64,000 nt of DNA, from the NCBI GenBank assembly GCA_964035545.1, contig OZ037766.1, forward strand, positions 4,888,722 to 4,952,721, written 5' to 3'. Below are positions 1 to 64,000 of the stretch, one piece after another (position 1 is the stretch's first letter; each line of letters opens with the position of its first letter). The position numbers were made by a program, and so were the translations under genes. Source of the stretch: Bugula neritina. Lineage: Eukaryota; Animalia; Bryozoa. A model generated the notes under the pieces. That model was given only the letters and a program-made list of their open reading frames with translations. It was not told where the DNA came from and did not search any database.

Positions 1-789
1 TTGCGATAACTTTATATTTAGTAAACAAATCTTATCTAAATGTTGACCCATGAGTTAAAAGCACGTGCTACCATTTAACGAGGCTTTGATTGGTTTTTAT
101 TTGTCTAATCATAGCTATGGAAATTTCCAATCGCACAATGTACAGTCACAGTAGGCCAACAGAATTTATTGAATAGAAAGGACAACTCCAACATTAAGGA
201 CAAAAATTGTAATAGAAAATTTAAAATCTTGAAGTGTGAAGAGTTAAAAGCTTATATAAATAAGGAATTGTTTGCTAGGTAGCATAATTGACAATTGACA
301 ATAGATATCCACTAAATATCCTCATTTTTGTATGCACAGACTGCTACAATAACAATTTTTTTTTTATTCTAACAGCTTCCTTAAAACATTTTAGCCATAT
401 GTCAATAATGAACAATGTTTTCTGAGCTTTATGGTCTGAATTGCACGTTGCTAATAAATAATTATTGGTCTGAAAAATCTAAATTATTATCTACCTTAGT
501 TTTCAAAAACTGGCAGGCTGAAACTGCACAGGTCTATACACCACAGCATAATCAGTAAGATATCTAAATCAACACCTTAAACCATAACGGAACTCAAGTG
601 CAAATCGAGTTACAGTTGCTTGCAAATTTATGGCGATATTGATAAAAACAGCATCTAGAAAAATCAGTTGAATTAAAATTACTTTTAGACTCCCTGAATC
701 ATTGCAATTATGCAGTATTAAATCATCCACGTAAATACAACAATAGGGCAATAGGGCAATAGATAAATACAACTTCAGGGCAAACGCAT

Positions 790-1170
790 TGCCTTTGCAA
801 TAAATTATGTGCATATACGTGTTTTGAATTTATTGGAGATGATAGTTCAGTTACTGACTGCATTAGGTTTGGTGTTTGAGACACTATAGAACTGATACTA
901 ATTATAGTTAACTTTGACTCTTAATACCCATAGCAGGACAGTTTTATTTGTTTTAACTCACTTAGCAGCATGTATAGCCTGTGTTTTAAACATTTAAGCC
1001 AGATTAGTGATTAATCTGAGTACTGCAGTACCAAAGAATAGCATGCAATAAAAATCAGCAACAATTAGTATCAGTTCTATAGGTCACTGAGCTTAACAGC
1101 AACGTTATCAGCAAGTGAGCTATCATCCCGAATTAATCCAAGACATGTATGCAAAAGAGTTATGGTAAAA
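790..1170. repeat. Degenerate inverted repeat (MITE/foldback-like)
   Basis: CTATAGAACTGATACTAATT (884-903) is the exact reverse complement of 1063-1082; imperfect complementarity continues outward for about 100 bp. Confidence 0.6.
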
Positions 1171-2332
1171 CCAATACTGGTAATATCATTATGTTTAGAC
1201 ATACCACTCTAAAGTTGATTTTAGCTGATAGCCAAGATATATCATTATATCAATATGTGAAACATTTATTACATTTACTAACTTACCACATAAATTTAAT
1301 GGTTCAGAAAGTTTTTAAATAACCACAGCTATTATGATTATAATAATTAATTGATAGATCTAATTTTTCATCAGTTTACAAATACAGTATCAGTATGACT
1401 ATGAGTATTATAAAAATTAACTTTTTTATTCATAATATTAAATCTAAAGCATAAAAATAAGAGGAAATACTTGAAATTGTGAGCTAAAAAGAAAAAATAC
1501 ACTTACTTGTTGTAATTATCAATGATAATGATTATCATAGTCAAATTCATTGTAATTGTATCATTTATGCTTTATTTTATGCCCAAATCTAACAGTAAGA
1601 GCATGAGATTACTATCACTATCACTATGAGCATGATTATCATTATGGTGATTTAAATCAAAGTTAAATGAAACCAACAGTAACGATATATATAATTACAA
1701 AAATTATAAACATAAAGATAATTTCTAAAATAATAAATACAATAATTATAAATAGAATCAAAAAATCAAATATAATCCATAATAGTATTTATAATAATAA
1801 TATAATATAAACATATAATATATAATAATATTAATTCAAAATACATATCTATATTGATAGAACATTAAGTTTAACTGATTAACTATACAATTACATAGCT
1901 ATTTACTTAACTTATTACTAATACTTATTAGTTATTACTAATAGTAATACTAATACTATAAGTATAAGTAACTTAATAATAAGTATAAAATTTAGAGTGA
2001 AACTGTAAGTGTAAGTATAACTATAAGCAAGTGTTAGTTACTCACTTACAGTTACTTAGTACAACTTAAACTACTACAAGTACAACATTAACTTTAACTG
2101 ATTAATAATACTCAAGTCTTACAGTAACAGTAACATAGGTACCTACATGGTGAAATGAAAGTTTAAAATAAACAATTGCAAAAAATGTAATAACATTACA
2201 ATTATGGTATTGATAAAAAGCAATAAATAAAATTGTGTCCAGTGGCCATGGGTGTGAACAGTGAACGGTTTGACTCCACACGCTGTTTCTTCAGATTATG
2301 TTAATTGTTTTTCCGGAAAATTATTATAATCT

Positions 2333-2476
2333 CGCTAGAGGCAGCACCAAACTTAGGGTGAATGAGTACAGTATTCGTATACGCATAGCTCTATAAGTTC
2401 ATTGGTTCAAACTCTGCAAAGCAATGCAATGCAATCAACGCACTCAGTGATCACTAGCTTGGTGCTGCTTCAAACG
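2333..2476. repeat. Small element with ~37-bp degenerate terminal inverted repeats
   Basis: CGCTAGAGGCAGCACCAAACTTAGGGTGAATGAGTAC (2333-2369) versus the reverse complement of 2440-2476, CGTTTGAAGCAGCACCAAGCTAGTGATCACTGAGTGC. Confidence 0.45.
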
Positions 2477-4391
2477 TATTCTTTAAACTTCAACTAAACT
2501 CTAGGCTGGCAACAATGAGATCTGTAACCAGAGTGCAAAAATAATCCAGTGAACATTGCTATGGCAAACTTCTACAGCACGTTCCAGTGCTGACCTTTAT
2601 TGATTAGAATAAAGGGAAAAACCACATGTCCGAGTCAGTCTGGAAAAACCCTGTCGCAGTTAGAAAGTGCGCAACACCGATTCAATTTTTGCTTAAAACG
2701 AGCGTGTTTACAGTCGCAGTTCACTCAACCTGAGAAATGAGACGCAAATTCAATATTGAAACATCAGACAGTTGTTACTTATTAGTGTTACTTTTAATGA
2801 TGCTCATAATCAAAAACAACTAAATGCTTATAAAGTTAGACTTTAGTTAAACTTTGTCACTCACCATTATGATCATGATTATCACTTAAAACAGTTATAC
2901 TTATACTTATACTTATAGTTATTGTTAAACTTAATCAGTTAATGATTATGAAACTCATTATCATTATGATTATGATTATTGATCAGACATTGTGATTATG
3001 ATTATAATTTAAATAGTTATTGTGATTTATGAGTATTGGTATTATTATTATAAATAATAATTATAATGATATCGTCATTGATTATGATTGTCACTTAACC
3101 TTGAAGTTTAACTTTATCGCATGATGATTATTAACGGAATTAACCTTGAGTATATACTCATTATCATTATGATTAATGATTATGGAGCACTAGCAACATT
3201 AACCATTACTTATACTATTAGTACTACTACTAGTTTATTAATACTAGTACAGTACTACTACTAGTAATAGTACAGTACCGTCGGAGTACCACCATCGTCG
3301 CCGCCATCACCACCACCACTACTACATGTAGTATCTTACTAGCTGCAAGTAGTAGTTTTTGGTCTGGTTCTTGTTTAAATTTAATAATGTAAAGAAAAAG
3401 TAAACCGGTTAAGGTTAACTTGCAAGCGTTAGCAATAATTATGTGAAAATATAAGTTTTGAGTTTATCTCATAATCATAATGATGATAATTAATATAATT
3501 TTAATAGCGTTTAATAGCGGTGCTAGTTTCAGTTTGCAGTGAAGATTAAGATGTGAATATTTTGATCATATTGATTATCATAATGATATTGATTAGGATA
3601 TGATAATAATGAGAGCTGAATTAAATTGAAAAAATATTAATGGGAATATTCATGCTAATATGACGGTCAGTATGAATAATAATGGCCATTACTCACTTAT
3701 TAATTTATAACCAATTACTAAAAGTAAAGCTGATGTAGCCATAATGATAATGATTATAAGTAATACTTATGAATTATTGACTCTTAAATGATATTGTAAG
3801 CACAGTATAAGTATTATAATAATAATATTCACGATTTTCATGGCCTATGGGTATGCTTTGTTGCTTCTAGGATTCATCTATCCCTGCGTTAGCTAAGGAA
3901 TTGTAGCTGTAGCAGTAATACCCTCCCTATCTAATGAAACTTTTCGAATTTACTAAATTCAATATTAGATTTAGTAAACACTTTGATAATTTTTAAATAT
4001 AAATTTTTAAATTATAGCTTGCAGTTTTAATGGAAGCACATTCTCTAAAATTCTATATCTTGTTTGAAAGACATAAGTAGAACCTCTGTAAGCTGTTGCC
4101 ACGTGTGCTTTATATTTCCTTGTAATTAATTGTTTTGTTTTACTGGATGCAGTAGAAGTTCTGTAAAAATGTTATTTGAGTACAAATGTTTTGTTTATTT
4201 TTAGCTGAGATTTGATGGCACTACAGCAAATAATTATAAGATGATTATAATGGGACAGAAGATTTGTTAGAATTATGGGAGCTTGTGTTTTTAATCATAA
4301 ACCATCATTGTCGAAAAACTGTCGAAAAATGGGATATAGTTTGTTTTAAATCACTTTGAAATTATCCAACATATTCTTATATATTTTAAGA

Positions 4392-7300
4392 ATGCCACTG
4401 CTTTTATGTAAAAAATTAAGTGCTCTAATTCACTATCCTATTCAACTTGGAAAGATTAGAAAATGTTTTTTGTCCACCTCATTATGTCTGAATGATCGTG
4501 AGAAAGGAAAGGGTAAACCTGCAGGCAAAAAATATGCCGAAACTATAAATCTTCCCCAGATGCCATATGCCTTGTCTGTGTATAAACCAGATGGTCGTTG
4601 CAATGAACGGGAGAGTTACATACAGAAGGTATATCGTTATCATAGTTCTACTGTAACATAAAGCAAATGCATTGCTGCATTAGTTAGGAAGCTTTACTTT
4701 CACTATATACTTGTATTATACACTGCATTTCCGTTAATTTGCATTATGGATGGATGCTCATACGGATTAATCCTTGTTTGCGATTTGCATGAACTTGTAG
4801 TTGTGGTTTGATTTGATGCAACTATTTTCATAAGGCGAATGAAAAATCCGTTCGCATAATGCAAATGATGGAAACACAGTGATATACATGCGTGTTCAAG
4901 ATATATTGCAAGTTGTAGATTGCTGACTTTGATGGTTTGTATAAATGGCAGTGGCACAATAATAAGGGTTCACAGTTCACAATACACGATGGCCCTCCAT
5001 ATGCCAATGGTCAACCTCATGTGGGACATGCTCTGAATAAAGTTAGTACCTGATCTTCATACAATAGAACTAAAATTGTAATCTTCATACATTACCTAAT
5101 TCTGTGCAAAATATTTTATCTATAATTTATAATGCTTTAATGATGATTATTTGCTGCAGCTGCGATCATGTTCGAATTCAATATGCCCAGATATGAAGGC
5201 AGACTTAGCAAAGGTAACCTATTTCTGATCATATATTATTATTGTAATTAGATAATCAAAGATGTAATAAACCGATACAAAGTTCTGAGAGGTCATCAAG
5301 TGCACTTTGTTCCTGGCTGGGACTGTCACGGACTACCTATAGAGACTAAGGCTAGATCTGCCAATGATTTTTCTTTAACAGATATTCAAGTGAGAAAGCA
5401 AGGTTTGTCACGATGGCTCATATACATATATTATTTATATAAAACTGGAGTTGTCTGCTATTTTACTTTTGTTGTTGATGAGGTAACAACTCTGATTATA
5501 AACTGTCAATATTTATGACTTGTTGTTCAGTTTGATCTGGTAGATAGATACTTTCTGCTGCTTTCAAAACTTTACCAAAATTAGTTTTGTTTTATTGCTG
5601 CTTAGAAATATCAATTGCACAGAAAAAGATGCTTAGAATTAGAAAAACGCATATGGTTATTTTCAATTTATGGTGTACAATGATAATCGAAGTGTTACGC
5701 GAAAGAGTACCCTAAGACCATTTTGGCAATAAATTCGGTCTTTAAATTTCTGTTAGTTGATAACTTAGAAGGGTTTAACAAAATCATAGCTCTCATCTAC
5801 CCAGCATTTATATCAAATATCTTGCTAAAAATCTCACTCACTGTTTTTAGTTGAGAAACTGCTCTTTTAGGAAGTAAAACTTTCGATAGCAGTAAATGCT
5901 GTTAGGAAGCTAGAAGATTGTTTTCGGCAGTAATACTGATCCAGCATTCATATGAGTTTGAGTCAACCAGTTAAACTATGAGAATTGTAAGTGGCTTCTT
6001 TTCTCTAGCTGAGAGTGTCTAATATTTTTGACTTCCAGTGATTTGAAAGTAGTAATTAGCTGCTGCGCTTCTTCTGAAATCGTAGGTTTGCCAATTGGGT
6101 TTATTTTGGAGAAGCTTTTCATGACCCCATACTTGGCGTACAGCTCCAGTCGCACTGCTTTTGCTCGCGTTGCTGCTCGAATTTGGTGTCTTAGAATGTT
6201 CCACTGTCTCTCAGCGGAGTTGTTCTCTTTGCGTACTCGAATCTTCTCTTTGATCTCTCTTCGAATTATCGCCCAGTGTCTCTGTGCTTTTTGTCTTCTC
6301 TTCTCCACTACTTCCTCTTCTACTTCTGAATCTGGAGTGAATATCAGACTGAAATTTTAATTACTTTTCATTTCTTGGTCAAAAAGGATAAAAAATTATG
6401 AAATCAATAACTTGTTCTAGGGCAACATATTATATTGAAAACTGCACATTGAAAACAATTAACTGGCAATTTTTAGTTTTGCAATTTGGTTTGCAATGTT
6501 GGCAACTTTTTTTGTATTGCTTTTAGAATTTAAGCTGATTTTAAATGATTAGTGTGTCAAGTAAACTTCTAAATATTATTACTCGTACCTGATTGTTCCT
6601 CAACTTTTTCCACCTTGTTAGACTGCTCTTCACTTGGCCTGTTGAGTTTTTTGGCTAATATTATCGACTTGGCCTTCTGTCTCAATGTTTTTTGTTTCAA
6701 ATCTGTTAAATAATTGGTACAGTAAACTTACTCAGCATGTGACTGTCACAGCATGAGTGACCTGGAAGTCACAGTCAGTAACTAGCCTCAACAACACTAG
6801 TTCTTTTTTTAGTTTTGTAAGTTGGATCAATTTATGAACTAGTCAGTCAGCCAAGTTGTTTCTCGTACAGAATTCATCTTTAACTCATAACAAAAATGTT
6901 CGATTATATTGAGCTGTAGAGTATTTTCAAGTTTTAAGCAAAAGGAACAAACTAACAATATACCATTAATTACGTTTTTTCATATTATACAGAGTTGACC
7001 TGTTTTTGCTTGCAATTATCAATAATAACACAGCAGATATCAAAGCTGGGTAATCAGGAAACACTATTGATTGTATGTAGCATACCTTGTAAGACCTTGC
7101 GGTGGATGTCACTTGCTTTGACAGCGTAGGACTGCTTGGATGAGTCTGACACTGCGTCCATGTTATTTAAGGTGCTTATATGGCCGCAGAAACATTCCCA
7201 GACTGTCAACGATAAAATCAAGCTTACATAAAAGTATAAAATAATATACAAGCTGTTTTTGTAGATGCCTTATAATATAAAGTGGCCAATAAAAGTCATA

Positions 7301-10300
7301 CTATGCTGACAATATGTACATAGATGGGTGGCATAGAGTAGAGGTTTTGTCAATTAAATAATCTATAAATTGTAAACATGAAATGTGACCCACTCTAAGC
7401 TCTGCTCTCTGTGTAATAAATGTATTAAAATAGTGTCACTCAACTCAGCTGTGAATTAAGTTAAATCAATAATTTGCATTATCAATACAAACAACATCCA
7501 ATTTCTATAATTTCACACTTTTCATTGTGTTTCAAATGTGAGCAGAAAGTATATTATTCCTGATTGGTGTGTTGTTTGCGTATGGAAGACTTTTCAACTA
7601 AACTCTGTATTATTTATAGTATGTTATATTATAGTATTTGAGCGAATATGTTATAATACACTAAGTGTAGAGTGAGTGTTCCTATTTTTAGATAACTCAA
7701 CAGAAAAAAGTCATGCTCTAATGGTGTCACATTTAGCACTTTTTTTGTATTGTAAAATAAATTTCATTGATGTTTTTTTCAAAATTTCAACATTGGACAA
7801 AATTAATTTTTTTTAATTATTGCCTTTGATAAAACATCATAATTAATGTACATTTCATGTTTTATCAGTTTTAAAACAAAATTACATTTCAACATCTTTT
7901 ATTTGCTGAGTTATCTATACTCACTATTAATATTAACCATTACTCACTATTGTTATTAGCCACTACTTACTACTGTTATTGTAGTTGTCTTACCTTGTAT
8001 TGGATGTGGAGGTGCTACTGATTGCTCATTTATCTCTCCTTTCTCGCATGTGTTGCGAAAGACTGCTCGCTTTTTATTGCTAATTCTGTTTTTACTTTGC
8101 GTAGTCATTGGTCTGTAAAAGTCTATATTCTTTGCCATGTCACTCTCGTTATTATTTCTCCATTGACCTTCGTGTGAGGTTACAGATCTCTTAAGATTCC
8201 CTAACTTTCTACCAAAATGTGCTGTCTTAGTCTCATAGTTGGCACCGTATTCACCTTTCTCTCTTCCAGGTGGTGTAGTTAGTGATTTGTGACTCAAACT
8301 TTTTGGTGTTCTTTTCAACATAATTTGTTGATTTTTGAGTAACTTGTGGGATAGAAGGTCTCTATGCAAACCACTCATATGCCGACTAGGTAATGGTGCA
8401 GATTGGGTTTCACGCCTGCAATAAAATATTTACACCTACCAGTTATATGTATTATGTAACCACTAAGTCCCTGTAATAGTAAAATTTTTAAATTGAAAAC
8501 ATACATCAGTAGACCAACCTGCATTAGCAATTGATTAAAATTTTATTTAGGTTGAAAGAAATAAATTTAAATGTTGCCCAATAATACACATTAAGCCTTA
8601 TATGTGTTATTATAAATGAAAGTATCTAAGTATCTGTAACATTGATATTGAACTTGCTTGTTAGATAAACGTTTGAAAGTATAACCAGAAAATAGTGCCA
8701 GAATCTCATTTGCAATTAGAAATAATATTTTGAAATAATTCTACCAACTTCTGTCATCCAGTTCCATTCAGTTATGCCCGAGAAACTAAATGTATTTCTA
8801 CCTCTTAGCGAAAACCCCAGACATTTTGCAATTATAATGATAACAATTTTATAACACACTGCTTTTGAATCCCCAAAATATTAAAGAAATTAAATTCGTC
8901 ACAAAACTGACAGCTGCATACCTTGTGAAACACCACACATTTACTGTGTCCGAAGACATTTCTCAGTAGTTTAGAGTTACTGTGTTGAGTGTCTTGTTTG
9001 GATATTATTTCAGAAATTATTATCAAAGGTTATAATTTGAAGTGCAAGTATCAAGTGCTAATGCCAAACTGAGTTTAATGTAACTTTTAGTATAACTTTG
9101 TAAAACCTGCTGGCCTGTTGTATAACTTGAATAGCAAACAGATTGAAAAAGTAATTTGCAATTTAGAGTAATTGAATATTCTTATTTCAACAGACTTAGT
9201 GTTTCAGATAAACATTTGTGACAGAGTATATCTGTACACAGCAAATAAATACAATCCCTATAAGTATGGCTCAAGTGCCAAATGTGTTTGGATTGCTGCT
9301 TTGTTGACAACTCAACAGCAGTTATGTCTCAAAAGGATCAACATTTCCACAGCAAATCAGCATCAGCAAAATGCAGTTTTATCGTGAATTACACTTGATA
9401 TTTATAGGAAATTATTAGCTTATAAATCTAAGAGATATTCAAGTGTTTTTACTCATAGGTAAAATAACGAAAACTTATCTGGTAGTCAATGTGTTTGCTT
9501 TTACTATTTTCTGTATTAACTCTGTCTGTTTAGTTGCTATAGTAACAACTTTAAGAGATGTAATGATGATGACTGAGTATTTTTCACTGTGAAAGTTCAA
9601 GTATAAACAATTTTTATGTTTCTTAATTTTAAGCAAAATCATTCACAAATCCTGCTAATGCTTTTGAAATGGTGGGAGATGTTTTCTATTGAACTCTTTA
9701 AACTGAATGCCGTTTTTAACCTAGCCTAGCCTAACCTATGCCTGAATTTTTAAGGCTTGACCTAATAATTTGTAAATAAGCAATCAATATACAAAACCAC
9801 CATAAGTCGTTGAAGGAAACGTGAATCTGTAACTGTATTTTAAAGTTATCTGTCGTTTAAAATTTCGAAGACTTCAATATTTAGACAGTTACTTCCTGTT
9901 TTTAAAATATTATCAACACCATGTTACATCTTCTTGGGAATGTATTCAATCTTACCACAAATAAATTACAGTTTACTGAAATGTATAGAACAAAACTGCA
10001 TAACAATTTTTTGTGTCTGTACACTTTGTTACATTATACAGAAATAATAGCTTACCCTTCAACACATTTGTATTATAATTTAGTTTTACCTCAAACACTC
10101 ATCTCGGCTAGCACTGTTGCTGCTTTATGAATGTTTATATATCTGGCCAATATATCGTTGGAGTTAGTTATTCTTTTAGTTATATATTTTATTAATGATG
10201 CAATCTATTGTCAATAAGCTCTAGGGAGTTTATTCACCCTGTTACTCATTCAGTATAATAGTGAAATCAAATGTTCATTGCCTGACCTATATTTTTTATT

Positions 10301-13300
10301 AGATTCTAAGCTATTGCAATTCAACTTTCTACTATATTTCATTGATTTATATAAAGTATAAATCTTTAAATTTATGCAACTCCATTAAAGTAATACACGT
10401 ATAGTATCTCTGCAAATTTTCAAACAAGTTTGTTATAGCGTTTGGGTTAGTTGTTATAAAAAGTTAATTTCATAAAAGAAAGCATTACATGCTTTAGAAG
10501 GCCATGATGAATGGTATAAGCCAAGACACATTAGCATTCTACCTGCCATTGGTAATAGTGTTTGTTATATGACTAATATAGCGGACAAGTTTTCAAGAGA
10601 AACCTTGGCGACTCAGAGAGATGAGTTCAAGACTTGGGGTGTCATGGCCGACTGGGATAACCCATACATCACGTCTGATCGACATTTTGTAGCAAAGGAA
10701 CTAGAAATTTTTCAGAAACTCTACGATAAGGTAGAGTTTTGATTTCTCAGCAGTTTTAGTAATATATGTGTGAAGAATTCATGGCCAAATGAAACAAAAC
10801 CTGAAAAGAGATATGTCAAGCTGGAAACTTGGCTAAGTAAACGAAATTTGATAAAATTAGGCTTTGCAAATGACTTATGTTTTAAAGATGAACATTATAT
10901 ACTTTTTAAAAGTTGCTAAAATTAAATCTTTAATTATTTTCTAGTTTTTTGTACTGTGTAAGTTGTTTCGTATTTGCAGTCCATGGTAAATGCACATTCA
11001 TCTCATTTTATTGCTAGTCCTATGAAATGTCCAATAATTATTCCCACTAGAACAATATTCCTCATAGCGCTGTCTGTAATGGACACAAGTGTACATAGTC
11101 TGGCTTTAAATACTGAATATCACCAATATGCTTTCCTAGACATCAATTATATACTCCATAACATGCCTGGGGCACAACTAGTAATTTACAACCTAAAAGG
11201 ATGTTGAATACTTCCTCAGGCAAATTGTATGTTTAAAATAAACTCCTTTACAATTTTGAAATGAGTTTAAGCGTGTGTAATAGAAATCTAGTTTTATTCT
11301 TGTTTATTTTTAAAAAATTTTTTGACCATTTTTGGTACTTTTTAGTAGCTTATTTCAGGTATCAGTGTACATCTTTGTAAATTTTGTTTACTATATAATT
11401 GAATAAATTTAAAAAACATGATAATTTGTAAAAGTGAAATTATTTCTAGGTTAGTTGTTCTACGGTACAAACTGTATTATTTTATATATCTTGTATCCTC
11501 TTAGTTTATTACATTATGCTCATGTTTTGTTATGTCATATTATATGATTATATTATATTATATCGTATGCTCTTGTTATATTGCTGTATATTGTCTGCTT
11601 GTATATATTATACTCTGTGATTATATTATATTATACAGTACAAGTTATATTATATTATATTGTTACACCAGGGGTTGATATATCAGGACTACATGCCAGT
11701 ATACTGGTCGCCCTCATCTAGAACTGCCCTGGCAGAGGCTGAACTGGAGTATAACAACAACCATAAGAGGTACATTTCTATCACCTATCATGTTTCTAAA
11801 CAAATAAAATATTTCCACTGACATGAGCATATGAGTCCTATCAGTGGTAAGATAATTCCCGCAAAGTAAATACTAATCTGTGAAGTATGTAATTAGCTGG
11901 CCTTCATATGATGGCAGTGTGTCAACTTGAGTGAGCAGATTTTATACGTAATGAGTGCTGGTTGTCAATAATATATATTTCTTGTTCACATGTAAGATTT
12001 CAAAGGGCATTTGATATTGCTTTAGTTTAGCTTATCCTACATTTGTATTGTATTATTGTATTGTAAATATTGTTAGTTCTAAAAGACATGACCTTGATCT
12101 GTAATCAAAACTGCAATGGCAGTTGCCTCCTCGGTATATGCAATTGCTCAATATTAAATTAAAACTTTAATTGTTTGACACTCCGTTTATGTTGGGAATT
12201 GAAAAGTTTACAGTACGAAAAAAGTTGTTTTTCAAAGATGTGGTTTTAAGGAAAAACATAAATATTGAACGTAAATAATATTGCCGCCATTTTCAATATA
12301 GTTATAGTGAATAAAACTTTTAATTCTTGCGTATTTTTTGATGCATCGAATTGTGGCAATGGCTTGATTGAATTGAGTTTTTTTCAATTTCTGGTTATCA
12401 GGTGAAAATGCTTAGACATAATTTCAAAAGTGTCAGTTTCCTAGCCTTCTCTCTAGCCTAACTGGTTAGAACAGAGGGTAACATTGATGCTCTCCCACCT
12501 CATTTAACTATTTAATTGTATTTTAGCCTATCAGTATACGTAAAGCTTTCTTGCACCCACCTACCTCATAGTCTGAAGTTACATCTGCATGAAGAGAGAC
12601 TCGTATACTTGGTGATATGGACGACTACACCGTGGACTCTACCTGCTAACCAAGCTGTGTGTTACTCCCCTGGGCTACAGTCAGTATAACCAGTCTATAT
12701 GTAGTATAACCAGTCTATATATAGTATAACCAGTCTATATATAATATAACCAGTCTATATATAGTATAACTATTCCATATATAGTATAACCAGTCTATAT
12801 CTTATGTAGTGTAACCAGTCTATATCTTATGTAGTGTAACCAGTCTATATCCTATGTAGTGTAACCAGTCTATGTATTATGTGGTATAACCAGTCTATGT
12901 ATTATGTAGTATAAGCTATGCTATGTGTATGATTATGTGTCGCTCTCAAATAAATAGGTAAAAATCCCATATTGTGCATTTCTGTGTTTTGCCTACTGAA
13001 TAGATAACTTTTGTTATCTATTGTCTCATCATTTCATTAGATTGATAATCCAAAGACAGTAGCCTGTATTCTTTAATGGGTGTATTGATCAGTAAATAAT
13101 GTGCATAAAATTGTACTTATTTTGTGTTTGAACGTTTATTAAAGATTATTGACTGTTTATGGTTTGTTGGAGAAGTAAAAAGGGCGAGTTAATTAAATGG
13201 CCACTTTTCTTCAATTTGTTAGAATTCAGCGCTAGTCTTTTATGATAGTAATGTTTAGCCATAATACAGCATGGCAACGCCTCGCCTATGATGTCATTGC

Positions 13301-16300
13301 ATTGTGTAATACAACAAGGCTGTGTTTGGTGTGTTATACTACATCTGTAACTGGAGATAAGTTAAACCATGTTGATGAGCAGAAACCTTTGCATGTAAGA
13401 CAGAATCAGTCAGATGAATAGTTTAACAGCTACTCCAATTTAAAAAGAATAACTGTAGCATATAACAGTCTTAGGGCATTTAATGCTATTTGTTTGTGAC
13501 CATTTGTAATCTTCATTCTACATATTCACAGATTTAAAACATTCACTAAAAGATTTGAGTTGTTTTAACTGCTAAGCTTATCAAACCAGGATGTTATCTT
13601 TGCACATATATAATGTTATCGTATCATATATGCAGATTATTTTCATTATTAATTTTTTTTCTATTATAAAACATGTTGTAATACTGAGAGCCTTATTTCT
13701 CTCTGCCATGATATTAATTAGACACATGCAGACAGACAGGCAATTAATTTGACTCGTGTCAATATACTGTCTGAAAGCATAGTTGTTTGCTTCAACCATC
13801 GATTGGCACTTATTGCTACCATATCATTCTTTCACTTTTAAAGAAAAATGCAATTTTCTATCGCTTGAGTGTTTTTTCAATTGACTTCATATTGTATGCC
13901 CATTATAATTGACATTCTCCCTGTAGGTATTGTTTGGTGAAATGTGAAAAGACAGGGGACTATCTTATCGTAGCTAGAGATCTCATTGACAGCCTTAGTA
14001 CTAAACTCTCGCATGCTTTAGACATCGTTGCAACTTTCACAGGTTTGCGAGTCAATTCGAGATTCAGAATAGAGAGTTACTTGATCGAATTTTGAAATTC
14101 AAATAAATTTCTTTCATAATTGATGTGTTTCGTTAGTTTATTCAACTATGTATCAAGTTAAAGGAACTAACATTATTTTTGCCATATTTCTTAGATGCAT
14201 TTTTCCTGTACAATAGTCTCTTGACATAAATTTATTTCTGGCAAGTATAAGTTTACTACTGCTGCTGCTCACCCTTCAGGGGAGACATTAGCTGATGTAA
14301 AGTACACTCATCCGACATCTGGTGATAAGCAGCGCCCCCTGCTGCCGGCCAGTCATGTGACCGCTGACGTTGGCACTGGTCTGGTCCACACAGCCCCGGC
14401 ACACGGCCATGATGACTTTAAAGTAGCTCTTCAGCATGATCTAAGCAAGGTGAGATAACTTCCCTCCTTGCCTATACCGATGCTATGGAATTGTACTCGT
14501 GTAGCACACTGCAGTGCTGTGTTATAAATATATGTGTGTGTGTGTGTTTCAGGAGTGTATTATAGATGAACATGGCTTGTATATGTCTTCAGCTGGTGAA
14601 TATTTCGCTGGAAAAAATGTATTCGAAGAAGGGAACAGTTTAGGTATGATTCACATTGAGGGCATAACTCCTTAAGGCAATAAATGCTTTGCATTTATTA
14701 TTGTCAGTTTTAACAAACTATGTGCATGTTAGTAACTTTTCTCAAGTGCATTCAATTTATATTTACTGTATTCGAATAAGTATGTGTTTTAGGTTATGCT
14801 TTGTTGTTTCATTGAATGTGAATTGACTTACTTTTTGCATTAATATATATTCAAGAAGAAAAAAATACATTATTTGATGGATTATATTTACTATTTCAAC
14901 TACTTAATTGGACAGTGCTGAAGATGCTGGGTGAGAAGGTGATACACAGCGAGGATTATATACACAAATATCCGTATGACTGGAGAAGCAAGCAGCCTGT
15001 GATGATTAGAGCCAGTAGCCAGTGGTTTATTAACACCAAGAGTCTGGTTCAGCCTGCTATAGTGAGTCACTCTTTCTGCTGCATAAAAACTCACGCAATT
15101 TTATGGTCGCCATCTCTGTGAGAAAACCCCTGATGGAAAGAGTTTTTGGTAAATCGGGCTAAGGACTTATTCAGATATGACACAGGAGCAATTATGACTG
15201 GATGCTCTTCCTAACATCACCAATGGCCTTTGTCAGGGTTCAAACCCATGACTTCGTGCTTACTAGGCAAACACTCTAACTCCTAGACCACGACCACTAT
15301 TCCTGTTACATGTCCCTCTGTAACTCACTATTCTATGTAACCTCTCCCCGCTTCACACAGTGATCTTTTGCAGTCAGCATTAGAAGAGGTCACCGTGCTG
15401 CCGGGAGTATACAAGACCCCTCTGTGTGAGACAATTAGTCACCGACCATACTGGTGCATCTCACGGCAGCGTGCATGGGGAGTACCAATACCTGTATTCT
15501 ATGACCAGCATGAACGTGCATACGTAAGCAGGTGAGCTCTCTACTCTGTGTATTGACTAAATGGGTATTACCTGTCTCCCTGTTACGTGCATGGCATGGC
15601 TGCTTGAACTGTAGTGTCCTGACTGACCATGTAAAGAAGCTGGTGATAGAGCGAGGACCTGACTGTTGGTGGGAAGCTGACATGGACACCCTACTACCTG
15701 ATCACATCAAATCTGAGGTACTTGATCTCTGAGTTATACGGTTGTTGAAATATGCTTTCCAATTATGTGAACTGGAAAATCATCAGCCATTGCTTAATGT
15801 TGTGCTTTTAGCATTTTGGCAATCCTTGATATTTGTACTATTATGTAGAGATGTGTATGGCACCGGAAAGACTGAAATCATGTAAAATAGTAATATAATG
15901 CTGCGTAATATAATTTATTATAATATATCGAAGCAGCATTTTATAAAGCATTAGAATACAAGTAGACATCCACTTATAATGGTAATTTGCCGAATAGTTA
16001 CTTATCAAACAACCTACACGACACTCTCTCACCTGCGATTATTGTAGACTCACATTTAGATATGCACTAAATGAGTCATGTATGATGTAGTGTGTTTATT
16101 GTTACATATTAGTATGCACAAATACTAATTATGTAGTTCTGGCCTTATATTTTATCAGTTAGGGTGTGGCATTAAAACCTATGATGAGTAAGTCACACTG
16201 AGCTGTTACGATAATTCACATAGAACTGTAATGATAAGTAAAATAGATTTGTAACTAATTAATTGATAATTAAGGTGGAGCTGCAGGAGTTTTATTTTTT

Positions 16301-19300
16301 AAGCTATATAAAGCACAACAAAATTATGTCTAGTTAGAAAACTGTTACTTTGAATGCAATATTTTTCAGGCAGGTCTAGATAAATCGTTGACATACAGGA
16401 GAGGCAAGGACATTCTTGACATATGGTTTGATAGTGGAATAACTTGGGCAGCTGTCTTAGACTCAGCACCCGCAGATCTATATATAGAAGGTGTAGATCA
16501 AATACGGGGCTGGTTTCAGTCGTCCCTTCTTACAAGCGTAGCTCTCACTGGCCAATCACCTTACAAGTAAGACTTTTTTAAATTTTTTAAATCTTGAGTT
16601 TTGTTGCTTTATGTGTTGTTTAGCCTACATGATTTTGTTATAATACAAAAATTTTATAAATCTAGTTTCGAATATGTTTTACTAACAACCTATGCCAATA
16701 AATTTCTGTACAGAAAGGTTATGCAATGATCTCCACAAAAGAGTCTGGAGATATTTTTATGTAAATCAAGTTTAGGAATCATTTTGAATAGTGCAGTATT
16801 CATATATTGTAATTTTATTTTTTACTTGCACACTGTATGCTGTGTATCTACACACTGTATGTTTTTTTACTCACACATACTGTATGTTGTGTACTTAAAC
16901 ACAATAGGTGTCTAATGATGCATGGGTTCACGGTAGATGAGAATAACCAGAAAATGTCCAAATCACTTGGTAATGTAGTTGCTCCTTCGGATGTGATATA
17001 TGGTAGTAAGGTAAGTTCACAGATACTATACACTATATTAATTTGCACTAGTAAGTTCACACTACATTAATATACGGTAGTGGTGCATGTGTATAAGTTG
17101 TATTATATTGTATATAACCTAATCTGAATCAAGAGAATGGCATTTTCACTGTAAATGGATAATCTATTATATATTCATATAAACACTGTATATGTATAAT
17201 ACATATATACAGTGTAAACCTTTAGTATTTATCTACACTGTGTACGTACAGTATATGTACAGTAAGTACATGCTGTAATATCAGTAAAACGTGAAAGAAA
17301 TTTTTAATTTGTAGCATGAGAAAAGAAGTTTCAGAAATTTTTTTTTAAAATATAACAAAAACTACTCAAATAATTTATAAAAAGCTCATAGAATAATAAA
17401 AACAAGACCCTATCTTTATATTACTGCGTTAAGATGAGTATTTAATGTTACAGACTGAGCAGAAAGGATATGGCATAGACGTGTTGCGTTGGTGGGCAGC
17501 TAGCAAATACAGTGTAACTAATGTGGATATTGGTCCCGCTATCATCAAACAATGCAATGAAAAACTATTGCTGGTTGGTTCTTAACACATGTACCACAGT
17601 TGCTGGCACATTTTATAAAGCATATAATAATAATCTCGCGTATCTAAATTGCCTTCAGTGGGCTTTAAATGTTATCTTGAAATTGCAATGAGATGCTCGC
17701 TATATACTTATAATCAGCTTTAACATCAGGGGCAGTCAGGTAGGGCTATGGAAAGCTTGTGTTATCCTTTACTTGTTTTAAGGCTACAAAACCTCATCAG
17801 TATATCCTGGCAGTGCTTACAACTCTAACACTCTCAGCAATAATAAAACTGTTATTTTATAAAAATAAGTAGTCAATAGTTTTAGTATAAGTTTAAGACC
17901 CAACACTTTTGCAGTTCACTTCATAATTCATTCTTTTTGCATAGCATGTTATTACGTGTTGAAAGTCTTTTTTCCAATGTCGCATTCCTTCATGCACATA
18001 TTTGAATGGTTACTGTTTTACTTCTTGTGTTTTGAACGTTTTGTTAATTTCAATGTGTAAACTTTTAGCTGCGGAAGCGAATGAGATTTGTTCTAGGAAA
18101 TCTGTACGATTTTCATTCAGTAGATATACTCCAGTATGAAGAGTTGCTTCCCCAAGATCAGTATTTTCTCCATCAGCTTCATCAATATGCTGCTAAGGTA
18201 GTAGCTAATGTGGATACTCTTATGACCATCTATGTGATAATGAACAATATGCTGTTTATTTACTGTGATTTATTGCGTTAATCAAAGCAAGAGGATTGTG
18301 CCGTGATGTACTTATAAAACAAATAAAAAGTTTAAATGTCATGGTGTAGGTGGAACTTTAAGTTGAGAGAACACAGATTTGCAGGATTTCTAAAATGACC
18401 TTGTTAATGATATTTATGAGTCACAGTGCAATAATTTAGCCTCTAAATTGTGTATCGCTGTAAGTGAATGGATGAGTCTTATGTTATGAGTTTTTGCTGT
18501 CAGCTGCAACTACCTAATATAAGTATATTTAGATTCTAGACAATATCAGTTTAAAGGGTAGACAACACCTAATAATTAAATTGATGCAATTTTTGAGGCA
18601 CTCATGTATTTTAGTACCTTGTAAATTGTTTTCTGTGATGCTTATTAGTTATTGTTGGTATGTAGACCTTTTGTATACAAATTTTACTACTTATATGTTG
18701 TGTAATATTAGTATTATTACGTTTGCATCAGAGAATCCTTGATATAAGTACTCATTACAGCAATCTTCATGATCTTTACAGTTACGTTGTACGATATTTT
18801 AGATTAATCTGCTCTATGACCGTTATGAGATGAGTTCAGTGTTAAACGAGTTGGAGATGTTCATGACAAAGTTTTCTAGTATTTATTCCACACTTTCCAA
18901 AGACAGGTAGCAATGCATTATGCAGTTTACGCAATATTATTACAGCATAACATGTTTGTGTGTAGCTGTGCTGTATTACAAATTGTGTTTGTACTGTAGT
19001 GTGTTTTATTGGTTATTATATTATGTTATTATTATTTGCAGGTTGTATTGTTTTTCTGTCACCTATTGGTTATTTTATATTGTATTTCACATTTTTTATA
19101 TTATATGGTGTCATATTGTATTAGTATATTATTTTATAATATTACATTATATTATCATTTACAGATTGTATTTTATTTTATTATATTATTGTCTTGTATT
19201 ATTTTATTATGTTATTATATTGTATTATTAGATTATATTATTATATTTATATAATTATTTACAGGTTGTATTGTTTTCCTGTCACCAGCAAAGAGAGAAG

Positions 19301-20727
19301 ATCTGCTCAAACTACTTTGCATCACACTCTAGAGGTCATCTTGAGGTCGTTTGCTCCTATACTGCCATTCTTTGCTGAAGATTGTTATATGCATCGCTAC
19401 GGAAACCAGCTAAACCTACAGAGTCAGTATATTACAAGTAGTTTCATGTTTTAATATATGGAATCGGTTTTTGTGAGTTAATCTGTCCAAACATGGAAAG
19501 AATCCTATTTTCTTGGTTGTTGCATCAGCAAGCTGGGAATATACTGTATGCAACACTATGCCTTTGCATATAGGTGTATCTTCCTTATGATTGCTTCTTC
19601 TGATACACTCAGCTGTTTGTTAAGGTGAAAGTAGCACTACGCCTTCAATATTCCGAAATGGATGGTTTAAGGAGATTCCATGCTGGAGCAACCAGGAGTT
19701 GGCTGAGAAATTTGAATTTGTCTACTCTCTTGCCGATAAGATACGCTGTCTTTTAGAAAACACACCAACAGATGCTTTTGAATATATCTTTGTGACAAGC
19801 TCGGAAAATGACGCACACAAAATACTAATGGTAATTGTTCTATCGTGCTCAGTGAGTTTGCCAGTGTCAAGAGGCAAATGTAGAACCTTTTTTTACTGAG
19901 CACTTTTATCAATTTATGTGCAGTGATATGGGGATTCTGTTGCTTATATAACACACCTATATGGTGTCATGTCATGCATATCTAGCTTATTGCCTCAACA
20001 GATGTAGAAAGAAAGTAACTTGCTGGAGCACCTAATATATATAGCCTTAGCTCGTATGCTACTAGCCAGTGATTCTTGTCCTTTCTAAACTCTTTTTATG
20101 CATATATAAACTAGAAAGTAATTGATAAAGTGTACTTTTATCATAATTTGTTTATCATTCTTTATTGTTTTATCATAACTTTGTAATATATATAAAGTTA
20201 TCAGTGCTATTTCTTCATATAGGAGTTGCAAGAGGACTGTGGTGATGAAGAGTTGTCCTCCCACACTCCTCTGTGTGAAGTAATGCAGTGTGCTAGTGTA
20301 AAAGTCTACTTAGCTTATGAAATAAACCTATCTGAGCTTGAATATAAACACTACACTGAAGCTGTAGAACACGGTACGGTGTTGATAAACTATATTAATA
20401 TAGTGGCACAGTGTTCTTGAAATTCAATATAAAATTTTAGTAACTTCTATATTTTGGTCATATGGTTGGAATCCAAAGTTTGGAGTTCGGTGGTAGAATT
20501 ACTTTGTTAATGTGAAACTCTTTCGCTATTATATTTAGTATCTTCTTCATTGAGCTATAATAGTACTAATTTCAGTGTATGCTATTTGAATATATGCAGG
20601 TGTGACCGTATACGTACGAGAGACATCATGCTACAGGTGTGAAAGATGTCGCAGGTACACCGCTACGAGCACGACTGAGCCCTGTGAAATGTGCTTGCTC
20701 AACATGGCTGACACTTGGGCTGGCTAA
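4392..20727 (+). CDS. IARS2: Mitochondrial isoleucine--tRNA ligase, 21 coding exons
   Basis: Hand-spliced GT-AG exons with consistent phase: 4392-4628, 4919-5041, 5252-5402, 10582-10730, 11672-11769, 12527-12679, 13927-14042, 14280-14449, 14553-14643, 14916-15061, 15374-15531, 15615-15717, 16370-16566, 16908-17010, 17454-17573, 18069-18197, 18803-18906, 19265-19422, 19625-19830, 20223-20373, 20600-20727 (TAA). Class I IleRS motifs: [13 protein letters not shown] (HIGH), [71 protein letters not shown]-terminal CERC..CEMC zinc finger. Basic N-terminal extension fits a transit peptide. Confidence 0.95.
5976..8959 (-). CDS. Uncharacterised basic, hydrophilic protein (348 aa), nested antisense in IARS2 intron 3
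   Basis: Exons 8959-8922, 8415-7994, 7202-7086, 6702-6589, 6331-5976; all GT-AG and phase-compatible; total 1047 nt = 349 codons. In-frame TGA just upstream of the ATG. Protein runs [28 protein letters not shown]...[21 protein letters not shown]...[10 protein letters not shown]...LQFS*. Confidence 0.75.
9533..9546. promoter_or_regulatory. RFX X-box-like motif GTTGCTATAGTAAC upstream of the nested gene
   Basis: Matches the 14-bp quasi-palindromic X-box pattern GTTRCY-AT-RGYAAC, about 575 bp upstream of the nested gene ATG. Confidence 0.45.
12681..12915. repeat. Minisatellite: 20-bp units followed by 25-bp units, core TAGT(A/G)TAACCAGTCTAT
   Basis: About 11 directly visible tandem units starting at the exon 6 donor of IARS2. 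Confidence 0.9.
15100..15300 (-). mobile_element. tRNA-derived SINE, copy 1
   Basis: Minus strand reads GTGGTCTAGGAGTTAG (A-box-like) ... GGGTTTGAACCC (B-box-like), then GGTGATGTTAGGAAGAGCATCCAG. A related copy lies at about 24147-24272. Confidence 0.65.
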
Positions 20728-23700
20728 TTGAACTGATCTCTCCACTAGTGCAGTCTGTTGACTTAGATAATCACTGGGTTTCCATTATGTTGCATTAGAA
20801 TGGAAGAATTTGTGGTTACGGTTCGCATTAACTTATGGTTGTGCTTTCATTGATGGAATGTTTCCAAACATCAAAAGAGAAATCCATTCTGCATAATGCA
20901 TAGCTTGGAGACGCAGTAATAGTGTAGTCTGTTGACTGAGATAAATTCAGTTTAGTTTTTTTGCATTTCATTATGCACAGTTTTTATGTGGTTTTGTAGG
21001 CATTTTAAGCCATATGTTATATAAAGGTGCACTTATGGTTTATGTATAAAAAATTTGTAAGTGTGCCCAATTTTTACATTATTAGATAATTTTTTGCAAT
21101 CGTATACTTGAAAATTCTATTTCTCATTATTTATCTTGTAAAAGCTTTAAACTTGTATGAAATCCTAAGAGTTTGTAAGTTTTTTTCACAGAATGGACAT
21201 ACTAGAACTTTTTAAAAAGATAAGTAAGTTATATGTTGAAATATATATTATGAACAGCAAAAAATTACAGAGTCTGACTAAATTTACTATACTGGAAACA
21301 ATTTTAGATAAATGTTTATAATTTCATGTTCTTAGAACAACAAAAGCATGCAATATGTCATCTCCACCAAAACTTAATGGATTGATTGATTTGATTTTGC
21401 AAAATTTGATATAATATAAAAAGTTAATATATTATATTGTTATATAGTTAGTATATAATATTATATAGCTATTATAAAGGGTTGGTATATATCATACATA
21501 AAGATAGTTAAATCTCTATCTATCAAACAGATAGAGATGGTTAGGATAAATTATAGGAACAACATTATATACTAATCAAAAAATTTAATTATATTGTTAT
21601 TTTGGTAAAGCATAATTAAAGCCCTGCCATCTGGGTATCTGTTGACCACTTACACATTGTCCTTTACAAAACTGAATCACACACTTTTTATTTTTTCTTG
21701 GGTTGATTTACTATAACAGCAAATTTTGCAGGTAATCGACCAGAATTTTAAAAAACTACAAAACTGTTATAATAATATGGTGATTATAAAATTTATCATT
21801 GGCTGTCCTTTGTATTCGAAAAGGACTTTTTGTGAACCATGTCTCTCCATTGACGTATGTTTTTGTTGAGAGTTTGCCATCTACCAACAGAGGAGTCATC
21901 CATCCTGTGTATATGACCAGCCCATCCCAGCCTCCTCTGGATTAGGAGTTTATACATACTGGGTAGATTTGCTTAAGTAAAGATGTTAGCATTTGAAATA
22001 AAGTTTCACCATTTAACATTTAACCTTAATAATTATTTACATTATAAAACAAGGAAAAACTGTAGAAATAGGAGTTATCTTCCTGGCAAAGCACAAATTA
22101 ATTGCAAGTCTAAGATATTAGAGTTGTCTGTTTTGACAAATAAGCAAGTTAGGAGAATTTGAAGTAGGTCTAATTATTTTCGAACGTTCATTATGTCTTT
22201 TTTTGCAAAAATCGAAACAACAATTTGACTGTAAATTTTACTAATAATTATTACTTTGTTAACTTTTAAAATAAAAGAAGAACTAATTGAATATGCAGCT
22301 TTAAACAACTAAAGTGTGTGAACATTGAGCGTTTTGTCATTCTAGCAGGTCATTGCCCACCCGCGCATGCACCTACTCTCTTTGTAAACGGTACGATGTG
22401 TTCACGCCTTTCTCCAAAAATTATGGAGGTTTTAAGGCTAATAAAATTTGAGTCAGATTAGGTTTCTATAAGTTCCAGAGCAACTGGGTGAGTGAGTCAT
22501 ATTCAGTGATTTTGCGTGGTCAATGAATTTTCGTAAACCATTATATTTGATATCAATGCTTGTCATTAGTACACGTGTGCCCAATATTGCTGCAGTTGAA
22601 GTTTCTAAATTAAAAGCTATAGTGAGTTGCAGCAGCGGTTGAGGTGAGTGCAGACTGAGAGTGAGACGTGCAGTTTGAGTTTTCAAAAACAGACACCATA
22701 CTGATACTAATGTGATACTCATAGTCATAGTCATAGTTGATGGTGGCCATACATGATATAATATAATGGTAACCCTTAGTTGGTGTTATCTCGCAGGACT
22801 AAGTTAAGCTGAAATCTTCATTGCTGAAATGTCGTGAAACTGAAAATAGAATAAATTTAAAAATTGATTGGTTGTTAAATAGCAAATGATTTTAGCTCAA
22901 GCTGCAGAGGAAATCCAAAATGAAATAGAAATAACTCCAAGTTTTAAAACAACTAGTACTGCAAGTCTAACTCTAAGTGCAAATTAACCAGTACTCTGTT
23001 TGATTTAGAAACAGAAACTTAAATAATATTATTACATCAACTGTAAATGAAAACTAAAGAATTTCAGTGATATTCGATTTCGTAATATTTCCGTAGCTAA
23101 AAGTAAATTATTAATATTATTATTAGTAATATTTTATAGTTGATACTTGATACTCGGTTCAAAATAATAATTGTAACACTTATTTTTAATCTAATAGTAA
23201 TACTTGGCTATGCTCATACCCTTACAATAACCTTTGACATTGAGTTAAACTGTAGAACTGTACTGTAATTAAGTTATGAAATGTGAATTATTATAGCTTT
23301 ATCAATTCAATGATGATATATCATTAATATTATCATTATGATTATATACCAATTAGAAAAAATACTTTATATTCCCACACTGGCACCATGACTGCAGTAT
23401 ACACTCTGAGTATACTTTTGAGAATAAAAGGAAGTAAATTTAACAGTAATTCAGTCTGAGCTATACTTATAGTTATATTTTGACTTACAATCTAGGTTAA
23501 CTTAAACTGTGCTTCGACTTTTCTCAAGTTAAATGCAGAACTAGCACTCAGTCTTAATTTAATTTATTTTTCAGCTTTTATAGTCATAGTGGTGTTGGTT
23601 GAATGAAACTAACTCAAACTTCAGATAATCTCCAAACCCTATACTTATTATAGTAATGCCAATAATTATACTTAATGTAAGTTATGCACTGTTTGGAAGC

Positions 23701-24146
23701 ATTCGATGTCTACATTGTCAGTTTTGGAAAGTACCTTGTCATTGTGCTAACACTCATTTTGATCTGGAGGTGTTCAAAATGGATATTGTCAACTCAAATA
23801 CAGCTAAAAATTACAAGAATCATAAAGGCCTAATGAATGAAGAAATTTTAGCATTGCCAAACTTGCACTGTTCCAAAATTATAAAATTTTAGCCTATTCT
23901 ATTATTGTGGTCAGACTTGATTCAATGATTTCTTTTAAACTTGCTATACATCTACATATATAGTGAATGCTGAGCTCAATTCACTAAGGGTAGTCTGCTA
24001 GTATTTGCATTTTGAATTATGCGTGATTTTGGCTCTTCAGAAAAAATCTCAGTTTAAATTCTCCATCCCTGTGAGAGCTGCTGATAGTAGGAGTTTTTCT
24101 GCACTTTTCACCTTTTTGACAACATAGTCTGAGAGCTTTTATATTG

Positions 24147-24272
24147 GTACAGGAACATTAGGGCCTCGTGCCTTTCCTGACATCACCAGTGGGTCTACTA
24201 GGATTCGTACTGCTGACCTAATGGAAATGTGCCATACTAGGTCAACGCCATCTACTAAACCACAGCTGCATC
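24147..24272 (-). mobile_element. tRNA-derived SINE, copy 2 (more decayed)
   Basis: TGCCTTTCCTGACATCACCAGTGG aligns to TGCTCTTCCTAACATCACCAATGG of copy 1, with collinear flanks. Confidence 0.5.
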
Positions 24273-25699
24273 CTCTCTTCACAGCCTATATCTAGATGGG
24301 CTGGGCTATTGTCTACCCATCAGCCCAGGGTCATAAAAATATCTTATTTTGATTTATAGACAGTCTATTGATAATTATTTTCAATACTAAAATTTACAGT
24401 AGTTAATTTTCACTTTTGAAAAGCTATTTTCCATTCAAATGAATACAGTAAGCTGTGAACCATAATGAGACATTGATAGTGATGTTTGTATAGTTTGTTC
24501 AGTATTTGAAGGTATTTATTTGTTTAGAATTATAATGGTAATATATAATATTACAAAGTTCAATTGTTTATAATTTCATAGTTGGATAAAAACTTTCATC
24601 TTTAATTTAGGCTGTGGCTCTGCTTTGAAAATAAAATTATTTAACAAAGAAATCATGCACTAATTCAACCTTTTAATCAATTTATATGCTAATTTTAGAA
24701 AATGTTAGAATCAATTTGATTGGTAAGCTGGGTGCCCCAGGTTTTCCAAATAATTACCCAGTCTTAAGTAACAAGTGGTAGATAACTCCTAAAGTCTGAA
24801 CATAGGTTTTGTTTATCAAACTTGTCTGGCTCATAGTAAGTTATAGCAAGCAAAATGTTATATAATTGTAAAATATGTTGCTTATTCTCACACTGCTGCT
24901 AATTCTCTTAGTTTATTTTCAAAACATTGAAAATGTCACGCCTACAGATGTGAAATAGATCAAACATGTCAATAGATTGCAATTTTTTATCTTGACTGAA
25001 TTTAAGAAAATTGTTCAGTGGCATAAGAACAATGTTTTGTTTAGATTATTCAGTTATCTTCTTAACAAAGTTAAACTCAACGTTAAAGTTTATAGAGATG
25101 CATATAAAAAACACAGTATATTATTTGTAATACGTTCATCAAAGTTCAGCAAATAGTAAGTAATTTAACAAAGGGGCTCAAAGGTAATGGCGGATACTAA
25201 GGAGGCGGTTTTCTTATTTTCAAAACACTCAATGAAATAGTTACTTCATAGAGTCTTATTTTAGAAGTCCATTGAAAAATTATGGTCTAAAAAGTTCAAT
25301 TATTACTTTTCGTTTAGTAATCAGAGAGTGTCTGCTTTATATACGAGTACATTGCAGCCCTGCTTTTACGTCTCAGGCTGTATGGCCTGGCTCCTGTAGC
25401 CTGGCTCAGACATTTACTAGGCAGCTCAGGGACTTAATCCTAAGGAACACAAAAGTCCTATTAATCTTCAATGACCTTTTTCTCAGCTTACACTAGTAAC
25501 ATGGGAGTTCTTGCCTCCCTATCAAAGTCAGTTTTCTAGAAAACTTGCATACTCAGCCGGTTAAAGTGTTAGCATTTTATGTTAGCTTATAGCAGTTCAG
25601 AAAAGTTTTAATCTCAGACTTATAGCTAATTCAACGGTTCGGAAAGTCGTTATAATTTTGTCATAATGTTACTGTTAATGGCTAGTTCTAGTAGCCATC

Positions 25700-28600
25700 T
25701 TATTCTCAAATACTATACAGAGAATCCTGCCATGCTGAATCCTAAACTTAACGTGGATGTAAATGATTAGGTGAACTGCTGCTATTGCCCAGTTTGTAAT
25801 GTTTTATGAAAGTGATATCAAGTATAGTAATTGAGACACATCTGTCTAGACTTCTTTACACAGTCTTCTTGAGTAAATAAGCAAATAAGTGATCAAGCTT
25901 TCACAACAATGTGTTAATTGTGTGCTATGAATAAGTAGCCTTGGCAATCTAACTTCAATATAATAATTGCCCCATGATTTGAAACCACTGCCGTGCTGTA
26001 TATAGGCTTGCACTCCACCTCCTTTGCAGTTGACACAATTCGCCAAGTAAACTGAAAGTTCTGAATTTAAAAATGTTAGTGAACCTTATTAAAAGCCCCA
26101 ACCTTGAGCCTAGGTAAAGCAGAGTTAAGTTCAAACCATTTTGGGTTTGTTGCCAAACATGACAGAAAAATAAGCACAAAAGCCTAGTTGGTAGTTTCTG
26201 GATGCAGTTTTTGGATAGCTCAGTTTATTAGCTGGCACTATGGTGGTAAATGAAACCTTTGAAAAATTATCTCCCATGTTACGATCAGCATATACATCTC
26301 AGACTTCTCCAAATATGTCTGTAATGCCTCATCACTGCATCTACATTGCTTCGAATGTTACTGTTCTCAAACATCGAATGAAAAATCCAAGGGGACAATG
26401 CTAAGCAATGGAAATGCAGTGATTTAAGCTTTGCATCTAACCCACTGTTTTGAATTGTTTAAGAGAGTCGTTGTCTTGTGACTAAAAGCTACATTGGTCA
26501 GATATGAATGCCACAGCCAGAGTGGAGCTCTTTGAGTGAGGTTCAATGAACCAGCCTACTGTCTGAATGTCTGCACATAGACAGCCTCAGTTACATAACT
26601 TTATTAATGATATGTTAATAGCGTGGAGCTTTGTGCTACTGGCTGTCGAGTTAACCACTAGTGTGAGGTTGTTCAACCTTTTTCAACCAATGTAATTACG
26701 TAACAGCTTACAGCATCTGTTGATGGTAACTGCCTGGTATAACTTTGTTGATGTAGTTACTATGGGCTTTATTTACTTGTCGTCTGCCAGTTGAGTGGAC
26801 GGCTTTCGTCATCTATCTGGTTTCAAAGATGAAACTGTGGCAGTTGGGAGTATCGAGAGTTGGCCAACTGGTGTGTTTTACCTTTTACTTATTGCTTTTC
26901 ATTAGTTTATGGGATATTTATATTGATTAAATGGAATGTTTTACTTTATGCATAACCTGTAAAAATCATGCTTTTGTAACAAATTTTTCATCCTATAGAT
27001 GGATAAGCTAAAATTTTAACAGGCAACTTTTTAATTGTGCTCAAGCCTGATAATTTTTGAAGCACCAATTTCTAATTGTTAGTGAGAGGTTTGAATTAAC
27101 AGAAGCCTTTTCTACTTGTTAACTTGGTAATATCTATGGTATATTTAGCAATATTTCTTGAAAATGGCCTTTTCACCTTTACAGTCCACCTTAACCTCAT
27201 AACTGTAAGTGGTCATTCTAACTGTAGGATCTGGTTTAAAATTTTTAAGTTTTTTTTATTCTAACTTGCAAACATTTGTGTTTGGTGCTGATTTTTATTT
27301 ATTGATGGACCACAGTTACCACAGTTTAATATAATTTCTACCTTCCCTATCATACTTTTGCATATAACCTAACAGTACTGTTTATTAGAGAGTTAGAAGG
27401 TAGCAGCTTTAGCATAGCCGTTCCATACCAGCTGAAATATTGTTACCAACCTTGTGTTCAATTTGGTTTCTGTTGTCATTGTTCTCAATTTCCATTTAGT
27501 TTTCATGTGAAGCAAATCTTTTCAAAGTTTTGGAAAACTGATTACTAAATCTATAAAAGTCAAAGTTTTCACTGAAAACCACTAAGCGCTGTTATTGTAG
27601 TTACTAATTGCTGCCAATTTGAGACTAAATGAGAACCAGTTATTTCTTGGAAATCGCATTTTATGCTATGGCAAATTTTTAATACTCTCTATTAACAAAT
27701 AATTTTTTATTGCTTCCTGGGAGGAGGTTAAAATAAACTAAATTAAAACCCACTTAACAAGCCTATCATTTTGGTTTTGCACAAAAAAGGAGGTTTTTAA
27801 ACTGAGTTTTCATACCCAATCTTGGCTAAAATACCGAATGCATTGGTCAATTAGAAGTCTTCACCATAACCCTTCAATGTCTTACGGTTGTTTTTTCCAT
27901 AGACCTAAATTTTTATCTGCCATGTTGCTAACCTAAGCTAGGCTTATAATTACTGTTAAGTGCTTTTCTAAAGCACCTCCAAATAAACAGACTTCTCACA
28001 GGAAGTCCAATTGTTGCGAGCATCAGTCCTAAATATATTACTTGATAAGTTCTTTTGCTGGGTCCACCTTCCAACATCTGCCACGGTATCGTATGGCTAT
28101 GCCAGTGGAGCAGCTCTATTGTTTGCAAGTTGTTTACATTTATTCGCTATGCATTTGTAACCGCAAAGAGCTTGTAGGATCATTATCTTTCATTGCGGTC
28201 ACTTCAACGCTAAAATACTGTTGTGCTCAGACTAAGCAGCATTAACCCCTGTCTAGACGAGTTATATAACACCTAACAGCAACTCTTCTAAGATTTACAT
28301 TCTCTTTGAAATGCTTCTCTTCATGCCAGTCTTGCAAATCTTATTTGAAATTAAGACATACTTGTGTTGATGGGTTTTGTTTTATAATAAACAGTATGTT
28401 GAATTGAAACCCCAAAGTATATCATGGTGTTTTTTGCTGTCCGTTTATTTTCAAATGTTTGCAAGATTTTTGCAGGTCTAAGAATGCCAAGGTGCTGGTA
28501 GCGTTGTTGAAGTTCATGGACTAGCCTAACTGGTATCTATTACTGCTCCATGTAATTTTTCTAGAACTTTCGAGTAAATTAAAATAGATATTGCTTATTG

Positions 28601-28800
28601 TTTTTCTTTTGGCTTGAAATGTCTGTTTTGTATTCTGTGTACTTCAACCTTGTTGGAACTGTATCAGGAGTTTTCTTGTATTTCTTGTTTGTTTTTAATT
28701 TGAGTTTTTATGAAATTTGCAACAACCAGTTCAAATATCAGTTTCTAAAGTTTGAAAATACACAACTTCTGGTTTTTCAGTTATTCCTCAGTAGTAGTGT
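25700..28800 (-). mobile_element. Heavily decayed non-LTR retrotransposon (LINE, CR1/L2/Jockey-like) ORF2 remnant; boundaries approximate
   Basis: Minus-strand RT motif remnants in the expected order, with frameshifts: ISDQCSF (~26505-26485, like Q.GF), FSKV (~26270-26255, like DFSKAFD), NSALP-GSRLGLLI (~26130-26087, like GVPQGSxLGPLLF), and NWF (~27640, like PWF). Confidence 0.45.
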
Positions 28801-31800
28801 TGAATAGCAGAGTCAAAGTAGGTAGTCCTTACAGCAATGTGAATGTGTTGGTGTGGAATAGTCTACATTACATACATTACACAGAGTGCACTTAGAAGCA
28901 CTGTGTCACTGTTGTTAGCCTACCATGATTAATTGCTCTACAGCCAGTATACGTGCCATAGACTAACGTCACGGCTGAGTGCACAAGAGAGAGACAGGGA
29001 GGCTAACCCGTAAATCCGAACTTGTGATTTGTTAATACACAAGGTCTGTTGAGCGGGAGAGTTTCTTTGTTTATCAGACATCGTTGAGGAGAAGGTAAAT
29101 TGGAGACATCGTGGCGCTTGTCTGCTTTTCAGCAGCAGTTTTCTCTGGTTGACTGTTGATAAAGATGACCAGTTTCAGGGGGTTATGGTGCACCACTGTC
29201 TGCTGTTACACCCCTGGGAATGTACTGGCCAATGTCTGGGCTACTTCAGATCACGTTATATATTAGCTCAGTCTCATGATCTAAATTATAGTGTTACATA
29301 ATAGTCTTCCAAGGGTATTATGTAATATATTAATAGAGTAGATTGGTAATAGTGTAGTTGGGCTGATAAATCAGTCTGGTGTAGAGAGATGTTATATAAT
29401 TTTAGGTTCAATAACCATCAATTTTAGACAAGATTATTACTTCCAGCCCAGGTTTCTGTCTAGCTGCTGCTATTTATAGATTTATTATTTGGATGTCAAA
29501 TTAATATAATATTTATATTTCTTTACTCACTTTATATTGCTTCACTGTGCAGCTGCTAGACTATATTTAGCTATGTCCAATACCATATGCAAGCTGCAAC
29601 CATGGCAAGCTTTAATATTACTTTTCAATTTCCCATCAAAACTGTTATTGGTGTTGTAGGCTTAGAACTTAGACTATAAAGCTGTGTGTGTCAGTCGCTA
29701 GTCAATACTGGAATATGCTGGCTATTAGGGTTTCATATCTAGGATAGCTTTAAGATTTTCAAAAGTAACTTCTGCTGTGAATAGCCAATGGATGGCCTTC
29801 GACATCAGCCATTACAGCTGTTACTAGATAAAAAAAATTTTAAAAACTGGTTTTAAACAACGTATATAATGTGACCAGTGGCTACAAATATAAATACTGT
29901 AATTGTCAAGTTGACCAGACTCTGCTTACTAAGCTGATAGTCTAACAAGTGTCGCAAGTAAATCTGCTGCGGTTCCACGAGTTCCCGCCTTGGCAAGGAG
30001 GGTCTTGTGGCACGCCATGTTTCTACTGACCTTTCTGTGCCATGCGACTCAGTCACATAGACACTAATCACTGCTACATACTGCTACATCACAGGCCACC
30101 TTATGCTGGTATCTCATCATTTCTTACACAAAAACCTAATTATGTCTGTCTGGTGTTTGTTTGGGATTGTTTTTTGGTAAATATTAGTCTTTGATTGGCT
30201 AACATTAAAGTATTCTGTTTGTACTTTGTTCTGTGGCGGTAGCTCCGCCCAAATAGAAAAGGAAATCATCGCCATCTTACTCGGTAATGCCGAAGAGGAA
30301 GCATGTTGAAGGAGAAACAAAAAGCCGACTGGAAAAGCCAGACAGTGGTGGCGGAGTGACCTACATGCAAGGTAACGTGCCATACTATTCCAGTGTCATC
30401 TTCTGATTGATGAAGAGGCTCTAACATTTGCAGTTTATTGCTCATTGGTAGCTGTAGCTGACGCTAGGTGTCTGGATCTTTATGCCAGGTAATCATAATG
30501 CAGTGTATTTATCACTGTTGGCTGCTCTACCAAGAAATATTAGTGGATATCTAGCCCTGTGTGGTTTTTTGGGCAGTTTACTAGCAGTTCTCATTGTGAC
30601 CAACTTTCAAGGTCATCTCCAACTACTGCTCAACTACTAGCAAATCTAAACACTATTGTTTTTGAAAACTTCAATAAATGCAGGCTGGGGTTTCAACAAA
30701 CACTGCATGTTGGGAGGCTGAGCATAGGTGTATAGTACTCGGATGCTATGATTCATAAAGATGCTATGAGTCATACAGCGTCAGGTATCCTAGTGTTGCT
30801 GCTCTTTACTTGTGCAAAAATTGCAGGTAGCTAAACTGTCACAAGCTTGGATAGTAACTAGCATTGGCTAGTTACTACTACTACTAGTAGTACTAGCTTA
30901 TTAACTTGTCCTTAATAGACAGTATTAAACACAGTAGTAAATTGTACTTTAGCGCCAGCTATTGTCATTCGTAATGCGTCAGATTTGGCTGATAAAGCGC
31001 AAGTAATGTTATATGGAACTGCTGCAAGCAGTATTTTGTTGTTACAAACATTTTTTGCTGTAAACAGTTTAGACTTTATCCTGCCAACCAGTGCACAATG
31101 GTATCTACTCTGGAAGGTGTTGTTTCTTGCCACATTCTGTGTAGGTAATTATGACTCTTGAACAAATATCTAACTGCCAAATTCATGATATAATTTCTAT
31201 TAGACTACTTCTGGTAGAGTTTGTATCTGAGTTTGCTGATTAGGTGAAATGTTAGAGGTAGGGGAAGGAACTACACGGCATTGTGGGTCTACTGCTTGTG
31301 GGATGGGAATACTATTAGTACGACAGAATGAGGTAGTTGGTTGTATAGTCATACATACTATTAGCTATGCAAGCAACTAGCTCTATGTGTTGTATAGAAT
31401 AAAAGTGAGAGTTTTTACATCCCCACCAAGAAATGTTCTCTAAATAAGAAAGTAAAACTCTTTTCTCCATCCCTGAGACCTAAACTTGTGACTCAGTTGT
31501 GCATTCACAAGTCTATGTATTGGGGCTAGAGATATGAGTATCTAACTGCATTACGTACCAGCTGTGTGTCACCCCATACTATATAATTAATTGTTTGTCA
31601 TGAGTTTTGGTTGGCTGTGTTGTGTTTGGAAAGAATCGAACTCAACCAGATGCTGAATGTTTTGAGCTCAGAATTCTTTGCTGGAAACACCGCAGAATAT
31701 TCAGTAAGTCCATTTTAATATATTCAACTGGGGCGGTTAAACTAAAAACTAGAATGGCGTGGCTTTTGCGAAGCTTATGGTAACCTTAATGCGGTGTTGG

Positions 31801-33899
31801 GTTAATTTCAACTTTTAGCTGGCAAGTTTTATGTATTGTGGTAGTCTAATATAAAACATGCTTATTCCAACACCCTTTTCCTAGAATAGGTTAGTCATCT
31901 CGAAAGAGAAGTGATTTTCCTGTTTTCAATCTAGTTTTCTGGTACAGACTCTTAGCTTAAATTACAATGCTCATTAGTAGTACAGCTTTTTGTTTAGACA
32001 TCACATGATTGATAAGGTTCTTGGAAAGCCTGGTTGACACTTAGCAGCTGGTCCTTGACTGGTGCCCAACTCATAGCCCCTATATTCTAAGGGTTACTTA
32101 CTTCATATTGTCGGTATTCTACTTATTCATAATATGTACACTGCTTACTGCACAGCATCTCATACTTCTAGTGTCCAAATAAATGCTGTGAAGGCGGGTT
32201 TAACTTTTTTTGTTCTGGCTAGACATGGTAATGTAGGTTTAGCATTGCCGGATAACAGTATGACCGCACTGTTTCGCCTTGCAAGAAATGGCCTTCATTA
32301 AAGGTTATGTCTGCTCCGGCTTGATACCGATATGATCTAAATGCACTTTACTGAATTTTGGTTTAAAGTTGCAATTACTAAATTGACTTCTTACTAGGAG
32401 GTGATATTTTGGATAGAGGCCTTTTATAAAGGTTAGCTGAAGGGTTTCTAATTTATACCGGTTATTCAGTTTTAGAAGGCAACAACTCCAGTTTCCTGGA
32501 AATCTGTGGAATTATTCTAGGGAAGTTGTTTTCAGGAGTAGCTAGTAGCCCTATTGAGGTGTACTGACACAGTTAGAGCGGACAATGTACTCTTGTTTGG
32601 TGCTCCTAGAACTGGTGGTGAGAGATCAACTTTAGTTATCAGTGGATGTTACTAATTGTGAAAAGGTAATGAAAGTACTCAATGAGCTCTATACAAAGAA
32701 GTTGATACACCTGGATTTTAGGTGCAGTAGTGGAGGTAGAGTTGGCCTAAGTTCTTTCAATTTCTTTATAGATTTTGGTTTGGGGCAAACATGAAATGAG
32801 ATCTCATTGTAGCAGTAGAAGGTAATTCTCAACTGCTGTTTGCGACAGCAGTTGATAAACTGAAAATTATAGAAAGCTTTTTACAATCAGCATTATCTTT
32901 ATTCCACACCACTACTCTTCTGCTTTTATCATTAACATTTCAATTTTTGTAACTAACTTTATTCTATTGCTGTTTTGTGAGCAAACTGTGTAATGTCTAC
33001 ACCATAGGTGCCATCTTAATGTCAACATTTATATTCTGTGTATTGGAATATTTTATAAGCACTTGTCTTGAAATGTTTACATAACAGTGCTGTAGTCTCA
33101 AGTATCTGATCCATTATGTGTCAACACTTGACAAGAAATTGCTGATACAAAAGAACTGAAAAGTGTCAACACTGTCTTCAGTTGTGGAGTTGTCTTTCTC
33201 TTTTATTCAACACTTCTATTTGTTTTTTTGTTGTTTGGTAAATGACAGAAAGGTGTGGGAGAAAAAATGTTGACACTAAAAGGAAGCTATTTGGTAGCTA
33301 TGTAGCTGGACTGAGAGATAAACTTGCTGCTAGAGGCAGCATCTATTAAATCAGTTTGTATTTTTAGTTTGTTCATATTTCAGTGTGTTGCAGAGAATGG
33401 CTGCCAAGTTTAGAGCGTCTCTCGGAACTACAAACATGATAAAGGCGGAACAAGTCCAGGCGTGGCTGTATCACTAAGTATTAATGCAGCGGCCATCTTG
33501 TAGGCTATATATAGCGCAGCAGAAGCCGCGCACCATGTCACATCTCTGACAGGATGTTCTGTTTACAAGGATTAACCACAGTAAGTTTATTTTAGCATTA
33601 GCCTTTTTAGTTTTAATGTTAGCATCAAAATGTGTCACAATCTTATTCCACAAACTCGACAAACTCTCCGTTGAGTTTCTGAGTAAGATATGCGTCCAGT
33701 TTTGCTGTTACCACCAATCTGTAAAGTTCTTTTTAGAGGTTGTGTTTAGAGTTAATAATTGGTCATGTCATGAAAAGATGTTTTGATTAAATCACTATTA
33801 ACTAAAAAATATATGTGCAACCTAGCAGCAGAAATGTATCAAGCCTGAGCTGAAAGATTTCTGGCTATATGGTAGGCAACAAGGGAGAGCTTCAAGTTA

Positions 33900-36800
33900 T
33901 TACAGGGGAGAAATTCCGGCAAGAAGTCTTAGTTGCTCGAACACAGCAAAAGTGACGATGGTATGGGGGGCTATCCTAGCCCAGACTGGAATGAAGCCTT
34001 TGTACAATCCTCTTATACCTTCTGTCCTCACTGTCTTTATCACCACGTCTATAGGTGACCTGTACTTTGCTGACATATCTAGAATTTATAAACCAATCAG
34101 CTTATTGCAGATTAACTCTTTCTAGAGGTGAATTTCTGTGTATTTACGGATAGTCAACTACTTGATAGAGCTCTAACAAAATCTAGCAAATTGATTCTTT
34201 ATTGGTAAAATCATAAAGTAAAATCATAATTCATTTAATTTCGCGCAATAAATTCATTACAGCTCTTACCATTTTGTAGGCTTCACAAAGGTTTTAGTTG
34301 TCACTTAAATTATAATATGCAAAATCAGTTTTGCTAGCCGCAAATCAAAATTATCATATTTATGAAGTAAGTTGACCACATGTGACTACTAATTACTAGA
34401 AGCTATACATGTTCATAATAATGGTAACCAAATGAGTCTTCATAGAAAATTAATTTATCTGAGAAAGATTTAACTTGACTTCTATTTCAGAAGTTTTCCT
34501 GCAATAATTTAGTTGCTAGCTGAAGCAGCTGGTTTTCTGAAGGGCAATAATTTTTTCATTTATTATAAAATTATTATTAATACTTGCCCATAGACTGTTT
34601 AATCAGTCTCGTTTTAATGACATCTATGGGAGCCGTGACAACAGCGTTGGCAAAACCGGCAATAATGGAGCAAGTAAGGTGAAGAGGAAGTCCTTCTACC
34701 ATTATCCCTCTCTTGAGAAAAGTCTGTTTGGAGTGATCATAAACAGACATCTAAAATTTATTTTTTATAGTCTATGAATTGTTTCATAGCAAAGGGATGT
34801 ATATTATGTATAATTTTCAACCAGTCACCTGGTGTATTTTTACAAAATTTGTCATGTCCTCATATCTTAGTGAAACTATTCTCATTTTATTGGAATATTT
34901 GAAATATTGAAGCGGTAAAAATTTTGTTGGGAAGCCTTAGAACCTTGTATTCCTTATTGGACTATAAAGTGTTGGAAACTCACTTGAGAAGCCGTGGCAT
35001 GTACAGCTCTCCATATGTTTGGGCCACAGGCTATGTAGAAGGATCGAACTCCTCCATTTCTATAAATGTCTCGAACCACACTCCGGAAACTCACATGTCT
35101 CGTGGTGGACACTCTGGCTTGCATCTGCACCTTTATTACATCAGTTGGGTTAGAGATCACTGCCCCTATAGCACCTGTGCATCAAGTATTTAAAGAGCTG
35201 CTGTTTTACAATCATTGATGTCTGATGCTTTTGTATGCAATGTAATACTAATTTAGCTAACTTATTATAGAGATCTAGTGGCAGTCAAACTAAAGTTATA
35301 GTTGTGCTTATTGAATTCTTTAAAGTAGACAAACTCCTTATACATTATTTTTAAAAGTTTCCTTAGCAAATGAAGCAGCCAATAATATCAAAGATTGTTG
35401 AATCTTTATGTCTTACAATGGCTGCTTATGAGACTTGAGGGCTCGGAAAGTTGTACCAATTTACATAGTCAGTTTTGCATCTGTCTTTCTCAAAAGGTTG
35501 CATGTCAATAAAAATTCAATGATTCCCTAATTTACCTCATTTGTATAAGGAAAAAAGATTCTCAATATACTTTTAGCTTCTTTAGATTTCACCGAAAAAA
35601 TTCAGCAAAAAATGAATTTCCATTCTTGTTTGGAGTGACCTCATTTACAAATGGGTACCTGCTATAGCTCCGGCTGTAATCTTTAAACTCATTGGTGTAT
35701 TTGCTTTGTCAGTGCCTCCTATCTGGTATTTAATAGGCTCATAGCTACCCATACGAATTGCACTGAATGACATTTCACGGAGCACTGCAGCAGACCACCT
35801 GTTACAGAAAACTTGAGCTAGTAAATGTATCTGCTAAATAAGTAAATTTATTTTATACTAACAAGCATTATATAGCTGAAATTGTATAGCTATGGTAGAA
35901 GTTATCCTACCTTGTACACTTTCAGTTTACACTTAGATGTTAGGCCATAGCATTTTATAGACAGTATAATGTACTCAGTGAACAATAGCTTATATTTTAT
36001 ACCAAAGGCTAGAAAGTCCAGAAATGTGGCATCCTTGGGAGTGGTGTTGCTAATCTATTGTAAATGTTGTAAAGAAATTTTAAAAACATAATATATTTTT
36101 TTACTGTATCCGAGTATGCTATTGATATAAAAGGAAACTTGTGTTATATCATTTACCCTTTCCATATAGCACCAAATCCTTCTTCACACACCAACGTTTT
36201 TAAACCTCTAAGCATGCCATTATATTTCTTAACAGCATGTTTATGGTAAGAGAGCTCATTGTCCAGTTGCAGGCGAATCTTTATCACATCCATTGGATTC
36301 CCAACTTTAATATACATTAAATATTAGCTTTTACTATCTGAGAAATAGAGTTTGGTTTAAAAAACATCAACTCATTATTTAACTATTTCAGTGAGTTGTA
36401 ACAAATTGATTTTGTTGCCTGTACATAATCACTTTTTGCTGTATGGAGAAAATAATTACGTTGATGCTCATTCATTAAATGCTACCAAATACTTTCCAAC
36501 TGTTACTAAAAATATAACTGATGAAACACATACCCTTAAATGAACAAAACATTTGACATTGGGAACTTTAGGCCTTAGTGTTGGCATTCAAGTTGCATTA
36601 TAAATATAGAGGAGCATGGGGCAGAGATAGCTTTTTACGACATTTTGTAAATACTTTGAATGTTCTTTTATTTTAAATAATCCAACAGAGTTCTGACTTT
36701 TTTCCAATTTTGTTTATGCCTACTTATTATATAACCAGCATTTACACTGAATTTCACAACATCTTTTCATATCTGTGATATGTTATGAATCAATCAATAA

Positions 36801-36955
36801 ATGGTAAACCTTTCAATGACCAGTCTTTGTACCAGTTTTTATGTCTAACCTGTAGCCCCGGCACTGTTGGACACCCCAGCGAGAAAGAAGAGTTTCCAGT
36901 TGACATTGACAGCATGACTTGGTACACTGGCTCTTCTCTCAAGTGATTCTCTCAT
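33900..36955 (-). CDS. SLC25 mitochondrial carrier, UCP/ucpB-like (308 aa), 6 exons
   Basis: Exons 36955-36850, 36304-36157, 35798-35659, 35174-34984, 34750-34588, 34078-33900 (927 nt). Three Px[DE]xx[KR]x[RQ] signatures (PMDVIKIR, PTDVIKVQ, PIDVIKTR), plus EEGFGAIWKG, EGIRGLYKG and RIAPHT..TF..FEQLR. Intron 5 has a GC donor. Confidence 0.92.
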
Positions 36956-37613
36956 CTTTCTGCCTCCCCGGGTACATAAAGAGTTGATAGACTATGGCAT
37001 TACTAAAAATGCAAGAAAAGGTAAAGGGACTACAGCCACTAAACACTAATGCCTATAAGTCCAGGCAAGTGGGCGCAACTGAGACTAGTTGGAGTTGATA
37101 TCTCGTCATCAACTATTGGTAGGGATAACTCCAAATAATAGCTAAACGTGTCTATTTAACCAGCTTGCTTGGTGTACAGCTGTGGCATACAGCTCAGGTG
37201 TTGTTGGTAGGAAACACTACAGCTGGTCTACTAAGGTTTAAAGATAACTATATGTGTAATAAATAGTAACAGTTACATAATCCTTAGTAGTGTGATTGTT
37301 TTCCTCTCTATTTTTAGCCCCAGTCATTGTGTCCATAGACCAAAAACTTATGATGGAGTACAAGCTACCATTCTTACAGGTCTGTATGTATTCACAATGT
37401 TATGCTGTTAACCAAAGCAAAGGAGATTCTGTTTTTATAAATAAGACATCAGTTTTTATGTAAGATAAACGGAGAGAAATAATGAGTAAACTACCATCTA
37501 GTTACTAGCCAAGCAAAAGAGATCTGAGAAGGTCGTCTGGAATTCAGATTAACATAGGGTGAATTCAATCAGTTTTTATTACCAGCTTATTGAAGGTTTT
37601 GAAGCATAAACAT

Positions 37614-38228
37614 TGTAACTTCTACCCCAGTTTATTAATAATAGGTTGCACTGCTGGAGTTTTGCTGATGTTTATTGAAACCAACTGGTAACCAACGTGA
37701 AACTACAATAATACAATTTAATAATAGAGACATTGATGACAAGAAAAATGAAACATAAAACATTACAAAATTGTTGCATAACAATGTTCAACATACCTCT
37801 ATTACCCTTTCTGGGGAGAGTTAAAGTTAAATATGTAAGGTTGTAATAGTGAAAGTTTAAATATCTCCATGTATCATGTACAAAATCAAAAATGACTTGT
37901 GAGAATTACAACATTCAGTGGAGAAAAGCATCAGACTGGCATGAAGGCATAAAACAACTCAGCTGCTATAATTTCTGGCTACAAGCTATAAAAAGCTGAC
38001 AGCTATTCTGGTAGCAAAAATCATTGCATTGTAATAGTGAAAACAAAGCTATCTGTGGTTTAAAAAAGCTGTGGCTAAGTGAGTAGCTAAGTGAGTAGAT
38101 AAATGAGTATATGGGTGAATGGTGATGAATTGTCCTGTGCCACTGCAAGTGATGATTTGAATAGATTGAGCAAAAGTTAATACAATGTAGTAGTGTGTAA
38201 TATAATAAGGAATGATCAAAACGCTACA
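37614..38228 (-). repeat. 3' LTR of the decayed BEL/Pao element
   Basis: TGTAAC...CTACA; direct repeat of 40958-41574. Confidence 0.9.
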
Positions 38229-38849
38229 CTCCCACTCAAAATTTAGGATTAAATTTTACTTGGTGCTTTTACTAAAACTAATAATTTACTCAATGGCCTG
38301 ACAAGCCTCACTGGCTTTCACTTTAGGGTAGCCATGTACTCTTAGTAGCAGCTTCATAGATCTCACTACGTTCCATTTCAAGACGTAATACTTGGCATTG
38401 ACTAGTCAGAAACCATGATATCTAATGGTGTTCTAATAACCCTGATTAGAATGCTACTAATTAGCCATAATCACTCACTTTCTGCTCACAAAGGTCAAGA
38501 ACCTACACTAGATCTTGTAAAATAGTTTTGCCCTGGAGAACAAAGAGAGCTATCAGACATAGGGGTTGAAACACTGAAACTGCTGTGGATAAGACACCTT
38601 TCCTAGTGTCCGGTTTGATAATGGGGCGGTTCTGGAATGGGAATTGATCTTGTTCAGTATCCCACAGGACACGGAGTGATTGTTCTTGAGGTAATGAATC
38701 GAAGGTGAGATCTAGGGTGGCAAGTGTGTTTGCACACTCACTCCTCGGTAACTGTGATATGACAGACTTACTCTTAGAGGCCATTTCGTAGAGCCACAAT
38801 TTACTGGTTTGACAAATTGGGACTGAGTTTGTTTGGTGAGAATGATGTG

Positions 38850-40957
38850 TGTCGTTTATCTGATGCATTTTGTTAACAGCTTCGTTTTTCTGGGTTTTAC
38901 TGTTAATCTGGTTTTATGGTGGGTTGCTTGTTTGAACCATTGGATGTCGCTACGTTTCTGGGGTATTTATGCATTTTGTGAAGAGAAGTTGGGTGCCTTT
39001 CTTTGCAGGTGTTACACACAGCAGGAGATTCACATTCCTTGGCAATGTGGTTACCATCTAAACAGGCATAGCAAAGGTGTTTGCCTCTGATGAACTCATG
39101 AGCTTCGGAAAATGGCGGAAGGTTTAGCTTCCCACAAACAGCAGTTTTGTGATTGTCCATTTTGCAGAATATACATGCATTAATGTGTGCCTTAAGTTGC
39201 TGTGGAGCAACTTCAATTTGCTGTGTAGCAAATGTCCTCTTTGGAATTACAGGTTTTTAATGATGTCTTGAGTTTTTGTTTTTGCTTGTGTGTTTGATTC
39301 ATGGAGAACTTTTGACAATGAATTTCGAGCTATATCGCAGTGGTGTGATAAAAATGTTATAAACGTTTTTAGAGGAGAAAATCTTCCAGTCTCTCTTTCT
39401 AATCTGATAGACTCGTCAGCCCACCTTTCTCCGATTTGATGTGGAATTTTCAGTATTAACCTTTTATTGGCTGCTTTCGTATTGAGGTTGATGTCTGCAT
39501 CGAGACCATCAATGGATTCCAGTAAATCAATAAAATCTTCTAAAGCTTCTGCATCTCTTTGGTTTATTTTTGGCCAGTTTTGGAGTTTCTCTAAGTATGC
39601 CTCTGTTATTTTTTTTCCTTTCCCGTATCTGTCATCTAATTTAGCCCAGGCTGCCTCATATGAGTGTTCTGTCTTTTGTCTGTAAAGACCTTGGATGGCT
39701 TTGTGAGCTCTGCCATCTACAAACTGTCTTAATTTTAACCATTTTTGTCCGGCTGAGCTTTTTGAGAGGTTAAAAGCCTCATTGAAGGCCGCCTTCCAAT
39801 CCTGGTATTCCAGAGGATCGCCCGAAAACATGGGGGGGTTCTGATGGGCGTTGCCTAACTAGGTTGATAGCTTCAGCGTAATCGTCAGGTGTGAAGGCAG
39901 GTTGCTGTTGATAGCTGGGGTTAGTAATAGGGCTTTGATAAGTAACCTGGGGAACATTGCTTGAGAGCTCATTGGACTGTAAAAAAAGGGTTTGTGAATG
40001 GTAGAGGCATTGTGAACTGTAAGAAAGGGTTTGTAGATGCTACAGGTGTGGTTGGAAGAATGCGAGGTTGCATGATATTTTTAGTCATAGGCTGAGGTGT
40101 GTGAATGATGGGTTGAGGTGGAGTAGCTGGTATGATGGATGGCAACTGATTTAGAAGGAAAGAAAAGCTGTTCTTCTCTTTCTCTTCTTCAATGGCTTGA
40201 GCTATGACTTGCTCTTCAGCCTCTGCTGCGTCTATTTCAGTCTGAAGCTCTTGCTGCTTGATAGCGTTTGTAAGTTGACTGGCTTGCTGTCGTCACTCAT
40301 GAACTATATTGGCAGATTCTAATTTCTTTCTTAGTTCGGCTGCTTTAGCTTTGGATTGCACCTGCATTAATCTTAGCTGTGGCTGTGAGCTAGCAGGATA
40401 TGAGTGACTGGATGAAGCCGATTTTGAACTAACAAAATGACAGCAGATCCTAAGATCTCAAAGCGCTGATTTTCTTCTGCTGGCTCGAAGCCAGCAGTTT
40501 TTGTTTTAGTTGAAATTTTACTCATTTGATCTATGGCATCACCAATCAATGTTTCACAATCAGAATGCAATCTATCCATTTGATTTCGGACCTGGAGATC
40601 TGGCTCATGGTCTCCTAGCATGAGACGCCACTCATCATAAGTTCCCTCTAGATTGTGTTTAACTTGAGATAGTTGGTTTTTATAACCTTCCAATGAGTCG
40701 TACGAAATATCCTGTTTTGATGCAAAGTGTAAAAATATAGATTTGTGTAACTCAGCACAGTTTGTGATTTCATTGTCTAGTTGTGCAGCTTTCTGATTAA
40801 TTTTTGTTCTTGAAAATAAATGGGGTTTTGTTTGTTTTCTGGGTTGATTCTTTGAGTACTCCACTTCAAGGCAATGAGTTGCAGCAGGATTTGTGTCTTC
40901 TTGGTTTTGGCAGCAACTGCACAGAAGTGGTCTTTTCGATAGTAGGTAGAGTTTCAC
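38850..40957 (-). pseudogene. BEL/Pao gag remnant, frameshifted
   Basis: ORF pieces 40373-40957, 39247-39831 and 38903-39160 are similar to the intact Gag (EPDLQVRNQMDR vs EPDLKVRNQIDR; FSGDPLEYQDWK vs FFGEPLEYLDWK). Confidence 0.85.
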
Positions 40958-41574
40958 TGTAACTTCTACCCCAGTTTATTAATAATAGGTTGCACTGCTG
41001 GAGTTTTGCTGATGTTTATTGAAACCAACTGGTAATAACATGAAACTACAATAATACAATTAAATAATAGAGACATTAATGACAAGAAAAATGAAACATA
41101 AAACATTACGAAATTGTTGCATAACAATGTTCAACATACCTCTATTACCCTTCCTGGGGAGAGTTAAAATTAAATATATAAGGTTGTAATAGTGAAAGTT
41201 GAAATATCCACATGTATCATGTACAAAATCAAAAATGACTAGTGAGAATGACAACAGTCGGTGGAGAAAAGCATCAGACTGGCATGAAGGCATAAAACAA
41301 CTCAGCTGCTGTAATTTCTGGCTACAAGCTATAAAAAGCTGACAGCTATTCTGGTAGCAAAAATCATTGCATTGTAATATAGTGAATACAAAGCTATCTG
41401 TGGTTTAAAAAAGCTGTGGCTAAGTGACTAGCTAAGTGAGTAGCTAAATGAGTATATGGGTGAATGGTGATGAATTGTCCTGTGCCACTGCAAGTGATGA
41501 TTTGAATAGATTGAGCAAAAGTTAATACAATGTAGTAGTGTGTAATAAATATAATAAGGAATGATCAAAATGCA
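40958..41574 (-). repeat. 5' LTR of the decayed BEL/Pao element (outer end eroded)
   Basis: Direct repeat of 37614-38228; ends AAAATGCA instead of AAAACGCTACA. Confidence 0.85.
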
Positions 41575-44214
41575 ATTTTATAACTAGCATTAAAGCTGCG
41601 AAGTGTAAGGGAAAAAGTAAAACCTCAAAAGGATATGATTGGCTATTACAACCAAATAGAATGAAGATTTTAAGGGTTTATGTAGTTTGAAATATTATCA
41701 TATGATAATCGCAGAATAAATTACTTGATGAAACACAAAAGTAAAGGATAAGTAAAGGCTTATAATTATTAGCTATTATCAAAAGCGAAGTAGTCAATTT
41801 ATTTTAAGCTTACAGAAAAATTACCTGAAATAATAGCGGCTATAGAACCAATGCAATAACTACATTTCTTATAAATTGGGGTGCATGATTCATCAGTGGG
41901 TTGCAACTTATATTTATGTATGATTATTATTTTGTAACTGTTTTCTGATCCCTGGTTAGGAAAAAAATTTTGCTTGATTATGGTCTAAAGACCTGCTAGT
42001 TGTTCATCAAATGAGTACAAACAGCAATTTCACTCGAACAGATTTTGTCTGTATGGGCTGTGGTTTCATTGAAATTATACTAAATTCCTATTGATCAAAA
42101 GATAAATCCATGTGCACAGTCCCAACTTTGGCAGCACAATGATAACGTGTGTCCAGCCTTTGAACTATGGTTTATGCAGATAATACATTTGCCCTACATT
42201 TTCAGACCAAGCTTCAACAAAGGCATTGCATTTAAAACTATAGCTACATGTAATATTGCACCAATAGAATATCATTCATCTTTTAAAAATCATATGTGAA
42301 CATTAAATTGGTAAAGTGTTTTGCTAAAAGTTGTTTTTGAAAAATTAAATATCTAAACTTTTACGTACCTACCTTATGCATGTACAATAAATTAGTATTC
42401 AACATAATAGCTTCAAAATGCCTTAAAGCAGATATGCAGTATTCATAGCATATGCAGGCTTCACTTGCACACTCTACTACATATACGATTTAATGAGAAA
42501 TTATTTTAAAATGTTGACGCATTATTAGATATTCTACTATAACGTTATATTACACATAATTGAATATCAACTTATTTTAAACTGCTAATGCAAAAATTAA
42601 TGAGAAACATATGCCTTTAATTACTCATTATGGATTTTAAGCATCATTATTAAGATGTTAGTTGATTACCACTAACTAGAATGCACAATGCTGTTAAGGC
42701 ACCATATTTCAGCAATGACCAAATGTGACCACTCTATATTAACATATAGTATTATAAGCCATATGGTAGCTAGTGTTGGCAGAAGATTACAGAACACTGA
42801 TCTATTTAAACTTTCTTCAACTTAGCAGTAAGTAGAAAACTTCATTACCCAATGTCTATAAACTGCCCTTCTACTAGTGACATTGCTATTTTTCTTATCA
42901 TGTGACATCTACAATCAGTTATTGCATTGGATTTTCTTTGATCAATTTAATGTAATGATTATCACATTGAGGTCTATAGCTTACTGGGTAATAGTTTATA
43001 TAATTTCTAAACAATTTCAATTATATTTTATTATAGAGGTCAGCCTTTAAATAAAAGGCTTTAATTAAGCAGTTTCTGATAAGTTGACTGTCAGGATCAA
43101 GAAAGGTAAATTTGGTTCATTTATGTTAATGAAATGTGTTATTAACATATAAAACTTTTATATATGATTTGCCTGCAAGTGAGTTGAAACCCTACGCGGT
43201 ACTTGATTGCTATGTAACCTGTTCCACAGGCAGTTAGACTGTGATCTTACTTTCTAACCTCTCTTTTGCTGAGTTAATGCTTGTATCTGGTATATCGTAT
43301 AGTTCACACCACCTTATGTTCAATTTAGACACAATTTAATGCTCAATCTCAGGTGGTCTGTGAAAAATTGTCTATAATCATTCATTTTGCTTTTAATACA
43401 AAAACTGTTATCATTTTTTAAAATTGCAGTTGCTAAGAAGTGTTAAAAACAAAACTTTCATTTTTTGCCAAAACCTATGATAGTTGCGGCAGTTATGGAA
43501 TGCATAGAAAATCAGATTACCCTTGACTTTATACCAACTTGCACAAAATTCCATAAGTTATCAAGAGTTTAAGTATTGTATTTATAAAAATAATAAGTGA
43601 ATACTTCAATTCATTTTTACAGTTCATTTGTAACAATGCAACAAACGACAAATGAAAGTTGTTACTTGGTTTTATATCACAATTCTCTTACAAACAGCTG
43701 GAGTGATATCTAGTTGCATGGCTTTAACTCAACATAATAGTATTAGCTCTATTGCTCAGGGTTACTTTAGGTCACATATAACTAATTCAGTATATTATAC
43801 ACTGCATGCAGCCACTTTATTTAATTTGCTTTTCGTATGTAGAACGTGTTAATAACTTTTATCATCCCCATGTTTACTCTCAGTAAGTGAAAAACGTCAT
43901 CTTGGATGTATTTCCAAATACATACTCAGATTCAAAGAAGTTGCTGAGGTATTCTAATTTATTATATAAAATATTTAGCTTCTCTCTGTGCCTATGCATA
44001 CTTTATCTACGAGTAAGTTGTGAGGCTTATTGCCTATTTGAAGAAAAATGCTAGTAATTTATGGTAACTATAACTAGACTAAAAACTTAAAAACAACTTT
44101 TTAGGCCTAAAAACTATGCTGTACCTGATTGAAAGTTGCATATCTAATATTAAAATCCAAGCTCGTTGCAATAAGCTAACTTGAGAATTTTGTACTTTTA
44201 GTTGAGACTTGACC

Positions 44215-44394
44215 ATGTTTCTATCTGGTCTTAGAGGTTTCTCTGCCCAGTGCTGGTTACTGGCTGTAATCTGCTCAGCTGAAGGTAATGATTGGCTCTT
44301 GTTTTTAAAACTTTGGGTTTATTTCTTAAACGTTTTTAATGAGAAATGATAATTTGTTTCATACATACACATATACATACATATACACATATAC

Positions 44395-44449
<55 letters not shown>

Positions 44450-45723
44450 TATACATATACATACACACACACACACATACACATACAGATACACATACAC
44501 ATATACATACACATATACATGTGTGGTATTATTTAAATATATATCATATATATCAACGTGTATTTTAGAGTTCGTTGTACACCACTCTGCTCTGCCACCC
44601 TCTGCTAATCAGCTGCCGTACACCATCCCGCTGACTTTATCTTGGACTAATGCATCTGAAGGTCAAGTTAATGTGACCTTCAGGTTAGTGAGAAGTGGTG
44701 AGCAGCAGATACAGGCCATATCTCTATCACAGATATACGAGGGAGCAGCTAAAACTAAACAGAGTTCAGTGGCCTATTTGAAGGTCTCAACTTATTTTCC
44801 ACTTATTCCTGAGCTTATGAAGCTTCTAATATTATATAATATGTTCTACTTAGACTTTGTGTTGACATGTAAAAGTTTTGCATATAACTCCTGCAAGTGC
44901 CTAATTGTATATACATTTGCTATAAAGAAGTTCTAAGGTAAAGCATAGTTGAAAGCTTTCTAGAAAGAATATAGAGTAGATGAAGGTTTTCAGTAAAAAA
45001 TCAGTTGTGATGATACAAACATTGAAAACTGGCTTCAAATTTGTCTTTTATATTAAATTTTTATAAAATTAAAAAAAAAGCTACAGCTTTATCCTTATAA
45101 AATACACTCAAGCTGAATTAGCACTAGAATGTAGGCTGCTACTGTCATATGTTAAAAATCAATTTGATGCAGAATATGAGTATTAAAATGTAATATACAA
45201 TATATTTTTCTTGCAGGACGCAGTATTTTACGAAGATTTGTCCTACTTATGCATTTTATCTATCTCCTACACAGGAAATCAGAGCTCTCCCACACTGGTA
45301 AAGGATAATTATTGTATCACCTTCGGATATAATATGCAATGAGTAAAATATGTTACACTTATAAATAGCAAATCTAGAAAACATTTAAAAAAATACGTGA
45401 TTGTTATTCACCTTACCTTTTCGGGCTCCTAACACTTGCCTGGTCTAGCTCATAGTTATAGGTGTATGGCTACCCTCTTATGCAAGGTAGAGATGAAATA
45501 TTCCGGAGTGGAAAATTTTCTGTATCTACATTATTTATGGGACTGAATTCTGACTCATGTACTATTTTATGCTGGTCAACCCTACTTTTTCATCTTAATG
45601 TGTTGTTACCTGTATAAATAAGATATAGTGGCAGATTTCTGCAAAGTTTGTTTTGCAGCAGATTACAAGTTGTGTAACTAGTTTATTCTAAGTCTATGCT
45701 TGTGGCCACTATTATTTTGATTT

Positions 45724-45759
<36 letters not shown>

Positions 45760-48700
45760 CAAAACTTATATAAATTCGTGCTTTGCTCTTTATAAAGTCA
45801 AAATTTTATATATTGCATCAGTTTACTGATTTATACCAGCTATTTGTTTCAAATAGTACACCTGTTTATTTTGGACTATGATTTGAAGAAGTAATTAAAA
45901 TATAAGAATAATTGTATGGGTAAAAGTAGTAACTTGAATAAAAAAATATTTTAAAATTTATTAAATACCACTTTGAAATTTATTAATTTCATTGTTTAGA
46001 GATGATTCCTCAAATGATGTAATTACCCACTTCTTAAATATTGTATATATAGAACTTCATATTATGGAGTGCAAAATGCTATTGGCTATATAACATCATT
46101 TTATCAAGTCTTTGCATTTTGTTATTTTTAGCTGGGAAGCTTTACTTTGAATAATGTGAGATATGAGATATCTGCATACCACCCTGAGCTACATGCCGAA
46201 GAAGATGGAATCAGGGCTATGGTGGGAGACCATATCTTGATATCAAAACAAGGAGAGCCTGATTATATAGAGAGTGGTAACTCAAGATATGCTCTAATAT
46301 TCATGCTGTGACATCATACACCTTTAACAATAAGTTATACAGTGTCTGTGCTCATTGGTCAACTATAGCTTTGAAAATAAACTAGATGGCAATTAATGGC
46401 AACACAATATATTATGCATGTTACTTATGAAGAATTTATTATATTTTATTAATTTAAATTCTTTAGAGTTGCTAACTGATGCATTGGATTGTTTGTTAGA
46501 TCAGATTTCAAACCTTTTAGATGGAAGTCGGGTGAGAAGGGAAACGTCCCCAACTACCACAAGTACTGTAGAGTTATATGTGGTTGTAGACTATTATCTC
46601 TACATCAGGTAAAATTCTAGCAGTTTACTAATAAATTAAATATCAATGAATTGTATTTCCTGCTATAACCAGATTGTCGTAAAATCTCAAACTATACTAA
46701 AAACATACCACAAAAAAAATTTAATGGGTAATGCTTTTTTTGTTATTTTTATTTTTATGCTAAAATGTTTCACACAGGCTTCTGAACGTAAGCAGAATCC
46801 TCAACTGGCCATCAGGAGTTGACAATTTCATTGCCTATTGCGTAACTCAGAAAGTGAAAGAGGTATTACATTATCCGTTGTAGAAGTTTATGTTATTCTA
46901 TTACTGTATAGATTTAAATCAGTGTTTCACGAAAAGCAACGAGTGTTGAAGCAAATACAGCACATCAATGTTTGTGACAGGCTGAGACTGTTGTTATGTA
47001 ATCTCACTGAAATCTAGAGCTTTACTTGCATATTTTGAAATCTGTAATGGTAGCTTTAACAAGCACACATGTGTGCATTAAATATAGCACTCGGCGCAAA
47101 CAGACATTGTGGATGAGGAAAGCAATTTGTTGATGCACAATTTATTATTTTGTGCACAATATATAACTAGTATATATATGTATATATTGTAGGTCGATAT
47201 AAGATTTAGGAGCATCCTAACAACATCATTTGCTCTACATGTTGAGCTTGTTCATATACAGATAGCTAAGGTAAGTATAACTGCTACATACTGTATGATC
47301 ATATAGTAATGTTTGCTGCTGAGAGCCTGTGTATAATGTCTTAAAAAGGTTCATGTCAGTAAAATGTTCTGTAAATAACAGTGGTTCAGCATCTTATACC
47401 AAATATTCCTCAAACTGTAGAAACTGTAATGCTCTACTTCTTATATGCAGCATAATTATTATATATTATATTCTTATACATTATTATACTCTTTGTCACA
47501 TGCGACATATTATATTCTTTGTCACATGTGACATATTATATTCTTTGTCACATGCGACATATTATATTCTTTGTCACATGCAACGTATATCCCAGTGTCA
47601 CACCTAGTATCAGGATTAGCATGTTGTAGACAGAATTAGAATCAGCATGGACAGCTGGTATAGCTGATAAAGATAGAATGCAAGTTAGCACAACTTCCAT
47701 ATCCAGATTCAACACTTGGGTAAACAGTGAAGGGCCAGTGGTCAATGCTGACCATTACATGTTGCTTACTGGGTAATGATAGGCCAGTAATAATACATGG
47801 TGTAAGACAAGACGAAATAAAATGGCAAATATTTATTTTAGTGGTACAGCTACCCATGCGGGACTGCAGCTGTCTAAGTGAAGTTTGACATTCTATTCAT
47901 TTGCTTACCTGCTCTGGTTAAGATAATAACAATTTTCCCAGGTTTATGCTAACAGTTGTTTATTAGTATAATAGTGGTATTATACTAGCTTTGTGCATCA
48001 ATATTTTGTCTGCGTTTTGAAACTGTAATATAGTATGATTTTTTGAAATATTTTTTAAAACCTTCCCGTCTTTTTCAATTCCATAAGACTAAAAGCTAAT
48101 TTCAAGATTTCTGTCGGTACTTGTGTGGAATTCTCAAGCAAGGCAGAGTGTATATAATTCTTCTGTCACTTTCAGGTTAGATTTATATGGAGGGAGCGAC
48201 TCCGACAGAAAACTCTACTACACTGGTGTAGGCTACGTGGAGGGTGTTTGTCTTTCATATGCAACTTCTGTGTGCGAATACGAAATCACATCTACGGGCA
48301 TGGCCCATGAACTGGCTCATAAGTATGTTACCTTGACCTTTTGGCTACTGCATGTCGTGCTGGTAGTTTCAAATTTGACAATAAAGGCTACAGGTTTATA
48401 TTACTGAAACAAGAATACAAATTTATAAAACAAATACTACAGCATGTTTTTAAAAGCTTTCATTAAAAGAAAAGAATTCTGTTGTATATTTAGTCATTAG
48501 AGGTTTATAAAAAAGTAGTGAATTTTATTCTAATTTAGTAATATGAGTTCTGTGATGAAGTGTTGGGGTGATTCAGTATTATGCTAAGATAATGAGTTGT
48601 TTATAAATCACAACTTAAAATTTTGTTTTACTCAATATGCAAAATATATCTCGCTGTCACCATTTTATGACAGTATTATTGCAAGAGTTGTGTCAGCTAG

Positions 48701-51700
48701 TATTTCTATTAGTCTTGGAGCAAACCATGATGGGACGGGTAATAACTGCTTGGAACAGACCAAGAATGTGATGGCCCCACTAACATCAAGTAGTACTCCG
48801 TCCACACGAGGAAATTCATGGAGATTTTCAAAATGTTCTATCAGTTCTATGGAGACGTTCATCAACACATTGATCAGGTAATTTCGAGTTTAACACTGCC
48901 GAGTCATTGCTGGTAAATACTGTTTCCTTGCTAAGTACATAAACCATAAAATTATGTGGTTATAAAATGAACTATTTAAAACAAATTGGTTGTTTTTATA
49001 AAGCATTTTATTATAATATTTTTAGAGTACCACAAGCTTGACGGTAATTATATTACAAGTATTATTATTATGCTTTTGAATTGCCAAAATATCATACAAG
49101 CATCTAAAAAGTAATTGTCTTATTAGTTTATAACCTTATGCTTTTTATTTATAAGTTTCTTGAACTGTTTCTCACCATATGCATTTTAGTTATTTTTATT
49201 TATAAACAATACTATTAACTGTATTATTTGTATCATTGTTTGCTTTCAAGTCTCATCAGATCAACACTACAAAGTTATTGAATTATTTGAGAGTTGTCCA
49301 CTTGTGTGATAAAATAGATGGAAAACTACTTCACAGTAACTCTAGATTTTAGATGCTTCCAAATCTTTCTTATCATTAAAGCTTTCATTGAACCAGACAA
49401 TGTGTCCGGTGAACACTATGCTCTGCTCACAGTCCAGATATGTTGGTTTATAAATATTTAGAGATGGAACGAACTGTCTAGACAGCACCACAATGAACTC
49501 ATACTCTTACGCATGGACAAATTATTCTAGCGAACATTTTGGTCAGTCGCTAAGTTCGGATGAACAATGTAAGATTGCTGCTGAAGATGGACAATTTATC
49601 TACGCTGGGGTATATACATGTACATATTAGTAGATGTTATCTTAGCATGTAGATGTCCAATATAAGTCATATAAGCACAAATTACTGTGAATATTGCTAA
49701 ATAACAGAAATATAAGACTTGAATACAGACTGAATAAAACAGCAGATCAATCTGATAATTATTAGAATTAGTTAACACTAGCAAACATGCTCTCTCTTGT
49801 CATTGGTCAGTTAACCATTAGTAATGAATCTTGTACAATACAAACTTTTACAGTTGATATGTCTAATATGTACCTATCAGATAATACAGTAGAACAGCAG
49901 TAGGTTTTATGGATAGCTTATGCACCAAATTTAAACAAAGTCAAAGCAAATTGTAAAGTAAATGTGATTTTACTGACTGTTTCATAGATACTTTCTTGTT
50001 TCAAAAATATTTGAAAAGTAACAAAATTTCCGTAAATATATGGTCAGATAAATATTTAGAATATAATGGCACCGAATCACCAAGTTTAATGTTTTTGCAG
50101 GGACTTAGTAGCGCTGAAAAGATGTGTTACAGTATCACATGCTTAAACCTGAACACCAACACAGAGAAGCAATTTGGACCAGCTTTTGAGCATACCAGTT
50201 GTGGTGACCACAAGGTAGCTGTACCTTTATATATGACATGACTGTGACATCATGGTTATCAATATTTATATGTATTTATTTATATAAATATATAATATCT
50301 TTATATGTTTATTATTATTAACGATCACATGCACACATTTTGTGGATCCAAGTAAAACAAACAGTAGGTGTACATGCAACTTTTAGCAATTTAAACTGAA
50401 CCTGTTTCCTTTTGACAGTGGTGTATAGAAGAGAAGTGTGTGTATGACACTAGGGCTCCAGCCACGCATGGTAAGTGGGGTATTTATCTCTAAGCAGAAT
50501 TTGTATGTCACGTATATTTTCCCATCTTCATTCTTTTTAGTTGTGTAGCAAACATAGTTACTTAAACCATGTATTACAGCCACTTGCCCTTTGGGTGAGA
50601 AAGCGTACTGCAGCACCATTTACAGTGGCAGATGTTATGACCCAGAGGTACAGAAAGATTGCTGCATTACATGTCCATTGCGTAAGAAAGATACTGCAGA
50701 TGGCACTTGTATCTATGGCAACAAGGCCAGTACATGCTCCTCTAAGAACTTCCCCTACGAGTGTTACTGGAGCAGTGATTGTTGTGAAACATGCCAAGAG
50801 TACCTGAGTCCTTGGCTTGGGCCGAACTGTCCTTATGGGGATAAGTACTTTGTCTGCTCAGATCCTAGCTACAGTCCTTGCACTTATTTCCCCACCCAGT
50901 GCTGCGACACGTGCTGTCCACAGGTGGGGGCTGCACCTGGGTATTCGTGTAGTCCAAGTGAAGTTACTCTATTGAAACGCACCACCCGAACTGCTGGTCG
51001 CAATCTCAAGGCCATCTGGTCACCAGCTCGTACAACTACTAAGCTGAGTTCTGCCCCGTCTTCGTTCTCCAGTCCTGCTGTTTCAGCTACCACCCTTCCA
51101 ACTGCATACCAGCCGACTCTTCCTATAATAGTGTCAAGGTTAAATTTATCAAGAAAACATGAATTCAATACTAATTCAAGATTTGGATTCTTTCTTCGGA
51201 TAAACACCATAATCAATGTTTCATTTGACTGCAGAGAATTGGAGTTGTCACCTGCTAATGGAAAAACTTACATAGAAGCTGAGGTAGTATATACTGTATT
51301 ATAAATATATTGCTGGGTGCTTCTTCAACAAAGGGTTTACCAATTGCTGATTTGTTGTCATAAAATCTATAAATAGTACAGAAATATATTCCAAAATAGA
51401 AATATAGTATGATATTTTCCGTGGAATATGATGGTATGGGTTGGCCAAGACTTGCACTGGTTTTACATGTAGTCACATTGTATGATGGTATTTGGTATAT
51501 TTTGGCACAGATTTATATTAACATGAGCTCAACCATTATAATGTGAATGAGAATCATGCAGCTTTAAGAGTCAAATGCAAGCTGATGTTAAGTTGCTGTA
51601 AATTAAAAGCAACATAATTACTAATCAAGGCAGCTGAGATGATTTATATATGTTAAACTGGCGGTATGCAATGCTTTCTGTAAAACTTTTGCCTTCACTG

Positions 51701-53765
51701 GGATCCAACCCAGAACCTTCCGGCTTGCAAGCTGGTGTGCTAACCATTACACCACAAGAACGACGGGATTCCCAACGCTTCCACTGTACTTTTCCATTTG
51801 CAGGCTGTGGTATGCTCTGGTGTGAAGAGATATGTCCATAGTGTAATAAAATGTACTGCACTGCAGTTTTCTTGTGGCAGTCTGGTTGTCAATGCTGTCG
51901 TAGAGATAGCCTCTGTTCCAACATCTCCAACTACAACTGATCAGTTTAGCCAACAGCTAAATGCAATAGTTATGGATCACACACTCAGTAAGTTGTGAAA
52001 GAGTAAGGGTATTTAGTAAATGAGAAACGTGACGTGATGACATGATGGAAAATTTTTTATAAAAATTAAACTGAAATCCTGCCACTAAAGAAACTAATGT
52101 ATGAATAACAAACAAAAATGGCAGCTCCTATAAGCGACTTACTAGTCGTTACATAGAAATATAAATCACAGGAAGTGCAGCTTTGTAAGGAGTTATGTGA
52201 AAACTCAGCTAACTCTGTTACACTATTTCCTGTTATTGGTAACATTGCAAAAAATTTTTTACCACAAAACTGGTCAGAAAAGCTTAGCGAAAGTACCATG
52301 GCAACTGAACGAGGTTTTGTAAGGCAGATTTTAAGTGAATAAAACAAGTATAATTTTCTTTTAGACTTTTTGTTTATAAACGAAAATATTGTATTTTTAT
52401 TAGACAACATAAAGCTTCAATTTTGCCATGCATATTTGCACAATAATGCAATATGTTTTGAAAACAGTAACATCCAGTTAATTGTACACTGCCCAAGTTA
52501 TTAAACCTGCAGATTTCATGTCTTACTTTTATTTTTCCTATTGTGCTTAGCATTGACTCTTCGTTTACTTAGTCTTACAATCTTAGTATGATATTTTATG
52601 TAGAACCATGTCTTTACACCCTTTGTTGATTGTTTTTAAAAGAATAATAACTTTTTTTTCTAAAGGCATATATAAATATTATATAACATTTTTGTAGAAC
52701 TTTGTTATTTTCTAGTGTTATGCTAGTCACAGTAGCATATTGTATAATTTAAGTATTACTTTCTACCCACAGATGTAACAGATTTTCCAGCTGTTTATGA
52801 TATAAATGAGTGCAGCGTGGATGAGCTGAACATCTGCAGCCCAAATGCTCTTTGCACCAACACTGATGGGTCTTATTTCTGCACATGCAGTGAGGGTAAG
52901 CAATGAGTAATGCATAAAATATGTTTCTGTGAATAAGCAAGATTTGCACTTTTACCTAATATACTTCTGTGCTCTATCTATTTACTTATAGTTTTGATGT
53001 TTATCTAGTCTAAATAACTAATATAATTGTAATATTGTATGCTAGTTTGTGTACTTAAGGATTTGTCTTCTCACTATCAACTTGTTCTATTATTCGTTTA
53101 CACAACACATTAACCAAAACAAATTTAAACTTATTTTTTGAAAACAAGTAAAATTTAAAACTTTGATGATATATAGTACTGTAACAATTCCATTAAAATT
53201 TGATTTTCTTTAGCAAATTCAAATTTTTTGTTAAATTAAATAAGGGCTTTTTATTTTTGTTTGTTTATGCATACATAAAAGTTAAGAATCAGGTACTTCA
53301 CATGGATAGGTCACCCGATGATATTCTCTAATTATTATATTCTAGAGTATTCCAGTGACCTGTCACCTTACAATACGTCTGCTGGAAGAGTTTGCGCTGT
53401 AGCCTGTGAACCTAACTACTGCTCACCATCTCACTTTTGTGAGGAAAGGCCAGAGACCAGCCCTCACTGTATATGCATTGGTGTGTCAAAAAGCTATAAT
53501 GTTTCAAACATTTCATGTCATAGTTGGTAAAGAGATTTATAAATTAAGTTAGGATATACCATTTATCAAGTATATATGGTATATTTACCTGCAGTTAATG
53601 CATTTAACTGTCATTATTTTGTTATTTTTAGATGGAATTGTCTGCCCTTTATGGATCCTGATTCTTTCTGTAGTTGCCTTCTCATTAATACTGTCCATCA
53701 TACTGGCCATTATATTATGTATGAGCAAACGCCGGACACATCACATTCTTTTCCAGCACGAATAA
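44215..53765 (+). CDS. Type I membrane M12B (ADAM/ADAMTS-like) zinc metalloprotease with Cys repeats, S/T stalk, SEA and EGF domains
   Basis: Exons 44215-44284 (signal peptide), 44569-44783, 45217-45297, 46132-46276, 46467-46608 (RVRR furin site, VELYVVVD), 46778-46862, 47193-47270, 47630-47772, 48176-48322, 48713-48877 (HELAHNLGANHD across the splice; Met-turn VMAP), 49462-49609, 50101-50214, 50419-50470, 50580-51138, 51235-51283, 51804-51987 ([11 protein letters not shown]-like), 52773-52895 ([13 protein letters not shown], calcium-binding EGF), 53346-53480, 53632-53765 (TM, short tail, TAA). All phases are consistent. Confidence 0.88.
44360..44520. repeat. (CACATA/CATATA)n microsatellite
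   Basis: Directly visible hexamer array in an intron. Confidence 0.95.
45727..45755. repeat. (TA)n microsatellite
   Basis: Directly visible. Confidence 0.95.
47491..47583. repeat. 26-bp tandem repeat (3.5 copies) with a palindromic core TGTCACATGTGACA
   Basis: CTTTGTCACA recurs at 47491, 47517, 47543 and 47569. Confidence 0.9.
51690..51761 (-). pseudogene. tRNA-like sequence (tRNA pseudogene or SINE head)
   Basis: GTTCTTGTGGTGTAATGGTTAGCAC (A box, D arm) ... CTGGGTTGGATCCCAG (T arm with a defective loop); poor acceptor stem. Confidence 0.6.
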
Positions 53766-54747
53766 AAATCTAAGCTGTTGTAAAATTAGAATAAATAAAT
53801 ACGCCATGCACTGCATGTTTGCGCTCTTATATTTTAAGACTTTTTATATACCTACCTGCTAAATCTAAACTTTAAAAATGAAAAGTAGAAAAAACAATAT
53901 GTAAATTGATCTTCAATTTATTAAATATTAACTTAACTAACTTGCTTAGATAAACTGCTATCTATTTGATTATAATATAAGCCAGATTTTGAAAAACTGT
54001 ACATGACGAGGGTTATTTACTGATGATTGATACAAGACATGCCTAACTAGATATAAGGCTAGATCTATTTAGAAATTTATATAGTTTTTAGTAGTGCTTC
54101 TATAGTTCCAAAAATATATCATATTTTTATTCTTAATTTAATTTTAGCTAAAATATTAGTCAATTGTTTTTTAAATCATATTTTTGTGTGCATTTCCAAC
54201 TCATTATTTTATACAAATGAATCTAAAGTTTTATATAAAAGAAAGCTGTATTTGCATCTAGTAAAACAAAGTTGTACAATCATGAAGTATGTTTTGTTTC
54301 AATAATATAATAAACTGATTTCAAACTAGATGTCATATTTTCATCAAAGGATTATTATTAAATGATCGTTATTGAAACAGCTACTCTGTTGTGTGGTTTA
54401 GGTCACTTTAATTTCTCCTGTTAAGCTTGCAGTTCTGATTTTTCGGTACTAGTTTGTCTGTTGTGTAGTTTAGTTTGTCTGTTAACAAGCAGTGTATAAC
54501 TAAAAGCTGTAATTTTGTCACAAATTATGCAGATGCCTATATTCAGTTTTTTTGGCAATATAGCAACACACCACATCACACAATATAATATTTTAAGACA
54601 TAATATAATATAATGTTATATATAATATGATACAATATTAAACTTAACTTTCTATCTATAGGAATTAGCAGTGGAATGAGATTCATTACATAAGTTGCAT
54701 TTTTAATAAATTTGAGTTTGTTCGTCAAATAAAAAAAGAACTTGTAG

Positions 54748-55530
54748 TGTAACTGCCCTCCTAGTTTGCTATGAAAGTTCCATACGGGTGTATGTTTTAG
54801 TGTAGATAGTTTATTGATTTACACTGTTCACACCATTTACACCTTTTACACCGTGAAACTACAATTTTCACAAAACAAAATGATTAAAATATGATAGAAT
54901 AAGAGCAAATTAAACACAGAAAAGTACATAAAAGAATTTGATAAATTGCTTGTTTTATAATTATTAAAATATTCAAAGTAACAGTATAAATCAACAAAGT
55001 TATAATATATAAAAGCATACCTCTTTCACCCTTTCTAGGAGAGAGTTAGTAGTATAAAGAAAGCAACATTTTATACCGTGTGTTTGTAAAAATAGCTATA
55101 ATATTATGTGAGAGTAGATGAGAATGGAACCTTGACGCTTGAGGGTTCTTACGATAATGTCCTGGCTAAATGTATTTTAACTGTTTTTGTCGGCATGTGT
55201 AAAGCTAGTGCACTCAGTTTCTTAGTCATGGTTTTTTGAGTGCAGCCAGTGCAAAATAAAACTTGCAATGCACCGAGTGATACTAAAATGGTCTTGAAGA
55301 TAAAAAAAAACAGTGACAAACAAGTGCTAAAGAGTACACTAAGGATGGGTGATTCATCGCTGTTGGAATATGTGACAACACAAACGCAGTGTGGCAATGT
55401 CGGTAAATGCTAAATTGCTAATTGATATATATTATGACAGTTATGAACAAATTGGCAGCAGAGTGTCAGTAAGCAAACTAAATAAAACCAAATTTATGAA
55501 ATTTTACTATTTATTATAAAGGACACTACA
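54748..55530 (-). repeat. 3' LTR of the intact BEL/Pao element
   Basis: Direct repeat of 62753-63535. Confidence 0.97.
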
Positions 55531-55604
55531 CTCCCACCTAAAATTTCAGAAATTTTTCAGCAAAGTTTTACTCGTTATCCTTTAAATACATATGTATATA
55601 TTTT

Positions 55605-58600
55605 TTAGTTTTCAATTAGTGTCACCAGCTTTGAGACAGGGCGGTGTAGGTACTTTTTGGAGTTCACAGGCTGGTTTCTATTACCAATTAAAATTTTGGC
55701 TGATCGGACTCTACCGTCTTTTGATTTTATACATTCTACCACCTTTCCCATAGACCACTCATTTCTATTACCATTGTCATCCACAATAATCACTATGTTT
55801 CCGGTCTTCATTTCTCGGCCTGTTTGATTCACCCATTTCTGGCGAGATTGGAGATAGCACAAATACTCAGTGCGCCAACGCTGCCAGAAGTTATTTGCCA
55901 GATGCTGCACCGCACGCCAGCGCTTGCGGCTGTAAATATCACTGTCAGTGAATTCAGATGGAGGTGAAAGAATGATGTCTGACTTCATAGTCAGCAGGAG
56001 ATTTGGAGTGAGAGGATGATGCTCTTCAGTGACTGTAGAGAGGGGCCTCGAATTTATGATAGCCATAACCTCATACATGAGGGTTCGGAGGTTACTGGTG
56101 TCGAGTCTTCCAGCATGTTTTCTCAGAACATGTTGAAGTATGCTTCTGGCTGAACGGATCATCCTTTCCCAGACGCCACCCATGTGACTGGCTGCAGGTG
56201 GGTTTAGCTTAAACTCCAGGACACCTTTCTCAGTTAATTCAGGAATAGCGCCAATGAAGTTGGTACCCTGGTCACACCAGATTTCTCTAATGGGGCCGCG
56301 AATAGCAATTACGTTGCGAATGGCATTTATGAAGGAAGAAGTAGTCATGTCATCAAGTACCTCGATGTGGACCGCTCGACTGGCCAAGCAAGTGACCATT
56401 AGACCATAACGTTTCAGTTCAGTGCGTCTATCCTTGACTTGGAAGGGGCCAAAACAGTCGACTCCACAATAAGTGAAAGGGGGTGACTCTGTAACTCTTT
56501 CTGCAGGAAGTGAAGACATATTTGGAATGATTGGCTTACCGCGATCACGACGGCAGTCCACACAATGATAGATGAGAGAGGTAACTAGCTGTCTAGCACC
56601 TATGACCCAATAACCAGCTGATCTCATTTGAGCTAGGGTCATTCCACGACCTTGATGCTTAGCCTGGTTATGGAAGTGCTGAAGAAGAAGTTGGGTAAAA
56701 TGTCCGGCCTTGGGAAGGATGATTGGGTGTTTGTTTGAGAACTCAATGAATGCGCTATGATCGAGTCTACCTCCAACTCTCATGATACCCTTTGAATCAA
56801 GGAATGGGCTGAGATTGAAGATAGGGCTGCTTTGACTGATTTTCTTGCCATCTTTCAGGCATTGAGCTTCAGGAAGATGCTCCTGTTGTGCAGATTTGAT
56901 GATGTATGATTCAGAGGCAGATTTTATATCATAAGAAGTGCTTTTCATGTGCTTAGAGCGTGCTTTCTGAATGAATAGTCCTGTCACTTTGACAGCTGTC
57001 GTCCAGGAGGAAAAGCGATGGAGCAAATGATAAAGTGTTGGATGGGTGGAGGTATCATGGGTTGAAGTAACAAGTGACTTGACCTCTTTGTCATCATTTC
57101 TAACTTGTGGGGTTGGCTGCTCAGGGATTACTATCGGTTCATTCCAGAGAAAATCTGGTCCCGTGAACCAGTTGGATTTGTTTAGCTGATCAATGGTCAG
57201 ACCTCTTGAGGCATGGTCAGCAGGGTTCTGGTCTGTTGGTACGTAAAACCAACTTTCTGGACATGACTGGTCTCTAACCTTTTGGATTCGGTTTGTGACA
57301 TATACATGGAACTTCTTTGAGGTGTTTTTGAGATAGCCAAGTACAACTTGAGAATCAGTCCAAAATGTTTCAGTGACATCCATTCCAAGTTCTGACCTAA
57401 TAATGCCGGATACTTGTGCTGAGGTGACTGCTGCTTGCAGTTCCATGCGGGGGATTGTGATGGGTTTGATTGGAGCTACTCGACCTTTACTCATGAGCAA
57501 GGAAACATTGACTTGGTGCTTGGCATTGACCACTCTCAAGTAGCTGACTTCACCATAGCCATCTGTACTGGCATCGGAGAAATGATGAATTTCTGCTTTG
57601 GAGATATCACCGAAATCATGTGGTTTGTAGCATCTCTTGATGTGGATGTTGGAGAGATCGGACAGAGAAGATTTCCAGCTCTCCCACCGTAATAACAGTT
57701 CACCTTCTAGGGTTGCCTCCCATGAAGCTGAAATTCTACACATATCTTGGAGTATATTTTTACCCTTCAAAATGAATGGGGAGAGGAAGCCTAAAGGATC
57801 AAATATGGATGCAATGGTAGAGAGAACACCTGAACGAGTGTTAGGGTTTGACTTGATGGATGAGCTGAATGTGAAAGCATCAGATTTGAGTGACCACAGA
57901 AGACCTAGAGTTCTTTCAATGGGTTGAGAATCATCATCAGGCTCAAGAGTTTGGATGTCTTGCACATTTCTTTCAGAAGCGGGGATAGATTCGAGAACAG
58001 CAGATGAGTTAGATGAGAATTTGTGAAGACGTAAATTGCCTTCTTGGCATATGGATATGGCGTCTTGGACCACACTAATTGCAGAGTCAGTATCAGAGAA
58101 ACTCATTAAACCATCATCTACATAAAAGTTGTTTCTGATGAACGATTTAGCAAGTGTGTTTGGGTTGATGCTAGTGTCACAGAGTGACCGCAAACCGTAT
58201 GTTGTGCATGCGGGGGATGACGTTGCGCCAAAGAGATGCACTTTCATTCTGTAAGGAACTATCTCTCCCTGTTCGTCATACCAAAGAAACCTGAGGAGAT
58301 CTCTATGTTCAGGAAAAACCCGAAACTGATGGAACATTCTACCAATGTCACAGGTTACTCCTACCAGGTCTTTCCCGAATCTCATCAAAATACCTATCAA
58401 GCTATTCATTTGATCAGGACCCTGGAGCAGATAGTCATTGAGACACATCCCTCCCACCTTGGCGGCTCCATCAAAGACAATCCGAATTTTTCCAGGTTTC
58501 TTGGGATGGTAAACACCAAAGTGAGGGATGTACCATGCGCTCTCATTGTTTTTCTGGTCATCTGGAACAAGTTCTGCCTCACCTTGTGTTATGATGTCAT

Positions 58601-61600
58601 TCATAAATTTGTGATAGTGCTCAGAGAAAGTAGGATTAGTTAAATTTTTTTGAAGATTTTTGAATCGATTGAGTGCCATGTATTTAGATTTGTTCGGACC
58701 GGGTTGAGATTTTAGTGGAAGAGGCATAGTGATGTGACCTTCTACATCTTTATATGTTTGCTCTTTCATGAGTTTCAAGAAGTTGATGTCATCGATTGAC
58801 ATCTTTGAATTCTCATTTGACGGATCTGAATCAAAGTCAGAGCTTAGGATCTTAAGGATTTTGGTTTCCAGGTTGGCATCTTCATTGTGGCTGTCTGCCT
58901 GTATCTTAAATGAGATATTTTCTCTGGTTGTGGGTTGTAAGACTGCAAGGTTTACTATCGTAAGCAAATTACGGGGGTTCTTTTGAGTATTATTTTGTGT
59001 GGTATTTCCCATGAGTAGCCAACCAAGATCACTCAGCCTAGCAAATGGCACATTGTCACCAGCAGTAATTTCTTGCCGTGACATGAATACTTGTGGCAGA
59101 TTGCCACCAATGAGGAGACCGAGAGTGAGCTGGTTGCCTTCTTTGGCAGTGATGAATTCAGAAGCAAGGTGACGTAGATGGGGCCAGTCCTGTACGGACA
59201 TGGAATTAGGAATTTCATTGCGATTGAAGGGTATTTGTGACTGACTAACACAAGTTGGCAGCTTAATATACTTTTGTCTATTGTAGCCGCGGACTAACAG
59301 CCCAGTTGCAGCTTGTCTGCTGGATGTAGACCCTTGTACATCTGTGAGGGTGCTGATATTCATGTCCGTATCATGAGTAGTGGCGTTGAGTGCATGAATA
59401 GTGTCGTGAGTGATGAATGTGTGATTAGAACCAGAGTCTAATAGAGCATAGACTAGGACTTCATGGCCAGGATTTTCTATTGATGATACATACACTGGAA
59501 TGGTCCATGAGGCAAGGTTTGCTGGCCTATTTCCGGCGCAGTTACGTGCGGTGGCTTGTGTTGGATTATTTTCGTTGCCTTTATTGGAGGTTAAGTTTTG
59601 AGTGGAGGACTTATTTTCGCTGCCTCGAATTTGATTATGTGAAATTTTATTTGGTTGAGAGGTCTTATTTTCGCTGCCTCTATTGTAATACTTATGGAAC
59701 ACAGCAAGATGTTTTTGCTTACAGTCTTTTTTAGTGCACGTCGCAGGGTGGCGACATTTATCCATTTTGTGTCCCGGCTTCGCACATGAATAACAAAGGT
59801 TGTTATTGTCAAATAATTTCTCTATGTCTGAATGAGGTAATTTTTCAAGTTTGAAACAGATGCCAGTGCCATGGTTGTTCATGTTACACATCAAGCATGG
59901 GTACCTACGCATAGGTTTTGTGGTGTCATGTGATATGTTGGCTGTTGTAGCTTGATTTTCTGAAGCGAGAAATGCTGTTGCCTGCTTTTCGGACTTGCGA
60001 GTAGGTTGATTCCGCCTATAGCTGTTATCATGGTTTTTATTTGATACGACTCTTTTGGCTATGGCTTTGTTTAGACTGTTGCTTGCTACATCAGCTTCTT
60101 TAGACAAGAACCGAACAAAATCAAATATTGATGGAAACCGATCTGTTGCTGATTCTATTTCAGTTGCTATTTTGACCCAACGATTGCCTACCGATATTGG
60201 TAATTTAGCGAGAATTTTCTCGTTTTCTCTTCGATCATTAAGGCAGTTGAGTTCAGGAAGCTTGTTCATGGCGGTTTGGCAGGATTCTAGAAAATTGACT
60301 AGTTCTTCCAGTGCCTCCCCGTCATGTTCTTTGATAAGGGGCCACTGTTCCAACTGGGTCCGATATGCTTCAGTGAGTATGTGGGGTTTCCCGAATTTAT
60401 CATTTAGCTTGCGTTTTGCTTCTTTAAATGCTTCTTCAGTTCCAATTTGGAATAAATTTGCTACTACTCGTTTAGCTTTACCACCTAAATATTGTTGAAG
60501 GAGAGCTATCTTTTGGAGGGGATTGTAACTACCACTCTCAATGAGACCCTCAAATGCCACCTTCCAATCCAAATATTCGAGGGGTTCACCAAAAAATACA
60601 GTGGGCTCGGCAGGTTTTAGTTTGATTGTGTGAATAGCTTGTGCTAGTGTGTTAGCAAATGCTTGTTGATCAGAAACGGAGCTGATGTTCCATGGTGGAG
60701 TGACGTCTACAGGGCTCCTTGTAGGGTACGAAGTGGAGTCAGCTGGTGCCTGGTAGAGCTGAGGGTTGGTAATAGGATGTTTAGTCTGAGTCCTAGGTGC
60801 AGGTACTGGAGGCATGATAGAAGGTTTGACTGGATTATGGGTTTCGACATTTAAATGTTTAAAGTTAGGTGCAGGTGCTGGAAGTACAATAGAGGAAGAC
60901 TTGGCTGGATTATCGAGTTCGGCATGTGATTGTGTGAAGTTAGGCTGGGGTAGTGGATGAAAAAGTGAAATACTGCCTTCATCTTCCATAGCCTCAGAAA
61001 GAACCTGTTCTTCAGCTTCAATGGCATCAAGTTCTGCTTGAATTTTGCTTTGCTCTATAGCCATTGCCAATTGTTTGGCTTGCATTTCTAGTGCATGAGT
61101 GCTTTTTGATGACTCAAGTTTCTGTTTGAGAGCTGCAGATTTTGCTTTAGCTTCCAACTGCATAGCTTTAATTTTTGAACTAGCACGGGATGATTTGGAA
61201 GCTGAGGTGAGATGGGATCGAGATTGAATTGAAATGACTGAACCTGATGGGTTACGTGGTTTAGACAGAAAAGCAGCTGATGATGCGCCTGGTTGGTTTG
61301 ATAAAGCAGTTTTAGAACGCGTTGTATAGACATGCATCAGCTCTAAGACTTGTTGCAGACAATTTTCATTATCTGCTCCTACGCGGTCAATTTGGTTTCT
61401 GACTTTTAGATCTGGTTCAAGATCGCCACAAGCTTCGCGCAATTGTTCATAGGCCTTGATTACATTGGCCTTCTCTTCAATAAGCTGCGTCTTTAAACCT
61501 TCTAAAGTCTCAAACGATATCTCTTTATGTGAGGAAAATTCCTTACTTATGAACTGATGAAACACACTGCAGTTTTTTAGTATCTCTTTTAATTTATCTG

Positions 61601-61781
61601 CCAATAGTTTGATTTCAATACGTTTAGCATGAGTTGGATTGTCTTCATGTATCTCAACATGTCCTTGTGTGGGTTGAATTTCCTGTTCTAATGTCTCGTA
61701 ATTTTTGGCTGACGAATTTTGGTCAAACTGAAAAGTGTCACTAATTGCAGCATTTTCTGATTGAGTATTTTGTTTATACAT
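55605..61781 (-). CDS. BEL/Pao Gag-Pol polyprotein (~2058 aa from the first ATG)
   Basis: Uninterrupted ORF: Gag with three CCHC knuckles, protease LLDSGS, RT (YIPHFGV..KIRIVFD, FGATSSP, FYVDD), RNase H (HHFSDAS, IPRMELQAA, FWTDS, NPADHASRG), HHCC plus DDE integrase (GVDCFGP, CDQGTNF, GGVWERMI). Domain order PR-RT-RH-IN with Pao-type motifs. Confidence 0.97.
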   Translation of the reverse strand: MYKQNTQSENAAISDTFQFDQNSSAKNYETLEQEIQPTQGHVEIHEDNPTHAKRIEIKLLADKLKEILKNCSVFHQFISKEFSSHKEISFETLEGLKTQLIEEKANVIKAYEQLREACGDLEPDLKVRNQIDRVGADNENCLQQVLELMHVYTTRSKTALSNQPGASSAAFLSKPRNPSGSVISIQSRSHLTSASKSSRASSKIKAMQLEAKAKSAALKQKLESSKSTHALEMQAKQLAMAIEQSKIQAELDAIEAEEQVLSEAMEDEGSISLFHPLPQPNFTQSHAELDNPAKSSSIVLPAPAPNFKHLNVETHNPVKPSIMPPVPAPRTQTKHPITNPQLYQAPADSTSYPTRSPVDVTPPWNISSVSDQQAFANTLAQAIHTIKLKPAEPTVFFGEPLEYLDWKVAFEGLIESGSYNPLQKIALLQQYLGGKAKRVVANLFQIGTEEAFKEAKRKLNDKFGKPHILTEAYRTQLEQWPLIKEHDGEALEELVNFLESCQTAMNKLPELNCLNDRRENEKILAKLPISVGNRWVKIATEIESATDRFPSIFDFVRFLSKEADVASNSLNKAIAKRVVSNKNHDNSYRRNQPTRKSEKQATAFLASENQATTANISHDTTKPMRRYPCLMCNMNNHGTGICFKLEKLPHSDIEKLFDNNNLCYSCAKPGHKMDKCRHPATCTKKDCKQKHLAVFHKYYNRGSENKTSQPNKISHNQIRGSENKSSTQNLTSNKGNENNPTQATARNCAGNRPANLASWTIPVYVSSIENPGHEVLVYALLDSGSNHTFITHDTIHALNATTHDTDMNISTLTDVQGSTSSRQAATGLLVRGYNRQKYIKLPTCVSQSQIPFNRNEIPNSMSVQDWPHLRHLASEFITAKEGNQLTLGLLIGGNLPQVFMSRQEITAGDNVPFARLSDLGWLLMGNTTQNNTQKNPRNLLTIVNLAVLQPTTRENISFKIQADSHNEDANLETKILKILSSDFDSDPSNENSKMSIDDINFLKLMKEQTYKDVEGHITMPLPLKSQPGPNKSKYMALNRFKNLQKNLTNPTFSEHYHKFMNDIITQGEAELVPDDQKNNESAWYIPHFGVYHPKKPGKIRIVFDGAAKVGGMCLNDYLLQGPDQMNSLIGILMRFGKDLVGVTCDIGRMFHQFRVFPEHRDLLRFLWYDEQGEIVPYRMKVHLFGATSSPACTTYGLRSLCDTSINPNTLAKSFIRNNFYVDDGLMSFSDTDSAISVVQDAISICQEGNLRLHKFSSNSSAVLESIPASERNVQDIQTLEPDDDSQPIERTLGLLWSLKSDAFTFSSSIKSNPNTRSGVLSTIASIFDPLGFLSPFILKGKNILQDMCRISASWEATLEGELLLRWESWKSSLSDLSNIHIKRCYKPHDFGDISKAEIHHFSDASTDGYGEVSYLRVVNAKHQVNVSLLMSKGRVAPIKPITIPRMELQAAVTSAQVSGIIRSELGMDVTETFWTDSQVVLGYLKNTSKKFHVYVTNRIQKVRDQSCPESWFYVPTDQNPADHASRGLTIDQLNKSNWFTGPDFLWNEPIVIPEQPTPQVRNDDKEVKSLVTSTHDTSTHPTLYHLLHRFSSWTTAVKVTGLFIQKARSKHMKSTSYDIKSASESYIIKSAQQEHLPEAQCLKDGKKISQSSPIFNLSPFLDSKGIMRVGGRLDHSAFIEFSNKHPIILPKAGHFTQLLLQHFHNQAKHQGRGMTLAQMRSAGYWVIGARQLVTSLIYHCVDCRRDRGKPIIPNMSSLPAERVTESPPFTYCGVDCFGPFQVKDRRTELKRYGLMVTCLASRAVHIEVLDDMTTSSFINAIRNVIAIRGPIREIWCDQGTNFIGAIPELTEKGVLEFKLNPPAASHMGGVWERMIRSARSILQHVLRKHAGRLDTSNLRTLMYEVMAIINSRPLSTVTEEHHPLTPNLLLTMKSDIILSPPSEFTDSDIYSRKRWRAVQHLANNFWQRWRTEYLCYLQSRQKWVNQTGREMKTGNIVIIVDDNGNRNEWSMGKVVECIKSKDGRVRSAKILIGNRNQPVNSKKYLHRPVSKLVTLIEN

Positions 61782-62738
61782 GGTTGACAAAAAGAAATAG
61801 CAAAATGTGTGAGAATTTAGTGTTGAATATCTTGGCGTGAAAACACAACTCCTAATTAGTTTTTTGAAAATATCGAATTTCTGGTCAGTTGGCTTACTGT
61901 CACAAAGCGCACAATAAATTCAAAGATAGCACGCGTAACCACAGTAGGCAAGGAAAATCGTAGTGCGTTGACTGTTAAATTATTGCTTTGACCTAGTTAT
62001 TGCCCGGAATGTAAACGCAGCACGCTGTGTTGTCACTATTACAACAGCGATGTTACAGTAATAAAGAGATAGAACAAATGAAAATAAAGATGCTCACTAA
62101 TAGTAATTGTGATATGTGAATGAAAAGTTATAATTAGCTTGAGAGCTATGTAAAATTTGGTAGCTATGTAGTACAAGAAGTAAATTGTGGTTAACTAGGA
62201 CAATGTGTCAATTGGGTAAAAACCTTATACAGTATAGATATAATTAAACTTATCGCTCTGGAGTCTTGTTGGCTGCTGGCTCTGGCTCTTGGCTCTGGCT
62301 TTGTAGCTCTGGCTCTTGGCTGACTGGCGCTGGCTCGGTACGACTGTATAGGCTGATAGTTTGGCTATCGTTCGACTGCTGGTCAGTTTTCCCCGGAGAC
62401 TGTATGCCTGATTTGGGTGAATTGTGGGTTGAGTTGTTTAACTTGGGTTTGGTGTGCTTGTGCTTATCGTAAGTGATGAATGAGAATTTACTCTGTGCAT
62501 GAGGATAGAAGCATTTCACATTAGAGTATTACGTGCTGTTTTGGATTAAAGTTGTGGGAGCTTGATGTAAAGTGGAAAATCAAGGTTCAATCATTTGAGT
62601 GTAAGTAGGTTACAGTTTCGCTTGTCAGCAGCAAGTGGGAAGTTTTACTTGCTGTCTTAGGTTAAAGTTCCACTTCGTGAGAGCTAAGAGTCTAACACTT
62701 GTCAAAGGCAAGTGGGAAGAGTTTCACTTTAAGTTTTA

Positions 62739-62752
62739 GGTAAGAGTTTCAC
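62739..62752 (-). other. Non-tRNA primer-binding-site position, GTGAAACTCTTACC
   Basis: Abuts the 5' LTR end (TTACA) with no TGG. The decayed element has GTGAAACTCTACC at the same position (40957-40945). Confidence 0.7.
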
Positions 62753-63535
62753 TGTAACTGCCCTCCTAGTTTGCTATGAAAGTTCCATACGGGTGTATGT
62801 TTTAGTGTAGATAGTTTATTGATTTACACTGTTCACACCATTTACACCTTTTACACCGTGAAACTACAATTTTCACAAAACAAAATGATTAAAATATGAT
62901 AGAATAAGAGCAAATTAAACACAGAAAAGTACATAAAAGAATTTGATAAATTGCTTGTTTTATAATTATTAAAATATTCAAAGTAACAGTATAAATCAAC
63001 AAAGTTATAATATATAAAAGCATACCTCTTTCACCCTTTCTAGGAGAGAGTTAGTAGTATAAAGAAAGCAACATTTTATACCGTGTGTTTGTAAAAATAG
63101 CTATAATATTATGTGAGAGTAGATGAGAATGGAACCTTGACGCTTGAGGGTTCTTACGATAATGTCCTGGCTAAATGTATTTTAACTGTTTTTGTCGGCA
63201 TGTGTAAAGCTAGTGCACTCAGTTTCTTAGTCATGGTTTTTTGAGTGCAGCCAGTGCAAAATAAAACTTGCAATGCACCGAGTGATACTAAAATGGTCTT
63301 GAAGATAAAAAAAAACAGTGACAAACAAGTGCTAAAGAGTACACTAAGGATGGGTGATTCATCGCTGTTGGAATATGTGACAACACAAACGCAGTGTGGC
63401 AATGTCGGTAAATGCTAAATTGCTAATTGATATATATTATGACAGTTATGAACAAATTGGCAGCAGAGTGTCAGTAAGCAAACTAAATAAAACCAAATTT
63501 ATGAAATTTTACTATTTATTATAAAGGACACTACA
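62753..63535 (-). repeat. 5' LTR of the intact BEL/Pao element
   Basis: Direct repeat of 54748-55530; sense-strand AATAAA at 62819-62814. Confidence 0.97.
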
Positions 63536-64000
63536 TGTAGCAATGACATTGAATTTCAGAAATACTTTTATTCCCATGCTTATGCTTATACTGTTCATAC
63601 ACACAACATTGATTTCCATAATTTAATAAATATATAGGCCTATCCCACAAAATTACTTTGCCTAGTTTTTAAAAAAAATATTATTTTAACAAAACAGATG
63701 GCACTTTTTACTTGGCCAACAGTTAAGACTGAGATCTTATTATTTTCCGTCAACTGCTCTACAAAGTTTACAATAATTATGTTAAAAAACTGAAACATAT
63801 ATATTACACAATAAAGGGCAAAGTGAAATAATGTTTACTTCTATAAGTATACCTCAAAACAGTTCTGCTGTGTTTAGTATAGAAATATTGATCAAAACTG
63901 GTGGAGTAATTGTTATTTAACGTGACAATCTAAAAGACTTTGAGTTCTACAGAGAGGTTGTTAACAGCTCTGACTGGCATGTCTTTTACTTCTTTATTTT

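Follow-up and report, generated by a model that had tools for sequence, protein, structure and literature searches.

What primes reverse transcription in an LTR retrotransposon that carries no tRNA-type primer site beside its 5' LTR? The question is raised by an element in the window, by which we mean the whole 64,000-nt stretch of Bugula neritina DNA analysed here. An earlier note on this stretch had proposed that the element makes its own primer, by splicing an intron out of the LTR transcript and cleaving the RNA after TTTCAC, and that a second family in the window shares the layout. The features of the first element (family 1), in window coordinates, are the following.

54748..63535, minus strand: complete BEL/Pao element, family 1 (LTR pair and flanks read directly)
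54743-54747 and 63536-63540: 5-bp target duplication TGTAG flanking the element (flanks read)
62753..63535, minus strand: 5' LTR, 783 bp, identical to the 3' LTR
63074..63080, minus strand: TATAAAA box (read from the sequence)
63026..63052, minus strand: predicted exon 1, ~27 nt (start site inferred, no measurement)
62864..63025, minus strand: LTR intron, 162 nt, GTATG...TTGTAG, exactly absent in some LTR copies
62858..62863, minus strand: start of exon 2 (6 nt, TTTCAC), forming the putative primer's 3' part (complementarity read from the sequence)
62822..62857, minus strand: four 9-nt repeats (GGTGTAAAN-like), filling the gap from the proposed cleavage site to AATAAA
62815..62820, minus strand: poly(A) signal AATAAA
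62756..62769, minus strand: U5 end CTAGGAGGGCAGTT, complementary to the start of exon 1
62742..62752, minus strand: primer-binding site GTGAAACTCTT, beginning at the first base past the LTR end ..GTTACA
62717..62727, minus strand: second tandem copy of GTGAAACTCTT (25-bp duplication)
55605..61790, minus strand: Gag-Pol open reading frame, 2061 aa
55531-55539, minus strand: polypurine tract AGGTGGGAG, just upstream of the 3' LTR in the element sense
54748..55530, minus strand: 3' LTR, 783 bp

Membership of BEL/Pao is met by the TGT..ACA LTR ends, the 5-bp duplication TGTAG, and the tract AGGTGGGAG. The polyprotein matches the Pao peptidase (PF05380, 1.2e-44), followed in order by DUF1759, DUF5641, and Integrase_H2C2, with the integrase placed after the reverse transcriptase, and its nearest proteins all have the same domains, the best named ones coming from Watersipora subatra (63% identity). 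Within the LTR, the donor reads ..GTGAAAGAG/GTATG (last base of exon 1 at 63026), and the acceptor, preceded by a T-rich tract, reads ..TTGTAG/TTTCAC (first base of exon 2 at 62863). When the exons are joined, AAGAG, the last 5 nt of exon 1, supplies the 5' part of the putative primer, and AAGAG+TTTCAC is an exact 11-nt complement of the primer site, versus 8 nt for the unspliced LTR. The repeats at 62822..62857 are likely, judging from the sequence, to be the start of R; the number of 9-nt units varies from at least 2 to 6 among family-1 LTRs (L015, L017, L018, L023, and L025; partly counted by eye), as expected for slippage during strand transfer within R. We also observe that the primer-site segment is tandemly duplicated (25-26 bp) both in family 1 (window 62717-62752) and in another family of this genome, family D (L064, ~2178-2230), and that the family-1 variant L015 has a single primer-site copy.

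The second element of the window (family 2) has LTRs that are 95% alike and is internally deleted.

40958..41573 (approximate), minus strand: family 2 5' LTR; exon 1 ends at 41140, intron 41046-41139, exon 2 from 41045
40947..40957, minus strand: family 2 primer-binding site GTGAAACTCTA
37614..38224 (approximate), minus strand: family 2 3' LTR; exon 2 start still TTTCAC

Its layout is that of family 1, with a donor GGGTAATAGAG/GTATG, an acceptor TTGTAG/, an intron of 94 nt, and a junction, TAGAG+TTTCAC, that is the complement of the 11-nt GTGAAACTCTA. The 5' LTR copy reads TTTCAT versus TTTCAC in the 3' LTR copy, a CpG to TpG change after which a terminal G.U pair remains. The last primer base C sits in a CpG, and the C to T change has occurred independently in several copies (41040-41045; L021/L022, ~2008-2013; L028; L071, ~2648), one copy of the TTTCAT type being a sea-urchin element with identical LTRs. 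On direct reading, the coordinates, primer-binding sites, donors, acceptors, and intron lengths (162 and 94 nt) that had been claimed for the two elements all held, as did the 11-nt spliced versus 8-nt unspliced match in the intact element, the recurrence of the layout in the second family with its 5' LTR copy mutated to TTTCAT, and, for element 1, the presence of AATAAA downstream of the junction (62820-62815).

With respect to removal of the intron, querying all 216 Mb of the genome with the family-1 LTR returned copies whose matches to LTR positions 1-510 and 671-783 directly abut, and the intron is exactly missing in copies L021, L022, L023, and L025. The intron-less family-1 loci, three in number and of different ages, read ..GGGTGAAAGAG fused to TTTCA(C/T)GG. 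One intron-less element is complete, with two identical 619-bp LTRs, a 2105-aa open frame, and a target duplication (ATTAT), and is therefore the integrated cDNA of a spliced RNA; its primer site, GTGAAACTCTTTC, holds 13 nt of primer complement versus 11 in the window copy. In a further family, H, at least eight intron-less LTRs were read, and three elements have both LTRs intron-less with a contiguous junction that still matches the 12-nt primer site, so propagation is not stopped by intron loss. These three elements lie at C2:24646680-24652300, C6:1025097-1030700, and C3:21528017-21532704 (L075-L085), with ~5.6 kb between LTR junctions.

Public Logan contigs from four runs of three studies (two of the runs labelled RNA-Seq) join 63026 directly to TTTCAC, and one of the four also contains the unspliced form. 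The Logan data are contigs whose RNA nature is unproven and which give no start sites, ends, or strand, and the junction contigs are weaker support because the intron-less DNA copies in the genome could be their source; some runs containing the element are listed under 'symbiont metagenome'. Family-1 LTR copies retain donor and acceptor down to 77-81% identity (77-95% across both window families), and the donors read are GTATG, GTAAT, GTAAGT, and GTGAGT, with GT..AG intron ends. Based on the exact intron-less copies and the junction contigs, we conclude that the LTR intron is a genuine spliceosomal intron that is precisely removed in vivo and, based on the intron-less element with its target duplication, that spliced element RNA is reverse-transcribed and integrated.

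A search with the Pol region recovered many BEL/Pao families with intact frames in this genome, and in seven further ones, whose Pol is 29-54% identical to that of family 1, we read the 5' region. For these families, B to H, LTR ends were set by the ..ACA/GT motif (and, for family C, also by an inverted LTR copy), and 3' LTRs were not part of the analysis. A junction-type primer site is found in 8 of the 9 BEL/Pao families of this genome, with a spliced match of 10-13 nt and an unspliced match of 5-9 nt. The exon ends and the bases past the LTR in six of the additional families are as follows.

Family B: ACAAG + TTTTCAC; bases past the LTR GTGAAAACTTGT
Family C: ATAAAG + TTTTTAC; bases past the LTR GTAAAAACTTTAT
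Family D: AAAGAG + TTTTTAC; bases past the LTR GTAAAAACTCTTT
Family G: TAAAG + ATTTCAC; bases past the LTR GTGAAATCTTTA
Family F: CAAAAG + ACTTCAC; bases past the LTR GTGAAGTCTTTTG
Family H: CAATATT + GGTAC; bases past the LTR GTACCAATATTG

Family H gives 12 nt spliced versus only 5 nt unspliced, and it also met a blind prediction, as its donor and acceptor were read first and the primer site, retrieved afterwards, matched. The misfit is family E (L066, C7:14951685-14954285), which has only 7 contiguous complementary bases plus 2 beyond a 2-nt bulge; its donor is GCAAGAG/GTGATT, its acceptor ..ACAG/TTTCACC, and its bases past the LTR GTAAGAAACTC, with only one intact copy seen.

Outside this genome, the layout is present in 7 of 7 elements from six other species, located through the protein database and having introns of 133-521 nt: Watersipora subatra (two families), Lytechinus variegatus, Apostichopus japonicus, Glandiceps talaboti, Astyanax mexicanus, and Acanthochromis polyacanthus. 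Splicing gains just 1-2 nt over the unspliced match in the fish and acorn-worm (Glandiceps) elements. Overall, spliced-junction complementarity reaches 10-13 nt in 15 of 16 elements (introns 94-521 nt), the complementary site begins at the very first base past the LTR in every element, and the acceptor is similarly placed in 15 elements, 77-178 nt from the LTR end. As a separate observation, the 10-nt junction-type site of the Acanthochromis element (L089, ~2906-2935) is followed by ..CGCCCAACGT, 12 nt from the LTR and without TGG, which we take to resemble part of the retroviral tRNA-Lys primer site.

The pairing covaries between elements. In a 13 x 13 table of junctions versus primer sites from 7 species, the own site is the best match for all 13 junctions, and in a permutation test on the 13 elements the observed sum was reached in 0 of 50,000 permutations. 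Exon-1 bases covary with the distal primer-site bases in each of the 13 elements tested. Matches were counted by joining short exon-end strings (<=37 nt), and as a control for chance, shuffled versions of each primer site were run against all GT..AG combinations of the LTR it came from. A match of at least the observed length arose in 4/500 shuffles for family 1, in 0-2/500 for families B, C, D, G, F, and H, and in 0-1/500 for Watersipora L070 and Apostichopus. The weaker elements are less clear of their controls (Lytechinus 2/500 with wobble allowed, Watersipora L088 3/200), and Astyanax and Glandiceps gave 58/500 and 16/500, respectively, in runs where the LTR end was overshot by 1-3 nt.

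Two aberrant insertions, candidate by-products of reverse transcription, bear on what was paired with the primer site. In family H, the full-length copy on contig 5 carries the 12-nt site and then the gag start. The contig 8 copy shares with it the intron-containing LTR and the 12 nt, after which come 16 further bases that continue the exon 1 complement and are not in the normal family-H leader, so that the stretch comprises 28 nt complementary across the exon-exon junction (23 nt of exon-1 complement joined to exon 2); the element then resumes ~350 nt further in, with a deletion. The LTR adjoining the stretch keeps its intron, and the 28 nt were therefore not copied from the DNA of that LTR. 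We infer from the sequence that this copy fits a scenario in which plus-strand synthesis ran on into a primer of spliced RNA and the second jump was then misplaced. That the 28-nt match could be the normal family-H site is excluded by the contig 5 copy, where the normal site is 12 nt, and the contig 8 copy is thus aberrant. The second case is an old family-1-like fragment (C2:31149031), in which an LTR end and GTGAAACTCTT are followed seamlessly by the exon 1 complement and ~100 nt of upstream LTR. It may have arisen by read-through of a longer RNA or by snap-back of intron-less DNA, and under either origin we infer pairing of the primer site with the spliced junction. No further read-through copies turned up in families 2 and B when 22-23-mers were searched as hypothetical patterns.

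A second helix can form between the 5' part of exon 1 and the final 15-25 nt of U5, stopping 3 nt short of the LTR end, and its complementarity is seen in 10 of 13 elements (-15 to -22 kcal/mol, z ~-1.9 to -4.5, with compensatory changes). In the window it pairs 63052-63040, the first 13 nt of exon 1, with 62756-62769. The pairing covaries, reading CCCCAG/CTGGGG in family 2 and TCTGG/CCAGG in Watersipora; we also note the helix at L070, L071, L072, L073, L074, L062, L063, and L068. The exon-1/U5 and primer/primer-site helices cross and must therefore form a pseudoknot or act as alternatives (a switch). In the minimum-energy fold of a natural intron-less leader, the junction is paired with U5 and the primer/primer-site helix is absent. 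The exon-1 helix has its first base 28 nt downstream of a TATAAAA box, and from this spacing we predict, in the absence of start-site data, that transcription starts near 63052 and that the primer is ~30 nt long.

Taken together, we consider it likely that these BEL/Pao (Belpaoviridae) elements prime themselves in a Tf1-like manner with a primer assembled by splicing, with cleavage, transcription start, and action in cis or in trans all being inferred. Transcription would begin ~25-35 nt upstream of the donor within the LTR. A GT-AG intron of 94-521 nt, lying wholly within the LTR, is removed, and the last 3-7 nt of exon 1 and the first 5-7 nt of exon 2 are joined into 10-13 nt exactly complementary to the bases after the LTR. 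This joined stretch would anneal to the site, and the RNA would be cut after the conserved ..AC and before G, presumably by the element's RNase H, by analogy with Tf1; the proposed cut position is always after ..AC and before G, mostly GGTG, and in family 1 falls after 62858. The new 3' end would then be extended through U5 and a short R, which would start at the cut and run to the poly(A) site and in family 1 would carry the 9-nt repeats. Progeny would keep the intron if the template's 3' LTR is still unspliced when copied, or if spliced RNA primes unspliced genomic RNA in trans, and a spliced template would yield intron-less progeny, such as are observed.

Against this reading, there are no direct data on the RNA 5' end, on cleavage, or on RNA attached to strong-stop DNA, and the model explains neither the escape of the 3' LTR intron from splicing nor the recruitment of a primer acting in trans. 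The unproven RNA origin of the junction contigs, the misfit of family E, the gain of only 1-2 nt in the fish and acorn-worm elements, the minimum-energy fold, and the crossing of the two helices also count against it. A bolder reading, for which we regard the evidence as evenly balanced, is that splicing-dependent self-priming is ancestral and standard across a large clade of BEL/Pao elements that spans bryozoans, echinoderms, hemichordates, and fishes, with the LTR intron serving as a switch, such that unspliced RNA would be an intact capped message and spliced RNA would be cut and reverse-transcribed.

The rival that survives best, though we hold it to be unlikely, is that the complementarity serves folding, dimerisation, packaging, or splicing control and that another primer is used, which cannot be excluded. 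In its favour, the predicted fold of the spliced leader prefers other pairings, and a second conserved helix exists. Against it, minus-strand synthesis has to start precisely at this site if the LTR end is to be made, nothing else that could be a primer site is seen beside it, and the two insertions show that polymerase copied across the primer site into the spliced exon.

We find it very unlikely that the primer is instead a short unspliced one, with transcription starting at or near the acceptor ..AG/TTTCAC, the first 8-9 nt priming as in Tf1, and the donor being unrelated. Most elements do have an anchored 8-9-nt match without splicing, the gain from splicing is only 1-2 nt in the fishes and Glandiceps, and start-site data are absent. 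However, the unspliced match of family H is 5 nt versus 12 spliced, the exon-1 covariation with distal primer-site bases (13/13 tested) is left unexplained, and the exon-1 complement in the contig 8 copy extends for 23 nt and is joined to exon 2. In 10/13 elements there is also pairing of exon 1 with the U5 end, and the TATA box lies 28 nt upstream of exon 1.

There is similarly very little room for a host RNA (a tRNA, a tRNA half, or another small RNA) as the primer, with the LTR-junction match being secondary. tRNA priming is what the ICTV profile gives for the family (PMC8742986), a tRNA-Tyr site has been reported for Achilles (PMC4580426), and our search of the genome for tRNAs (RF00005) scored only 63 of 18,702 candidates and so does not exclude a tRNA. 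Against a host RNA, the primer sites differ from family to family, each matching its own LTR, and none starts with TGG, the starts being GTGAAA, GTAAAA, GTACC, or GTCAAA. The family-1 11-mer is not enriched in the genome (201 matches versus 311 for a reversed control), and the nine exact copies of a family-H 20-mer (the reverse complement of the natural stretch L069:11-30) are eight intron-less LTR junctions and the contig 8 primer site, with six matches of 1-2 mismatches left out. Finally, chance similarity in AT-rich sequence was tested and rejected and is all but excluded: under a loose GT/AG rule shuffled AT-rich sites occasionally reach 11-13 nt, but shuffles reach the observed value in only 0-4/500 cases in the nine elements with correctly placed LTR ends, the layout recurs in 15 elements, and permutations gave 0/50,000.

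Returning to self-priming by a spliced primer, every part of the earlier interpretation that could be tested on sequence held. The inference of splicing is supported by the intron-less LTR copies, one of them integrated with a target duplication, and more weakly by the junction contigs. The suggested check for covariation between primer site and junction was run, and covariation was found across 13 elements from 7 species, while the check for spliced 63026/62863 reads yielded the junction in contigs of 4 runs, with RNA origin unproven. The alternative that had been offered, an unspliced primer with transcription starting at AGTTTCAC, failed for family H and does not explain the exon-1 covariation. 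No host tRNA source was found by the 11-mer count, the RF00005 survey being partial (63/18,702), and cleavage after TTTCAC remains inferred, by analogy with Tf1.

Self-primed reverse transcription is established for Tf1/Tf2 of Schizosaccharomyces pombe and the Tf1/sushi group (Levin and co-workers; PMC5443660, PMC3601003). As in Tf1, the elements described here have no tRNA site, their own 5' RNA (10-13 nt here) complements the sequence immediately past the 5' LTR, a 3' end has to be generated by cutting the RNA (a cut that is inferred here), and extra RNA pairing involves U5. Unlike in Tf1, where the transcript's first 11 nt serve uninterrupted as the primer, the primer here is split by a 94-521-nt intron and is complete only after splicing, and it would lie ~20-30 nt inside the RNA, preceded by ~20 nt of exon 1 sequence, given the inferred transcript start. 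Furthermore, Tf1 is a Ty3/gypsy chromovirus, whereas the present elements are BEL/Pao elements of animals, and the two helices here are in permuted (crossing) order. The two helices of Tf1 are nested.

Within the family, the 2021 ICTV profile of the Belpaoviridae names host tRNA-Arg or tRNA-Gly as the primer and describes replication as "poorly understood" (PMC8742986), and a tRNA-Tyr primer site is reported for Achilles of Bactrocera oleae (PMC4580426). The elements studied here share with tRNA-primed Belpaoviridae the superfamily, the gene order, and the position of the primer site beside the 5' LTR, but the site of the latter is an 18-nt complement of a tRNA 3' end, whereas here there is no TGG-type site and the complement is to the element's own LTR. 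In cqgypsy_1 of Culex, tRNA copies after the 5' LTR are a by-product of primer read-through (PMC3286476). The aberrant insertions described above are alike in that extra primer sequence was copied past the primer site, revealing the identity of the primer, and differ in that the extra sequence is the element's own spliced exon 1 and not a tRNA. Deltaretroviruses (HTLV-1, BLV) have a functional splice donor in the R region of the LTR, with the acceptor far downstream and subgenomic mRNAs as products; here, by contrast, donor and acceptor both lie in the LTR and splicing yields a match to the primer site. In the full-text literature searched, which leaves out older subscription papers, we found neither self-priming nor LTR introns reported for BEL/Pao, and a primer site goes unmentioned in both a BEL/Pao survey and the Sinbad report.

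The data indicate that a widespread BEL/Pao clade primes with its own RNA, contrary to the ICTV summary, and fill a gap in a poorly understood replication cycle. Assembly of the primer by splicing, if correct, would couple host RNA processing to the initiation of reverse transcription in a way undescribed for any retroelement in the literature searched, and if the bolder reading is true, these would be the first known retroelements that need the host spliceosome to build a replication primer. The model predicts a capped primer RNA of ~30 nt, a defined cut after ..AC, and loss of cDNA synthesis when LTR splicing is blocked. With respect to annotation, pipelines that seek tRNA-complementary sites would miss or misjudge these elements and would not anticipate introns within LTRs or intron-less LTR variants.

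Two further kinds of LTR variant were observed among family-1 and family-1-like copies. In L020 (C6:2735836-2736483), the LTR is truncated inside the intron and continues into GC-rich sequence unlike the remaining LTR. In addition, the clustered family-1-like LTRs L026, L029, and L030 (C3:1414807-1430858), which have no adjoining primer site, are missing ~50 bp including exon 1 and the donor and are possibly an LTR-derived tandem array.
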